NCBI GenBank assembly: GCA_036785375.1
Contig: JAWMAR010000512.1
Coordinates: 682,001 to 746,000 of the forward strand
Origin: Leucoraja ocellata
Taxonomy: Eukaryota
Reading direction: 5' to 3'
DNA length: 64,000 nucleotides
Numbering within the stretch: the first letter of the stretch is position 1; each line of letters begins with the position of its first letter. Position numbers and translations under genes: made by a program. The notes under the pieces were generated by a model that had not been told where the DNA came from, did no database searches, and saw only the letters and a list, made by a program, of their open reading frames with translations. Positions 1 to 64,000 of the stretch are shown here, piece after piece.

Positions 1-39
1 GATGGTGCCGACTGACGGACGAGGACTGACACTTAGAAG

Positions 40-525
40 TAGGTTGGCAAACTTTCTCACTCCCAAATAAGGGAATAAAGGTCAAAATACGGGACAAATT
101 CCCGACAGCAATTTATTGACCAACTCGGCCATGGCTGGGTGAATGATGAGTTGGCCTGGGTGCTGGACTGCACACAAAGCCCAGCCGGTGGGCCAGCTGA
201 GGGGTTTTGGCCCGGGCCACGCGACGTCGCCACCCCATCCAACTTATGAACCGATGATCGGCCATGAGAATGGGGGGTGGTGGTGTCGAAAGGTCAGACA
301 GCTGACCAGGCTGCTGACCGACGGGGTAAAGGGCGCGGCGCTGCTGCTGCACTACGTCGGGACGGGTGAGGCAGGGCCGGATGCGGCGCTCCGACCCGAC
401 CCGACAGTCCCCTCTACCCGAGTAGTAGCAATCAGAAACGGGACAAGGGCGGTCCCTTATGGGACAAACCAATTTAGCCCAAAATACGGGATATCCCGGC
501 TAACACGAGACAGTTGGCAACCCTA
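40..525. mobile_element. Non-autonomous hAT-like MITE (MER53/Blackjack-like termini)
   Basis: Right end GTTGGCAACCCTA (513-525) is the inverted partner of a degenerate left end TAGGTTGGCAAAC (40-52). Subterminal AAAATACGGGA occurs twice. GC-rich interior. No clear 8-bp TSD. Confidence 0.55.
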
Positions 526-606
526 AGGTGTGCAAGCAAAGAATTTCACTGTGAATTGTCACATGTGACAATTAAGTATTCAATTCAATTCAATTCAAAT
601 GAAGAA

Positions 607-1045
607 GTTACAGAGATAGGTTGAATAAGTTATGTCTTTATTCTCTGGAGCACAGAAGGTTAAGGGGGGACTTGATAGAGGTCTTTAAAATGATGAGAGG
701 GATAGACAGAGTTGATGTGGACAAGCTTTTCCCTTTGAGAATAGGGAAGATTCAAACGAGAGGACATGACTTGAGAATTAAGGGACAGAAGTTTAGGGGT
801 AATATGAGGGGGAACTTCTTTACTCAGAGAGTGGTAGCGGTGTGGAATGAGCTTCCAGTGGAAGTGGTGGAGGCAGGTTCATTGGTATCATTTAAAAATA
901 AACTGGATAGGCATATGGATGAGAAGGGAATGGAGGGTTATGGTATGAGTGCAGGCAGGTGGGACTAAGGGAAAAAAAGTTGTTTGGCACGGGCTTGTAG
1001 GGCCGAGATGGCCTGTTTCCGTGCTGTAATTGTTATATGGTTATA
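607..1045 (+). mobile_element. 5'-truncated CR1 LINE (ORF2 C-terminus and 3' UTR)
   Basis: ORF 621-968 reads LYSLEHRRLRGDLIEVFK...TRGHDLRI...RGNFFTQRVVAVWNELP, the typical CR1 ORF2 end. 3' end GGCCTGTTTCCGTGCTGTA with TTATATGG tail. Confidence 0.95.
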
Positions 1046-1671
1046 AATGTCCAGAAGTTTCCTGGTGATGCTGCCTGAGCTACTCCTTTGTATCTTTTCC
1101 AAACACGTTGCCTTATGAGGAGAGAAATGCACTTGAAGTGCAGAAGTGAAGTAGTGAAGACCTGAAAATCTGCTTTTACCATTAAGGTTTGTTTTTAAAT
1201 TATTCCACCACTTTGGCGTACATTGTGATAAAGATATTTAATGATGTAATAGAAGAGGAACTTTGGGAAGCTGCTACTGATTAATTCTGGTGAGTTGGAG
1301 CTATTGTTTTTGCTTCTTGCTGTGATTGGCTACGTGGCAGCTGCTTGATTAACTTCTGCCATATTCTAGTTTGGTTTTCTCACTCACAAGGAAGGTCATA
1401 TTGTCTGTGGCTGTGTTAAGGTGGCTGTGTTTGAGGCCATCCATGCCTTGTGATGCTATAAATCTGAAGGCTACTATGAGATCGAATTACAAGCTTGTCT
1501 CGGTGTAATTCATGGTTGGATTATCGACCCTTGTCAAATGAGGGAACACTTACAGACCCTTTGTTGTTCTGCAGCTCAGAGTAATTAGAATATAAGATAG
1601 AGAACAGTGCAGCACAGGAACAGGACATTCAGTTCACAATCTCTGCAGCAATCATGATGCCAAAGTAAACA

Positions 1672-2158
1672 AGCTGCAAAGGGTGCTGAGAAGATTTATG
1701 AGGATGTTGCCAGCACTCAAGGGCCTGAACTACAGGGAGAGGTTGAACAGGCTGGGACTCTATTCCTTGGAGTGCAGGAGGATGAGGTGTGATCATTTGA
1801 AGGTGTACAAAATCATGAGAGGAATAGATCGGGTAGCACACAGAGTCTCTTGCCCAGGGTAGGGGAATCGAGACCCAGAGGACATTGGTTTGAGGTGAGG
1901 GGGGAAAGCTTCAATGGGAACCTGAGGGGTAACTTTTTACACAAAAGGTGGCGGGTGTATGGAACAGACTGCCAGAGGAGGAAGTTGAGGCAAGTACAAT
2001 CGCAACGTTTAAGAAACCTTTAGACAGGTACTTGGATAGGACAGTTTAGAGGGATATGGGACAAAAGCAGGCAGGTGTGACCAGTGTAGATTGAACATGT
2101 TGGTCAGTGTGGACAAGTTGGGCTGATGATCCTCATTCTTCACTGTGTGACTCTATAA
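1672..2158 (+). mobile_element. CR1 LINE 3' fragment, degraded
   Basis: Encodes RFMRMLP..ERLNRLGLYSLE and NFFTQKVAGVWNRLPEE motifs with frameshifts. Confidence 0.9.
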
Positions 2159-2164
2159 TTCTGC

Positions 2165-2480
2165 CCACATTTGATTCATATCACTCCATTCTGTGCATAT
2201 TCAATTGCCTATCTAAAAGTCTCTTCAATGCCAATATCTGCCTCCACCGCCACCAGACACGCATCACTCTCTGTGTAAAAAACTTTCCCCGCAAATCTCC
2301 TTTAAATTTGAACCGCTTAATCTTTGTCATTCCCACTCTGGGAAAACATTTCAGACTATTTATCCGATCAATGCCTTTCATAATTTAATATGCTTCATTT
2401 CGGATCAAAACTATCCCTCAACCTCCAGAGTTCCAGAAAAAACAATCCAAGTTTGTTCAACTCTCTTTAAAGCTAACACT
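2165..2480 (-). mobile_element. CR1 LINE 3' fragment
   Basis: ORF 2181-2381 MKGIDRINS..FKGDLRGKFFTQRV. Confidence 0.85.
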
Positions 2481-2540
2481 CCATAAACAATGTAAGTCTC
2501 TTTTTGTAACATTTGTCCTAAAGGCACTCAGCACTCTTGT

Positions 2541-3212
2541 GTCTCGACCCAAAACGTCACCTATTCCTTCTCTCCATAGATGCTGCCTCACCCGCTGAGA
2601 CTCAACGTGGAAAGGTCAGATTGGGAAGTTGAAGTGCTTAGCCACCGGAAGATCAGGTAGGTTAAGATGGACTGATCATTCAGCGAAACGATTGCCGAGC
2701 CCCTGTTGTTCCAGGTGTCAACTTCTCTACATCGGCGAGACCAAGCGCAGGCTCAGCGATCGTTTCACTGAACGATCAGTCCCTCTTAACCTACCTGATC
2801 TCCCTGTTCCTCAGCACTTTAACTTCCCCTCCCATTCCCAATCTGACTTTTCTGTCCTGGGCCTCCTCCATTGTCAGAGTGAGGCCTAGCGCAAATTGAA
2901 GGGACAGCACCTCATATTTCCCTTGGGTAGTTTACATCCCAGTGGTAAGAACATTGACTTCTCTAACTTTAGATAGCACTTCCTTTCTCTCTCCACCCCG
3001 TCCCCTTCCCAGTTCTCCCACTAGTCTTACTGTCTCCAACTACATTCTAATATTTGTCCAGTCCACTTCCCTGACATCAATCTGAAGAAGGATCTTGACC
3101 TGAAACGTCACCCATTCCTTCTCTCCAGCGATGCCACCTGACCCACTGAGTTACTCCAGCATTTTGTGTCTACCTTCGATTTAAAACAGCATCTGCAGTT
3201 CTTTCCTACACA
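2541..3212 (+). mobile_element. Penelope-like element remnant: GIY-YIG endonuclease C-terminus, 3' UTR and hammerhead-bearing terminus, with a short inverted piece at ~2605-2700
   Basis: CSRCQLLYIGETKRRLSDRF...HFNFPSHSQSDFSVLGLLHCQSE, then a pyrimidine-rich UTR, then CTGAAGA..GAAACGTC at 3082-3109. Confidence 0.9.
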
Positions 3213-3924
3213 AGAGAATAAACAGGATGGTTCAGGGCTATCTGAGCACAAATAAAAGTTGTATTTGGATTGAAAATGATGCCATCCCAAAGAGACAGAA
3301 GCAGCTCCATGGAATGGGGAGTGTCGTACCACCCTAGCGGGTGACATGGCTGTAGTCTCCAGCGGGCCACAACCTGCACGGGAGAAGCAGCCAAGTTGAC
3401 TCTTGCTCGTTCCCCGAAGACCAGAAACCTGAGAGGAGGCAGCCAGTGACAACGGACGCGAGGAACAAGGCTGGTAGGAGAGGGACATGAGCCTGTCCTA
3501 CTGAGCCCTCGGGGTCAGCTGGGGGAGGCACCTCTGGGGCACAGAGGTGCTTTGGCGAGGAGAGGGATGTCGGTTCGCTGGTCGACCCACACGTCCAAGG
3601 AAGGAGAATGCTGGAGTCCCTGCAACATCCTGGAGCTTGACTGGATCAGGAGATCTACAGCGCAGACGGGATTTTGAAGATGGTGCCAAAACCTGGCGGG
3701 AGACTATCTCAGAGCACTTTGTCAATCGGGGATTGTGCTTAGGTATGGCGATACTTTACGAACTGGAATTTCACGGTGCATTTGCAATTGACAATGAAGC
3801 TCCATTGAACCAGATTACCTTCCTACTTGGCCCATTATGCACCTCTGGCTCACCTGAGGGCAGTTTGCAGATCACACATTGGTCTAATCATCCTCCTCAG
3901 AAACAATTGAACTGGAGTGGAAGA

Positions 3925-4570
3925 AAGTGCCTAAATAGGATAGACAGTCAGAATCATTTTTTTCCCAAGGGTGGAAATGCCATTGACTTGAGGAGATACC
4001 AAAACTTCAAAGGAGATACGTGGTGCAGGTTTGTTCACGTAGATGGTTGTAGATGCCTGGAATGTGCTGCAGGGGTGGTAATGGAAGCAGATACAATAGT
4101 GACATTTTATAGGCTTTTAGATAGGCACATGGATATGCAAGGAATGGAGGGATATTGATCCCATGAAGGCCGGGAAGATTATTTTAACTTAACAGTTAAA
4201 TATGGTTAATCTGGGATGATGTTATAGAGGTGTACAGAATCATGAGAGGAAAAGGTCAGGCAGACATACAGAGCCTCTTGCCCAGAGTAGGGAAATCAAG
4301 AACCAGAGGACATTGGTTTAAGGTGAGGTGGTGGCGGGGGGGAGAGATTTCATGTGAGCCTGCCGAGTAACTTTTTCACACAAAGAGTGGTGGGTGTACG
4401 GAACGAGCTGCCGGAGGAGGTAGATATAATTGCAACATTTTAGAAACATTTAGACAGGTACATGGATAGCACAGGTTTAGAGGGAAATGGACAAAACATG
4501 GGCAGGTGTGAGGTGTAGATGTGACAGGTTGGACCAAAGTGCCTATTCCCACGCTGTAAGACTCTATGAC
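3925..4570 (+). mobile_element. Two adjacent degraded CR1 3' fragments
   Basis: LLDRHMDMQGMEGY end of ORF2. A second copy from ~4213 has RTRGHWFKVR and NFFTQRVVG motifs. Confidence 0.85.
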
Positions 4571-4589
4571 TATCTTGTCTACTTACATG

Positions 4590-4682
4590 CCTGTAGCTGT
4601 GACTCTGCCTGGAATACATACACACTTGTAGGTGTGACTCTATCTGGTATACGTGCATACCTGTAGGTGTAACTATATTGGA
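4590..4682. repeat. 35-bp minisatellite, ~2.7 degenerate units
   Basis: Units CYTGTAGSTGTRACT.. start at 4590, 4625 and 4660. Confidence 0.7.
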
Positions 4683-4758
4683 CATCAAGAGTCAAGAGTG
4701 GTTAATAATCATATGCGCAGCGAATCGAATAATACAATTCTTCCTCGCTGCAGCTTTA

Positions 4759-5162
4759 TTAATTAATTCATCATTGTTAAAAACATTAACGATGCAGTGG
4801 TGCTGGTTTCCAACGGGAACGGTGACGGACGCACCACACATCTCTGTCCTCCAGTTCCTGTGGACCTCCGCTGCTGGAAGTAAAGCATTTTGGTGTGTGT
4901 GCTTTATTATCGTTCCTTACAATGCCATGTACGACATTGAATACAACTTCTACTGAAGTGTGGATGGCTGTTGGCTCGCTAGCTTATCTGCCCTTTAACA
5001 GGTCTTGTTTTTGGTCCTGCTGGGGGTCCACAGCCCCCTCCTCTCCTGGCAAACCAGGTGGGGGAGACGGTTTAGTCGCCAACTATCCGACCATGGAGCA
5101 GATCGCACGGGATTGCATGGTACCCATGACGGGGGGAACTCACCCCGACCTGAACTGACCTG
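4759..5162 (-). mobile_element. Short non-coding retroposon, probably an internally deleted RTE-type derivative
   Basis: Flanked by direct repeat AGCTTTA (4752-4758 and 5163-5169). AT-rich tail at the left end and GC-rich structured region at the right end. Inserted into a Rex/L2-like tail. Family assignment from memory. Confidence 0.5.
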
Positions 5163-5329
5163 AGCTTTACAGTCACTCTAAACGTGACAACTCAACAAAT
5201 AAATGTACGATAAAAATGATAATATAATACAATAAATTATCAGATATTAGGTAACTAGACCATAACAGTGCAAACTGATGTGTGACGTGCAATCTATATA
5301 AAGCCCGTGGTAGTTTGTTGCTGAGAGTT

Positions 5330-5600
5330 ACAGTAGGACAATGTGGTTCGTGAGCCTGATGGGTGTTGGAAAGAAGCTGTTCTTGAAACTGGAGGTAACG
5401 ATTCTTGGGCTCCTGTACCTTCTTTCTGATGGTAGCAGGTGTTGTGCCACCTTGATGGTATCAGCTTCCTTGATGGATCTTTGTTTTTTCCTCAATTAGG
5501 TCAGCAATGAACTCTCTGGTTCTGCTGCCACTGAGAGCAAGATTGTTGTTCTGGCATCATTCATTCTGATTATAGAGCTTCGTCCTGCATTGTTACCCGC
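5330..5600 (-). mobile_element. Rex1/Babar-like LINE 3' fragment, degraded
   Basis: AAGAAGCTGTTCTTGAAACTGG and CTGAGAGCAAGATTGTTGT motifs are shared with other Rex-like copies in the window (28180, 31500, 37370). Confidence 0.6.
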
Positions 5601-6639
5601 TATTGACGACTTACTTTGTTAAATTGATGGGAAAAATATTATCGCAGAAGTCCTAGCGTGATATGAGGTGCTATTCCATCTAAAAATTAGATTTGCTCAA
5701 AATCTAACATGATATAAATTCGAATAATCTGAACTTTTCATAAATTTCAGAAAGCAGAGTTTAAATTGCAGCTTTTGATTTGTCTTGGCGTTTTCAATTC
5801 ACATTGCACAAGGATTGGAATTTACCCAAACTAAGCAAACCTTAGATTGTGCGACACTTGATTGAACTAAATAAATCAGCATCATCTTGCTTCTCAGACG
5901 CAAAAATGTGCTCATCTATCCAAGCAGATGTTCAGATGTTTACCTCATGAAACAGAAGCCATTGATTTATAATCCCAGAATACCAAAATATCCAAAGCAA
6001 AAGCCAGGGAGCTACGGATTCTTCAATGGAAAAACAGTCTGATAATTAAATACGTATGGCATACAAATCCAGAGCATTAGGTGGAAACTATGATCTTCAA
6101 TTTTTCTATAGGTATTATGCCCAGTAATAATTTCTAGGATAAATTTCAGACTTGTATAAATAACCATTATAAACTCTTTACTCTGGAGTAGAAATTAATT
6201 ATCTCCTGCATACGTGTATTGTGATCACTTTACAGACATTATATTGCAACAGTTTGACAGTCCACATCACTGTAGCTCAATTTTCCATTACAAGAGCAGA
6301 AGATCAAACCTAATTTTTTGTAAACAAGATAAATCTGAATTATTATATGGCATCCGAAATTACAAAATAACTAAAATAATCCATTAGTGAGTAAATCAAT
6401 GACCCATCTGGAAGTTGAACTTGTCATTTTAGAGTCAAAGATGGTTAACATAGAACTACAATGAACGGGGTGGTTGCAAAGGTGCATGTTTCCATGCTGT
6501 ATCTCTAAACCAATCTCAGTGGGTAATTTGTGGAGTTAAGGTTTCCCCTTAACTGCACTCTTGCCATGCTCAATTCCATTCATTGGCACACCTTTCCCCA
6601 TCTCTGCCACATACCTTGTCATCTGAGGATGCTGCACAT

Positions 6640-7380
6640 CTCAAGATGTGAGGTGTTGCATTTTAGGAAGTCTAACATGGGCAGGACCTATACAATGAAT
6701 GACAGGGCTCAGGGGAGTGTTATAGAGCAGAGGAATCTAGTAGTGCAAGTATGGTGCCTTGAAAGTCGAGTCGCGGGTAGATAAGGTGGTCAAGAAAGCT
6801 TTTGGCACATTGGCCTTCATCAGTCAGGGTATTGAGTATAGAAGTTGAAGGTCATGTTACAGTTGTATAAAATGTTGGTAAGGCCACATTTAGAGTATTG
6901 TGTTCAGTACTGGGCACCATGTTGTAGGAAATATGTCGTCACTGGAAAGGGTACAGAGAAGATTTACGAGGATGTTGCCAGGACTAGAGGGTCTGAGCTA
7001 CAGTATAGGGAGAGGTTGAGTAGGCTATGACTCTATTCCTTGGAGTGCAGCAGTTTGAGGGGTGATCTTATAAAGTTGCATACAACCATGAGAGGAATAG
7101 ATCGGGTAGATGCACAGAGTCTCTTGCCCATAGTGGGTGAATCGATGACCAGAGGATAAAGGTTTGTGAAGGGGAAAAGATTGAAAATAAATCTGAGGGG
7201 GTAACTTTTTCACACAAAGAGTGGCGGGTACATGGAACAAGCTGCAAGATGAGATAGTTGAGGCAGGGGCTATCCCAATGTTTAAGAACAGTTAGACAGG
7301 TACATGGATAGGACAGGTTTGAAAGGATAGGGCCAAATACAGGCAGGTGGGACTAGTGTAGCTGGGGCAAGTTGGACCAT
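6640..7380 (+). mobile_element. CR1 LINE 3' fragment (RT C-terminus)
   Basis: RCEVLHFRKSNMGRTYTMN; [23 protein letters not shown]. Confidence 0.93.
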
Positions 7381-7554
7381 GGAAGCTCCAATCTCACTCC
7401 TGACTAAATGATTGGACTGTTGACCAGTTGACCATAGCCCCCACCACTCAATGACTTCCTATTCACTTTCTCCCCCCCCCCCCCCCCCCCCCCCCAGTGG
7501 TCCAAACTCTCACCACTCGCTGTGAAGCCCCAATCCTCTGTTATACAAAAAAAA

Positions 7555-7760
7555 AGGCACAAAATGCTGGAGTAACTCAGAAGGTCAGACAGAATCTCTG
7601 GAGAACATGGCTAGGTGACCACTCGGATTGGGATTCTTCTTTGGACATCCCAACCCATAATGTCACCCATCCATGTTCTCCAAAGAACCTAACCTGCTGA
7701 GGTACTCCAGCACCTTGTGTGTTTTTGTCATAAACCAGTGATCTGCAGTCCCTTGTATCT
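7555..7760. mobile_element. Degraded inverted pair of Penelope-like termini
   Basis: CACAAAATGCTGGAGTAACTCAG on the left and TACTCCAGCACCTTGTGT on the right, in inverted orientation. Confidence 0.7.
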
Positions 7761-7974
7761 CCCTTGTTATCCCAGTTACCTGAGCCAGCAAGTCCTCCAA
7801 GTTCATCTCCATATTGTTATATCTCCCTCCTAGTGCCTCGCATCTCCAGGAACTGATGGCCTCTCTCCTTTAATGACTGACCAACCAAACAGAGGAATTT
7901 CCATTGCCAGCCAGATCTGCTGGGGAAATAAGGAAATAGAGTACCAGGTTTAACTGAAACCGACAGTGACATAG

Positions 7975-8140
7975 AGGCATGGAGTCATATAGTCTAACAG
8001 CTTGGATACAGCCACTTCAGCCCAACTTGCCCACACGGGCCAACATGTCCCTTCAACACTAGCCCCACCTACCTGGCTTTGGCACATATACCTCTAAACC
8101 CTGTCCTATCCATGTATGTGTCTAAATGTTTCTTAAACGC
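7975..8140 (-). mobile_element. CR1 3' end fragment
   Basis: CCTCTAAACCCTGTCCTATCCATGTA is the reverse complement of the CR1 ORF2 terminus seen at 2030-2055. Confidence 0.75.
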
Positions 8141-8699
8141 GAATGTGGTTACCCATGAGAGGAATGCTCGCTGGCATGCTGGACAGTTCCCGAATAGTCT
8201 GCTGGCAATGGTATGCTCAACGATATCCTGGCCACTGAGCTAGACGCATTGTGTGAATGCATATTATTATAATAATTACAATTAGACATGATATCAGAGT
8301 AATTATGGTTCCTGCCATGAATACTTGCTGTGATGCAAGCAACATTTGTTGCGGTCATTAGGCTGGACAACCACCATGCGTTATCAATGACACTCCCACA
8401 TTGTAACACTTGGCCCACTTACAGAACTTGCTCTTTTGTCAGCGAGGCAGATTATTGCTGTAGCGCAAAACAAAAACAGTTAAAATTAGTGTTCACTGCA
8501 GGATCATGTTCATAAGTGCATCCATCTATTGACATTTTTTTAATCAAGAACATTGCAGTCACAGTTTGAAAGAGGTGGTGAAGATATTCTCATAGCCTAG
8601 ACCATGATAAGTGCCCATTCCAACTGCATTGGCTACCATCGAATCAGTTCTGCTATCAAACAAGCCCCAAACAACTCTTTATTAATTTTTTACTTTAAA

Positions 8700-8980
8700 T
8701 ATATAGCGTGGAAACAGGCCCTTCAGCACATCGAGTCCGCGCGGACCAGTCATCACCCATACACTAGTTCTGTGCCGCACAGTAGAGACAATTTACAGAA
8801 GCCAATTAACCAGCAAAACTGCACATCTTTGGAAAGTGGGAGGAAACCGGGACTCCTAGAGGAAACCCACATGGTCACAGGGAGAAGGTGCAAACTCCAC
8901 ACAGACAGCTCCCGAGGTCAGAACTGGATTCTCTGTTGCTGTGAGGCAGCAGCTCTATCAGCTGTGCCACTGTGTCACCC
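8700..8980 (-). mobile_element. tRNA-derived V-SINE (HE1-like)
   Basis: Reverse complement of the V-domain (GTGGGAGGAAACCGG..CAAACTCC) and of the CR1-derived tail (GGAAACAGGCCC). Confidence 0.88.
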
Positions 8981-9514
8981 TTTCTCTAGTTCCCATTCTT
9001 ACTAGTTACTATCCTTGATAGTTACGACAACATTAGAGTCAGTATCTATCTGTTCAAAACAAGGGATGGAAAAGGCTCAGATCAAGGATCTAAGACCCAA
9101 ATTGGAACTAATACCACATTAATAATACATTGACAAATTTTGCACATTTTAATTTGGTGAACATTATTTGTGAGCTACAAGATGTACAATTTAAAAAAAT
9201 ATGCCTGGTATGTTGACACTTAGAAGTGAAAGCCAAGCTTGGCATAACATGGTCAATTAAAGTACAGATGCAGTGTAGACATGGAGAGAATCGCTAAGTG
9301 CAAAGCTCTAGGGAAGACATAATTAGCTCCAAGTAGATGTGGATTGTTTTATTGATTAAGAAAGTGGAAGATATAGTGGGAAATGTTGCTTGTGGAAAGA
9401 GTACATGTTCCACTAAGCGGTGGAGTGTGTTAGTAGAGGGAAATTAGGTCTCTATTCAATGAAGAACTGGAAGCCATTTAGACCCCTAGTGTATATTTGA
9501 TGAGACTATCTGTT

Positions 9515-9655
9515 CATAAGTTCATTGGTGATAGGAGCAGAATTAGGCCATTCGCCCATCAATTCCCCTCCGCCATTCAATCATGGCTGATCAATCTTTC
9601 CCTCTCAACCCCATTATCTTGCCTCTTCCCCGTAACCCCTGGCGCCCGTACTAGT
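9515..9655 (-). mobile_element. CR1 3' UTR fragment
   Basis: GGAGCAGAATTAGGCCATTCG..CCGCCATTCAATCATGGCTGATC, a UTR shared with copies at 16260, 54455 and 54970. Confidence 0.8.
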
Positions 9656-10833
9656 CAACCGGTACAAATATGGAGGCCAATGGTGAATGAAGGAAGGACC
9701 ATTGAACATCTCAAACTACCCACCACCTGTGGCTGAAACTGCCGACCCCACATTCAGCCCCCTCATAACCTATCATTCCCCACTGGCTCCATGGGATGGA
9801 TGAGAGTCAAAACCTGTGTGAAACTGATGGAAATAATGGGCAAGAAATGTATTTTTAGGGGAGAGATGAGCAAATATCAGCAGAAGAGGAACTTGCCTGT
9901 CACAGAAAGATAATAATTCATAAGAGAGGTTAGTGTGTTGGAGTAAGCAAGTGTCATAGCAATTATTATTAACATTGATGCAACAAGAGATGACTGTGAC
10001 GAGACCACAGTTGGATCACTTTTATATTATTCTGGATCATTTCTAGCCTTCTTACATACACAAGGCTGCAATGATAACAAATTAAATTCTGGCATGAAGG
10101 GTTGCCCCAAGAGAGGTTGTGTGTTGGCTCCCATCCAGACATCCATTCGTTGACACTGGATGTGGTGAGTTGCTTGTTTTGAAGTGGATGCTATGTTCTC
10201 AAATATAGATTTATAATGCTCCATTGAATGCTTTAATTATGTTTTTTTTTCGTTGTTGGACTTGCACTGCAAGCGAATGGCAGTGGCACTTTTTATCTTG
10301 ATTTTTCTTAATGGATCTCGATAAATATGAGTCTGTATGGTTTACGTAGGCTTCTGCAGTTGGGTCATTTGAGGTAAACTATTGAAAATGGATCCTTTGC
10401 CAAGTCCAAACTGTAGATAGTGGATCTGTGGTTTAGACTAACCAAAAGAACTGGTGACATTTTCAGGGTTTTCTTTACTTAAGTTTATGTAATTTTTAAT
10501 TTCTATAACATTACATCAAAGAATACTTTGAATCAATGATCCAATTAATTCCACTGACCTATGCTCTCTGTTTTTATGTCTCGTATATACACAATAACTT
10601 TTATCTTGGATGTTTGACCCATATTCCCAGCCTTTGTCTCCAATATACTTGGCTGCTCAACTCTTTGATCCGCAGTTACATTTACCTGTACATCTTATCA
10701 GTATATCTGTAAAGTTTATTTTTAAGCAGTTATCAGAGTAAATTAGATAGCATTAAATAAAAAGGAATCAGGTTCATGAGCAGCAATTACTCTGTGGTGT
10801 AGAATGAATGCAAATTCAGTCCTAAACTCAACA

Positions 10834-11066
10834 GAAGAAAGACACAAAATGCTTGAGTAACTCAGCGGGACTGGCAGCATCTCTGGAGAGAGGGAATAGG
10901 TGATGTTTCGGGTCGAGACCATTCTTCAGACTAAAGACTGAAGAAGGGTCTCGACCCGAAACGTCATCCATTCCTTCTTTCCAGAGATGCTGACAGTCTT
11001 GCTGAGATACTCCAGCATTTTGTGCCTATCTTCGGTGTAAACCAGCATCTGCAGTTCCTACCTACA
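10834..11066. mobile_element. Palindromic (inverted) pair of Penelope-like termini
   Basis: ~95-bp arms: GACACAAAATGCTTGAGTAACTCAGC..TTCTTCAGAC and CTGAAGAAGGGTCTCGACCC..CCAGCATTTTGTG. Confidence 0.9.
10938..10965 (+). ncRNA. Minimal hammerhead ribozyme core (Penelope-type)
   Basis: CUGAAGA-A-GGGUC(UC)GACCC-GAAAC-GUC: both conserved core boxes, a 5-bp stem II and palindromic ACGU as stem III. Confidence 0.7.
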
Positions 11067-11134
11067 GTCAACAGCCCATGTAAACCATTTTATTTTGCCT
11101 ATATATATATCACTGTCACTGATCAAAACAACCA

Positions 11135-11432
11135 GAGTTGTTGCCTTACGGAGCTAGAGACCCGGGTTCGATCCCAACGATGGGTGCTATCTATAGGGAG
11201 TTTGTATGCTATCCACATGACCTGCATGGGTTTTCTCCAGATGCTCCTGTTTCCCCCCCAAACTCAAAGAAACATGCAGCTTTGTAGGTTATTTGGCTTG
11301 GTAAAAATTGTAAATTGTCCCTAGTCTGTAGGATAATATTAGTGTGCGGGGATTGCTGCTCGGTGCGGACACGGAGGGCTGAAGAGCCTGTTTCCGCGCT
11401 GTATCTTTAAAGCAAACCACACTAAACTAAAC
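11135..11432 (+). mobile_element. V-SINE (HE1-like)
   Basis: B box GGTTCGATCC at ~11165, V-domain, tail GCCTGTTTCCGCGCTGTATCT followed by (CTAAA)n. Confidence 0.9.
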
Positions 11433-11614
11433 CAACACTTTTTTTAAAGGGTTGTGCTTTGTGATGGGAACCAATGGTTAAAGCATTGGCAATTTCATGG
11501 AAATGGTGAGAGAAGATGGGTGTAAGAGGTTGTCTGTGGATGAGTGTAAGATGTGACCCTGGACCTCTTCGCCATGGGGTAGAGAGGTGCTTTCTCAGCA
11601 GAAGCTGAAATGGA

Positions 11615-11880
11615 TGGCACAGTGGTACAGCAGCAGAGTTACTGCCTCATAACGCCAGAGACCCAGGTTCGATCATTTGTACCTTCTCCAGTTGCTCCAG
11701 TTTCCTCCCACATCGCAAGGTTTGGCGATGTAGGTTTGTAGGTTAATTGGCTTCTGTAAATTGCACTTAGTGTGTAAGTTGTGAAAATGGGTTAACATAA
11801 ATCTAGTGTATGGTTGATCGATGGTCGGCATGGACTGCTTGGGATGAAGGGCCTGTTTCCTTGCTGTATTTTTCAATCTA
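11615..11880 (+). mobile_element. V-SINE (HE1-like), internally deleted
   Basis: A-box-like TGGTACAGCAG, B box GGTTCGATC, TTTCCTCCCACA, CR1-like tail. Confidence 0.85.
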
Positions 11881-11900
11881 TCATTTCAATCATCCCTATT

Positions 11901-11954
11901 GGGGTGGGAGATTGCAACCTTCACGTGATCCGCCCTGGTTGGACAAATGCAATT
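11901..11954 (+). ncRNA. Minimal HDV/CPEB3-like self-cleaving ribozyme (P4-less), copy 1
   Basis: P1 GGGGUGG/CCGCCCU (G1-U wobble), P2 GAUUGCA/UGCAAUU, P3 ACC/GAU (one mismatch), L3 UUCACGU, J4/2 CAAA. Confidence 0.72.
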
Positions 11955-12043
11955 ATCCCGGCGTGCACAATCAAATAAGATCAAATAGAATAATTTGTCC
12001 TACAACTTTAGGCTGTGCATGCTATGAGCAAGAAGAAGAAGAA
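11901..12043 (+). mobile_element. Short retroposon with HDV-like ribozyme head and Vingi-like (GAA)n tail, copy 1
   Basis: 9-bp TSD AATCATCCC (11888-11896 and 12042-12050). 3' end TGTGCATGCTATGAGCAAGAAGAAGAAGAA. Second copy at 28796. Confidence 0.8.
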
Positions 12044-12309
12044 TCATCCCCATCACTTACCTGTGAGCAATTCTGCATCAATTGGACTGTTACTCTAAAT
12101 TAAAATGCACCACAATGTCTTCATAAACATATCAAATTTACAAATACAGCTCTAACTTTGCAAATGGTGCAAGACAAAATGTCAACCATGGGGGATGTTC
12201 CATTTACATGTAACATGTTCTCTGTTCCATAAACTGACATTCCATGTAATCGCTCCACTGTTGAAACTTGAAACATGTTTCTTTCCTCACTTTTATGGTT
12301 TATTTTAAT

Positions 12310-12508
12310 TTAGTTTATTTTATTGTCACATGTAGCAAGGTCCAGTGAAAAGCATTTGTTGTGTGCTAGCCAGTCAGTGGAAAGACAGTACATGATAATG
12401 ATCGATCCATTTGCAATGTACAGATACATAATAAGGGAATAACGTTCAATGCAAGGTAAAGCCAGCAAAGTCCGATCAAGGATCGTCCAAAGGTCATCGA
12501 AGAGGTAG
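12310..12508 (-). mobile_element. Rex1/L2-like LINE 3' UTR
   Basis: TTTATTGTCACATGT..CAGTGAAAAGC..GCAAAGTCCGATCAAGGAT, repeated at ~31250, 39240, 39770 and 50640. Confidence 0.7.
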
Positions 12509-12785
12509 TTTAGATTAGTTTAGTTTGGGAATACAGCATAGAAACAGGTACTTCACCCCACCAAATCAACATCGGCCATTAGTCACCCGTTTACATAGTT
12601 CGACATTATTTGTTTTTCTCATCCACTCCCGACACACCAAGAGACAATTAGTTCATAAGTCATAAGAGCAAAATTAGGTCGTTTGGCCCATAGAATCTAC
12701 GCTGCCTACAACCTACAAGCCCGTACAAGCTTACAATCCCGCACGTCTTTGGGGTGTGCGAGGAAACCGGAGCACTGGAGGAAAC

Positions 12786-13120
12786 CCTTTTCTTTAGCCC
12801 GAGGGTGGTGAATCTGTGGAATTTATTGCCACAGATTTCGGTGGAGGACAAGTCACTGGGTATTTTTTAAGCGGAGTTTGACATTTTCTTGATTGGTAAG
12901 GGTGTCAAAGGTTCAGGGAAGAAGGCAGGTGAATGGGGCGGCATGGTGGAGCAATGGTAGATTTACAGGGGATCGCTGATCCGTGGGCCAAAGGGCCTGT
13001 TTAATACTATCGCTAAACTAAACTAAACTAATGGGATTGAGAAGGAAAGAAAGATCAGCCATGATTGATCGCAGAGTAAACCTGATGGTCTGAATGACCT
13101 AATTCTGCTCTTATGACATG
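12786..13120 (+). mobile_element. CR1 3' fragment with a small SINE piece inserted
   Basis: FFSPRVVNLWNLLPQ motif and UTR ending CTGCTCTTATGACATGAAC. Confidence 0.8.
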
Positions 13121-13254
13121 AACCTTTGCTGCTACTGTCACTCTTCCCTTTGAGAAGCATCCACCAATTCTCCTCATTGACAAATGCCCACAGAGTAGTA
13201 GTGTCATGGACCCATACAGCATAAAATCTACACATGGCTCATCTGCCAGCAGTT

Positions 13255-13610
13255 GGCCCGTGTCCCTCTAAACCTGTCCTATCCATGTACCACAAAAGTC
13301 CGCGAGCATTGCCACTTTCATTTCACTCCACATCTCGTATGTGTATGTGACAAATAAACTTGACTTGACTTGACTTGACTTGACTACCTGTCTAATTATT
13401 TCTTAAACATTAGGATAGTCCCAGCCTCAACTACCTCCTCTGGCAGCTTGTTCCATTCTACCACCACCCTTTGCTTGAGAAAGTTACCCCTCAGATTCGT
13501 ATTAAATCTTTCCCCCTTCGCATTAAACCTATGTCCTCTGTGCCTCTACCCGATTTATTCATCTCATGATGTTATACACCTCTATAAGATCATCTCTCAT
13601 TTTCCTGCAC
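13255..13610 (-). mobile_element. CR1 3' fragment interrupted by a short LINE tail with (CTTGA)n
   Basis: CR1 reverse-complement motifs either side of ~13295-13385, which reads GTGACAAATAAA then (CTTGA)5. Confidence 0.75.
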
Positions 13611-14224
13611 TTAGAGCTGCTACGACCGGCTCATAAAGTTCGTTTAGTACTAATGCTGGCAACAGCACGACTACTGCTGGGAGGGATCTGAAATAAAGTT
13701 AATAAGGTCACGACACAGACATTGTGTCTATCCTGCACTGGGTCAAAATGACACAAGATAATTGGGCAGGACCATCCTCAGCACGCGCATTCCAATGTTA
13801 TCCAATTCCAGCCCCTTTGATCCCGAATTTCAGTCATGGAAACGGTAATTGGAGCTCATCTATTGAAATTCATTGAGTGAACCATATTGTAATAAACAGG
13901 TCACCAATGTAAGTCAGAACAATTAAAATTCCATCACGTAATGGCTACTTTTAATTTGCATCACACAGTTTTTCTACAGTGACATTGTACTTAAAACTGA
14001 ATTAGTCTTCAATTTAATTTTCTTTAAAACTACTTTCACTTTTAACCAGCCAATCAATTCCTTCCACCCTAATGTATTCTGAATTGATAAGTGCTAAGAA
14101 AAATAATTTTGAAAGTTTCAGACAGCTATTCCATGTAATTAAACTTTGATTGCTTGAGCGAAGTGTAAATCTCAATTCATTAGATATTCTTGTCTTCCAC
14201 AAACCCAAATGGCTGCAAAGGGAA

Positions 14225-14610
14225 TGTGTAGGAATTACAGGTGCTTGTTTAAGCTGAATATAGATGCAAAATGCTCGAATAATGCTGCGGGTCAGACAGC
14301 ATCTCAGGAGAAAAGGAATAGTTGAAGTTTCGGGTTGAGACCCATCATCAGACTGACTGAAGAAGGGTCTCGACCCAAAACGTCACCCAAAATGATGTCT
14401 GACCCGAAGATAGACACAAAATGCTGGAGTAACTCAATGGGACAGGCAACATCTCTGGAGAGAATGAATGGGTGACGTTTTAGGTTGAGACCCTTCTTCA
14501 GACCCTGCTTCAGTCTGAAAAAGGGTCTCGACACGAACCGTCACCCATTCCTTCTCTCCAGAGATGCTGCCTGTCCCATTAAGTTACTCCAGCATTTTAT
14601 GTCTATCTTC
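14225..14610. mobile_element. Cluster of two inverted pairs of Penelope-like termini
   Basis: Repeated GATAGACACAAAATGCTGGAGTAACTC and CTGAAGAAGGGTCTCGACCC units in both orientations. Confidence 0.88.
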
Positions 14611-15051
14611 ATCGTACTGTAAACAATTTCTGGCACTGGTCCATCAAAGCACTCTGACCTGTGGATCTAATTTCAGCATTATGCCGCCAAAATATACCAA
14701 TCAATGAATTTGACTACTATTCTGTACAACTATTGCACCTGGACCTTCTCAATTATGTCTTAAATCACCCTGAGTTGGATGCCATTGATCTGTGCTTTTA
14801 CAGAACTACAAAGCTGATTCCTACGGTACATTATTATAATATGCTGAACCAGATTGTCATCACAGGATGTGATTCTGTGCACCATTACAGCATCTTGTTC
14901 TTACCTATGCTATTTCAGGATTATGAAGCAGATTGCTGCAATATAACATCATATCTGCATGACTACTGATCCAGATTCCTGTACCATAACATTGCAGCAT
15001 CTGACCTGAGAGAAAGAGTCCTACACTTTACCATTACAGCATATGGCTTCT
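14404..15051 (+). repeat. Copy A of a ~650-bp inverted duplication (partner 49176-49823)
   Basis: Collinear reverse-complement match, including the near-identical ORFs 14661-14969 (+) and 49258-49566 (-). Confidence 0.95.
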
Positions 15052-15060
15052 GCCTCAGCC

Positions 15061-15230
15061 CGAATGGGTGACCCGAAACGTCACCCATTTCTTCTATCTA
15101 GAGATGCTGCCTGTCTCGCTGAGTTACTCCAGCATTTTGTATCTAACTTCGGTTTAAACCTGCATCTGCAGTTCCTTCCCGCACATGCTGTCTGACCCAC
15201 TGAGTTACTCCAGATTTTGTTGTCTATACT
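15061..15230 (+). mobile_element. Penelope-like terminus
   Basis: GACCCGAAACGTCACCCATT..GAGTTACTCCAGCATTTTG..CATCTGCAGTTCC. Confidence 0.85.
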
Positions 15231-15644
15231 TGGCAGTACAGGGAGACAAACGTATACGCTGAAAGAAAGTGTGCTGGGAGAGAGGGAGGCATTTGCACTG
15301 TATTTTACAAATATATATCAAGGTTTGTTCAAGGGCAGATTCAACTACAGCAGAAAGCATTCAGCAATCTGGCAGGATAGGATTGTCTGCAGCTCACTCT
15401 GTTTTTCAGTGTGCAAATTGGATTCTAGGCCAGGGATGATAGATCCTAAAATGACAAATTGACAGTGGGTAAACAGCCGAGCCACAAGGACCATCTGGTA
15501 AATTGACTTCAGAGACAAAAGAATGATAAAAGCCCAAGCTGCCTTCAATTGCTTACATTTCATTCGCAATTTTGGTGATGTGCTAAAATGCATTTATAGC
15601 ACTCCCTGCCAATGCAGAGTTTAACATTTATAATAAGCAATAAC

Positions 15645-16090
15645 AATGGTGCAGCAGTACACCTGTTGCCTGGCAACGCTAGAGACCCGGGATCGATCCT
15701 GGCCTTGGGTGCTGTCTGTGTGTGGAGTTTGCACATTCTCCCTGTGACCGCGTGGGCTTTCTCCGGGTGCTCTGGTTTCCTCCCACATCCTGCGAGATTG
15801 TAGGATGTATAAGAAGGAACTGCAGATGCCAATTTAAACTGAAGATAGACACAAAAAGCTGGAGTAACTCAGCGGGACAGGCAGCATCTCTGGAGAGAAG
15901 GAATGGGTGACGTTTCGGGTCGGGACCCTTCTCGTTAGGATGGTAGGTTAATTGGCCCCTGTATATTACCTCTAGACCGAAGGTAATGTATACGAAAGTG
16001 GGTTAACATAGACCTGGTTTGAACGGTTGATTGATGGTCAGCGTGGACTCGGTGGGCCAAAGTGCCTGCTTCCATTCTGTATCTTTCAAT
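15645..16090 (+). mobile_element. V-SINE with a nested Penelope terminus (~15808-15933)
   Basis: B box GGATCGATCC and V-domain GGAGTTTGCACATTCTCCCTGTGACCGCGTGGG. The insert is flanked by the direct repeat TAGGATG. Confidence 0.88.
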
Positions 16091-16244
16091 CATTGTTAAT
16101 TGGCTTGTGTAAATTTCCCCTATTGTTTAGAATGCAAAAGTGAAAACCAAAACTAGTGTAAACGGGTGATCGATGTCAGCACAGACTCAGTGGGCAAACG
16201 GACTGGTTTTCACGCCGCATCTTAGAGTAAGTTACGTTCGCAAA

Positions 16245-16823
16245 TTCACAATTTACAGGAGTAGAATTAGGCCATGCGGCCCATCAAGTCTACTCTGCTA
16301 TTCAATCATGGCTGATCTCTACTTCCTAATCCCATTTCCTGCCTTCTCCTCAAAACCCTTGCCTCCTGGTCTAATCAAGAATTTGTCTATCTCTGCCTTA
16401 AAAATATCCACTGAATTGGCCTCCACATCCTTCTGTGGCAAAGATTTACACAGATTCTCCACCCTCTGACTGTAGAGATTCCTCTTCATTTCCTCCCTAA
16501 AAGAACGTCCTTTAATTCTGAGGCTATGGCCTCTGGTCCTAGATTCTCCCACCAGTGGAAACATCCTCTCCACATCCACCCTATCTATACCTTTTATTAT
16601 ATTGTAAGTTTCAATGAGGTCCCCCCTCAATCTTCTAAACTCCAGCGAGTACAGGCCCAGTGCTGTCAAACGCTCATCATAGGTTAACTCACTCATTCCA
16701 GGGATCATTCTGGTAAACCTCCTCTGGACCATCTCTGGAGTCAGAACATTCTTTGTTTTCAGATATGGGGCCCAAATTTGCTCACAGTACTCAAATGTGG
16801 CCTGACCAGGGCCTTATAGAGCC
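16245..16823 (-). mobile_element. CR1 LINE 3' fragment
   Basis: ORF 16319-16732 [39 protein letters not shown]. Confidence 0.95.
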
Positions 16824-16826
16824 TTA

Positions 16827-17023
16827 TGGGCCTATCCCGCTAAGGCAATTTTTTTGGCGACTGACGGTTGTTGGTAGCTTGCCGTAGCTTGACTAGGTGG
16901 TAGGTTGTTGGAGACATTGTTGTAGACATTGTCGTAGGGGAATCCAGTCGCCGGTTTTTCAGCAACCGGCTACGATTATGATAGTCGCCGGCAGTCGCTG
17001 AAAAAAAATCACCTTAAGGCCCA
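16827..17023. mobile_element. PIF/Harbinger-like MITE, rearranged
   Basis: Left TIR TGGGCCTATCCCGCT follows TTA. Related to the GGGCCTGTCCCACT TIRs at 24261, 36759 and 39333. Confidence 0.6.
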
Positions 17024-17281
17024 TAAGGCTCTAATAGGCGACTTTAGTCCAAAGCAGCACAGTGAGCTCCCGCTATTTACATAAAATTAAAATATACTCC
17101 TTCCTATATTTTTTTGAACATTTATATCTTTTGCAGAGATAGAGCATAGAAACAGGCCCTTCGGCCCACCAAGTCTACACTGACCACTAATCACCCACCC
17201 ACACTAGTTCCATACAATCCCGACACAATAGGGGAAGTTTTACAGAGAACAATTAGCCTAAAATTCCACATGTCTTTGGGA

Positions 17282-18015
17282 CAACAAAGGACATTTATAG
17301 TCACATACACCATTTCTGGTTTAGTGAAATTTGAGTTGCCTTTTGCAGGACACCAATAAAAGTAAGACACCACATTAAAAAGGAATTGAACATAAAACAT
17401 AAAAACATCCCCCAACAATGGTTCCCACGGTGAGGGAAGGTACAAATTCCAGTCCTCTTCCCCTTGTTCACCAATGGTCGGCCCTATTGAGGCCTCCGCA
17501 GTTGCCACAATTGGGCCCGATGTTCAGGCCCTCTTGCCAGATGATGGAGCTCCGGCATTGGGTGAACACTCTTCAGCGGCTTGGAGCGTCTGGAACGGCC
17601 AAGAGATCCCAAGCTCCGCGGTGTTCCGAGTCAGCGCTGTCGCGGCTGGAAGCTCCGCACCGACAGCTCCGCGATGTTGGGAATCAGCGGTCTCAGCACT
17701 CCGGAGCCCACCGCTCAGTGACCCGGTAAGGCATCGCCCACTCCACGATGGCGCCCCAGTGCTGCACCGCCGCCGAAGCTGAAGCCGAAGCCGAAGTTCT
17801 GGCCGGTCCCGGCAGGAAACGTCGCTCCAGTCCCAATGAGAGGCCGTGAGGAAGGGGCGAAGATACGGCTCGGAGAAAAGCCGCATCTCCGACCAGGTAG
17901 GGACTGGGGAAAATAATCCCCCCCCCCACACCCTCCACATAAAAAAGATTAGACCTCCAAACGAACCTTTAACATACTAAAAAATAAAAAAAAGGGTGAA
18001 AGGACGGACAGTTGC
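17282..18015 (-). mobile_element. GC-rich non-coding retroposon with Rex/L2-like tail
   Basis: Shares blocks with 21742-22590 and 34222-34968 (TTTCCTGCCGGGACCGGCCAGA.CTTC, CCTTCCCTCAC.GTGGGAAC) in reverse. Confidence 0.7.
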
Positions 18016-18034
18016 AGGTCATTGCTCCCTCAGA

Positions 18035-18390
18035 GATGTGGACCTTTTAGAGGTGTACAAAATCATGGGGGACATAAATAAGGAGAATTTTTCCGAAGGT
18101 AGAGCTATGTAAAAGTAGAGAGCATCGGCGTAAGATGAGAGGGGACAGATGTAAAAGGAAGCTGAGAGCAATTTCTTCACCCAAAGTGTGACGTGTATAA
18201 GGTACAAGCTGCCAGATGAACCCTTAGAGGCAGGTATACCAAATGGTGACATTTAATAGACAGTTAGACAGATACATGGATAGAAAAGAATTAGCGGGAC
18301 ATGGGCCTAATGCAAGCAAATGGGACTAGTCCCGTTATAAACCTGGTTGGCATGGACAAGTTAGATTGGATGGGCTGTTTACGTGTTGCA
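18035..18390 (+). mobile_element. CR1 3' fragment, old
   Basis: GAGGTGTACAAAATCATG, AATTTCTTCACCCAAAG, TTAGACAGATACATGGATAG. Confidence 0.75.
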
Positions 18391-19716
18391 TCCCCATCTA
18401 CTAGTTGGTAGCCCTCACTATTCTTTCCTCTACAACATCCTACAAGTTTTCTTTCTCTTGGCCAAAGGAGTAGCAATTGAGCAAGTTAATTGTGCATAGC
18501 TTTGGATCACATGCACCACTGAAACTTTGCACTGTTGTGTCCAAGGGAAAGAAACATCAGTTAACTTATTATGCATTGACCAATATATGTGCTTCTTCAA
18601 TCGTGAAAGGCTCAAATGATTCTGCTTCACTGCAGCACCGTAAAACACAATAATCTCATAGAAGCAAGGCTCCAAAGAATATTCCGCCAAATTGTTTACT
18701 CACATCACCCAGTCCCTCTGCCCTGATCAAAAATGATAAAGCTGTATAAAAGGATATGCTCAAGTAATACCAGGATTAACTGAACTAGATTTTTACAATT
18801 ATAGCAGGAAGATATACTGCAGTCGTGGAGAATGCAAGGCCATTAGAAACAGATGGGGCAATGTTGCACATGGAAATAAGTAATGACAGCATTATTAAAG
18901 AACTGTGTCACTGCAGAAGGAAAGGATAATGAATCTGGGGCTGTGAGTCTAACGAGACTTAACAAAACCAAGAATGATCATTAGAAAATAATAATGGTGC
19001 TGTCAGCCAAATCCCTGAAATCTGAAGGTTCCCACACAGAATTCCCTGATTTTTCATTCCGGATGAGCAATGGCGAATACCTGAACCATCATTTTACACA
19101 ACTATCTTAATGCAACAATTGCTCCAGAGGTGGCAACACAAATGGTGCAGTGTTTCTTCCCAGCTGAATCATCCTACCACAAGCAGAGGGCAGTGCTGAA
19201 CTATTATCTACGTCATTGGTGACCCTTGGACTATCCTTGATTGGACTTTCGCAAGTTTCAGTGAGGTCCCTCCCTCATCCTTCTAAACTCCAGTGAGTAG
19301 ACAATAGACAATAGGCGCAGGAGTAAGCCATTCGGCCCTTCGAGCCAGCACCGCACCAGCAGAGTGAAGCCCAGTGCCGACAAGCGCTCATCAGATGGGG
19401 TAATTCCTGAGAAGCTGTTGGATCAGACTGGAGTACGGAGAAAGAAAGGGGGTATTGTTGTGGGAAATGCCACATTAAGACTGAGATCAGAAACTTGTTT
19501 GCTTAGTGCATTGAAAATACTTGGAATTTTCTGCCCAAGAGTGAATGATTGGTTGTTGAATTTATGCAGGGCTAAGGTTGATGGATTTTTTGAGAACCTA
19601 AGGGAATCAAAGCACTGGGCAGGAAAGTAGAGAGAACTATTTCATCGACTATAATTTTGCTGAGCTGGCTCGAGGGGCTGGCTGATCGGCTTTTGATTCT
19701 AATATTCTATGTTTTG

Positions 19717-20045
19717 TTTTAGTTTAGTTTGGTTTAGTTTAGTTTAGTTAAATTTAGTTTAGAGATACAGCACAGAAACAGGCCCTTTGGCCCACTGGGT
19801 CAGCGCTGACCAACAATCCCCACACATTAACACTATCCTACACACACTGGGACAACTTACATTTATACCAAGCCAATTAACCTACAAACCTGTACGTCTT
19901 TGGAGTGTTGGAGGAAACCGGAGATCTCGGAGAAACCCACACGGTCATGGGGAGAACGTGCAGACTCCGTACAGACAGCACAGATAGTCACGATCGAACC
20001 CGGGTCTCCGTTGCTGCAAGCGCTCTACCGCTGCACCACCGTGCC
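19717..20045 (-). mobile_element. V-SINE (HE1-like), near full length
   Basis: (TTTAG)n tail, V-domain, and GATCGAACCCGGGTCTC (B box, reverse). Confidence 0.92.
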
Positions 20046-20052
20046 TCCCATT

Positions 20053-20415
20053 AGTTTAGAGATATGTGTGTAAACAGGCCCTTTGGCCCAGCAAGTCCGC
20101 ACCAACCAACACTAGTTCTATCCTACACACCAGGGGCAATTTACAAACCAATTACCTTACAAACCAGTGGTATAAAAAGGAACTGCAGATGTTGGAAAAT
20201 CAAAGGTAGACAAAAGTGCTGGAGAAATTCAGCGGGTGCGGCATCGACAAACCTACAAACCAGCACGTCTTTAGAATGTGGGAGGAAACTCAGAGAAAAC
20301 TCGCATAATCACGGGGAGAACGTACAAACTCCCTACAGACAGCACCCTTGGTCAGGATTGAACCCGGGTCTCTGGCGCTGTAAGGCAGCAACTCTACTGC
20401 TCCGCCACCGTGCCG
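20053..20415 (-). mobile_element. V-SINE with a nested Penelope terminus (~20170-20245)
   Basis: SINE motifs either side of AAGGAACTGCAGATG..GCTGGAGAAATTCAGCGGG. Confidence 0.85.
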
Positions 20416-21084
20416 ACCTCAAGTCATTATTTAAGGCTTCACTATTAGGCAGTTTATTAAAACTCATGTAACTGAATGCAAATTATTCATCAGTCTGGTC
20501 AAAGATGGAAAGTCGTGATACTAATGGTCAAGAAATGACGATGTGTGCTACAAGGGTCTATGCGGAACAGTACATGTGTACGATATGGTGGCATTAATAA
20601 CACACCAGAAAGCCAATGGGAGAAAAATTATTGGCTCACAATGAAAGTTACGGTACATCATTAAACTACCAGCCAGTGGAAAGATAAGGAAGACGTGCAT
20701 CTATTTAGCACCCTTTATTCCCTTGCAGTACATTTGAAAGTGTGTATTTTGTGTATTTTGACACTGGACTCGTATTTAGGTTATACATGTTATTAATGTA
20801 ATCCTGATCCCTATGTATCCATATCATTGTTACGTTTATCATTATTTTTTTTGTTGTTTTGTTTTTGATTTTGAACAAAACCAAAAAATAAAAAAAAATA
20901 AAAAATAAATAAAAAAGTGTGTTAAAGGAAGTGGAATGTAACTTCAGCTGTCATGTGGGAAACTCAGAACCCGGTCCTCTCAACCAGCAAGTGATCATAA
21001 CTCGATGAAATGTTTTGGTAGCGTTGACTAAGTGCCAGAAAGAGACCAGGCACTACACCCATACATCGTGCAAGTCGTGGATGG

Positions 21085-21352
21085 GGCTTGTAGAGCTGTG
21101 GCCCCACATCGCCAGAGACCCCGGTTCGATCCTGCCTTGGGTGCTGTTTATGTGGAGTTTTCACATTCTCTCTGTTACTGCACGGGTTTCCTTCGGGAGC
21201 TCCCGTTTCCTCTCACATCCCATCCAAAAGACGTGTGGGATTGCAGGGTGATTGCCCCTTGTGTGTAGGGAATGGATACGAAAGTGGGATAACATAGAAC
21301 TCAGCATGAACTCAGTGAGGCGAAGGTCCTGTTTCCATGCTGCATATTGCAA
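21085..21352 (+). mobile_element. V-SINE
   Basis: CCAGAGACCCCGGTTCGATCC B box, V-domain, CR1-like tail. Confidence 0.88.
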
Positions 21353-21364
21353 TCTTTAGTTCTA

Positions 21365-21700
21365 GGGTCATAGAGCACAGACACAGGCCATTCGGCCCAA
21401 CTTGCTCATGTTGACCAAGATTGCTCTACTTATACAAGTTCCATAAACCCACGTTTGGCCCATATCCCTCTAATTCTTTTCTATCCATGTAAATGTCCAA
21501 ATGTCTTTTAATTATGTTATGGTATCTGCTTTAACGACCTCCTCTGACTGCTCGTTCCATATATCCACCAACCTTTGCGTAAAAATGTTTCCTCTCAGCT
21601 TCCTTTCATATCTTTCCTCTCTCACTTTAAATGTATGTCTCCTGGATCTTGGTTCCCCTATTCTGGGTAAAAAAAACACTGTGCATTCACCATTATCTAT
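21365..21700 (-). mobile_element. CR1 3' fragment
   Basis: ORF 21512-21712 LRGNIFTQRLVDIWNEQSEEVV. Confidence 0.85.
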
Positions 21701-21741
21701 TGTTGCAGTCAATCAAATGAGAGATAGTGGATTTATGTCAT

Positions 21742-22590
21742 CGGGTGGCGCCAATGAGTGTGGCAGCCATCTCCAGCAACAGTCTGTCCTTTCACCCATT
21801 TTGTTAATTTTAGTGTGTCTAAAAGTATGCTTTTAAAGGTTTCTAAGTCTTTTTTATATGGGGAAAGGGGGTGGGGAATAGGGGGAAACCATTTCTCAGT
21901 CACTTCCTGGTCGAGTTGCGTCTATTCTCAGAGTCACATCTTCGCCCCCCCCCCCCTACCATCTAGATTGGCGCGGCCTTTCCAACCGGAGACCATCCAG
22001 AGCTTCAGCAGCGGCGCAGCACTGAATTCCATCGCGGAGTGGGACAATGCTTTACCGGGGATCGCCATGTTGGAACTCCGGAGTGTTGGGCCTGCTGATT
22101 AACACCGCGGTGTTGTGGTTTGTGGACCTTCTAGCCGCGGGCGGTGCTGAATTTAACATCGCGGAGTCCTGGGATCTTTTGCCGATGGTTGCCAGTGTTG
22201 AATCTCTGCCCAGCTTGGCCTGTGGACTTCGGGAGCTGTGGTCTCTGGTAAGAAGTGGCCAATTTGGAAACTCCAAGCCGCGAGTGTGTTCATCCGTTTC
22301 GACGGCGGAGTTCCGATCATTTCGCCAAAAGTGCCTGAACATCAGGCCGCCTTAGCGGCGAATGGGGAGGGTTCAAAGGACCCGACCATGGGTGAACAAA
22401 GAGGAAGATGACTGAACATTATTTCCTTCCCTCATAGTGGGAAACATTAATTCTGCTGTGTGGGGATATTCATGTTAAATTCTATAGTGTATTGTGTTCT
22501 TTATATTCATATGGCTTTATGGGAACTCAAATCTTACTGTACCAATGGTGCATGTGACAATAAATGTAACTTGAACTTGAACTTGAATTG
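21742..22590 (+). mobile_element. GC-rich non-coding retroposon with Rex/L2-like tail and (TTGAAC)n
   Basis: 5' GGTGGCGC..TGGCAGC..ACAGTCTGT, 3' CATGTGACAATAAA plus microsatellite. Homologous to 34222-34968. Confidence 0.75.
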
Positions 22591-22823
22591 AGAACACTGT
22601 TTACTAATCTCACCCTAGGCATGAACTAGGTAGGGCAAGCAAGGATGAGGATTCCCTTCACTTTGATAGTTTTGTTTAGGGTAAGGTGGAGAGGTTTACA
22701 GGCCATGTGATATTGACAGTGTTAATGTAACATAGATGGCAGGAATGATGCATTATCTCTGATAGCAGAGAAGATCTGTGCATTTACCTTTCTCCCTCAT
22801 GATGTGATACACCTCCATATGAT

Positions 22824-23032
22824 GTATAGGAAAGAACTACAAAGGCTGGTATAAACCAAAGATAGACACAAAAAGCTGGAGTAACTCAACGGGACAGGCA
22901 GCACGTCTGGGGAGAAGGAATGGGTGATGGTTCGGATCTGAAGAAGAGTCTCGACTTGAAACGTCACCCATTCCTTCTCTCCAGGGTGCTGCCTGTCCCA
23001 CTGAGTTGCTCCAGCTTTTTGTGTCTATCTTC
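22824..23032. mobile_element. Inverted pair of Penelope-like termini inserted in a CR1 fragment
   Basis: Arms GATAGACACAAAAAGCTGGAG and CTCCAGCTTTTTGTGTCTATC. Hammerhead core at 22938-22965. Confidence 0.88.
22938..22965 (+). ncRNA. Minimal hammerhead ribozyme core
   Basis: CUGAAGA-A-GAGUC(UC)GACUU-GAAAC-GUC. Stem II keeps pairing despite changes (G-C to A-U, and G-U). Confidence 0.65.
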
Positions 23033-23637
23033 ACCTCTATAAGAACACCACTCATCCTTCTGCGCTCCATGAAATAAAGTTCTAGCCTGTCCAACCTCTT
23101 CCCATAGCTCAGACAGGCACTATTATTGTAAATCCCTGCACCTTTTCCAGCAAAAATAATAATTCAAATTTTCCCATGCGATTTATAACATCCATCTGTG
23201 AAAGCAAACAAGTCCTTAGTTTAAAGATTCATTTACAAAATGAAACTCCAGCCTTGTGGCACTCCCAGTGCTACAAAGGGAATGACAGCAGAGATATTAG
23301 CCACAAGGCAACAAGTAGGGATTTGAATTGTTAATATTTGGAGAGTGAACTGAAGGAGCGACTAACAGTCACAGCTGATGTCTTGAACAAATTGATGCTT
23401 ACTCAGAATAATAAAATATGTACATTGGTTCAATTATGGGTCCACCATCGATTTTCCAGCACCCTTGTTTCCAGAGCCTTGCCGGATTATCCATCCCAAA
23501 TCATCAACCGTTCATCAAATGTCCCATGTTCATAAGGTCATAAGGTCATATGTGATAGGAACAGAATCATTTTTTTCACCTCCTGTTGAAGTTGATTGAT
23601 TGCTCCTTTCTGTTAGATTTGTCAATTGTACTGTAGT

Positions 23638-24185
23638 TCCGGAAGTGGCGGCGCTGGTAAATGGCTGCGGCTTGCCTGCAGTCCGTTTGTCTTTACTTTT
23701 TTATGTTGTTTTTGAGTGGGGGGTTGAAACGGGGCTTGCTGTCTCTCTCTTTGGGGGAATATGACTTTTTTGCCGTATCCCCCTTCTCTGCCTCTGACGA
23801 TCCGGCTCGGGGCTGGAACGGTGCTCCGGTGGCTGGGACGGCGTTCTGGCGGCGGTGACCTGAGTCCAGGGTTCGGCCGCGGGCCGGCGGCTGCGTCCGT
23901 TGGACTGGAGGGCGGCAGCTTCGACCACCCCGGGCCGCGGTGTTTGAGCCGGCCCGTTTGCGGGGTTCGGTGAGCCGCGGGACTGTTTGTACCATCGCCC
24001 AGTGGGGTATCGCCTCAGCGCAGAGGGAGAAGAGGAGGGAAGAGACTGCAGCCCTAAGATTTTTGCCTCCACCACAGTGAGGTGCTTGGAGGACTAACTG
24101 TGGTGGATGTTAATTTGTGTTTATTGTTGTTTATTATTGTATGTATGACTGCAGGCACGAAATTTCATTCAGACCATAAGGTTTT
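23638..24185 (+). mobile_element. GC-rich non-coding retroposon, related subfamily
   Basis: 5' CCGGAAGTGGCGGCGCTGGTAAATGGCTGC..CAGTCCGTTTG, the same layout as 21742 and 34222. 3' end GAAATTTCATTCAGACC. Confidence 0.65.
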
Positions 24186-24260
24186 GACCATAAGAATTTA
24201 ACATGAATATCCCCACACAGCAGAATATATGAATATATCATGATTAAATAATCAGAATGA

Positions 24261-25065
24261 AATGGCCTGTCCCACTTGGGCGACCTAATCCGCGAGTCCA
24301 GAAGAGTGCCTTCGACCTTCAAGCTCGAGGGCACTCGCCTGGAAAGCCTCGAGCTGGATCGACCGTCCGCATTGAAACCGCGAGCTGGATCGACCGATCG
24401 TACACCCATGTTGCGAAGGTGGGGGCCATGGACAGCGGAGGAGCACTGTCTGCATGATGAAGAGGAAGGTAAACGGCTGCCACAGAGTACCGTAAGTCCT
24501 TTAGAGAGCACGGGGAGAGGGGGGGGGGGGGGGGGGGGTGGGGGGTGAGGAGATAAAGAGAGAGAAAGAGAGAGAAGGGGAGAGAAAGACAGAGGAGGGG
24601 GACAGAAGAGGGAGAGAAGGGGAGGAGGATGGGAGAGAAGGGGGGGGAAGAGGAGTGGAGACACTTTTAAGGAGTTTAATAAAGTTTAGTGTGCATTTTA
24701 CCTAGATCTAGGTAGATCTTCCTAGGTCATGAAACTCCAATCAGCCAATCAAAATGGGCGGTCAGTGAAGGAGATGACCTACTGCTGCCCTCGACTGCTT
24801 GGAAGTAAATAGCGACCCCACTCCACTGCACTACGAGTGAAAAAGAACCATGCCGACCAAAATTTTACTCGCTGATAACTTTTCAATATGCTGAAAAAAT
24901 TTCCACAATCTAGCTGAGTAGGCGGGAACCCCCCCTCGAGCATGAAGGAGAGTTTCAGCCACCTCATATGACCTCCTAGGACCTCGTGTCAACCATGCTG
25001 CGAGTTTGAGTCCAGGGCAAACTCTTTAAAACTCGTAGATTAGGTCGCCAAGTGGGACAGCCCTT
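24261..25065. mobile_element. PIF/Harbinger-like non-autonomous element
   Basis: TIRs GGCCTGTCCCACTTGGGCGACCTAATCCGCGAGT and ACTCGTAGATTAGGTCGCCAAGTGGGACAGCCC. Flanks TGA/TAA. Internal purine tract 24510-24660. Confidence 0.8.
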
Positions 25066-25134
25066 TAAGGACCTGGTACTAACAATGGTGACCTTTCATT
25101 TTCACATGATAAATATGTAGCAGGCCAAGTTATA

Positions 25135-25470
25135 TAGACTTGGATAGAGTGGATGTGGTGAGGATGTTTCCACAAGTGGGAGAGGTTGGGAAACAAGGCC
25201 ATAGCCTCAGAATAAAAGGACATAAGTTTAGAAAGGAGAAGAGAAGGAATTTCTCATGAAAGTGAATCTGTGGAATTAATTGCCACAGAAGGCAGTGGAT
25301 GCCAAGTCAATGGATATTTTTGAGGTGGAAATTGACAGATTCTTGATTAATGTGGGTGTCAGGGGTTATGAGGTGAAGGCAGGAGAATGGGATTGATAGA
25401 TCACCCATGATTGAATGATGGAGTAGACTTGATGGCCCGAATGGCCTTATTGTACTCCAGAATCTTATAA
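25135..25470 (+). mobile_element. CR1 3' fragment
   Basis: GATAGAGTGGATGTGG..CATAGCCTCAGAATAAAAGGAC..GTGAATCTGTGGAAT. Confidence 0.88.
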
Positions 25471-25644
25471 TTAAGTAATCGCTTAAATGAAGACCTTACA
25501 CAACAATGGTGACCATCAACTGGCAGGTCTCTCATAAAAAACACATTGTGCTCACTAATTTCAATAAAATAATCCTATATTTAATTTCAGAATCAGTGCT
25601 GACTCTGAATTACCTTGAAATAACCCAGCAAATCATTCAGATTT

Positions 25645-25938
25645 TTAGACTTTACTTTAGACTTTAGAGAAACAGGCCTTTCAGACCATGGAGTCCACAC
25701 CGGCTAGCGATCACCCCACACACTAGCGCTATCCTACACATAGGGACAATTTACAATTTTTAACAAAGCCAATTAACCTACAAACCTGCACGTCTTTCGA
25801 GTGTGGGAGGAAACCAGAGCACCCGGAGAAAACCCATGTGGTCACAAGGAGAATGTGCAAACTCCGTACGGACAGCACTCTCAGTCCGGATCGAACCCAC
25901 GTCTCTGGCGCTGTAAGGCAGCAACTCTACCGCCGCGC
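25645..25938 (-). mobile_element. V-SINE
   Basis: GTGTGGGAGGAAACCAGAGCACCCGGAGAAAACCCA and GGATCGAACCC. Confidence 0.92.
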
Positions 25939-26014
25939 TACAATGCTACCCTATTGAACCATTATCATGAGAAAACACAATCAGAAGAAAGCTAGAGTAA
26001 CAACTTGACACATA

Positions 26015-26960
26015 GATTCATAGACTTATACAGCTATAAGCCTATCGGCACAACTACTCCATGCTGTCCAAGTTGTCCACCTGAGCTGTTCTCATTGGTC
26101 TGAATTTGGTCTATATCAGTCTCAATCTTTCCTATCCATGTACCTGTCTAAATGTCTTTGAAATGTTGAAATTGTACCTGCCTTAACCACTACCTCTGGC
26201 AGCTCGGTCTCTATACCAACCTCCTGATTTCGTGAAAAACTTGCCCTTCAGTGCCCCTTTTGAACCTTTCCCCTCTCAACTTAAATCTATGCTCTCTAGC
26301 TTTACACTCCCCTACCCTGGGAAAATGACTGTGACCATTCACCATTTCTACAACTCATGTGATTTTATATGCCTCTACAATATCAACCCTTATTCTCCTG
26401 TGCCCCCACGAAGAATGTCTATTCCTATTCAGCATCTGATTATAACTCAAGGCCTCCAGTCCCAGTAACTTTCCAGTGATCTTTTTTCTGCCTTCTTTCC
26501 AGCATAAGGGCACCCTTCCTTGGGATTTGTGACCAGAACTGCGCACAAAACTCCAAGTGTGTTCTCATCTGCACCTTGCACAGTTGTAACGTGATCTCCC
26601 GATTCCTGTACTCCAAACCGTGAATGGTGACGGCAAATATATCAAACACCTTCGTCACCATTCTGTGTACCTGGGTCAACACGTTGGGTGAAACTATCAA
26701 GCTGTGCCCCAAAGGTAGACACAAAATGCTGGAGTAACTCAGTGGGACAGGCAGCCTCTCTGGAGATAAGGAATGGGTGACGTATCGGGTCGAGGCCCTT
26801 CTTCAGACCCAAGCCGAAACATCATCCATTCCATTTTTCCAGAGATGCTGCCTGTCCCGCTGAGTTACTCCAGCTTTGTGTGTATACCTTTGGTATAAAT
26901 CAGTATCTGCAGTTCCTCCCTACACATATGTCCCTCTGCTCTTTAACATTTCCCATTGCC
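26015..26960 (-). mobile_element. Old CR1 fragment with a nested Penelope inverted pair (26713-26925)
   Basis: ORF 26440-26724 EYRNREITLQLCKVQMRTHLEFCAQFWS. Palindromic insert. Confidence 0.8.
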
Positions 26961-27850
26961 CTGCCAACTGGGTAAGTCCTGCCCTGGTTTAACTTCTGAA
27001 ATATAACACAGATAAAGGCAAATAATCTCCAGCCTCTGACTAATGGGAATGGTGCCCACATACCACTCAAGATACACGTTGACACTTGGAACGTCCTACT
27101 CGACAGCATTCCAGGAGCACTTCACTAGAAGGAGGACCACAACTCTCAAGGGTAATTTGCAATGTTGATAGATCATGCTTTTGGCAGTAATGTCACATCT
27201 CATGAATGATTTACGAAAGTGGAATTTCATGAGAATGGCCTGGCAAACTCAGCAGCGGACTATCAAAAAATTAATGACTCACCGGATGACAGACTTTCTC
27301 ATAAATACGCATATCAAGGTAATGTAATTTTGTTCCAGTTTTAATGCTATTTTCCACCAGACTGAAATATACAGTATATTTCATAAACTCAGTCACCTCT
27401 TGTCCAATGAAGTAATATGTATCTGCTGGATACATAACCTCAGAATTAAAAGCTGCTATCCTATCTTGACATAGGTGGAATTTAAAATGAAATAATTTAG
27501 TGTATCTGGAATGAGAAGGAAACAAGCCCTACACATTGTAAGAAGGAAGCCACCAAATTATCATACAACCCTCTGGTTCATCTTAATCTGGTCTCTCTTA
27601 AAAGTGACTCCAGATTCCCCAATGTGGTTAACTTTTAGCTACCCTCTGACTTCACCTTCCTCTAGACTTTAAACTTTAGAGAAAAATTAGCTCAAGGAAT
27701 AGCTGATGATCAAACATTGGTGAATTCAATCAAAACTCAGTCCAAATGGCTGAAATGTGCCTGGTCAGAAAATGTAACGATTTCTCCTGTGAGCTTGACT
27801 GCTCTAAAAATACCTTCTGCCCATATCTTTCCATCTAGTTCTTACTACAC

Positions 27851-27940
27851 ATAATAATAATAATAATAATCATAATCATAATCATAATCATAATCATAAT
27901 CATAATAATAATAATAAGAAGTAATAATTAATTAATAATA
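27851..27940. repeat. Compound microsatellite (TAA)n(TCATAA)n
   Basis: Direct reading. Probably the tail of the adjacent minus-strand Rex-like element. Confidence 0.9.
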
Positions 27941-28257
27941 TCACATATGTGCAACGAGATTTGGTATGCAGCTTCCATCCGATGTCATAACTTAAATAAC
28001 TAATAAAATTTAGATTTAGATATCCCGAGAAACATGATTTATAAAAAGAACAGTAAAACGGTCTAAAGTGCTAATGTGTCTGTGCCGGGTCGATGTGCGA
28101 CGTGACCATCCGAGGGAGACCGTTCATAGGGGTGGGGGGCACTCAGCAGGGCCGGTTCAGAGCAGCTATAGCTCTGGGGATGAAGCTGTTCCTGAGGCTG
28201 GAGGTGCGCGCGTAAAAGGCCTTGTAATGTCTGCCGGAAGGTAGGAGTTCGAACAGT

Positions 28258-28749
28258 CCATATAACCATATAACCATATAACCATATAACAATTACAGCA
28301 CGGAAACAGGCCATCTCGACCCTTCTAGTCCGTGCCAAACACATAATCTCCCCTAGTCCCATATACCTGCGCTCAGACCATAACCCTCCATTCCCTTCCC
28401 ATCCATATAACTATCCAATTTATTTTTAAATGATAAAAATGAATCTGCCTCCACCACCTTCACTGGAAGCTCATTCCACACAGCTACCACTCTCTGAGTA
28501 AAGAAGTTCCCCCTCATGTTACCCCTAAACTTCAGTCCCTTAATTCTCATGTCATGTCCCCTTGTTTGAATCTTCCCTACTCTCAGTGGGAAAAGCTTTT
28601 CCACGTCAACTCTGTCTATCCCTCTCATCATTTTAAAAACCTCTATCAAGTCCCCCCTTAACCTTCTGCGCTCCAAAGAATAAAGCCCTAACTTGTTCAA
28701 CCTTTCTCTGTAACTTAGTTGCTGAAACCCAGGCAACATTCTAGTAAAT
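28258..28749 (-). mobile_element. Young CR1 3' fragment, same subfamily as 607-1045
   Basis: Open ORF 28353-28739 and (CCATATAA)n tail at 28258-28290. Confidence 0.95.
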
Positions 28750-28795
28750 CTAAGTTGTACTCAAGTCCATCTTGAGTACAACTTAGCAGAGGCTT

Positions 28796-28849
28796 GGGGT
28801 GGAAGATTGCAACCTTCAAGTGGTCCGCTCTGTTTCGACGAATTCAATC
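28796..28849 (+). ncRNA. Minimal HDV/CPEB3-like ribozyme, copy 2
   Basis: P1 GGGGUGG/CCGCUCU, P2 GAUUGCA/UUCAAUC (one mismatch), P3 ACC/GGU, L3 UUCAAGU, then GU-UUCGA, J4/2 CGAA. Confidence 0.7.
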
Positions 28850-28923
28850 AACCCGGCGGGCACAATCAAATAAGATTAAATAGAACAAGTTATCCCAAGG
28901 TGCAAGCCATATGCAAGAAGAAG
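28796..28923 (+). mobile_element. Short retroposon with HDV-like ribozyme head, copy 2
   Basis: Aligns to 11901-12043: CACAATCAAATAAGAT.AAATAGAA middle and GCCATATGCAAGAAGAAG end. Confidence 0.8.
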
Positions 28924-28937
28924 GGCAGTCACGGTGG

Positions 28938-29155
28938 CAGTCACAGTGGCACAGCGGTACAGCAGTCGAGTTTCTGCCTTACAGCAAAATGCAGCGCCAG
29001 AGACTCGGATTTGATCCTGACTACGGGTGCTGTCTGTATGGAGTTTGTACGTTCTCCCTATGATCTGCGTGGGTTTTCTCTGAGATCTTCAGTTTCCTCC
29101 CACACTCCAAAGACGCAAAGGTTTGTAGGTTAATTGGCTTGATAAAAATGTAAAA
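28938..29155 (+). mobile_element. V-SINE, 3' truncated
   Basis: A box TGGCACAGCGG, B-box-like GATTTGATCC, V-domain. Confidence 0.88.
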
Positions 29156-29227
29156 GTGTCCAAGTTGGCGATATGCAGACTACCCCATCACCTACCAATA
29201 GAGTGACTTTACAAATATTTGGATGCT

Positions 29228-29485
29228 TTAGACTTTGGACTTTAGAGATACAGCGAGGAAACAGGCCCTCCAGCCCACTGGATCCACGCCGACCAGGGAT
29301 CACACTGTACACTAGCACTATCCTACACACTAGGGACAAATACAATTTTACAAGCGCCAATTAATCTATAAACCCGTATGTCTTTGAAGTGTGGGAGTAA
29401 ACTGGAGCACCCGGATAACTCATGCAGTCACAGAACGTACAAATTGGCGCGGTAAGGCAGCAACTCTACCGCTGCACCGCTGCGC
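29228..29485 (-). mobile_element. V-SINE
   Basis: GGAAACAGGCCC tail and GTGTGGGAGTAAACTGGAGCACCCGG. Confidence 0.85.
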
Positions 29486-29604
29486 AGCCCCAGATGTTGT
29501 GATGAATTTTATTTTGTTTGAATTCATGCTTGAAATTCAAACATCTCCCTCTCTACCCGACTAATCACATGTTGCACACTTAATGATTACCTCAAGCAAT
29601 TTCC

Positions 29605-29898
29605 TTACAGATAAGGATAAAGGGGGAATCTTTTGGGACCGAGATGAGGAAAACTTTTTTCACACAGAGAGTGGTGAATCTCTGGAATTCTCTGCCGCAG
29701 AAGGTAGTTGAGGCCAGTTCATTGGCTATATTTAAGAGGGAGTTAGATATGGCCCTTGTGGCTAAAGGGACCAGGGGGTATGGAGAGAAGGCAGGAACGG
29801 GATGCTGAGTTGGATGATCAGCCATGATCATATTGAATGGCGGTGCAGGCTCGAAGGGCCGAATGGCCTACTCCTGCACCTATTTTCTATGTTTCTAT
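29605..29898 (+). mobile_element. CR1 3' fragment
   Basis: MRKTFFTQRVVNLWNSLPQK and UTR GGCTCGAAGGGCCGAATGGCCTACTCCTGCACC. Confidence 0.92.
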
Positions 29899-30413
29899 AA
29901 TGTTAATTTAGAGTAACCAAGGTCTACACTGTCACCTTTTATAAACACATGGTCTGCATGAGCCTGTGCTCGGCCGATGGGAATGGGCCATAATGCAATG
30001 AGTTATTAAAAATACATGAGACACGCTCACACAGGATGTGTCCCATTTCCTTGCAAATCATAGTTTGGATATCATTTTACCAGGCTGCTTTGTTCTATTT
30101 TCAGACTCTTAATTCTTAATTAATGATATGCTAATCTGTCTTAACATCATTTGTTTAGTATTAGCATTGTCATTAGATCTAATTATCAAGCATCAACTTC
30201 AAGGATGAAGCCTGATGTAAAATATTTATTTAATATTTCTGGAGTACCTATGGGGACATCTTCAGCCTTTTTCTTGAGCTATAATATTTGACGGTTTCTT
30301 GACACTTCCGTTACTTCCACAACCTTGGTCTTATTTCTGACCTTGAGTAGATCTTCATCAAGACTAAGGCAATCTATTCCCACCTATAAAATTCCCTCAC
30401 TCTATAAGGTGAA

Positions 30414-30870
30414 CAAGATGGCACTGACGACCACTGCCACGGCATACTGCTCCTTGCTGCTTTGTCTGTGTTTGTTCATTTGTGTCATCTATGGAAATTC
30501 CACAAAGATTACTTTCATGAGAGAGGAACTCATTAAGATCAGGCATTCGGTTTCCCCAAACTTTGTTCCGGATTATCTCGTTGCATTATTTGGACATACT
30601 TGTGGGCGGGGTTGCGGTTATGTCCAAGGCCGTGAGATGTAGGAGGACCCGGGGGAAGTGCTCTGGAACACTCATCGGACTCCGGCAACAAAGATCACGC
30701 ACACCGCTCCTGAGTATATTCCTTGCAAATCTACGTTCTCTCAACAACAAAGTGGACAAACTGTAACTCCAAACTGCCAAACAAACAAGGACTTCTGCGA
30801 GCAAAGCACCATCAAATTCCTTATATGTATACATACTTGACCAATAAATGTATTCTGATTCTGATTCTGT
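30414..30870 (+). mobile_element. Internally deleted Rex1/Babar-like LINE (5' end joined to 3' tail)
   Basis: Starts CAAGATGGC. Encodes RRTRGKCSGTLIGLRQQRSRTPLLSIFLANLRSLNNKVDKL (APE N-terminus), then jumps to the tail AAATTCCTT..ACTTGACCAATAAA (ATTCTG)n. Confidence 0.75.
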
Positions 30871-31164
30871 TTCTACCTTGATTTCCGTTCATTCATTGCC
30901 AAACCCTTATCCATGCCTTTGTTATTCTAACTGTTACTATCCAAGGCACACAAGGCTGGCAGCTCATGTAGTTCTCAGCATTGTAGTGCATCTGTTCCAC
31001 TGACAATATCCAACGTCAACAATGGGGTACAAGTGAATTGAACAGTACCCAAGCTTCTGGAAGGACTATCCAGGGCCGATAACAAAGGGGAATAATCTGT
31101 TCCTCCCTGTGCACTAATCCAGCAACCCTGTGTTCACTAGACTTTATTGTTTAGCTTTGTTTAT

Positions 31165-31214
31165 TTTAGTTTAGTTTAGTTTATTTTAGTTTAGTTTAGT
31201 TTAGTTTATTTTAG

Positions 31215-31245
<31 letters not shown>

Positions 31246-31610
31246 ATTATTATCAGGTGTACTGAGGTACAGTGAAAAGCTTTTGTTTGCACGCTATACA
31301 GTCAAAGGAACAACACACATGATTAAAATCAAGCCATCCACAGTGTATAGATAAAGCATAAAGGGTATGGTATGACATTTAGTGCAAGATGATGTCCAGT
31401 AAAGTCTGATTAAAGATAGTCCCAAGATCTCCAATGAGGTAGATGGGAGGTCAGGACCACACTCTAGCTGATGAGAGGACCGTTGAATTGTTTGATAACA
31501 GCTGGGAAGAAACTCTCACTGAATCTGGAGGTGTGCATTTTCAAACTTCTGTATTGCTTGCCTTATGGGAGAGGGGAGAAGATGGAATGACCGGGGTGAG
31601 ATTGGTTCTT
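31165..31610 (-). mobile_element. Rex1/L2-like 3' fragment with (TTTAG)n tail
   Basis: Microsatellite 31165-31245 followed by the shared UTR GAGGTACAGTGAAAAGC. Confidence 0.75.
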
Positions 31611-32020
31611 GGTTTAGCAGTAGCTTAGTTTAATATTTTACTTATTTTTATTTGTAAATATCTTTGCATCTTCACCCCTTCCCTTCACTGTAATTTATTT
31701 CTACTATCCCCCATATCTGTACTTCCCTAATATCTAGTACAAATGTATTCTCTTAACTCTAGACTCTTCACACATCCCAAACCTGGCTCATTGTTCACTT
31801 GCCAAATGTCCCTTTGAAATTCCTCCCTAAATCTTGCTGCCTTGCTGCCTTTCTGCCTTTCTTCCTTAATTAGGGAAAGCTTTAACGCTTACTCTATCAA
31901 GCAAACCTTTGGTCACCTCCACCAACTTCTCCTTCTGTGAAATGAGGCATCTCTTCATTGATAATGCCCTGTGAAGTGCCGAGATGATTTGCTTTGTAAA
32001 AAACTGCCATATAAACTTAT

Positions 32021-32224
32021 TGGAGAAACTCAGCGGGTGAGGCAGCATCTATGGAGAGAAGGAATAGGCAATGTTTCGGGTCAAGACCCTTCTTTCTGAA
32101 GAAGGGTCTTGACCCGAAACGTCGCCTATTCCTTCTCTCCATAGATGCTGCCTCACCCACTGAGTTACTCCAGCATTTTTGTCTACCTTCGATTTTTCCA
32201 GCATCTGCAGTTTTTTCTTAAACA
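32021..32224. mobile_element. Inverted pair of Penelope-like termini, with hammerhead core at 32096-32123
   Basis: CTGAAGAAGGGTCTTGACCCGAAACGTC on + and an inverted arm at 32021-32093. Confidence 0.88.
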
Positions 32225-32348
32225 TAGACATTGATATTGTTGTATTTATGGTCTATTTCAACCTATAAGTTCAACTAATCAGCCCACTTCAAGTCATCTT
32301 CTTTTTTTGGCTAAGACTGCGTTCTATCAGTATTAGTTTATTATTATA

Positions 32349-32388
32349 AACTGAACTGAACTGAACTGAACTGAACTGAACTGAACTA
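32349..32388. repeat. (AACTG)n microsatellite
   Basis: Direct reading. Confidence 0.95.
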
Positions 32389-32729
32389 ATCTCTTGTTAA
32401 ATTATTTTGTACCTGTTAGTATAGCACCATTCCTATATTTTCTTATGGTATTTTCTACAATGCTGAGAATTATATCCTGCACTCTGTATCTTCCCCTTTG
32501 CTCCACCTACTGTACTTGTGTTTGACGTGTTTGTATTTATGTACAGCATATGTGATCTGTTTGGATAGCATGCAAAACAAAGCTTTCACTGTTCCGCAGT
32601 ACACGTGACAATAATAAACCTAAACCTAAAATGCAATACTTATAACTTTTACTTCACGCCTTTCCACCACAGCAGAATGCTTGACCATATTATTCTGAAG
32701 GGTTGAAACAGATGTTGTGTTTAAAACAA

Positions 32730-32901
32730 AAAGACACAGAGTGCTGGAGTAACCCAGAGGGTCAAACAGCATCTCTGGAGAACATGGATAGTAACGTTTT
32801 AGGTTGGGACCCTTCTGCAGACTACAAGACACAAGATGTCATCTATCCATGTTCTCCAGGGATGCTTCTTGATCTGTTGAGTTACTCCAGCACTTTGTGT
32901 C
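32730..32901. mobile_element. Older inverted pair of Penelope-like termini
   Basis: GACACAGAGTGCTGGAGTAAC and GTTACTCCAGCACTTTGTGTC. Confidence 0.8.
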
Positions 32902-33882
32902 GTATTCTGAAGAATATTCATTTTGCAAATCAGAAATATATTTTTACCTTTCGCTTCATATCCTGTCATTTGTGAGTTGATGAAGCGACTATAGATTGGA
33001 TATCCATTTTTAAAATGGGATCAAAACGCTGCAGTTCACACTTTGAGACCAATTATGAGCTGTGAAGCCTTTCACTAAATCGAAAAAATATGTCTATACT
33101 CAGCCAATTGTCTACAGTATTTATTAAGCGTGATGATATAGGAATTGTGCTGACCTGCATGTGTGCACCATAAATGCAAGAAGGGAATGATGCACCAGGG
33201 CATTGTGAATTGTTTTAGAGGAATCTTTTGTAATGAACATTGTATGCTGGGAACAAAGTGTGTGTAAAGAATAACAGTGTAATCTTCTCCTCGTTAAATA
33301 GGTCAGAGATCTTTTACCTAGAGGCTAGACTGAATCATTGAAGACACTGCAGATTGTGCATAGCATACATTTAGAGCGTACAAAAGTGTTGCTGGCATCA
33401 ACTGCATCATCTCACCAGGACACATTAAAGGTAGCTGGCTCATCTAGCTCTTGAATGTTTTATGCCTTTAAAGCCACTGCCGGTCCTGAGAAAATCCAAT
33501 GATTTATTTTCAGTTGTCCAATTTGGCTGCAATGCGCACAAAATGTTAATATTTATTTTCTCTGCAGAGTGGATATTTACATGCAATATTAATAACAAAA
33601 ATCTTTTATATCTTCCTATTCCCTTTGTTTTTTTCTCAGGCAGCTTTTGCCTCTGAAATGTCTTGGGGGGTCTCGTAGTTGCGGTGAGTGTCTGCAAATG
33701 TTTCTAAAACATTCCAAACAGTTTGGTGAAAATTAGAATTCCCATCCATCCATTTTGAAGGAACATTACATTTCAGGGGAGGTACAAGCAGTTTGGGCTC
33801 CCTGGATGGGAATTGTTACTGAGTGCGATAGAAGGGGAATGAGTGATGAAACTGTCAAAATATCCAGTGAAGTGAAGTGAGT

Positions 33883-34192
33883 TTTAGTTTAGTTTAGAGA
33901 AACAGCGCGGAAACAGGCCCTTCGGCCCACCGGGTCTGCGCCGACTAGCGATCCCCGCACATTAACACTATCCTACACACACTAGGGACAGTCTTTACAT
34001 TTACCAAGCCAATTAACCTACACACCTGTACCTCTTTGGAGTGTGGGAGGAAACCGAAGATCTTGGAGAAAACCCACCCAGGTCACGGAGAGAATGTACA
34101 AACTCTGTACAGACAGCAACCGTAGTCGGGATCGAACCTAGGTCACCGGCACTCCATTCGCTGTAAGGCAGCAACTCTACCGCTGTGCCACG
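33883..34192 (-). mobile_element. V-SINE, near full length and young
   Basis: (TTTAG)n, tail, V-domain, GGGATCGAACC, CCGCTGTGCCA (A box, reverse). Confidence 0.93.
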
Positions 34193-34221
34193 GTTAGGAG
34201 AGGTACACCAGTAAAGGACAC

Positions 34222-34968
34222 CCGGTGGCGCTGTTGATGGCTGACTCCGCCTACAGTCTGTTTGTCTTTTAATGTTTTTTTTAATTTTTAGTTGTTGAAA
34301 GTATGTTTTTGGAGTTTTTATTTTTATTTTTAGTATTTCATGTGGGGGGGGGGGGGTAGGGTATGGGGGAGATCGTCTTTCAGTCACTTCCTGGCAAGGA
34401 AGCGACTATTATCTGAGTCACGCCCTCGCCCCCCTCCTCGCGGCCTACCAACTGGATTGGCGTGGCCTTTCCTGCCGGGGATCGGACCAGAGCTTCAGCA
34501 GCAGTGGCGCAGCGCTGGATACATCGTGGAGCGGGTGATGCCTTACCTGGGATCGCCGTTTGAGGCTCGGAAGTGTTGGGCCTGCTGCTTCGACATCGCA
34601 GAGTTGGACCTGTGGACTTCAGGAGCCGTGGACTCCAGTGGGAGGTGGATAATTCAGAGGTCCAGGCCGCTTAGGATGTTCTTCCGTTCAACGTCGGGAT
34701 TCCATAATTACCAGCGAGAGGGCCTGAACATCGGGCCGCCCGTAGCGGCGACTGCGGGGGGCTTGGCAGGTCACGACCACGGGTGAACATCGGGGAACTT
34801 CAGCAAGGAGGTTGACTGGACTTTGGTGCCTTCCCTCACAGTGGGGAACTCTGGTGTCGCTGTGGAGATGTTTGTGTTGTGGACTGTTCGTATGACTGTA
34901 TGGGAAATAGCATTTTGTTGTCTCTTACTTGAAGATGATGACAATAAAGTTGAATCAAATCAAATCAA
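34222..34968 (+). mobile_element. GC-rich non-coding retroposon with Rex/L2-like tail and (AATCA)n
   Basis: Homologous to 21742-22590. Ends ATGACAATAAAGTTGAATCAAATCAAATC. Confidence 0.75.
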
Positions 34969-35004
34969 TTTAAACCAGGATCCCTCTAAAATTGACTTGG
35001 AACA

Positions 35005-35975
35005 TAAAATATAGAAGAGTACCGCACAGGAACAGGATGCTCAACCCACAATGTATCTGCTACATATGATGCCAAGTTAAATCTTGTTTGCCTGTACATA
35101 ATTCATATCCCTCCATTCCCTGCTCATCCTCATACCCATCAAAAAAGCCTCTGAAATGTCACTATCATATCTGACTCCACCATCAGTCCTGATAGCTTGT
35201 TCTGGGCACCTTCCATCCTATCTGTAAAAATGTTTCCAACACATATCCTGTGATCTATCCACCACACACCTTAAAGCAATGCTCTCTAGTCTTTAACATT
35301 TACACACTGGGAAAAAGATTCTAACCTATCTATGCCTCGCCTAATTTTATAAACTTATATCTGGTCTTCACTCACCCTCCAGTGTTCCAGAGCAAATAAT
35401 CCAAGTCTGTTCAACTTTGCTTTGTAGCTGCGTTTAGAAGAATGAAGGGGGACATCATTGAAATATACAGAATAGTGAAAGGTTTCGATAAAGTGGATGT
35501 GGAGAGGATGTTTCCACTGATGGGAGAGTCCAGGACTAGACGTCATAGCCTCAGAATTAAAGGACATTATTTTAGGAAGGAGGTGAGGAGACATTTCTTT
35601 AGTCAGAGGGTGGTGAATCTGTGGAATTCTTTGCCATAGAAGGCTGTGGAATACAAATCAGTGGATATTTTTAAAGCAGAGATAGATTTTTGATTAGTGG
35701 TAACTGGTGTTAGAGGTTATGGGGAGAAGGCAGGAGAATGGGGTTAGAAGGGAGAGATAAATCAGACATGATTGAATAGCGGAGTAGACTTGATGGGCCA
35801 AATAGCCTAATTCTACTCCTATCACATGACCTATTATCCTCAAAACCAGGCATCATACTCGTAAACCTCCTCTGCATTCTTTCTAAAGTTTCCACACCCT
35901 GTATTGTGGCAAATACAGCTGCACACAACATTCCAAATGCAGCCGAAACAAATTTGTATAAAGCTGCGTCATGAG
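35005..35975. mobile_element. CR1 (+, ~35432-35830) nested inside an older CR1 (-)
   Basis: ORF 35442-35639 MKGDIIEIYRIVKGFDKVDVERMFP. The minus-strand CR1 continues on both sides. Confidence 0.85.
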
Positions 35976-36758
35976 CTATTTGCTCCCTTTTCTTAAGGAC
36001 GAGGAATTGTAAGTGTCCCCTCCTGGCTTAATAGGTTGTAGAAATATGTTTTTGACTGGTAGCATGAAAGAATGAATGAATGAAGGTATGAATGATACTT
36101 TATTGTCACATGTGCCAAGTCACAGTGATATTCTTCGTTGTGCATACCCAAGGTATGCAAAGAGTCACCACATAAAGGACACTGACAAAGTTATGAAGTA
36201 TCTCATGCCAGATTCTCTTTTGCTCCTCTCCTCTTTTGCTCTGCCCCCCACATCCCCCTCCTCAGAGCGGTTTTCACACACCAGTTCCTTCATGATTGTG
36301 TTCTCGGCAGTGTCGCCACTTTAAGTGTCACGTCATGTCACCTCAGTGGCCAAACAGTCTGTGTCAAGTACAATGACAGCATAACAGTAGAGATAACAGC
36401 CCAAAGCATGTCTGGCCATGGCCAATGCTGATGGACAAAACATTTACCTGGCAGTAAATGTTGTCCTGTGCGCAGGTGCATTTTTCAACAGCCTCAACCA
36501 TTGTACAACAGTCATGAGGAAGGATAGACATAGAAATGCCAGAGTAACCCAACAAATTCAAGGGATATGGGGAGAAAGCTAGAACTAATTTTCGATGATC
36601 AGTGCTGGCTCAGGGGGCCGAATGGCCTACTCCTGCACCTATTTTCTATGTTTCTATGTTTCTATGGGTCAAGCAGCATCACTGGATAAAATGGATAGGT
36701 GACTGTTCGGGTTGAGATCCTTCTTCAGAAGGAGGAAAGGCCTCAAAAAGATCCCTTA

Positions 36759-36986
36759 AGGGCCTGTCCCATTTTCATTACCTAATTTACGATCCTTTTT
36801 ACTCGTGGACATTTTTCATCAGGCTAGAAAAACGCCCCGACCGACTTGATGCCACGAGTTCCTACGACTAGTATCATGACCTACCTACGACCTACCTACG
36901 ACCTCGTGACGACCATGCAACGAGTATGAGTCAAGGGCAAACTCTGCAGAGGTGGTGAATTAGGTTGTGAAAGTGGGACAGGCCCC
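36759..36986. mobile_element. PIF/Harbinger MITE
   Basis: TIRs AGGGCCTGTCCCA and TGGGACAGGCCCC, with TTA TSD (36756-36758 and 36987-36989). Confidence 0.85.
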
Positions 36987-37004
36987 TTAGTTGGTGTGGA
37001 GGTC

Positions 37005-37470
37005 CTTACCTGTGATGGACCGGGCAGTCCACCACTGTTTTTCACTTCCTCCATTCCCTTGTATTCAACATGCCAAAGCAGCCGATGATGCAATATGCTC
37101 TCTACCGTACACCACTAGAAGCTCAGGAGAGTATTCGTCAACATGCCAAATCTCTTCCATATTCAAAGGAAGCAGAGTCATTGACGGACTTTCCTTATGA
37201 TTGTACCAATGTGCTGGGTTCACGATAGATCCTCCGAGATACAGTATGTACGCCCAGGAACTTGAAGTTGTCGACTCTCTCCACCTTTGACCCATTGATG
37301 AAAACTGGTTCGGCGATCCTTGGCCTTCCTCTTCTAAAGTCAACAATCAGCTCCTTGGTCTCACTGATGTTGAGAGTAAGGTTGTTGTTCTGGCCTGTTC
37401 AATCAGCCGATCAATCTCCATCCTATACGCTGACTCATTACTAATGGTGGAGTCATTGGCGAGTTAAAGA
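37005..37470 (-). mobile_element. Rex1/Babar-like RT C-terminal fragment
   Basis: Minus strand reads NNLTLNISETKELIVDFRR..INGSKVERVDNFKFLGV. Confidence 0.85.
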
Positions 37471-37649
37471 TGGATTTGCATCTGAACTTAATAAACTGTA
37501 ATCTAATGAATAGTGTAGGAAGGAACTGCGGATGCTGATTTATACTGAAGATAAACACAAAATGCTGGAGTAAAACCCACTGGTCCTTTCAGGTGAGGAA
37601 GAGGTTTACTTGCACCTCCTTCAATCTCTGTCTTTCAATCTGACAATAC

Positions 37650-38550
37650 ACAATAGACAATAGACAATAGACAATAAACAATAGGTGCAGGAGTAGGCCA
37701 TTCATCCCTTCTAGCCAGCACCGTCATTCACTGTGATCATGGCTGATCATCCACAATCAGTACCCCATTCCTGCCTTCTCCCCAAAATCCCTTGACTCAG
37801 CTATCTTTAAGAGCTCTAACTAACTCACTCTTTAAAGAATCTGGGGAATCGGCCTCCACTGCCTTCTGAGGCAGAGCATTCCACACATTCACAACTCTCT
37901 GGGTGAAAAGGTTTTTCCTCATATCCGTTCTAAATGGCTTACCCCTTATTCTTAAACTGTGGCCCCTGGTTCTGCACTGTCCAACATCGGGGACATGTTT
38001 CCTGCCTCTAACATGTCCAATTCTTTAATAATCTTGTATGTTTCAATAAGATATCCTCTCATCCTTCCAGTGGATACAAGCCCAGTTGCTCCATTCTTTT
38101 AACATATGACAGTCCTGCCATCCCGGGAATTAGCCAGTGAACCTATGCTGCACTCCCTCAACAGCAAGAATGTCCTTCCTCGAATTTGGAGACCAAAACT
38201 GCACACAATACTCCAGATGTGGTCTCACTAGGGCCCTGTACAACTGCAGAATGACCCCTTTGCTCTTATACTCAACTCCTCTTGCTATGAAGCCCATGCT
38301 TACTTTCCTACATGCCTACATGCTTACTCTCAGTGACTGATGTACAAGGACACCCAGATCTCATGGTACTTCCCCTTTTCCTAATCTGACACCATTCAGA
38401 TAATAATCTGCCTTCTTTGTTCTTGCCAGCAAAGTGGATAACCCCACATGTATCCACATTAAACTGCAACTGCCACGCATCTGCCCACTCATCCAATCTG
38501 TCCAAGTCACCCTGCAACCTAGTAGCATCCTCCTCACAGTTCACAATGCC
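37650..38550 (-). mobile_element. CR1 LINE 3' fragment with (ACAATAG)n tail
   Basis: RLQGDLDRLDEWADAWQLQFNVDTCGVIHF; [21 protein letters not shown]. Confidence 0.95.
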
Positions 38551-39014
38551 AACCCAGAACGCCACCTATTCCTTTTCTCCGGAGATGCTGCCCAACCCGC
38601 TGAGTTACTCCGGCATTTTGTATCTATCCTCTCTATCTAATTAAGTTAGTTTAAGAATATATGCCACATGAGCAGTTAAACCATAAACAGAAATTTGTAG
38701 AATAATTTAGCAGGTCAAACCGTGAAGATGCTGAACTCCTGTATCTCGGCTGGTCTGCCACACTTACAAATAAAACATTGTCAAGTTTAATTTGATGACT
38801 ATGCAATCCACAAGCTTTACTGTAATACTCCAGTGAACTTCCTCGGTCAATTATTACATTGAATTGATTTCACAATATTCATTCTTTGTCATTCTCTGCA
38901 CTGACTTCGCAACTATAACTCAACAACAATATGTCTCTGATCTGGTATTTTCTGAAAATCATTCGAAGAATAATTGCTCATTTAGAACATTATTGAATGG
39001 TGAATAATGGTGAA

Positions 39015-39150
39015 TTCTTCAGTCTGAAGAAGGGTCTTGACCCAAAACGTTACCCATTCCTTCTCTCCGGAGATGCTGACCCGCTGAGTTACTCCAGCTT
39101 TTTGTGTCTATCTTCGATTTAATACAGCATCTACAGTTCTTTCCCATACA
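39015..39150 (+). mobile_element. Solo Penelope-like terminus with TSD
   Basis: Direct repeat ACATTATTGAATGGTGA at 38987-39003 and 39148-39164. Degenerate hammerhead at 39024-39051. Confidence 0.85.
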
Positions 39151-39332
39151 TTATTGAATGGTGACTGGCCCATTACAATTTATAATCTGGAATGAATACT
39201 GCTCGCATCCAGAAAGCTTGCTTTAGTTTACTTTAGTTACAGTGAAAAGCTTTATGTTGCATGCTATCCAGTCAGTGAAAAGACTATACAAGATTACAAT
39301 CAGGCCTGCCACAGTGTACAGATACAGGATAA

Positions 39333-39649
39333 AAGCCCTGTCTCACAGTACTAGTTCATTCAAGAGATCTCCCGAGTTTGCCCTGATTCGAACTCGGAGA
39401 TTTATGGTAATGGCTGCTCATACGTACCCGGGGCTCTCGTGGACATTTTTCAACATGTTGAAAAATCTTCACGAGTCTTCCTGAGCTTACCGCGTTTCCC
39501 GAGTACCTGCCGTTAGCGTTACGAGCCGCTAAGAGACGTCCCCGAGCTTCGACGTACCCGCTACGCTCATTCTACGTGCTTCCACGAGTTTAATTTTTTT
39601 TTAAACTCAGGAGAGCACTTGAATGAACTCGTACAGTGGGACAGGGCTT
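39333..39649. mobile_element. PIF/Harbinger-like MITE inserted in a Rex/L2-like tail
   Basis: ~30-bp TIRs AAGCCCTGTCTCACAGTACTAGTTCATTCAAG and CTTGAATGAACTCGTACAGTGGGACAGGGCTT. Confidence 0.85.
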
Positions 39650-40267
39650 AGGGGTAAAATGTTTAGTGCAAGATAAAGTCCAGTAAAGTCTAATTAAGGA
39701 TATGACATTGAAGTCGATAAAGTCCGATTAAAGAGAGCCAGATCAGTTTAGATCAATTTATTGTAACGAGTACCGAGGTACTGTGAAAAGCTGCCAGCTA
39801 ACCGGTCAGCGAAAAGACTATACATGAATACAATCAGGACATCCACAGTGTAACGATACAGGATAAAGGGTATAACGTTAAATGCAAGACAAACTCCAGT
39901 AAAGTCCAATTAAAGACAGTTCAAAGGTCTCTATTGATGTGGCTGGGAGGTCAGGAGCACACTCTAGCTGATGAGAGGGCCATTCAGTTGCCTGATAATA
40001 GCAGGGATTAAACAATTCCTGAATCTAGAGGTATGTATTTTCAAACTTCTGTACTTCTTGCCTGATGGGAGAGGGGAGAATAGTGAGTGACCGGGGTGAG
40101 AATGGTCCTAGATTATGCTGGTGGGCTTGACGAGGCAGCATGCGTTTTAGATTACTTTATTGATACATCATGGAAAAAGGCCCTTCAGCCCAGCAAATTC
40201 ACACAGACCATTGTTAACCGGTTCACATTAGTTCCATGCTATCCCACTTTCTCGAACCCTTCCTGCA

Positions 40268-40582
40268 AGGTGCAGGGGAGTCCAGAACCAGGGGTCACAG
40301 TTTAAGAATAAGGGGTAGGCCATTCAAGACTGAGATGAGGAAAAACTTTCTCACCCAGAGAGTTGTGAATCTGTGGAATTTTCTGCCACAGAAGGCAGTG
40401 GAGGCCAATTCACTGGATGTTTTCAAGAGAGAGTTAAATATAGCTCTTAGGGCTAATGGAAACAAGGGATATGGAGTGAAAGCAGGAATGGGGTATTGAT
40501 TTTGGATGATCAGCCATGATCATATTGAATGGCGGTGCTTGCTCGAAGGGCTGAATGGCCTACTCCTGCACCAATTTTCTAT
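40268..40582 (+). mobile_element. CR1 3' fragment nested in a minus-strand V-SINE (~40160-40780)
   Basis: GESRTRGHSLRIRGRPFKTEMRKNFLTQRVVNLWN. SINE halves lie on both sides. Confidence 0.9.
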
Positions 40583-40809
40583 GTACATACCGGAGGCAAT
40601 TTACAGAGGTCATTTAACCAACAAACCCACGCGTCTTTGGGATGTGAGAGGAAATCAGAGCACCCGGAGGAAACCTTTGCATTCATCTGGTGAACATGCA
40701 AACTCCACATGGTCCGCAACTGCATTTAGGATCGAATCTAGGTCTCTGGCGCTGTGAAGCGGCAGCTCCACCAGCTGTGTCCTCGTGTATACAACTGATG
40801 AGCAATAAA

Positions 40810-41327
40810 GCAGTTTTAGGCCAAATATCTGAGGAAGAATGTGGTGGCATTGGAGAGGGTCCAGAGGAGGTTTATGAGAATGATCCCAGGGATGACTAGG
40901 TTAATGTATGATGAGCGTTTGACAGCACTGTGCCTGTACTCGCTGGAGTTTAGAAGGCTGAAGGGGACCTCATTGAAACTTACTGAATAGTGAAAGGCCT
41001 GGATAGAGTGGAAGCAGAGGAAGTTTTCACTAGCGGTAGAGCCTAGAACCAGAGGTTATAGCCTCAGAATAAAAGGACGTATCTTTAGAAAGGAGATGAG
41101 GAGTAATTTCAGAGAGTGGTGAATCTGTAGAATTCATTGCCACAGGTGGCTGTGGAGGGCAAGTCAGTAGATACTTTTAAAGCTGAGATTGATGGGTTCT
41201 TGATTGACTCAAGGGTTATGTGGAGAAGGCAGGAGAATGAGTTGACAGGGAAAGATAGATCAGCTATGATTGAATGGCAGATTAGACTCGATGTACTGAA
41301 TGGGCTGATTCTGCTCCTATGACTTAC
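40810..41327 (+). mobile_element. CR1 3' fragment
   Basis: QRRFMRMIPGM..LYSLEFRRL. Its tail CTGCTCCTATGACTTAC resumes as GAACATGAA at 42334. Confidence 0.9.
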
Positions 41328-42329
41328 AGTAAGTTATTGGGGCAAATCCTCCAAAATTATGGAAGAACTCAGATAAGGACATGGATATTTTAAAAGACAG
41401 ATTTGCTGGCTGCAACGGAAAAAATCCCCAATCCACAGAAAGATTCAAACCTGTCTGGCCTGTGGACTTGGGCATCACGCAATTATGCGAATGATGTGGA
41501 CAGGAAAGGCTGAGACGGAGATAACGAGATTATCTTGGATACACAAAGGAAGGAACCAAGCCTCAGCAGACAGTGGTAAACAGGCCAGCCCAAGCACAAT
41601 CACCATCTTGGATGACCCATCCATCGAGACAATAGGAGCCCATCCAGGTGATGGGATAACGATCAGGCTGAGGGATCATGACATCAGCAAACCCCTTATC
41701 ATCAGAGGCCTATTGTTCATGCCAGATTGAAACTGGGAATCATCAAAAGAACCTTTTTATCCAGAGGACCACCTGGAGGTTTCAAAGGAAGCTCAGGTAT
41801 AAAACAGGAGTCAAGCCAGAACTCTTTCTCTCTCTCTGCTCTGCTGGGCAGCTCGTGAGCCCAACTGTAAGTACCCCAGTGACCTGGTGAAATTCCCGAA
41901 ATAGGATAGAGAGTGAGGAGAAAGGGAAAGGGGGGTATACTTGCAGGTAAAATTGTGTAAAGTAAGTTTTACGATATGCCCGATAGTTTTCCGTCCATAG
42001 TTTTAGTTTAAAGCATAAGTTTAGCCACGTATTATGTAGTGTTGGTGAGATTCGATTTCTCATTGTTTAATAAAGTCTGTAAATTTTAGACTTGCTTTGA
42101 GTCCATCTTGGTTTCTGTTTTCCCTCATCAGCACACTCTGGTCAATTCAAACTTTTATCATATCCCACCATAATTCCGAGGTCTAGAACCTAGGGAATCC
42201 CTTTTGTTATATTCTCTCTCTTGGAAACCGCTCGAGTGGAGTGGTGGCCGTTTGACCCTCCGACAAGGGGGAGAATAACTCGGGCAGTTGGGCCCGAAGG
42301 GAAATAAAGGGAAACGCAAAACCCCTACA
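41328..42329 (+). mobile_element. Solo LTR (~1 kb) of an LTR retrotransposon or ERV
   Basis: 4-bp TSD TTAC (41324-41327 and 42330-42333) inside a CR1 tail. Termini (A)GTA..TACA. TATAAAA at 41798 and AATAAA at 42069. Confidence 0.75.
41798..41804 (+). promoter_or_regulatory. TATA box of the solo LTR
   Basis: TATAAAA followed ~20-35 nt later by a pyrimidine-rich initiator-like tract. Confidence 0.5.
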
Positions 42330-42946
42330 TTACGAACATGAATTTTTGAATCAGTTTCTACTTCTACATGCAAACAATCCAATGTGATGTGTCATTGTCA
42401 GTGCCACACTATTCTAATGGAATAGGGTGGTGTGGGATCATGAATAAAATGCATCCATTGTAAATGTGCGCCATACTAACAGAGCGGCATACACCATGGC
42501 ATGCCAAGACGTCTAAATCAGAATAAGTAATTGCTTTAACTGTGCTAGTTTAGTATTTAAATATATCTGCAGGCTACGATGATCTGCATTGCCAGTACAA
42601 CTGCTTAAAATATGTTTCTGCAGAGTACATTCAAGTCTTTAATAAAATGTCATTCATTTGCAAATGAATTAACTGCCTCAACATGTATTGGGAAGTATTA
42701 GGAATTTAATTGGTAGTCAGAGGCTGGCAATCTCTCCTATCTGAGTATCAGCATTATTATTATGGCTGTGGTTTTGCATTGCATGCACAATTGTAGACAT
42801 ACATTATCCTCTACACAATGCCATTTACCATTGAACATGGTTCCCTTTTTTTAACGTGAAAATATTTTTTTTGTTGTCCAAATGTTCCCATTAGGAGGGC
42901 ATTTAAGCATTCTGCATGCATTCAAGGGGTTACTGAAGTCAAACTT

Positions 42947-43258
42947 GGGCAGCACGGTGGTGCAGCGGTTGAGTTATGGCCTTAAACCGCTTGGAGCACC
43001 AGAAACTCGGGTTTGATCCCGACCACGGGTGCTGTCTGTACGGAGTTGGTACGTTCTTACAATGACCTGTGTGGGTTTTCTCCGAGATCTTCAGTTTCAT
43101 CTAACACTCCAAAGACGTACAGGCATGGCTTGGTATAAGTGTAAATTGTCCCTAGTGCGTGTAGGATAGTGTTAATGTGCAAGGATCGCTGGTCGGTGTG
43201 GACTCGGTGGGCCAAAGGGCCTGTTTCCGCATTGTTTCTCTAAACTAAACTAAACTAA
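42947..43258 (+). mobile_element. V-SINE, full length
   Basis: A box TGGTGCAGCGG, B box GGTTTGATCC, V-domain, tail with (CTAAA)3. Confidence 0.93.
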
Positions 43259-43504
43259 TATCTGTTGCAAAAAGGTAAAGATCTTTTTAGGAGTGAGCTC
43301 ATTGATTGTCTCCAGCAGGTGATGACACACTGACTCTCTCTTGATGAGAATTGCTCATCCACAATCTTTGTAAACAATATGATAATCTGTTTATTTCAAG
43401 TTCAGCTCCAATACATTTAAACCACTTATTTCTTCATTCGTCGTGTTACTAGATAGCACCTCAAAAAAAAACCCATTAAAATTTCAAAAACTGAATGGTG
43501 CAAT

Positions 43505-43700
43505 CATAAGATCATGAGGCGTTAGAGCAGAATTAGGCCATTCGGCCCAAAAAGTCTGCTCCGCCATTTGATCATGGCTCATCAATTTTTCCATCTCAAC
43601 ACCATTCTCCTGCCTTCTCCCTGTAACTCTTGATGCCCTTACTAGTCTAGAATCTATCAATCTCCAATTAAAAACTACCTAATGACTTGGCCTCCACAAG
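43505..43700 (-). mobile_element. CR1 3' UTR fragment
   Basis: GAGCAGAATTAGGCCATTCGGCCC..CCATTCTCCTGCCTTCTCC. Confidence 0.8.
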
Positions 43701-44407
43701 GATCAACCAAAAATATTGAGTTCAAGCAGCAGACCTTTGAAAATGAATGATTCTACCGTGAAATGATAATACTCTGTTTTTCCGTGATATCAGTTAAGAT
43801 TTTGTATGTTTCCAGTAAATCCTTTTTAATGTCTAGCTTTCACCTTTGGTTGTTTTTGCATTATTAGCCAAGTAAATCTGTTTATAACTCTTCATTGTGC
43901 AGGAAAAGACTGTTATACCTGAGCCAATATATTTTATTTTTCTTAATGGGACTGAGTGATCATTAACAAAGTATTTTTATTGAACATTAATACATTTTCA
44001 AACCCAATTAGGAAAGGGGCCATATTTCTTCTCTTAGGTACTCACTGATGTTGGAGTTCTGTACTCCAGGAAACTATTTCTAAACCTCCCTTTGCACTCT
44101 TTCCTCAAATTTATGAATATTGACTAATTTAGATATTGTGATTTGATTCTAAATTCTAAATTGATAAAGTAACTCATGAAGAGCATTGGTCCTAGCACTG
44201 TTCCTTGCAGATCAGAACTTCTTACATCATTCTACTGTGGATTATTACTTTTCATCTTCAAACCAGCTTATTTATTCACACTGTCATTTGTCTCACTGAC
44301 TTTCCGTTCTTTGACTTCATTCAGTCTTCCACTATTGGATATCCTTTCAAAAGTTGTTTTTTTTATTAACCTGGATAAGTTGCATCAACTATATCACCAT
44401 TGTCTGC

Positions 44408-44840
44408 TCATAAGACATAGGAGCAGAATTAGTCCTTGCTGCCCATCTCGTCTGCTCCGCCATTTGATCATGGCTGATCAATTTTTCCCTCTCTACCATA
44501 TTCTCCTGCCCTCTTCCTGCAACTTGTGACACCCTTAATAATCAACAATCTATCAATCTCCACTTAAAAAAATACCTCAATGTCTTGACCTCCATGGCTA
44601 TCAATGGCAATGAATTCCATAGAATCACCACCCTCTGGCAAAATAAATTCCTCGTCATCTCCATTGCAAAATTGGAAACATCCTCCCAACATCCACTCTA
44701 TCAAGGCCATTTATTATTCAGCAGGTTTCAATTAGATCCTCTTTCATCCTTCTGAACTCCAGTGCGTACAGGCCCAGAGCCACCAAACACTCCTCATATG
44801 TTAGCCCCATTATTCCCTGAATCATTCTCGTAAACCTCCA
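44408..44840 (-). mobile_element. CR1 3' fragment
   Basis: Same UTR and ORF2 terminus as 16245-16823. Confidence 0.85.
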
Positions 44841-44849
44841 AAGTCAACA

Positions 44850-45355
44850 CAAATGCTGGTTTAAACCAAAGATAGACACAAAATGCTGGAGTAACTTAGC
44901 AGGACAGCCAGTATCTCTGGAGAGAAATAATGGGTGATGTTTCAGGTTGATATCTTTCTTCAGACTAGTTAAGGAAAAGGGAAACAAGAGATAAACTGTA
45001 GATTATGATGTAGAGAGATAAAGAACAATGAATGAAAGATATGCAAAAAGTAACGATGATAAAGGAAACAGGCCGTTTGCTGTTAGCTGTTTGTTGGGTG
45101 AAAACGAGAAGCTGGGGTGACTTGGGTGGGGATGGGATAGAGAGAGAGAGGTCAAGACCCTTCTTCAGATTGATCCTGGAGAAATGGAATAGGTGATGTT
45201 TCGTGTCAAAATCCTTCTTCAGACTGTGAAGAAGAGTCCCAACCCGAAAAGTCACCTATTCTTTTTCTCCAGAGATGCTATCTGACCCACTGAGTTACTC
45301 CAGCATTTTGTGTTTATCATCGGTTTAAACCAGCATCTGCAGTTTCTTCCTACAC
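44850..45355. mobile_element. Penelope-like 3' UTR (minus) plus inverted termini
   Basis: Terminus 44850-44966, purine-rich UTR to ~45150, then a second inverted pair 45150-45355. Confidence 0.8.
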
Positions 45356-46477
45356 TTATTATATGAATCTCAACCAATTCCTTTGGCAGGTCATTCCATA
45401 CCCCCGTCTCCCTCTTCCTGAAATAGGGGACATGTATTAACTTTGGGCAGATAGATATTTGGGAAAATTGGGAGTCAAGGATTCTGTGTAGTGTGAATGC
45501 ATGTATGTGAGAGGGAGAGAGGACGAGAGAGCAAGAGAGAATTTTGTTAACAATAATCTAACTGAAAAATATGTGTAGATTTATATCAAGGCATATCGAG
45601 CCCAGAAATCGCACCTAAATGTCTAGATCCATTATGCCAAGGATAGTCTGATGAAGAGTCTTGACCCAAAACGTCACCTATCCATCCCCTCCAAAGATGC
45701 TGTCCGAGGTGTTGAGTTAGCCCAGCACTCTGTGTCTTGCTTTATAGGCAAAGGAATGTGGTGTATTTCCACTTCAAATAACAAGATTTCTTCAAACAAT
45801 TTTTATTAACTTACCGATTCAATCAAGTGCATGCATTTTAATACATAATATTTATAATTGTAGATTTCTTCCGCAGGGAGAAGATGGATGAGAGGATGAA
45901 AGAAAAATGTCTCAATCGCTCCCTCTGTCTCTTCAAATGCCACTGAGATTTATTTTTCATTCTTTCCAATGATAAAACTGGGAGGAAATTACCAATCGCT
46001 TTAACCTGAATACCATTTGTACATATTTCCAAAAATTCAAACCAGAAAATGAGGTTTTAGTCTTTTCCGTGTTAGTTATTGCATAAATATGAATGAAAAC
46101 ACAATATTTTCAGTTGGACAGTTTAATGTCCTTTTCAATAAATAAAGTGTCATCTTATTTAACCAACACATGGGTCAGGAGCTTAATTTATGCATCATAT
46201 AGCTAAATAATTATGTAGTTCCTCTGATTTATTTTATGGTCTTTCAGGGGCTAAATTATTAGGTAATTTCAATATTAAATGTCACTAATCTCATTAAATG
46301 CTTGCAGCTTTTCGTTATAGAAGTACATTATTAATATTAATTGATGAAGATGAAGGTCATTTAAAATTTGTAGATCCACATTCTTTATCACGGATAAATA
46401 TTTAGTTGTATTAATGATATGTAAATTAAGCAGAAGATATGTAATGCAAAATACACTTGTGTATAGCTTTGTAATAG

Positions 46478-47920
46478 TCATAGAATCACACGGAATGAAA
46501 ACAGGCCCTTTGGCCTAATTTGCCCATGCCGACCAAAATGCTCCAACTATGCTGATTCTGCCTGCCTGTATGGCCCATATCACTCAAAACCTTTCCTACC
46601 CATGTAGCTGTCCAAATGTATTTTACATTTTATATTGTACCTACCTCAGCTTGTTCCATATACCCATTACCTTCTGTGGCCCTCAGGTTCCTATTAAATC
46701 CTTCGCCTCTCCCCTCTCAACTTAAACCTGTGCTTCCCAATTTCCCAACTCTGCATAAAAAACTCTGTTTATAATCCAATTCCCCTCGTCTATTCCCCTC
46801 TATTCCCCTCATGACCTTATACACTTTCTATGATGTGCAGACAAATTTGTATACCTCTACAAGTTTGCAGATGATACAAACGTGGGTGGTTTTGCAGATA
46901 GTGAAGATGGATGTCAAAAACTGCAGCAGGGTCTTGATCAGTTGGTCAAGTGGGCTGAGGAAGTTGATAGAATTTAAAACAGAGAAATGTGAGGTGTGGC
47001 ATTTTGGAAAGTCCAAGATGGGCAGGCCCTACACAGCGAATAATAGGGGTCTGAGGAGTGTTGTAGAGCAGATGGATCTTGGAGGGCAGGTACATAGTTC
47101 CTTGAAGGTGACATCACAGGTAGATAGGGTGGTCAAAAAGGCGTTTGGCAAATTTGCCTTTAGAGTATTGAGTTTAGAAGTTGGGAGGTTATGTCTTTAA
47201 TGTACGGTGTTCAGTTCTGGGCAACATGTTGTAGGACAGATGTTGTCAAGCTGGAAAGGGTACAGAAAGGATTTTTTCGAGAATGCTGCCAGGCCTCGAG
47301 GTAGAGGTTGAGTATACAGGGTCTCTATTCCTTGGAGGGCAGGAGGATGAGGGGTGATCTTATAGAGGTGTCTAAAATCATGAGAGGAATAGATCGAGCA
47401 GACACACAGAGTCTCTTGCCCAGAGTAGGGGAATCAAGAACCAGAGGAGATATGTTTAAGTTCAGGGAGGAAAGTTTTAATCGGAATCTGAAGTAACGTT
47501 TTCACACAAAGGAGGGTGGGTGTATGGAACGAGCTGCCAGTGGACATAGTGGAGACAGGGACTATTGCAATGTTTAAGAAACAATTAGACAGGTACATGG
47601 ATAAGACAGATTTAGAGGGATATGGGCCAAACACAGGTTATGCGGGAGTAGATTGATGGGACATGTTGGGTGGTGTGGGCAATTTGGGCCAAACGGCCTA
47701 CATCCGTATGACTATGACTTTATGACTAAGAACATCCTCAATCTCCTTCACTCCAAGGTAAAAAGCCCTAACCTGCCCAACCTCTTCCCTCTAGCCAGAC
47801 CCTCAGGTCCTGGCAACATCCTCATAAATCTCTGCACTCTTGACAGTATAACACCATCCTTCCTATAGCAGGGTGAACAAAACTGAACACTATACTCTAA
47901 GTGCAGCCTTACCAATGTCT
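46478..47920. mobile_element. CR1 (+, ~46860-47725) nested in a minus-strand CR1
   Basis: KFADDT RT motif at ~46861, FKTEKCEVWHFGKS, LYSLEGRRMRGDLIEVSKIMRG. Confidence 0.9.
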
Positions 47921-48244
47921 TCTCCCTTTAGTTGAATAATAGTTGTTGTTGACTCTTTTTATTAATCTTGGGCAAGAAGCTCTTCAGAAACCAATGGTAC
48001 AGCGCTACCATACAACAATATGGTTTCTAGGTGCTAATACTATTGCACTATATTTTTCGTCTGCGCTTCCTCTGTAGTTGTACCAGTATAGTGTGCAATC
48101 TGTTTTTTTTCCCCCCTCTTTCAACTACCTGTTGTATCATGCTGTATGGCATGATCTGCCTGGATGGCAGGCATGATACAGTTTTCCATAGTATGCTGGG
48201 ACACAAGACAATAAACATAACAGTCAAAATGTAAAAGCATGTTA

Positions 48245-48667
48245 TTTTAGGCCCCCTTCGGTCAACTGACCATTGGTGTCTTTAGAGTGTTATTCCCTAT
48301 ACGGAGGATACCTGTGCGTGACTTTGTTTAACGTGGGGAGACTGTTGCACAGACAGCCACCCCACGGTCCTTGACTGATCTGGGTCAGGATCCAGTGGCA
48401 TGGCGTCCAAGACGACTGGAGACCTTTGTCTGCCGTAGCCGTCATCCGCCTCCCCAGCCGTTGTCACGCTCCACTAAGGTCAGCAATCATCCTCCGCCTG
48501 TTCCACCGTTGAGGTCTTGGTTGGATTGCACTTTGTCAGAGACCTCCCCCTCGAACTTACCGCCATGGGTGGCCCTACCAGGAGCAAAGCTCCAGACGGC
48601 ATCGCTCTCAGGATCTCAGGTCTGCAGAAGCTTCTCCACCACAACAAGGTGACCATCCACGGAGAAG
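48245..48667 (-). mobile_element. Bipartite non-autonomous RTE derivative (5' UTR joined to 3' tail)
   Basis: Minus 5' end CACCTTGTTGTGGTGGAG..GAGCGATGCCGTC..GGTAGGGCCACCCATGGC resembles the BovB/Expander 5' UTR. 3' end ATGGTCAGTTGACCGAAGGGGGCCT is an RTE-like hairpin tail. No ORF. Confidence 0.7.
48593..48667 (-). ncRNA. Candidate HDV-like ribozyme at the RTE 5' end
   Basis: P1 CUUCUCC/GGAGAAG, P3 ACC/GGU and a 7-nt L3 UUGUUGU, with spacing like the L1Tc/ingi ribozyme. P2 and J4/2 are ambiguous. Confidence 0.45.
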
Positions 48668-48749
48668 AGTAGGACTAGAAATATAGGATGAAGGACAACG
48701 TGCAATGTTGAAATCCAACGAGAAACTAGAATAAGTTGGGTTTCAGTAT

Positions 48750-49025
48750 TGAAAATACAGCGTGGAAAAATGCTCTTTGACCCACCGAGTCCAGATCACC
48801 CCATACACGTGTCCTATGTTATCCCAGTCCTGCATCCTGCACACTAGGGGCAATTGGCAGAAGCCAATAAACCTACAAATTTGAGAGGAAACCGGAGCAC
48901 CCGGATGAAACCCACGAGGTCACACGAGGTGTGTACATGCAAACTATACACAGACAGCACCCGTAGTCAGTTTCGAACCCATGCCTCTAGCACAGTGTGG
49001 CAGCTGCTCCACTAACTGCACCACT
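48750..49025 (-). mobile_element. V-SINE
   Basis: GAGGAAACCGGAGCACCCGG, ACAGACAGCACCCGTAGTCAG..TCGAACCC. Confidence 0.85.
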
Positions 49026-49175
49026 AAAATGCAGAAGGATAGTGCAGCAATTTCCTTGTTTTAATGGTATAACGAGAGTGAAATCTGTTTCAGGAGCCGT
49101 ATGCCGTTATGATCAAGTGTAGAATTCTGTCTCAGAGGTCATGTGCTATATTGTTATGGTGCGGGAATCTGGCTT

Positions 49176-49823
49176 AGAAGCCATATGCTGTGATGGTAAA
49201 GTGTAGGACTCTTTCTCACAGGTCAGATGCTGCAATGTTATGGTACAGGAATCTGCATCAGTAGTCATGCAGATATGATGTTATATTGCAGCAATCAGCT
49301 TCATAATCCTGAAATAGCATAGGTAAGATCAAGATGCTGTAATGGTGCAGAGAATCACATCCTGTAATGACAATCTGGTTCAGCATATTATAATAATGTA
49401 CTGTAGGAATCAGCTTTGTAGTTCTGTAAAAGCACAGATCAATGGCATCTAACTCAGGATGATTTAAGACATAATTGAGAAGGTCCAGGTGCAATAGTTG
49501 TACAGAATAGTAGTCTAGTTCATTGATTAGTATATTTTGGCAGCATAATGCTGAAATTAGGTCCACAGGTCAGAGTGCTTTGATGGGCCAGTGCCAGAAA
49601 TTGTTTACAGTACGATGAAGATAGACATAAAATGCTGGAGTAACTTAATGGGACAGGCAGCATCTCTGGAGAGAAGGAATGGGTGACGTTTTGGGTCGAG
49701 ACCCTTTTTCAGACTGAAGCAGGGTCTGAAGAAGTGTCTCGACCTGAAACGTCACCCATTCCTTCTCTCCAGAGATGTTGCCTGTCCCATTGAGTTACTC
49801 CAGCATTTTATGTCTATCTTCGG
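49176..49823 (-). repeat. Copy B of the inverted duplication (partner 14404-15051)
   Basis: Reverse-complement match over the unique segment and the adjacent Penelope palindrome. Confidence 0.95.
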
Positions 49824-49966
49824 ACTCTTCTTCAGATTGAAGAAGGGTCTCGACCCAAAACATCAACTATTCCTTCTCTCCAGAGATGCTGCCTGTCCTG
49901 CTGAGTTATACCAGCATTTTGTGTCTATCTTCGGTGTAAACTAGCATCTGCAGTTCCTTCCTACAC
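49616..49966. mobile_element. Penelope-like termini: inverted pair plus a tandem copy
   Basis: Hammerhead core 49726-49753 with stem I GGGU/ACCC. A second degenerate core lies at ~49837. Confidence 0.88.
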
Positions 49967-51547
49967 ACTGCGTTTAATCATGAGGATCACATTCAGTTGT
50001 CAGTTTGCTGCATTATGTTGATGCAGACCACATTTTCAATGCTGAAGGAATGTCTTTGCGAAAATGTTGGGAGGGATCTGTGCGTTTGACTTGTATCCTC
50101 AGTCTGTCTTTCCTGTGCCTAGTGGCTCTCTTATTTCTTACATCAGGAAAATCTCATATAGCAGTGCAAGACTCTCAAACAAGTCGATTTATTCAGGCCA
50201 AGGCAGTATAAATTGGGGAACACTTCCAGAGAGTGTTCGATGATTCAATAAGGTCATAAGTGATAGGAACAGAATTAGACCATTCGGACCATCACGTCTT
50301 CTCCGCCATTCAATCATGGTTGATCTACCTCTCCCTCCTGAACCCATTCTCCTGCCTTCTCCCCAATACCCATGACAACCGTACAGAGCAAGAATCTATC
50401 TATCTCTGCCTTCAAAATATTTAAAATATGTTACATGTGCAACTGCACAGTGAAATTCGTTTTTGCATTCTTGCACATGCGGGCGCCTCCAGATTTTGTC
50501 ACCATTTCCAAAGTACAAAGCTCGGTCCGCCTGCCCGCTCGGTCTACTGGTGCAGTTCCTGCCCCAGGCTCCTGCAGGGACTCCCTCTGTCACCTTCAGT
50601 TCAGCTCAGTTCAGTTTCAGTTTAGTTTATCACCACGTGTAATGAGGGACAGTGAGAAGATTTTGTTGCACGCCAGCCAGTCAGCAGAAAGACAGTACAT
50701 GATTACAACCGAGCCATTTACAGGGGTGTAGATACATGATCAGGGAATAACGTTTAGTGCAAGGCAAAGCCAATAAAGTCTGATCGAAGATTGGCCGAGG
50801 GTCAGCAATATGGTAGATAATAGTTCAGGAAATACTTGCCCTATCATGGTCATTCATTTTTCTCCCTGCACCTGTCTGACAGAAGGTACACCACTAGACA
50901 TAGGAACCCCTCTGTTATCAGGCTTATGAACGATCCTTCCATATGCAAGGGCATTGGTCCATTCACCTCCACCCCATTGCAGAAATTGGACTTTCTCTAT
51001 GGAACTGTTGTGCTACAAGCTGAGAACTATATATTTGCATCTTACAATCTTGCACTTTCTTCTATCTCTTGTACTTGAGTTTTACTTGATTGTATTTATG
51101 TGTAGTAGTATCTGATCTCACTGGATAGCATGCAAAGTAAAGCTTTTAATTTGACCTCAGTACACTTGACAATGATATACCTAAACCTAAACCTAGATCA
51201 AAGTACTCCACTGAGTCAAAAAACTTCCAGAAATTTGTAATATTCATGTTACTAGCTCTTTTCCACAAGCAGTAGCTCTATTCAATAACCAAGAGTCTGT
51301 GGCCTCCTTTTGCTCTGGTATTTTATTTCATTCACATGTTTAAATTATAATGTTTTATTCTTAATGTTTTAATGTTTAATGTTTTATTCTTAATTGTTTA
51401 CTGTATGTGGTGTTGTTACTTGCGAGTGGAGCACCAAGACAAATTCCTTGTATGTGTACGTACTTGGCCAATAAACTTATTCATTCATTCATTACTATGT
51501 TACATGCAGGTTTTACAATAATTCACCAGTAACCCATTTTTCTTTGT

Positions 51548-51780
51548 TCAAGAAGGAACTGCAGATGCTGGAAAATCGAAGGTACACAAAAATACTGGAG
51601 AAATTCAGCGGGTGCAGCAGCATCTATGGAGCGAAGGAAATAGGTAACGTTTCGGGTCGAAACCCTTCTTCAGATAAACTGGTGATAAACTTCTGAAGAA
51701 GGGTTTCGAAACGTTATCTATTTCCTTCGCTCCATAGATGCTGCTGCACCCGCTGAGTTTCTCCAGCATTTTTGTGTACC
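51548..51780. mobile_element. Inverted pair of Penelope-like termini with TSD
   Basis: Direct repeat ACCCAYTTTTCTTTGT at 51532-51547 and 51778-51793. Minus-strand hammerhead 51646-51673 has GGGU-UUCG-ACCC as stem II. Confidence 0.9.
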
Positions 51781-52064
51781 CACTTTTCTTTGTAGTCTTT
51801 GATCCCTGCTTTATATCTTTATGCCTGCTCTATCTGCCCGACAGCTGAGGCTAGTTCTCTTCAGCCTAGCAGCCATGGTTCCCATTATAAATGGGCATTA
51901 TGAATTATGGCCACATCTTCGTATCTTATTATGTTATCTTTGTTTCAGATAGCTATGCCTCGCAATCAAAACACTTTCCTGATCTTATTACCATCTCCCC
52001 CATTTTGGTTACCTTCACTGTGTTGGCCTCATTCCCCAAGTATCCTTTTTGCAGTAGGTAAGAC

Positions 52065-52905
52065 TTGGTGGGTGTCCTCACCTTCCACCCTACCAGCCGT
52101 CACATACAACAAATAATCCTCCGACATTTTCACCACCTCCAACGGAATCCCACCACTGGCCACATCTTCCCATCTCATCCTCTTTCGGCTTTCCGCAGAG
52201 ACCGCTTCCTCTAATTCCCTGGTCAATTCATCCCTTCCCACCCAAACCACCTCCTCTCCTGGCACTTTCCCTTTAAACCACAGTAAATGCTACAGTTGCC
52301 GCTTTACCTCCCCACTTGACTCCATACAAGGACCCAAGCAGCCTTTCCAGGTGCGGCAGAGGTTCACCTGCACCTCCTCCAGCCTCAGCTGCTCTACATT
52401 GGTGAAACCAACCGCAGGCTTGGCGATCGCTTCACCCAACACCTTCACTCGGTTCGCAATAACCAACCTGATCTCCCGGTGGCTCAGCATTTCAACTGCC
52501 CCTCCCATTCTGAATCCGACCTTTCTGTCCTGGGCCTCCTCCATGGCCAGAGTGAGGACCACCGGAAATTGGAGGAGCAGCACCTCATATTTCGCTTGGG
52601 TAGTTTACACCCCAGCGGTATGAACATTCTCCAATTTCTCCAACTTCTCCAATTTCAGATAATCCCTGCTTTCTCCTTCTTTCCCCTCCCCTTCCCATAT
52701 CTCCCACAGCCCACTGTCCTCACCTCTTCCTTTCTTCTTCCGCCCCCGCCCCCCCCCCCCCCCACCCCCCACATGAGTCTGAAGAAGGGTCTCGACCCGA
52801 AAGGTCACCTATTTCTTTCACTCCATAGATGCTGCCTCACCCGTTGAGTTTCTCTAGCATTACTGTCTACCTTCGATTTTCCAGCATCTGCAGTTGCTTC
52901 TTAAA
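52065..52905 (+). mobile_element. Penelope-like (Neptune-type) element 3' part: linker, GIY-YIG pseudo-ORF, UTR and hammerhead terminus
   Basis: LTFHPTSRHIQQIILRHFHHLQ..KCYSC..QVRQRFTCTSS..LYIGETNRRLGDRF..HFNCPSHSESDLSVLGL..RKLEEQHLIFRLGSLHPSGMNI across frameshifts. CTGAAGAAGGGTCTCGACCCGAAA at 52779. Confidence 0.92.
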
Positions 52906-53169
52906 CTAAAACCAGAAAACTTTTCCAGTTTTCTGATAATTTACGGAGATGCCTCCTTCAGTAAGTAATTGGAGTAATGCCTGACAAGGTAATTTATAAC
53001 CATAAATCTGTTATCAAAATGTCTAGACATTCCTGTGGGAAGATCCTCAAGCATTCATCAGCTTTTTCAGCTATCTCCAGCTGTTCATTAATAAGCTTCT
53101 ACATGTTGGTGCTGTGTTTCTTTGCCAATGATTTTCTAGAATCATTCACAAGTTCATATGAATCATAAA

Positions 53170-53600
53170 TTCATCGGAATCAACAATCTCATCAGGAAGG
53201 CTGGCTCCGCCCTGGAGGTGGAGTTGGATTCATGGGAGGTGGTCTTGGAGGGGAGGATGCTCCTCAAACTGCGGAGCATCTCGGTTAATATAGCTCACCC
53301 CCTCCGTGACACACTGGTCAACCTGAGGAGCACCTTCAGCAACAGACTGGTTCCACCAAGATGCAGTACAGAACACCACAGGAGATTATTTTTCCTTGTG
53401 GTTTCCTTGTGGTTATCAAACTGTATAATTCCTCCCCCTTCTGTTGTGGGGTAGACTGACTCCCCTCCCTACCCAATCTTTGTACATCCCCAATCCTGGA
53501 CTTTCCACTCGTCTCTTTAGTTTCATGTTTCATGTACCTTGTTGTGTTTTATGACTGTCGGCAGACCAATTACCCTCCTGGGATAAATAAAGTTCTGTCC
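53170..53600 (+). mobile_element. Rex1/Babar-like LINE 3' fragment
   Basis: NNLIRKAGSALEVELDSWEVVLEGRMLLKL..HPLRDTL..RSTFSNRLVPPRCSTEHHRR. Tail GGGATAAATAAAG. Confidence 0.88.
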
Positions 53601-53974
53601 TACCCACGTAGCAAAGTCCAACTGAGGAAGTCTTGCTATGAGGCAACATCCATGCAATATAATAAGTCAGATACCAACCATTTAAAATAAAGAATAGGCT
53701 CCCTGGCGTTTCATCGCAGTGCCATGTTCAATTAGAGCTTTCAAACTTCCCAGGTTGTTTGAGAGTTTCTCAGAATAAAACGAAAAATGGATACCTGGGA
53801 AATATCCCAGGAGAAAAATAACAGTTTGCAATCGGCCACTTTCATCTGATCTGCTCCCCAGTCTACAAGGATTATCAAAGGACAGCTGTGTTCAGATTGA
53901 GCATTGCACAATGCCTGGAGCTGTGACCGAGTCTGTACAGTTATGTTTACTCAAAGCAACAGGATGTCTTTATA

Positions 53975-54247
53975 CTTTGGACTTTAAAGATAAGGCACAG
54001 AAACAGTCCCTTTGGCCCACTGACTCTGTGCCGACCAGCGATCACACTAGCATCATCCTACACACATGAGGGACAATTTTCATTTCACAGAAGCCAATTA
54101 GCCTACAAACCTGCACGTATGGGAAGTGTGGGAGGAAACCGGAGCACCTGGAGAAAACCCACGCGGTCACATGGACAAAGTACAAACTCTGTATGGAGAG
54201 CAGTCGCAGTTAGGCAGCAACTCTACCACTGCACCACCATGTTGCCC
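53975..54247 (-). mobile_element. V-SINE
   Basis: GTGTGGGAGGAAACCGGAGCACCTGGAGAAAACCCACGCGGTCAC. Confidence 0.9.
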
Positions 54248-54431
54248 ATGAACATTATGAATTTATTGAGTACTGTGTTTACAAGCATGTGACACTGCTG
54301 CCGGTAAGAATTTAATTTTGTCCATTTCAAGACATATGACAATAAAACACTTTTCACTATTGACTCCTAATGTAAAAAAAATTGCCATTGTAAGTTTAAT
54401 TTTCTCAAGAGTCGTTTATCCATGCAACACA

Positions 54432-54825
54432 GTTCACAAGTTCATAAATTATAGGAGTAGTATTGGGCCATTTGGCCCATCGAGTCTACTCCGCCATTCA
54501 ATCATGGCTGATCTCTGCCTCTTAATCCCATTTTCCACCCTTCTCCCCATAAACCTTGACACCCGTTTGTCTATCTCTGCCTTAAAAATATCCACTGACT
54601 TGATCTCCACAGCTCTCTGTGGCAATGAGTTCCACAGCTTAACTACCCTCTGACTAAAGGAGTTCCTCCTTACCTCCTTTCTAAAATAGTGTCTTTTAAT
54701 TCTGAAGCTATGACCTCTGGTCCTGGACTCTCCCACCAGTGGAAACATCCTTTCCACATCCACTCTATCTATGCCTTTCATTATTCAGTAAGTTTCAATG
54801 AGGTCCCCCGTCAACCTTCTAACTA
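54432..54825 (-). mobile_element. CR1 3' fragment
   Basis: ORF 54449-54781 MKGIDRVDVERMFPLVGESRTRGHSFRIK. Confidence 0.92.
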
Positions 54826-54945
54826 TTTGCCACAATCAGCCCACCTTCAAGAATCTTCACAGCACCAATTAAGTGGGGGGAAAGTTTAAGATCACTACAC
54901 ACTTATCCAGGCACCCAGAGTATCATGCCTGGATTTGAGGGTATT

Positions 54946-55440
54946 AGGTCATAAGTTCATAAGTTCTAGGAGTAGAATTAGGTCATTCGGCCCATCCAGT
55001 CTACTCCGCCATTCAATCATGTCTAATCTATCTTTCCCTCTCAACCCCATTCTCCTGCCTTTTTTCCATAACCTCTGACACCCGTAGTAATCAAGAATCT
55101 ATCTATCTTTGCCTTAAATATATCCGTTGACTTTGCCTCCACAGCCATCTGTGGCTAGGAATTCCACAGATTCACCACCCTCTGACTAAAGACATTCCTC
55201 CTCATCTCCTTCCTAAAAGAACGTCCTTTAATTCTGAGGCTATGACCTCTAGTCCTAGACTCACCCACTAGTGAAAACATCCTCTCTGCATCCACTCTAT
55301 CCAAGCCTTTTACTATTCTGTACATTTCAAATCCCCCCCCCCCCCCCCCCCCCCCATTCTTCTAAACTCCAGCAAATATAGGCACAGTGCCGACAAACGC
55401 TCATTAAATATGTTAACCCACTCATTGTTGGGATCATTCT
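54946..55440 (-). mobile_element. CR1 3' fragment (contains a poly-C expansion at ~55333-55355)
   Basis: Same subfamily as 16245-16823. Confidence 0.9.
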
Positions 55441-55597
55441 GGAGGTTTATGCTCCTCTTAATGCTGAAGCCATCCTCTTGTACAAACCTCCAGACCTGAA
55501 CATGTTAAATGGCATGAAGATCCCTGCACATTACTGGGTACTATATCATGCGATCATTCTTTCTGTCTTTGAGCATGATATTATGCTTTTTTTTTAA

Positions 55598-56240
55598 TAC
55601 GATATGATACAATACAATAGAACTTTATTAATCCCAGGACGGAAATTCATCTGCCAACAGTCACAAAACGCAAGGTACATGAAACATGAAATTAAAGTGA
55701 TGAGTGGAAAGGATTGTGGATGTGCAAAGATTGGGGAGGGGGGTGGGGGTTAGGGGAGTCAGTCTACCCCATGACAGGAGTTGTACAGTTTGATAACCAC
55801 AGGGAAAAAGGATCTTCTGTGGTGTTCTGTACTGTATCTTGGTGGAGCCAGCCTGTTGCTGAAGGTGCTCCTCATGTTGACCAGTGTGTCATGGAGGAGG
55901 TGAGCTGTATTGTCCAAGATGCTCCACAGTCTGAGTCCTCTCCTCCAAGGCCAACCTCCCATGAATCCAACTCTACCCCCCCAGGACGGAGCCAACCTTC
56001 CTGATGAGTTTGTTAATCCTGTTGGCATCCGTGGCCTTCACCCTCCTGCCTCAGCACACTACAGCGAAACAGACGGTAATGTCTACCACTGAACATCTGC
56101 AGCATCTTACTGCAGACTTTGAAGTCACGGAGCCTTTCAAAAAGTACAGCTGGCTCTGTCCCTTCTTGTACATGGCCTCAGCATTCCTGTTCCTGGACCA
56201 GTCCAGTTTATTGTCCAGGTATACTTCAAGGTCCAGGTAC
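55598..56240 (-). mobile_element. Rex1/Babar-like LINE 3' fragment
   Basis: VYLDNKLDWSRN..AMYKKGQSQLYFL; LDNTAHLLHDTLVNMRSTFSNRL..RRSFFPVVIKLYNS. Same family as 53170-53600. Confidence 0.9.
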
Positions 56241-56254
56241 ACTATTGACAATCC

Positions 56255-56650
56255 GAGGCTGAACGAAGACCTGATATAGCCACATAAAAATATGTGAGGC
56301 AGTGTTAGGGTGAATGGTCAGAACCTCATGGTTAAAATGGCACAGACTCAAGGGCATAACAATGTTAAGGTGAGAAGTTTAACGGAGTTTATCAGGTTTA
56401 ACGGAGATGTGCGAGTCAAATTTATTTTACACAGAGAATGCCCTGGGTGCCTGGAATACATTGCCTGGGGTGGTGGTGGAGGCAGATACAATGGAGGGAT
56501 ATAAGAGGCATTTGGATAGGGGCACAGGCATACAGGGAATGGAGGGATATGGATGACATGCAGGCAGAGGAGATTAGTTTAATGGCATCATGTTCGGCAA
56601 GGACATTGTGGGCTGGAGGGCCTGTTCATGTGGTACTGTTCCATGTTCGA
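56255..56650 (+). mobile_element. Old CR1 3' fragment
   Basis: GGCTGAACGAAGACCTGATA, TTTTACACAGAGA, TGCCTGGAATACATTGCC. Confidence 0.75.
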
Positions 56651-57801
56651 TGAGGCTAAGATTTCATGAACTACAAGAAGGCTGATGCTCAAGCAGATCT
56701 TTGTTGACTGTAAAGGACTAGTCTGCAAACAGTTGCCTCCGGCCATAAACGGTTGGTGAGCCCTTCCTTGTGGAGTTTTGGTTAGTTTAGTCTAGTTTAG
56801 TTTAGAGATACAACATGGAAACGGGCCCTTTGGCATACTAAGTTGCACGAACAGCAATCCCTGCACATTAAACCTATCCTACACGCACTAGGGAATTACA
56901 ATTATTAACCTACAAACCTGTAATTAATACTTATGATCAAATGTGAAAAATGTTATTACTGTAGCAACAACTAAACTCAAATTTTCTTTATTTTAATTTT
57001 CAATTTTTTCTAATTTTCTAATTGTAGATGATTTCCACAATCACTTCCTTCCTTCCCTCCCCTCCCCTCCCCTCGTCGCTTCGCCCCCACCTCTCCCCCA
57101 TACCTGCTCCCCTTCTTCCACCAAAGGTTGGTTGACCAGTTCCACATTTTGCGACGATGTTCTTGGGATCACACCATCCCTAGCCAATTATCAGCCTATA
57201 AGGGAACCTCCCAGCTCGAGGCCATCTGTTGCCAACCTTAGTTTGTCCTGCTCTTTTCTTGCCTCCAGTTCCCACATTCCCAACCCCCACCCACCTCCCT
57301 CCCAATCAGTCTGAGGAAGGGTCCTGACCAGAAACACCATCAATTCATTCACTCCTGAGATGCTGTCTGACCTGCTGAGCTACTCTTGCATCTTGTGTCA
57401 ATCTTTGGTATAAATCTGCAGTTCCTTTCCTTTTCAAGTTTCTTTAACAAGTTTAATGTGAAACTCTTAAGCAAACGCAGCAAGCAATTACTAAAATGGA
57501 AATTGTAAGCGCCAGCGTTATTTTAATTGAGTTAACAATAACGCAAAGAAACTTGGATAGCAATTTTTACATTGAAATTAAACTGCATATTATAGTGAAT
57601 TTTACAAGACATATACATTTCCAAACTGATTGTAGCAGGTGGCATGACTGCCATTAGTTTAGTGTTCACTGTCTTCAGTTGCTAATGTTTTCTTGATAAT
57701 TTCACTTCTGTTAATTTTTCTTGATGATCAGCAACACTATAAAGAATCTGCAGACCCAGCATATATTTTCTGCTTATCAATGTTGTTGTATCAATTAATA
57801 A

Positions 57802-58003
57802 TGTAATGAGTGGAGTCGTACACACATCAAAATACAACACATATTTATTAAAGTCACTAACAGCATTGGTCTACAGAACGTTACAGTACCTAACACCTAA
57901 GATTGAATTATGTAAGCAAGCTCTTGGTAATATTAATCGCATATTAGGCGGAACAACTACTAACAAGCACAACAATTGGTTAGTAGGAAATAACCAATCT
58001 ACA
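57802..58003 (-). repeat. 3' LTR of the Gypsy element
   Basis: TGTA...TACA termini. PPT-like AAGGAAAG immediately upstream on the minus strand. Matches 62953-63156. Confidence 0.9.
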
Positions 58004-58133
58004 ACTTTCCTTATAGAAACAAAATAAAGCAAAGATACATGGAAACATGGTGGCCAAACAATATAGTAGCCGGAACGTTAATAACGCATAAGGGGAAGTA
58101 TAGATAGTTACACAAAATCACTGTATCTATTTA

Positions 58134-58900
58134 ATTACTATCTAAATGGCGTCAAGTTGGGAAAAGGGGAAGTACAACGGGATCTGGGGGGTTCTTGTAC
58201 ATCAGTCTATGAGAGGAAACATGCAGGCACAGCAGGCAGTGAAGAAAGCGAATGGCATGTTGGCCTTTATAACAAGAGAAATCATATATAGGAGCAAAGA
58301 GGTCCTTCTGCAGTTGTACAGGGACCTAGTGAGACCACACCTGGAGTATTGTGTGCAGTTTTGGTCCCCTACTTTGAGGATGGTCATTCTTGCTATTGAG
58401 GGAGTGCAACGTAGGTTTATAAGGTTAATTCCAGGGATGGCGGGGCTTTCATATGCTGAGAGAATGGAGCAGCTGGGCTTGTACACCCTGGAGTTTAGAA
58501 GGATGAGAGGGTAGCTCATTGAAACATAGAAGATTGTTAAGGGTTTGGACATGCTAGAGGCAGGAAACATGTTCCCGATGTTGGGTGAGTCCAGAACTAG
58601 GGGTCACAGTTTAAGAATAAGGAGTAAGCCATTTAGAACGGAGACGAGGAAACACTTTTTCTCACAGAGAGTGGTGAGTCTGTGGAATTCTCTGCCTCAG
58701 AGGATGGTGGAGCCGGGTTCTCTGGATGCTTTCAAGAAAGAGCTAGATAGGGCTCTTAAAAATAGGGGAGTCAGGGAATATAGGGAGAATGCAGGAACGC
58801 AGTACTGATTGGGGATGATCAGCCATGATCACATTGAATGGCGGTGCTGGCTCGAAGGGCCAAATGGCCTACTCCTGCACCTATTGTCTATTGTCTATTG
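58134..58900 (+). mobile_element. CR1 fragment nested in the Gypsy integrase C-terminus
   Basis: [28 protein letters not shown]. (CTATTGT)n tail. Possible TSD TTTAAT (58130-58135 and 58901-58906). Confidence 0.95.
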
Positions 58901-61900
58901 TTTAATGGGTAGCCTGCTGACCCATCCAGCACGTGTGCAGTACAAATCCGCATCTCCTCCTTTAACCGGTGAAGTGACTGGGGAGGGAACCGGGGAAATG
59001 ACCGGGGTCCCTCTGGGTGGAGGTGGTGAAATATGCGAGCTAGGCACTGAACGCCATGGGTAGGCTGCGGGGGACACAGTCTGTGATAGTGTAGCAGCTG
59101 GCCCGGTAGTGGGAGGTTATACAAAATGCAAAACTTCTGGATGCGGAGTCGCAGGACGTGGTTTCTTCACTGGAAGGAGATGTTGATGATTGCGTCTGTA
59201 AATGGCTCTGTCCACGTTAACCAGGTAGGACCACGGTTGTTTGGCAGGGCTGTGGATGTGACCCAGATGGCCATCGCCCTTGTTGGTCTGGAGGTGAACC
59301 ACCTGTCTACTGGAGAGAGGTTTAAGTGGCTTACTGGATTTGTCGAAAAACCGTCTTTGTGTATCACGTTTGAATTGTAGTTGTTTCTGGACTGCGAGTG
59401 GAGAATGGACCTGTGGCTGCAAAAGCTGCTGGGGGACAGGCAGGGCAGCACGGGTTTGGCGAGACATCAGTTGTTGGCCTGGGGAACCCAGCATGGGATC
59501 CCTAGCAATGTTCCTTAAATTGAGCAGGTCCAGGTAGACATTAGATTTAGCAAGGTAGGAACGCTCCATTAGTTATTTTGCTCTTTGGATGGCTCGTTCA
59601 GCGAGTCCGTTGGACTGCGGAAACTCAGGGCTGCTGGTGATATGATATATCCCATCGTTGAGCAAAGCTTTTGAAAAGCTGTCTGGTGAACTGACTGCCA
59701 TTGTTGGATAGAACATGTGCAGGGGAACCGTGCACGGAGAAATGGCGTTGCAACTTCTAGATAACCACTTCAGATGTGATGGTTTGGAGTAGATCAGTGT
59801 CAAACCAGCCCAAATAAGAGTCGACAAGAACCAGATAGTGTTCCCATGCCATTCGAATATGTCGGTGGCTACCGTGGACCACAGTAGAGGAGGAACCGGG
59901 TGTGGCAGTAAGGGCTGCTTCTGCTGATGTGGCGTCAGGCTTTTGTAGATGGTGCAGATCTCAGTTTTGTCACGTATGTACTTGGTCATACCAGGCCAGT
60001 AAAACATGTTTTGTGCCCGTTGTAAGGTGGCCTCCATGCCGGGGTGCCCCCCTGTGGATGGTGTGGAAGTACTTGTCCTGGAGGACAGCTGGGACAACTG
60101 CCTTGTGGCCCTTGACTATAATCCCATCCTGTAACACCAGTTCATCGTGAACCAGGCAGTATGGGAGGATCGCGAATGGGGTGCTGTGTTGTTTATTCGG
60201 CCAGCCCCTCGGATGACTGCAGACAGTAATTGTAAAGTCACATCAGCAGCCGTGTGCTCTGCCAGGTTGCTTAGGCAATCATTAGGGACATATGATAACT
60301 TCATTACTGAGAACTGGTCCTGTTCAGAGAGTTGTTGTTCGCTGGTTTTGCGTGGGGCCCTTAATAGCGTGTCAGCTATGTGCATGTCCTTGCCTTTTTT
60401 ATAGGCAATGTTGAAATCAAAACACTGCAGCTGCATCATCATCTGTTGCAGGTAAGCCGGAGCAGTGTGAATGGGTTTATTCAAGATGTTGACCAGCAGC
60501 TGGTGGTCTGTTTCATAATCACAGACTTCCCAAATATAAAGTCTTTGAATCTCGTGCAGGCGAAAACCACTGCAAGTAATTATTTTTCAATCTGTGCGTA
60601 ACCTTATTCAGTATCAGTTAGTGTGCGAGAAGCATATGAAACAGGTTTGCAGTCGCCATCGGCAGTGGTCTGCAGGCAAGCAGCACCAAGTCCGTACTGG
60701 GACTCATTACATGTGAGCATTATGGGTAACTCCAAAGCAAAATAGATGAGGGTAGATGCGCTGGGCAGCTACAACTTGAGGCTATCGAAAGCTCTTTGGT
60801 GCTGCGGATACCAGGACCATGCAATGTCTTTGTGTGTCAGTTCCCTCAGGGGGGCAGATATATTGCTAAGGTTGGGAATAAATTTCCCCAGGTATTTGAC
60901 TATTCCAAGGAACCTTTGTAGAGTCGTAACGTCAGTAGGTGCTGGCACTTCATTGATAGCAGCTGTCTTCGATGGGTCTAGTCTGAGAACATCACTCATG
61001 AAAACATGTCCACATGACCCGAATCTTGCACTTCAGGGGATTGAGTTTGAGCTGGATGTCTTTGGCATGGTCCAGCACTTTCTTCAGATTAGCGTCATGC
61101 TCAGCCAAGTCACGCCCATAAATGATAATGTCATCAAAAATAATAACGCATGGATACCTCGAAAACATTTGTTCCATCGTGCGCTGGAAAACTTCGCTGG
61201 TGCCGAATGTAGTAAGGTTGGACGAGTCTGGCCCAAGCAGAATCGTCCAAAACAAACTTTTGGCATCCAGAATGGAGAACACTGATGCGTTACCTATTTG
61301 AGTGGCAACTTCCTCTACCGTTCGCATAGGGTAGTGTGGGCATTTGATAACTGTGTTGAGATCCCTGGGGTTTATGCAGATACGGATTTCCTCCTTGTTT
61401 TTTTCGTCACAACCACCATGGTGGAAACCCAGTCAGATGGGTCAGTAACTTCAGCAATGACACCCAGGGAGACCATCCGCTTAAGTTAATTGTGTACGCT
61501 GTCACGCATGGCATACGGAACACGACGTGGTGTTCGAACCACAGGAGTAATGTTGGGATCAACGGCGATGTTGTACTTGAGGGGCAGCTTGCCCAGCTCA
61601 CCGTTAAATAGTTCTCTGTATTGACAGAGTGGGGCCCTCAGCGGGAAAGTGTTGATGGACAGCGTGGCTAAAGTATTCTAGGCCTAGATCGTGGCATGTG
61701 TTGATACCAAGCAGAGTTTCAGAATCCCCCTTAACGATATAAAACTTTAGGGTATGAAGCTGCGAGTCTATGATGTAGTTTAAATTAGTTTGTACAAGTG
61801 GGTGTAGAACATCATCCCCGTAGGCCCGAAGCATGGCTGAGGCCTTTTCAATTTACGTGTGTTTAAAAACTCATATAACGAGATAACGTTGCATTTTGTG

Positions 61901-62000
61901 TCAGTATCAATCTTTGCGATCACAGGCCTATTATTCACAAACATGGTTACTTCAGGGTCAAGTTGCTCATTAGAGGAAGGGAAGAGAGAATGGATGGCTG
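58901..62000 (-). pseudogene. Gypsy pol pseudogene (protease, RT, RNase H, integrase)
   Basis: AKIDTDTKCNVI (PR); FSILDAKSLFW and IIFDDIIIYG (RT); YKKGKDMHIADTL (RH end); GHPGMEATLQRAQNMFYWPGM, WSTVATDIFEW and SSPEFPQSNGLAERAIQ (IN); TRAGWVSR tail. Confidence 0.93.
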
Positions 62001-62099
62001 AACTGTTATCTTCACTTTCAGAGAGCTGAGCGGAGGATGGCAGCTCAAGCTCTCGACTTTCGTTATCAGCAGACTCATGTTGTAACAGGTGCAAATACG

Positions 62100-62861
62100 G
62101 CCTTGAGATGGATTGAATCGCACGGGAATGGCAACATTTTGCAAAGTGGTTGAATTTCTTGCAGAAATGGCTAATTTTACCATAAGCAATTCAGAACTCC
62201 CGACCCGGAGCATGAGAATAGTTACAATTAGGACAGCGAGCAGCAGGCCTTCACTGCTGCCAGGCAGGGGAAGGCTGTGGATGCTTGTTATGACAGGTGA
62301 TGTCTGTAAGGTTAACACTATACGGGGAGCGCTGCCCAGAGGTCACAGACCTCTGGGCATGTTCGGCTTGATTAAGAGTCAGTTCAGTATTACGAAGCAA
62401 TTCATCTATCACCTTGTCATTAAGCATACCTCCAACAAATTTGTCGTGGATCAGTTCATCACATAAATCTCGAAAATGACAGCGGGCAGCCATGTGTTTC
62501 AAGTGGCTATTAAAACATTCTATCGACTCACCAACTTGTTACGTTCGATAATAGAGTTCGAGGGGAGGTCACACAGCTGTCTAAACTTTGCAAGCAGGAC
62601 AGCAGGATCATCAATAGTTTCTGCAGGCACTAGGATCTGTCTGTTTGCGTCTAAAACAGCATGCTCAAAAGTAAAATGGTCTGCACGTTTCATTGCCTCG
62701 GGATCAGCCAGGTTTAGTAGCACGGAAGCACGTACATCTGGAGGATCGTTGCGATGAACGATGCGAATGTAGTGAATGTAGTCGTGCTCAAAAAGTTGCC
62801 CGTGTTTAGCAATGTCGGAGTCAAAGATTAGAAGACTAGGACGGCGAGACGAGTTTGCCAT
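62100..62861 (-). pseudogene. Gypsy gag pseudogene
   Basis: MANSSRRPS..KFRQLCDLPSNSIIERNK; CHFRDLCDELIHDKFVGGM..ELLRNTELTLNQA; Cys/His knuckle ending NHFAKC near 62135. Confidence 0.85.
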
Positions 62862-62937
62862 GATAGTGATAACAGGCACATAAAACAAATGTTAAAAAAA
62901 ACAAAACCCAATAAACATGAACGGAGTAGTTAAGACT

Positions 62938-62952
62938 CACTTCTTGACACCA
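62938..62952 (-). promoter_or_regulatory. Primer-binding site, tRNA-Leu type
   Basis: Minus strand TGGTGTCAAGAAGTG directly after the 5' LTR. Complementary to the tRNA-Leu(CAA) 3' end CACUUCUGACACCA with one extra base. Confidence 0.8.
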
Positions 62953-63156
62953 TGTAATGAGTGGAGTCGTACACACATCAAAATACAAAACATATTTATT
63001 AAAGTCACTTACGGCATTGGTCTGCAGAGTATTACAGTACCTAACAGCTACTCAGAATGAATCACATAAGCAAGCTCTTGGTAATATAAATCCATATTAG
63101 GTGGAGCAACTACTAACAAGCACTACAATTGGTTAGTAGGAAATAACCAATCTGGA
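62953..63156 (-). repeat. 5' LTR of the Gypsy element
   Basis: Collinear with 57802-58003 at roughly 90 percent identity by eye. Outer terminus mutated (TCTGGA versus TCTACA). Confidence 0.9.
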
Positions 63157-63204
63157 TATATGTTGCCAGCCTTGCTGGTAACTATGGCAGCAATCCCTGA
63201 TGTT

Positions 63205-63492
63205 AAGATTTAGTTTTAGTTTTAGAGATCCGTGCCGACCAGTGATCCCTGCACATTAACACTATCCTACACACACTAGGGACAATTTCCACATACACCA
63301 AGCCAATTAACTTGCATATCTTTATGTTATTGGAGTATGGGAAGAAACTGAAGATCTCGGAGAAAACCCACGCACTCACGGGGAGAACGTACAAACTCCA
63401 TACCGACAGTACCCGAAGTGGGATTGAACCTGGGTCTCTGTTGCAGGAAACACTGTAAGGCAGCAACTCTAGCGCTGCCCCACCATGCCACC
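63205..63492 (-). mobile_element. V-SINE
   Basis: GAAGATCTCGGAGAAAACCCACGC, GGGATTGAACCTGGGTCTC. Confidence 0.9.
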
Positions 63493-64000
63493 CAGTGTTG
63501 TATTTGGATTCATTGTTGTCCTCCTAATAGACAAACAAGACCAATTCTTAACGAGTTGGTCTTCATTTATTGATTTCTTGGATTCATGTGGTGCAACAGT
63601 TTCGTAAAAAAAGTTTCAAGTATGAGTGAAAGATGATCAAGAATATAAAAAAGCATCTCCTTGTGGCGATTGGACAATCTCCCTCCTGCTTCACTTTCTT
63701 ACTTATTTATTTTCTTTACTATTTCCTTTTCTCTTTTTTTTTCACACACACTAGACTTTCCTCTATTCTTTATTATCTCGTTCTTTCTTATCTCTCTCTT
63801 TTAAAAAAAAGTAATTTGTACAGAGAATGTATTATGATAACATAATTTTGGGAACCTGTAAAAAGGTACCACTGTATTGTACTTACTTCTAATAAATAAA
63901 TAAATAAATAAATGAATAAAGATAATTCATTGTTGTAGGTGTAGAATCAACTGCGGCCACAAGTTCTAGGATTTTGCCTTTACCGAGGGCTTTCTCACTA

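Follow-up and report, generated by a model that had tools for sequence, protein, structure and literature searches.

Positions 11901 to 12041 of the window, the stretch of 64,000 nucleotides of Leucoraja ocellata DNA that was analysed, hold a single decayed copy of a dispersed family of short retroelements. This copy begins with a 54-nt segment that can be folded as an HDV-type ribozyme, ends in an (AAG)n tail and is flanked by a target-site duplication (TSD). A second copy starts at 28796, and both copies were present where a sequence-only reading of the window had placed them. The following parts were distinguished:

11888..11896 (+): left TSD, 9 bp, an exact match to 12042-12050
11897..11900 (+): four extra bases separating the left TSD from G1, probably untemplated
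11901..11954 (+): HDV-type ribozyme fold of 54 nt that lacks P4, with cleavage predicted 5' of G11901
11901-11907/11930-11936 (+): P1
11908-11909 (+): J1/2
11910-11916/11948-11954 (+): P2
11917-11919/11927-11929 (+): P3, broken at 11928 in this copy
11920-11926 (+): L3
C11922-G11937 (+): P1.1, one pair
11939-11943 (+): loop in place of P4
11944-11947 (+): J4/2
11944 (+): predicted catalytic cytosine, the equivalent of HDV C75 by alignment to the HDV J4/2 (C44 of the element)
11901..11977 (+): segment in common with the 5' UTR of an autonomous LINE, first ~77 nt (BLAST against full-length LINE copies L163-L165 and L173)
11960..11969 (+): 5' arm of a 5'-3' helix, its partner being the 3' UTR arm at 12014-12023
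11978..11994 (+): linker peculiar to the short element, in part a local duplication; one of its 19-mers has 9703 exact matches
11995..12029 (+): segment in common with the LINE 3' end (final codons, the TAG stop at 12009-12011 and the 3' UTR; 30 LINE 3' ends)
12030..12041 (+): (AAG)4 tail, also on the LINE
12042..12050 (+): right TSD
28796..28923 (+): second, more decayed copy, with P2 broken at 28844, L3 altered at 28819 and a 3' deletion

A single stem pair is thus broken in each of the two window copies (at 11928, in P3, and at 28844, in P2, respectively). The sequence-only reading had drawn the element to 12043 and had given it a 9-bp TSD. Both the (AAG)n tail and the duplication were recovered, but the element ends at 12041, and the left repeat does not adjoin G1, from which it is separated by 11897-11900. 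These four bases exceed the extra bases of all 48 TSD-bearing copies sampled from the family. The copy at 28796 is followed directly by another repeat, and no TSD was seen in its flanks.

A Pfam scan of 11 and 126 stop-free stretches (of 250 listed) revealed no host exon in the window. A decayed LTR-retroelement-like region with RT and integrase zinc-binding fragments was observed at 59100-61450 (-). Long hairpin-forming inverted repeats with sub-threshold Rfam miRNA matches, probably MITE-like, were located at 7565-7712, 22860-23029, 32030-32162, 32718-32919 and 51602-51759.

The short element is an internally deleted Vingi-like LINE

A first-look search yielded 1403 candidates for the family, 40 of which were scored. 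Two probes were then compared, the 19-mer from the linker (9703 exact matches) and a pattern of 30 places that covers the head's 3' half (4891 matches). The 19-mer occurred in 17 of 30 head-selected copies and the 30-mer in 28 of 79 linker-selected copies, corresponding to ~17,000 and ~14,000 copies, respectively. A frequency of one full copy per 200 kb of random stretches agrees with this range, and the family was set at ~15,000 dispersed copies in a genome of 3.44 Gb. Copy ends were studied in the first 100 linker matches of the list, less 11 that belong to one tandem cluster; of the remaining 89, 79 were distinct. Since 10 of the 89 places were flank duplicates, distinct insertions are somewhat fewer than the copy estimate. 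A cluster of copies at G000:C1:19.26-19.43 Mb, with a period of ~2 kb and copies on both strands, is probably a tandemly amplified unit.

In this sample, whose selection was blind to the head, 60 of the 79 copies started at position 1, 8 at position 2 and 11 further in, in agreement with the earlier claim that the element begins at G1 or within a few nt of it. A TSD was found for 48 of the 60 position-1 copies, as compared with 1 of 180 in a swapped-flank control. The TSDs measured 8-13 bp, mostly 11-12 letters when overlap with the tail was counted. They abutted or overlapped G1 in 36 of the 48 copies, while one extra base was present in 10 (5 T, 4 G, 1 A) and two in 2; extra G was not in excess (4 of 48). 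None of the 48 carried a 5' transduction, that is, upstream sequence of a source locus. Divergence from the majority was 2.7% at non-CpG positions (162/5989) and 12% at CpG sites, in a sample that leans young. Inserted copies look to be decaying neutrally and the family looks inactive, or nearly so, at present. The family, with the same variable sites, also occurs in assembled contigs of organisms A, B, C and E.

The lead to the partner LINE was a 5'-truncated piece in a random stretch, which had only its last 33 nt in common with the short element and an ORF end upstream of them. Its family comprises 940 candidates, with the same 3' end and (AAG)n as the short element, whose first ~77 nt recur in full-length LINE copies with TSDs (L163/L165, L164/L173). 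Among 30 copies, at least three other deletion joints of independent origin were found (L181, L182/L202, L184), all with the full head. These results showed that the short element is a SIDE, or bipartite LINE, which consists of the first ~77 nt and the last ~40 nt of an internally deleted Vingi-like LINE, followed by (AAG)n. Because both ends are common to the two elements, the ribozyme head was inherited from the LINE. The sequence-only reading had correctly described a ~140-bp non-autonomous element without an ORF, as only LINE 5' and 3' ends and a TSD were found, and its proposal to look for an autonomous Vingi with the same ends led to a Vingi-like LINE of ~3 kb with APE and RT and without RNase H. 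Its picture of a ribozyme fused to a foreign Vingi-like tail was replaced by that of the LINE's own 5' end after internal deletion.

The partner LINE, ~3 kb in length, encodes an APE domain followed by an RT domain and a C-terminal Cys/His motif. Its protein has 175 relatives, of which the 120 listed are mostly ~1000 aa long. The nearest intact relative (P0002) has 1019 aa and is 70% identical over the queried piece. RNase H was found neither in the LINE's own fragments, nor in P0002, nor in any of the 120 relatives listed; it was present in 4 of 4 more distant single-ORF elements tested. Single-ORF status of the LINE rests on P0002 and on read-through, the copies of its own genome being broken: none of 59 own-genome matches to P0002 had a stop-free span across the protein, a count that is a floor. 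In an RT tree, the LINE fell inside a clade without RNase H (98/99), adjoined by RNase H-bearing elements (80/53, weak). That clade also contains the Anolis protein P0084, which may be Vingi-1_Acar.

The LINE conforms to the definition of Vingi given in PMC13708176; the tree holds no named Vingi or Ingi reference sequence, and the LINE is called Vingi-like here. A search of solved structures with the LINE returned only a group II intron RT, and viral contigs gave only two distant RT matches and one chance 18-mer. Many LINE copies are 5'-inverted (L093, L094, L112, L127, L174, L175, L177; also L266 and L306), and their inner junction lies no more than ~15 nt from G1, which is what twin priming to the RNA 5' end predicts.

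A predicted HDV-type ribozyme without P4

In the family majority, the head consists of a P1 of 7 bp with a G1-U wobble, a J1/2 of 2 nt, a P2 of 7 bp, a P3 of 3 bp, an L3 of 7 nt, a P1.1 of one pair (C22-G37), a 5-nt loop in place of P4 and a J4/2 of the form C-N-A-A. This P4-less parse, already proposed from the sequence, held for the family majority, in which all 18 pairs form; pairs and core were intact in 35 of the 79 sampled copies. A loose HDV descriptor was matched by none of 50,000 shuffled heads. The core residues of HDV ribozymes were present (G1 wobble, U...C-G in L3, and C-N-R-A in J4/2 with the predicted catalytic C), as in the HDV-like core described in PMC6326823. At the position of P4, LINE and short element alike have 5 nt between the GU and J4/2.

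When an intact copy was compared with 4227 Rfam families, the only matches were to HDV_ribozyme (21.7 bits, E 0.14) and HDV-F-prausnitzii (14.4 bits). Both scores are below the respective cut-offs of 50 and 44 bits, in an alignment that skipped the P4 expected by the models. The intact copy did not match the CPEB3 model (RF00622, cut-off 35 bits), and a scan of the whole 64-kb window, whose copies are decayed, gave no HDV-type match. The proposed likeness to the mammalian CPEB3 ribozyme was therefore upheld for loop and core residues only: L3, CGAA and the GU that follows P1 are identical to the Rfam CPEB3 consensus line, but overall 27 of 49 positions are alike by our own count.

C44 was a C in 71 of the 76 copies covering it and a T in 5, which is the level of CpG decay. 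Changes in the head among three sublineages defined by the element body were confined to J1/2 (G/A), the base after C44 and one P1 partner. The base after C44 was G in 32 of 53 copies of one sublineage and U in 19 of 21 and 5 of 5 copies of the others, the Rfam HDV consensus being CuAA. In P1, the partner of U5 was A or G, so that U-A became U-G and pairing was kept. Two further analyses were abandoned. An asymmetry of CpG decay at C44, taken as a sign of selection when counted by eye (CA 11 : TG 2 among the 100 matches that head the list of 4891), was lost in an independent sample (11 CA : 5 TG, p 0.21), in which inserted copies show no selection on C44, and a Fisher test of sublineage changes at paired versus other positions was set aside because its counts had been picked post hoc.

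The nested-only folding energy of the head was ordinary (z 0.2-0.3). In the nested-only minimum-energy fold of the whole element, G2-U5 pair with 56-59 and P1 is displaced. A further possible misfold, of G37-U38 with A43-C44 round UUCG, would trap the predicted catalytic C; similar mispairing was designed out in PMC6326823. Element positions 55-61 could take the place of P1 by pairing with the G run at the 5' end, and the same seven bases follow P2 in the L278/L306 family despite its different stems. A short J1/2 lowered activity in one ribozyme, which was nearly dead with 0-1 nt (PMC4908430); the J1/2 of the present head has 2 nt, and the CPEB3 ribozyme can also be drawn with 2 nt. Theta ribozymes of 56 nt, which have no P4, are reported to be active (PMC10879173).

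Related LINEs were surveyed in 80 metagenome loci. Among 19 upstream regions inspected, several of those without the fold being truncated, 6 had it at the 5' end (L278, L317, L298, L296, L272 and L238). The L278 head, of which L306 is a cleaner copy, scored 30.5 bits in Rfam, and the L272 head, in its cleaner copy L266, scored 20 bits with the CPEB3 model (E 0.0018). On comparison with L306/L278, 3 of 7 P1 pairs and 3 of 7 P2 pairs were changed on both sides at constant helix lengths; on comparison with L266/L298/L317, P2 and P3 were changed (in L266, the first P3 pair). All heads of the metagenome relatives retain P4, and P4 was thus lost independently in the lineage of the short element. MAFFT did not align heads with P4 to heads without it. 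The loose descriptor, applied to 366 kb of metagenome loci, gave 5 matches with C at the catalytic position (2 of them spurious) and 1 each with T, A and G. The descriptor scripts missed the L238 head and found no head in L245. By eye, L238:~420-560, next to an intact Vingi-like ORF of 1039 aa, was seen to hold an HDV-like head whose L3 carries a long inserted helix.

Within the genome of the window, two loci scored above the cut-off of 35 bits with the Mammalian CPEB3 ribozyme model: L382:4474-4558 (-), in G000:C1880, with 56.2 bits, and L387:251-335 (-), in G000:C28, with 64.2 bits. They belong to a second, younger Vingi-like LINE family of ~3.1 kb (copies L391-L403; 21 exact matches to a 23-mer), whose copies begin at G1 and have different flanks. 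Its RT groups (100) with Anolis P0084 (50% identical) and with fish and echinoderm proteins, apart from the family of the short element. A third family (L379:3949-4033 (-) and L389:195-279 (-)) has a decayed head with CPEB3 scores of 18.5 and 16.8 bits, and has P3 and the bases after P1 in common with CPEB3. A fourth (L385:219-287 (-)) has a weak decayed head (HDV model, 26 bits, E 0.72). No head was found in the 5' regions of L386, L388 and L390, which are apparently truncated. In this genome, each of the four Vingi-like families that could be followed to the 5' end thus had the fold, intact or decayed, and the comparison of sequences shows it to be conserved through compensatory changes in at least five related Vingi-like families.

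By eye, 34 of the first 40 positions of L387 and 11 of its last 13 are those of the CPEB3 consensus, a total of 45 of 53 outside P4. Six of the eight differences constitute three compensatory pairs, one creates a wobble and one lies in J1/2, all structure-neutral. The short element also has the L3, one-pair P1.1, GU after P1 and CGAA of the CPEB3 ribozyme (RF00622), and the same helix lengths when P2 is drawn with 7 pairs; it differs in its stems and in its lack of P4, and the close match is to L382/L387. The CPEB3 ribozyme is described as single-copy, intronic and 'not found outside of mammals' (PMC8233481). Judged by these sequences, the L382/L387 family may represent the type of donor from which it came, although, with heads surveyed in Vingi-like elements only, we give a CPEB3-Vingi link about even odds.

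Downstream of the fold, 11960-11969 can pair with 12014-12023 over 10 bp in the family majority, and the two UTRs of the LINE over 8 bp (L164/L100). In L296, of unrelated sequence, ~1510-1520 can likewise pair with ~4715-4725. In a longest-helix test chosen after the fact, 7, 1 and 0 of 2000 shuffles did as well. The duplex energy of whole UTRs was significant in 1 of 4 elements (L296, 3/300; own LINE, 68/300; L317, 87/300; L238, 168/300).

Proposed role of the head and alternative explanations

Taken together, the analysis makes it likely that the head self-cleaves at G1 and so frees a unit-length RNA from a longer transcript, which the LINE protein copies. A source copy would be transcribed within a longer Pol II RNA, by host read-through or from an imprecise start of its own. 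The head would then fold and cleave 5' of G1, with C44 acting as the general acid, to give a unit-length RNA with a 5'-OH that retains the whole ribozyme. The APE-RT protein of the LINE would bind the 3' end of this RNA, possibly aided by the 5' UTR-3' UTR helix, and copy it by target-primed reverse transcription. With so short an RNA, insertions would be mostly full length, which would account for ~15,000 copies as against tens to hundreds of LINE 5' ends. For catalysis and read-through, this proposal draws on L1Tc/NARTc, which cleave at +1 (PMC3383444), and on the 56-nt theta ribozymes (PMC10879173).

The 77-nt head of L1Tc (Pr77) is also a promoter that starts transcription at +1 (PMC3383444), and a G1 start is therefore no proof of cleavage. 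The head of the short element could accordingly descend from an active ribozyme but itself be dead or very slow, with G1 set by an internal Pol II promoter in its 77 nt and the fold serving to protect the end or bind protein, an explanation that we consider unlikely. It is in keeping with Pr77, with the length of the 5' segment common to LINE and short element (also ~77 nt) and with the possible misfolds. Self-cleavage itself is called into question by some trypanosome SIDER heads that were inactive despite adequate predicted folds (PMC4035085). The promoter explanation could also draw on copies with G1 starts in which an 11-nt deletion through L3, P3 and P1 has destroyed the fold. This deletion has 27 exact matches (~0.5%; 27 versus 4891), and many of its carriers, which include L047, L052-L057, L060, L062, L063 and L076-L078, have a TSD and start at G1. 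It occurs, however, on at least three sublineage backgrounds, and one locus (L047/L058) is present both with and without it, a pattern that fits recurrent events better than a ribozyme-dead source gene; reverse-transcriptase skipping across the pseudoknot, or gene conversion, is possibly the cause. The persistence of C44 and of the J4/2 pattern throughout the three sublineages and the LINE, beside a base that does vary, and the absence of an excess of extra G at the 5' junctions argue against the promoter explanation as well. The same head can, moreover, be an internal Pol II promoter and an active ribozyme at once.

A Pol III SINE whose internal boxes have degenerated, and in which the fold is a passenger from the LINE, is a far less probable identity for the short element. 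An A-like box at +5 (3 mismatches) and a B-like box at +51 (1 mismatch) do have tRNA-like spacing, and the short element contains no T4 run. Yet these matches are at chance level and miss invariant positions, the same bases occur in the 3-kb LINE with T4 runs just downstream, and no tRNA-like gene was found in 4 of 4 loci scanned; the absence of tRNA A and B boxes noted in the sequence-only reading was in this respect confirmed. A chance parse of a G+C-rich repeat start, to which the unremarkable nested-only energy and the lack of an Rfam match above cut-off in this family might point, is already refuted by the comparative data on sequences, namely none of 50,000 shuffles fitting, a fold that begins at the first base of the element, compensatory changes in at least five related families and a sister family above an Rfam ribozyme cut-off.

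Self-cleavage at G1, as favoured here, would place the family in an architecture, the ribozyme-headed short retroelement, that is already known from trypanosomes and R2. NARTc/L1Tc and RIME/ingi (Pr77 / L1TcRz) are, like the short element, non-coding internal-deletion derivatives of a LINE, of which they retain the first ~77 nt, where an HDV-like ribozyme cuts at +1, together with ~30 nt from the 3' end (PMC3383444, PMC4035085), and R2 SIDEs follow the same scheme (PMC3414825). In contrast to NARTc/L1Tc, the partner LINE has no RNase H (Vingi, not Ingi), the predicted ribozyme lacks P4 and has a one-pair P1.1, and the element has an (AAG)n tail, a length of ~140 nt and ~15,000 copies in an animal genome. 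Vingi-1_EE and the bipartite LINEs (Kojima 2018) arose, likewise, by internal deletion from a LINE that has APE and RT in a single ORF and lacks RNase H (PMC5786205, PMC13708176). [quoted passage not shown] Classical SINEs have a tRNA, 5S or 7SL head, whereas the present head is a LINE 5' UTR in which canonical A and B boxes are absent.

The closest counterparts of the head in size and core are the minimal HDV-like or theta ribozymes (drz-Mtgn-1; gut phages), which also lack P4 and have ~55 nt. Their origin was at first unexplained; they were later placed in gut phages, many beside tRNA genes, and the same study found no minimal form in the eukaryote genomes searched there (human, mouse, protists) (PMC10879173). 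Unlike these phage and metagenomic forms, the present head is the 5' end of a retrotransposon and lost P4 independently. A literature search, from whose scope Kojima 2011, Ruminski 2011, Webb 2009, patents, Repbase and Dfam were excluded, found no ribozyme on Vingi, no eukaryotic P4-less form and no named donor family for CPEB3.

The minimal HDV-like fold, for which the literature examined gave no eukaryotic setting, gains one here, with a clear proposed job, an ancestry, in that P4 was lost within a P4-bearing clade, and thousands of natural variants. RNA-based gene writing is being developed with Vingi-1, its native 5' UTR included (PMC13708176), and a head predicted to cut itself and a helix between the two UTRs are of consequence for the behaviour of such templates. 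For the CPEB3 ribozyme, the L382/L387 family offers an outgroup beyond mammals and a testable donor. We give an even chance to the broader proposition that an HDV-type 5' ribozyme with a one-pair P1.1 is general to Vingi, that the CPEB3 ribozyme is a domesticated Vingi 5' end which entered the CPEB3 intron before the marsupial-placental split, and that the 54-nt form is active in a family of ~15,000 copies, 6,000-7,500 of them foldable. If this is true, foldable copies in sense orientation would cut host pre-mRNAs.
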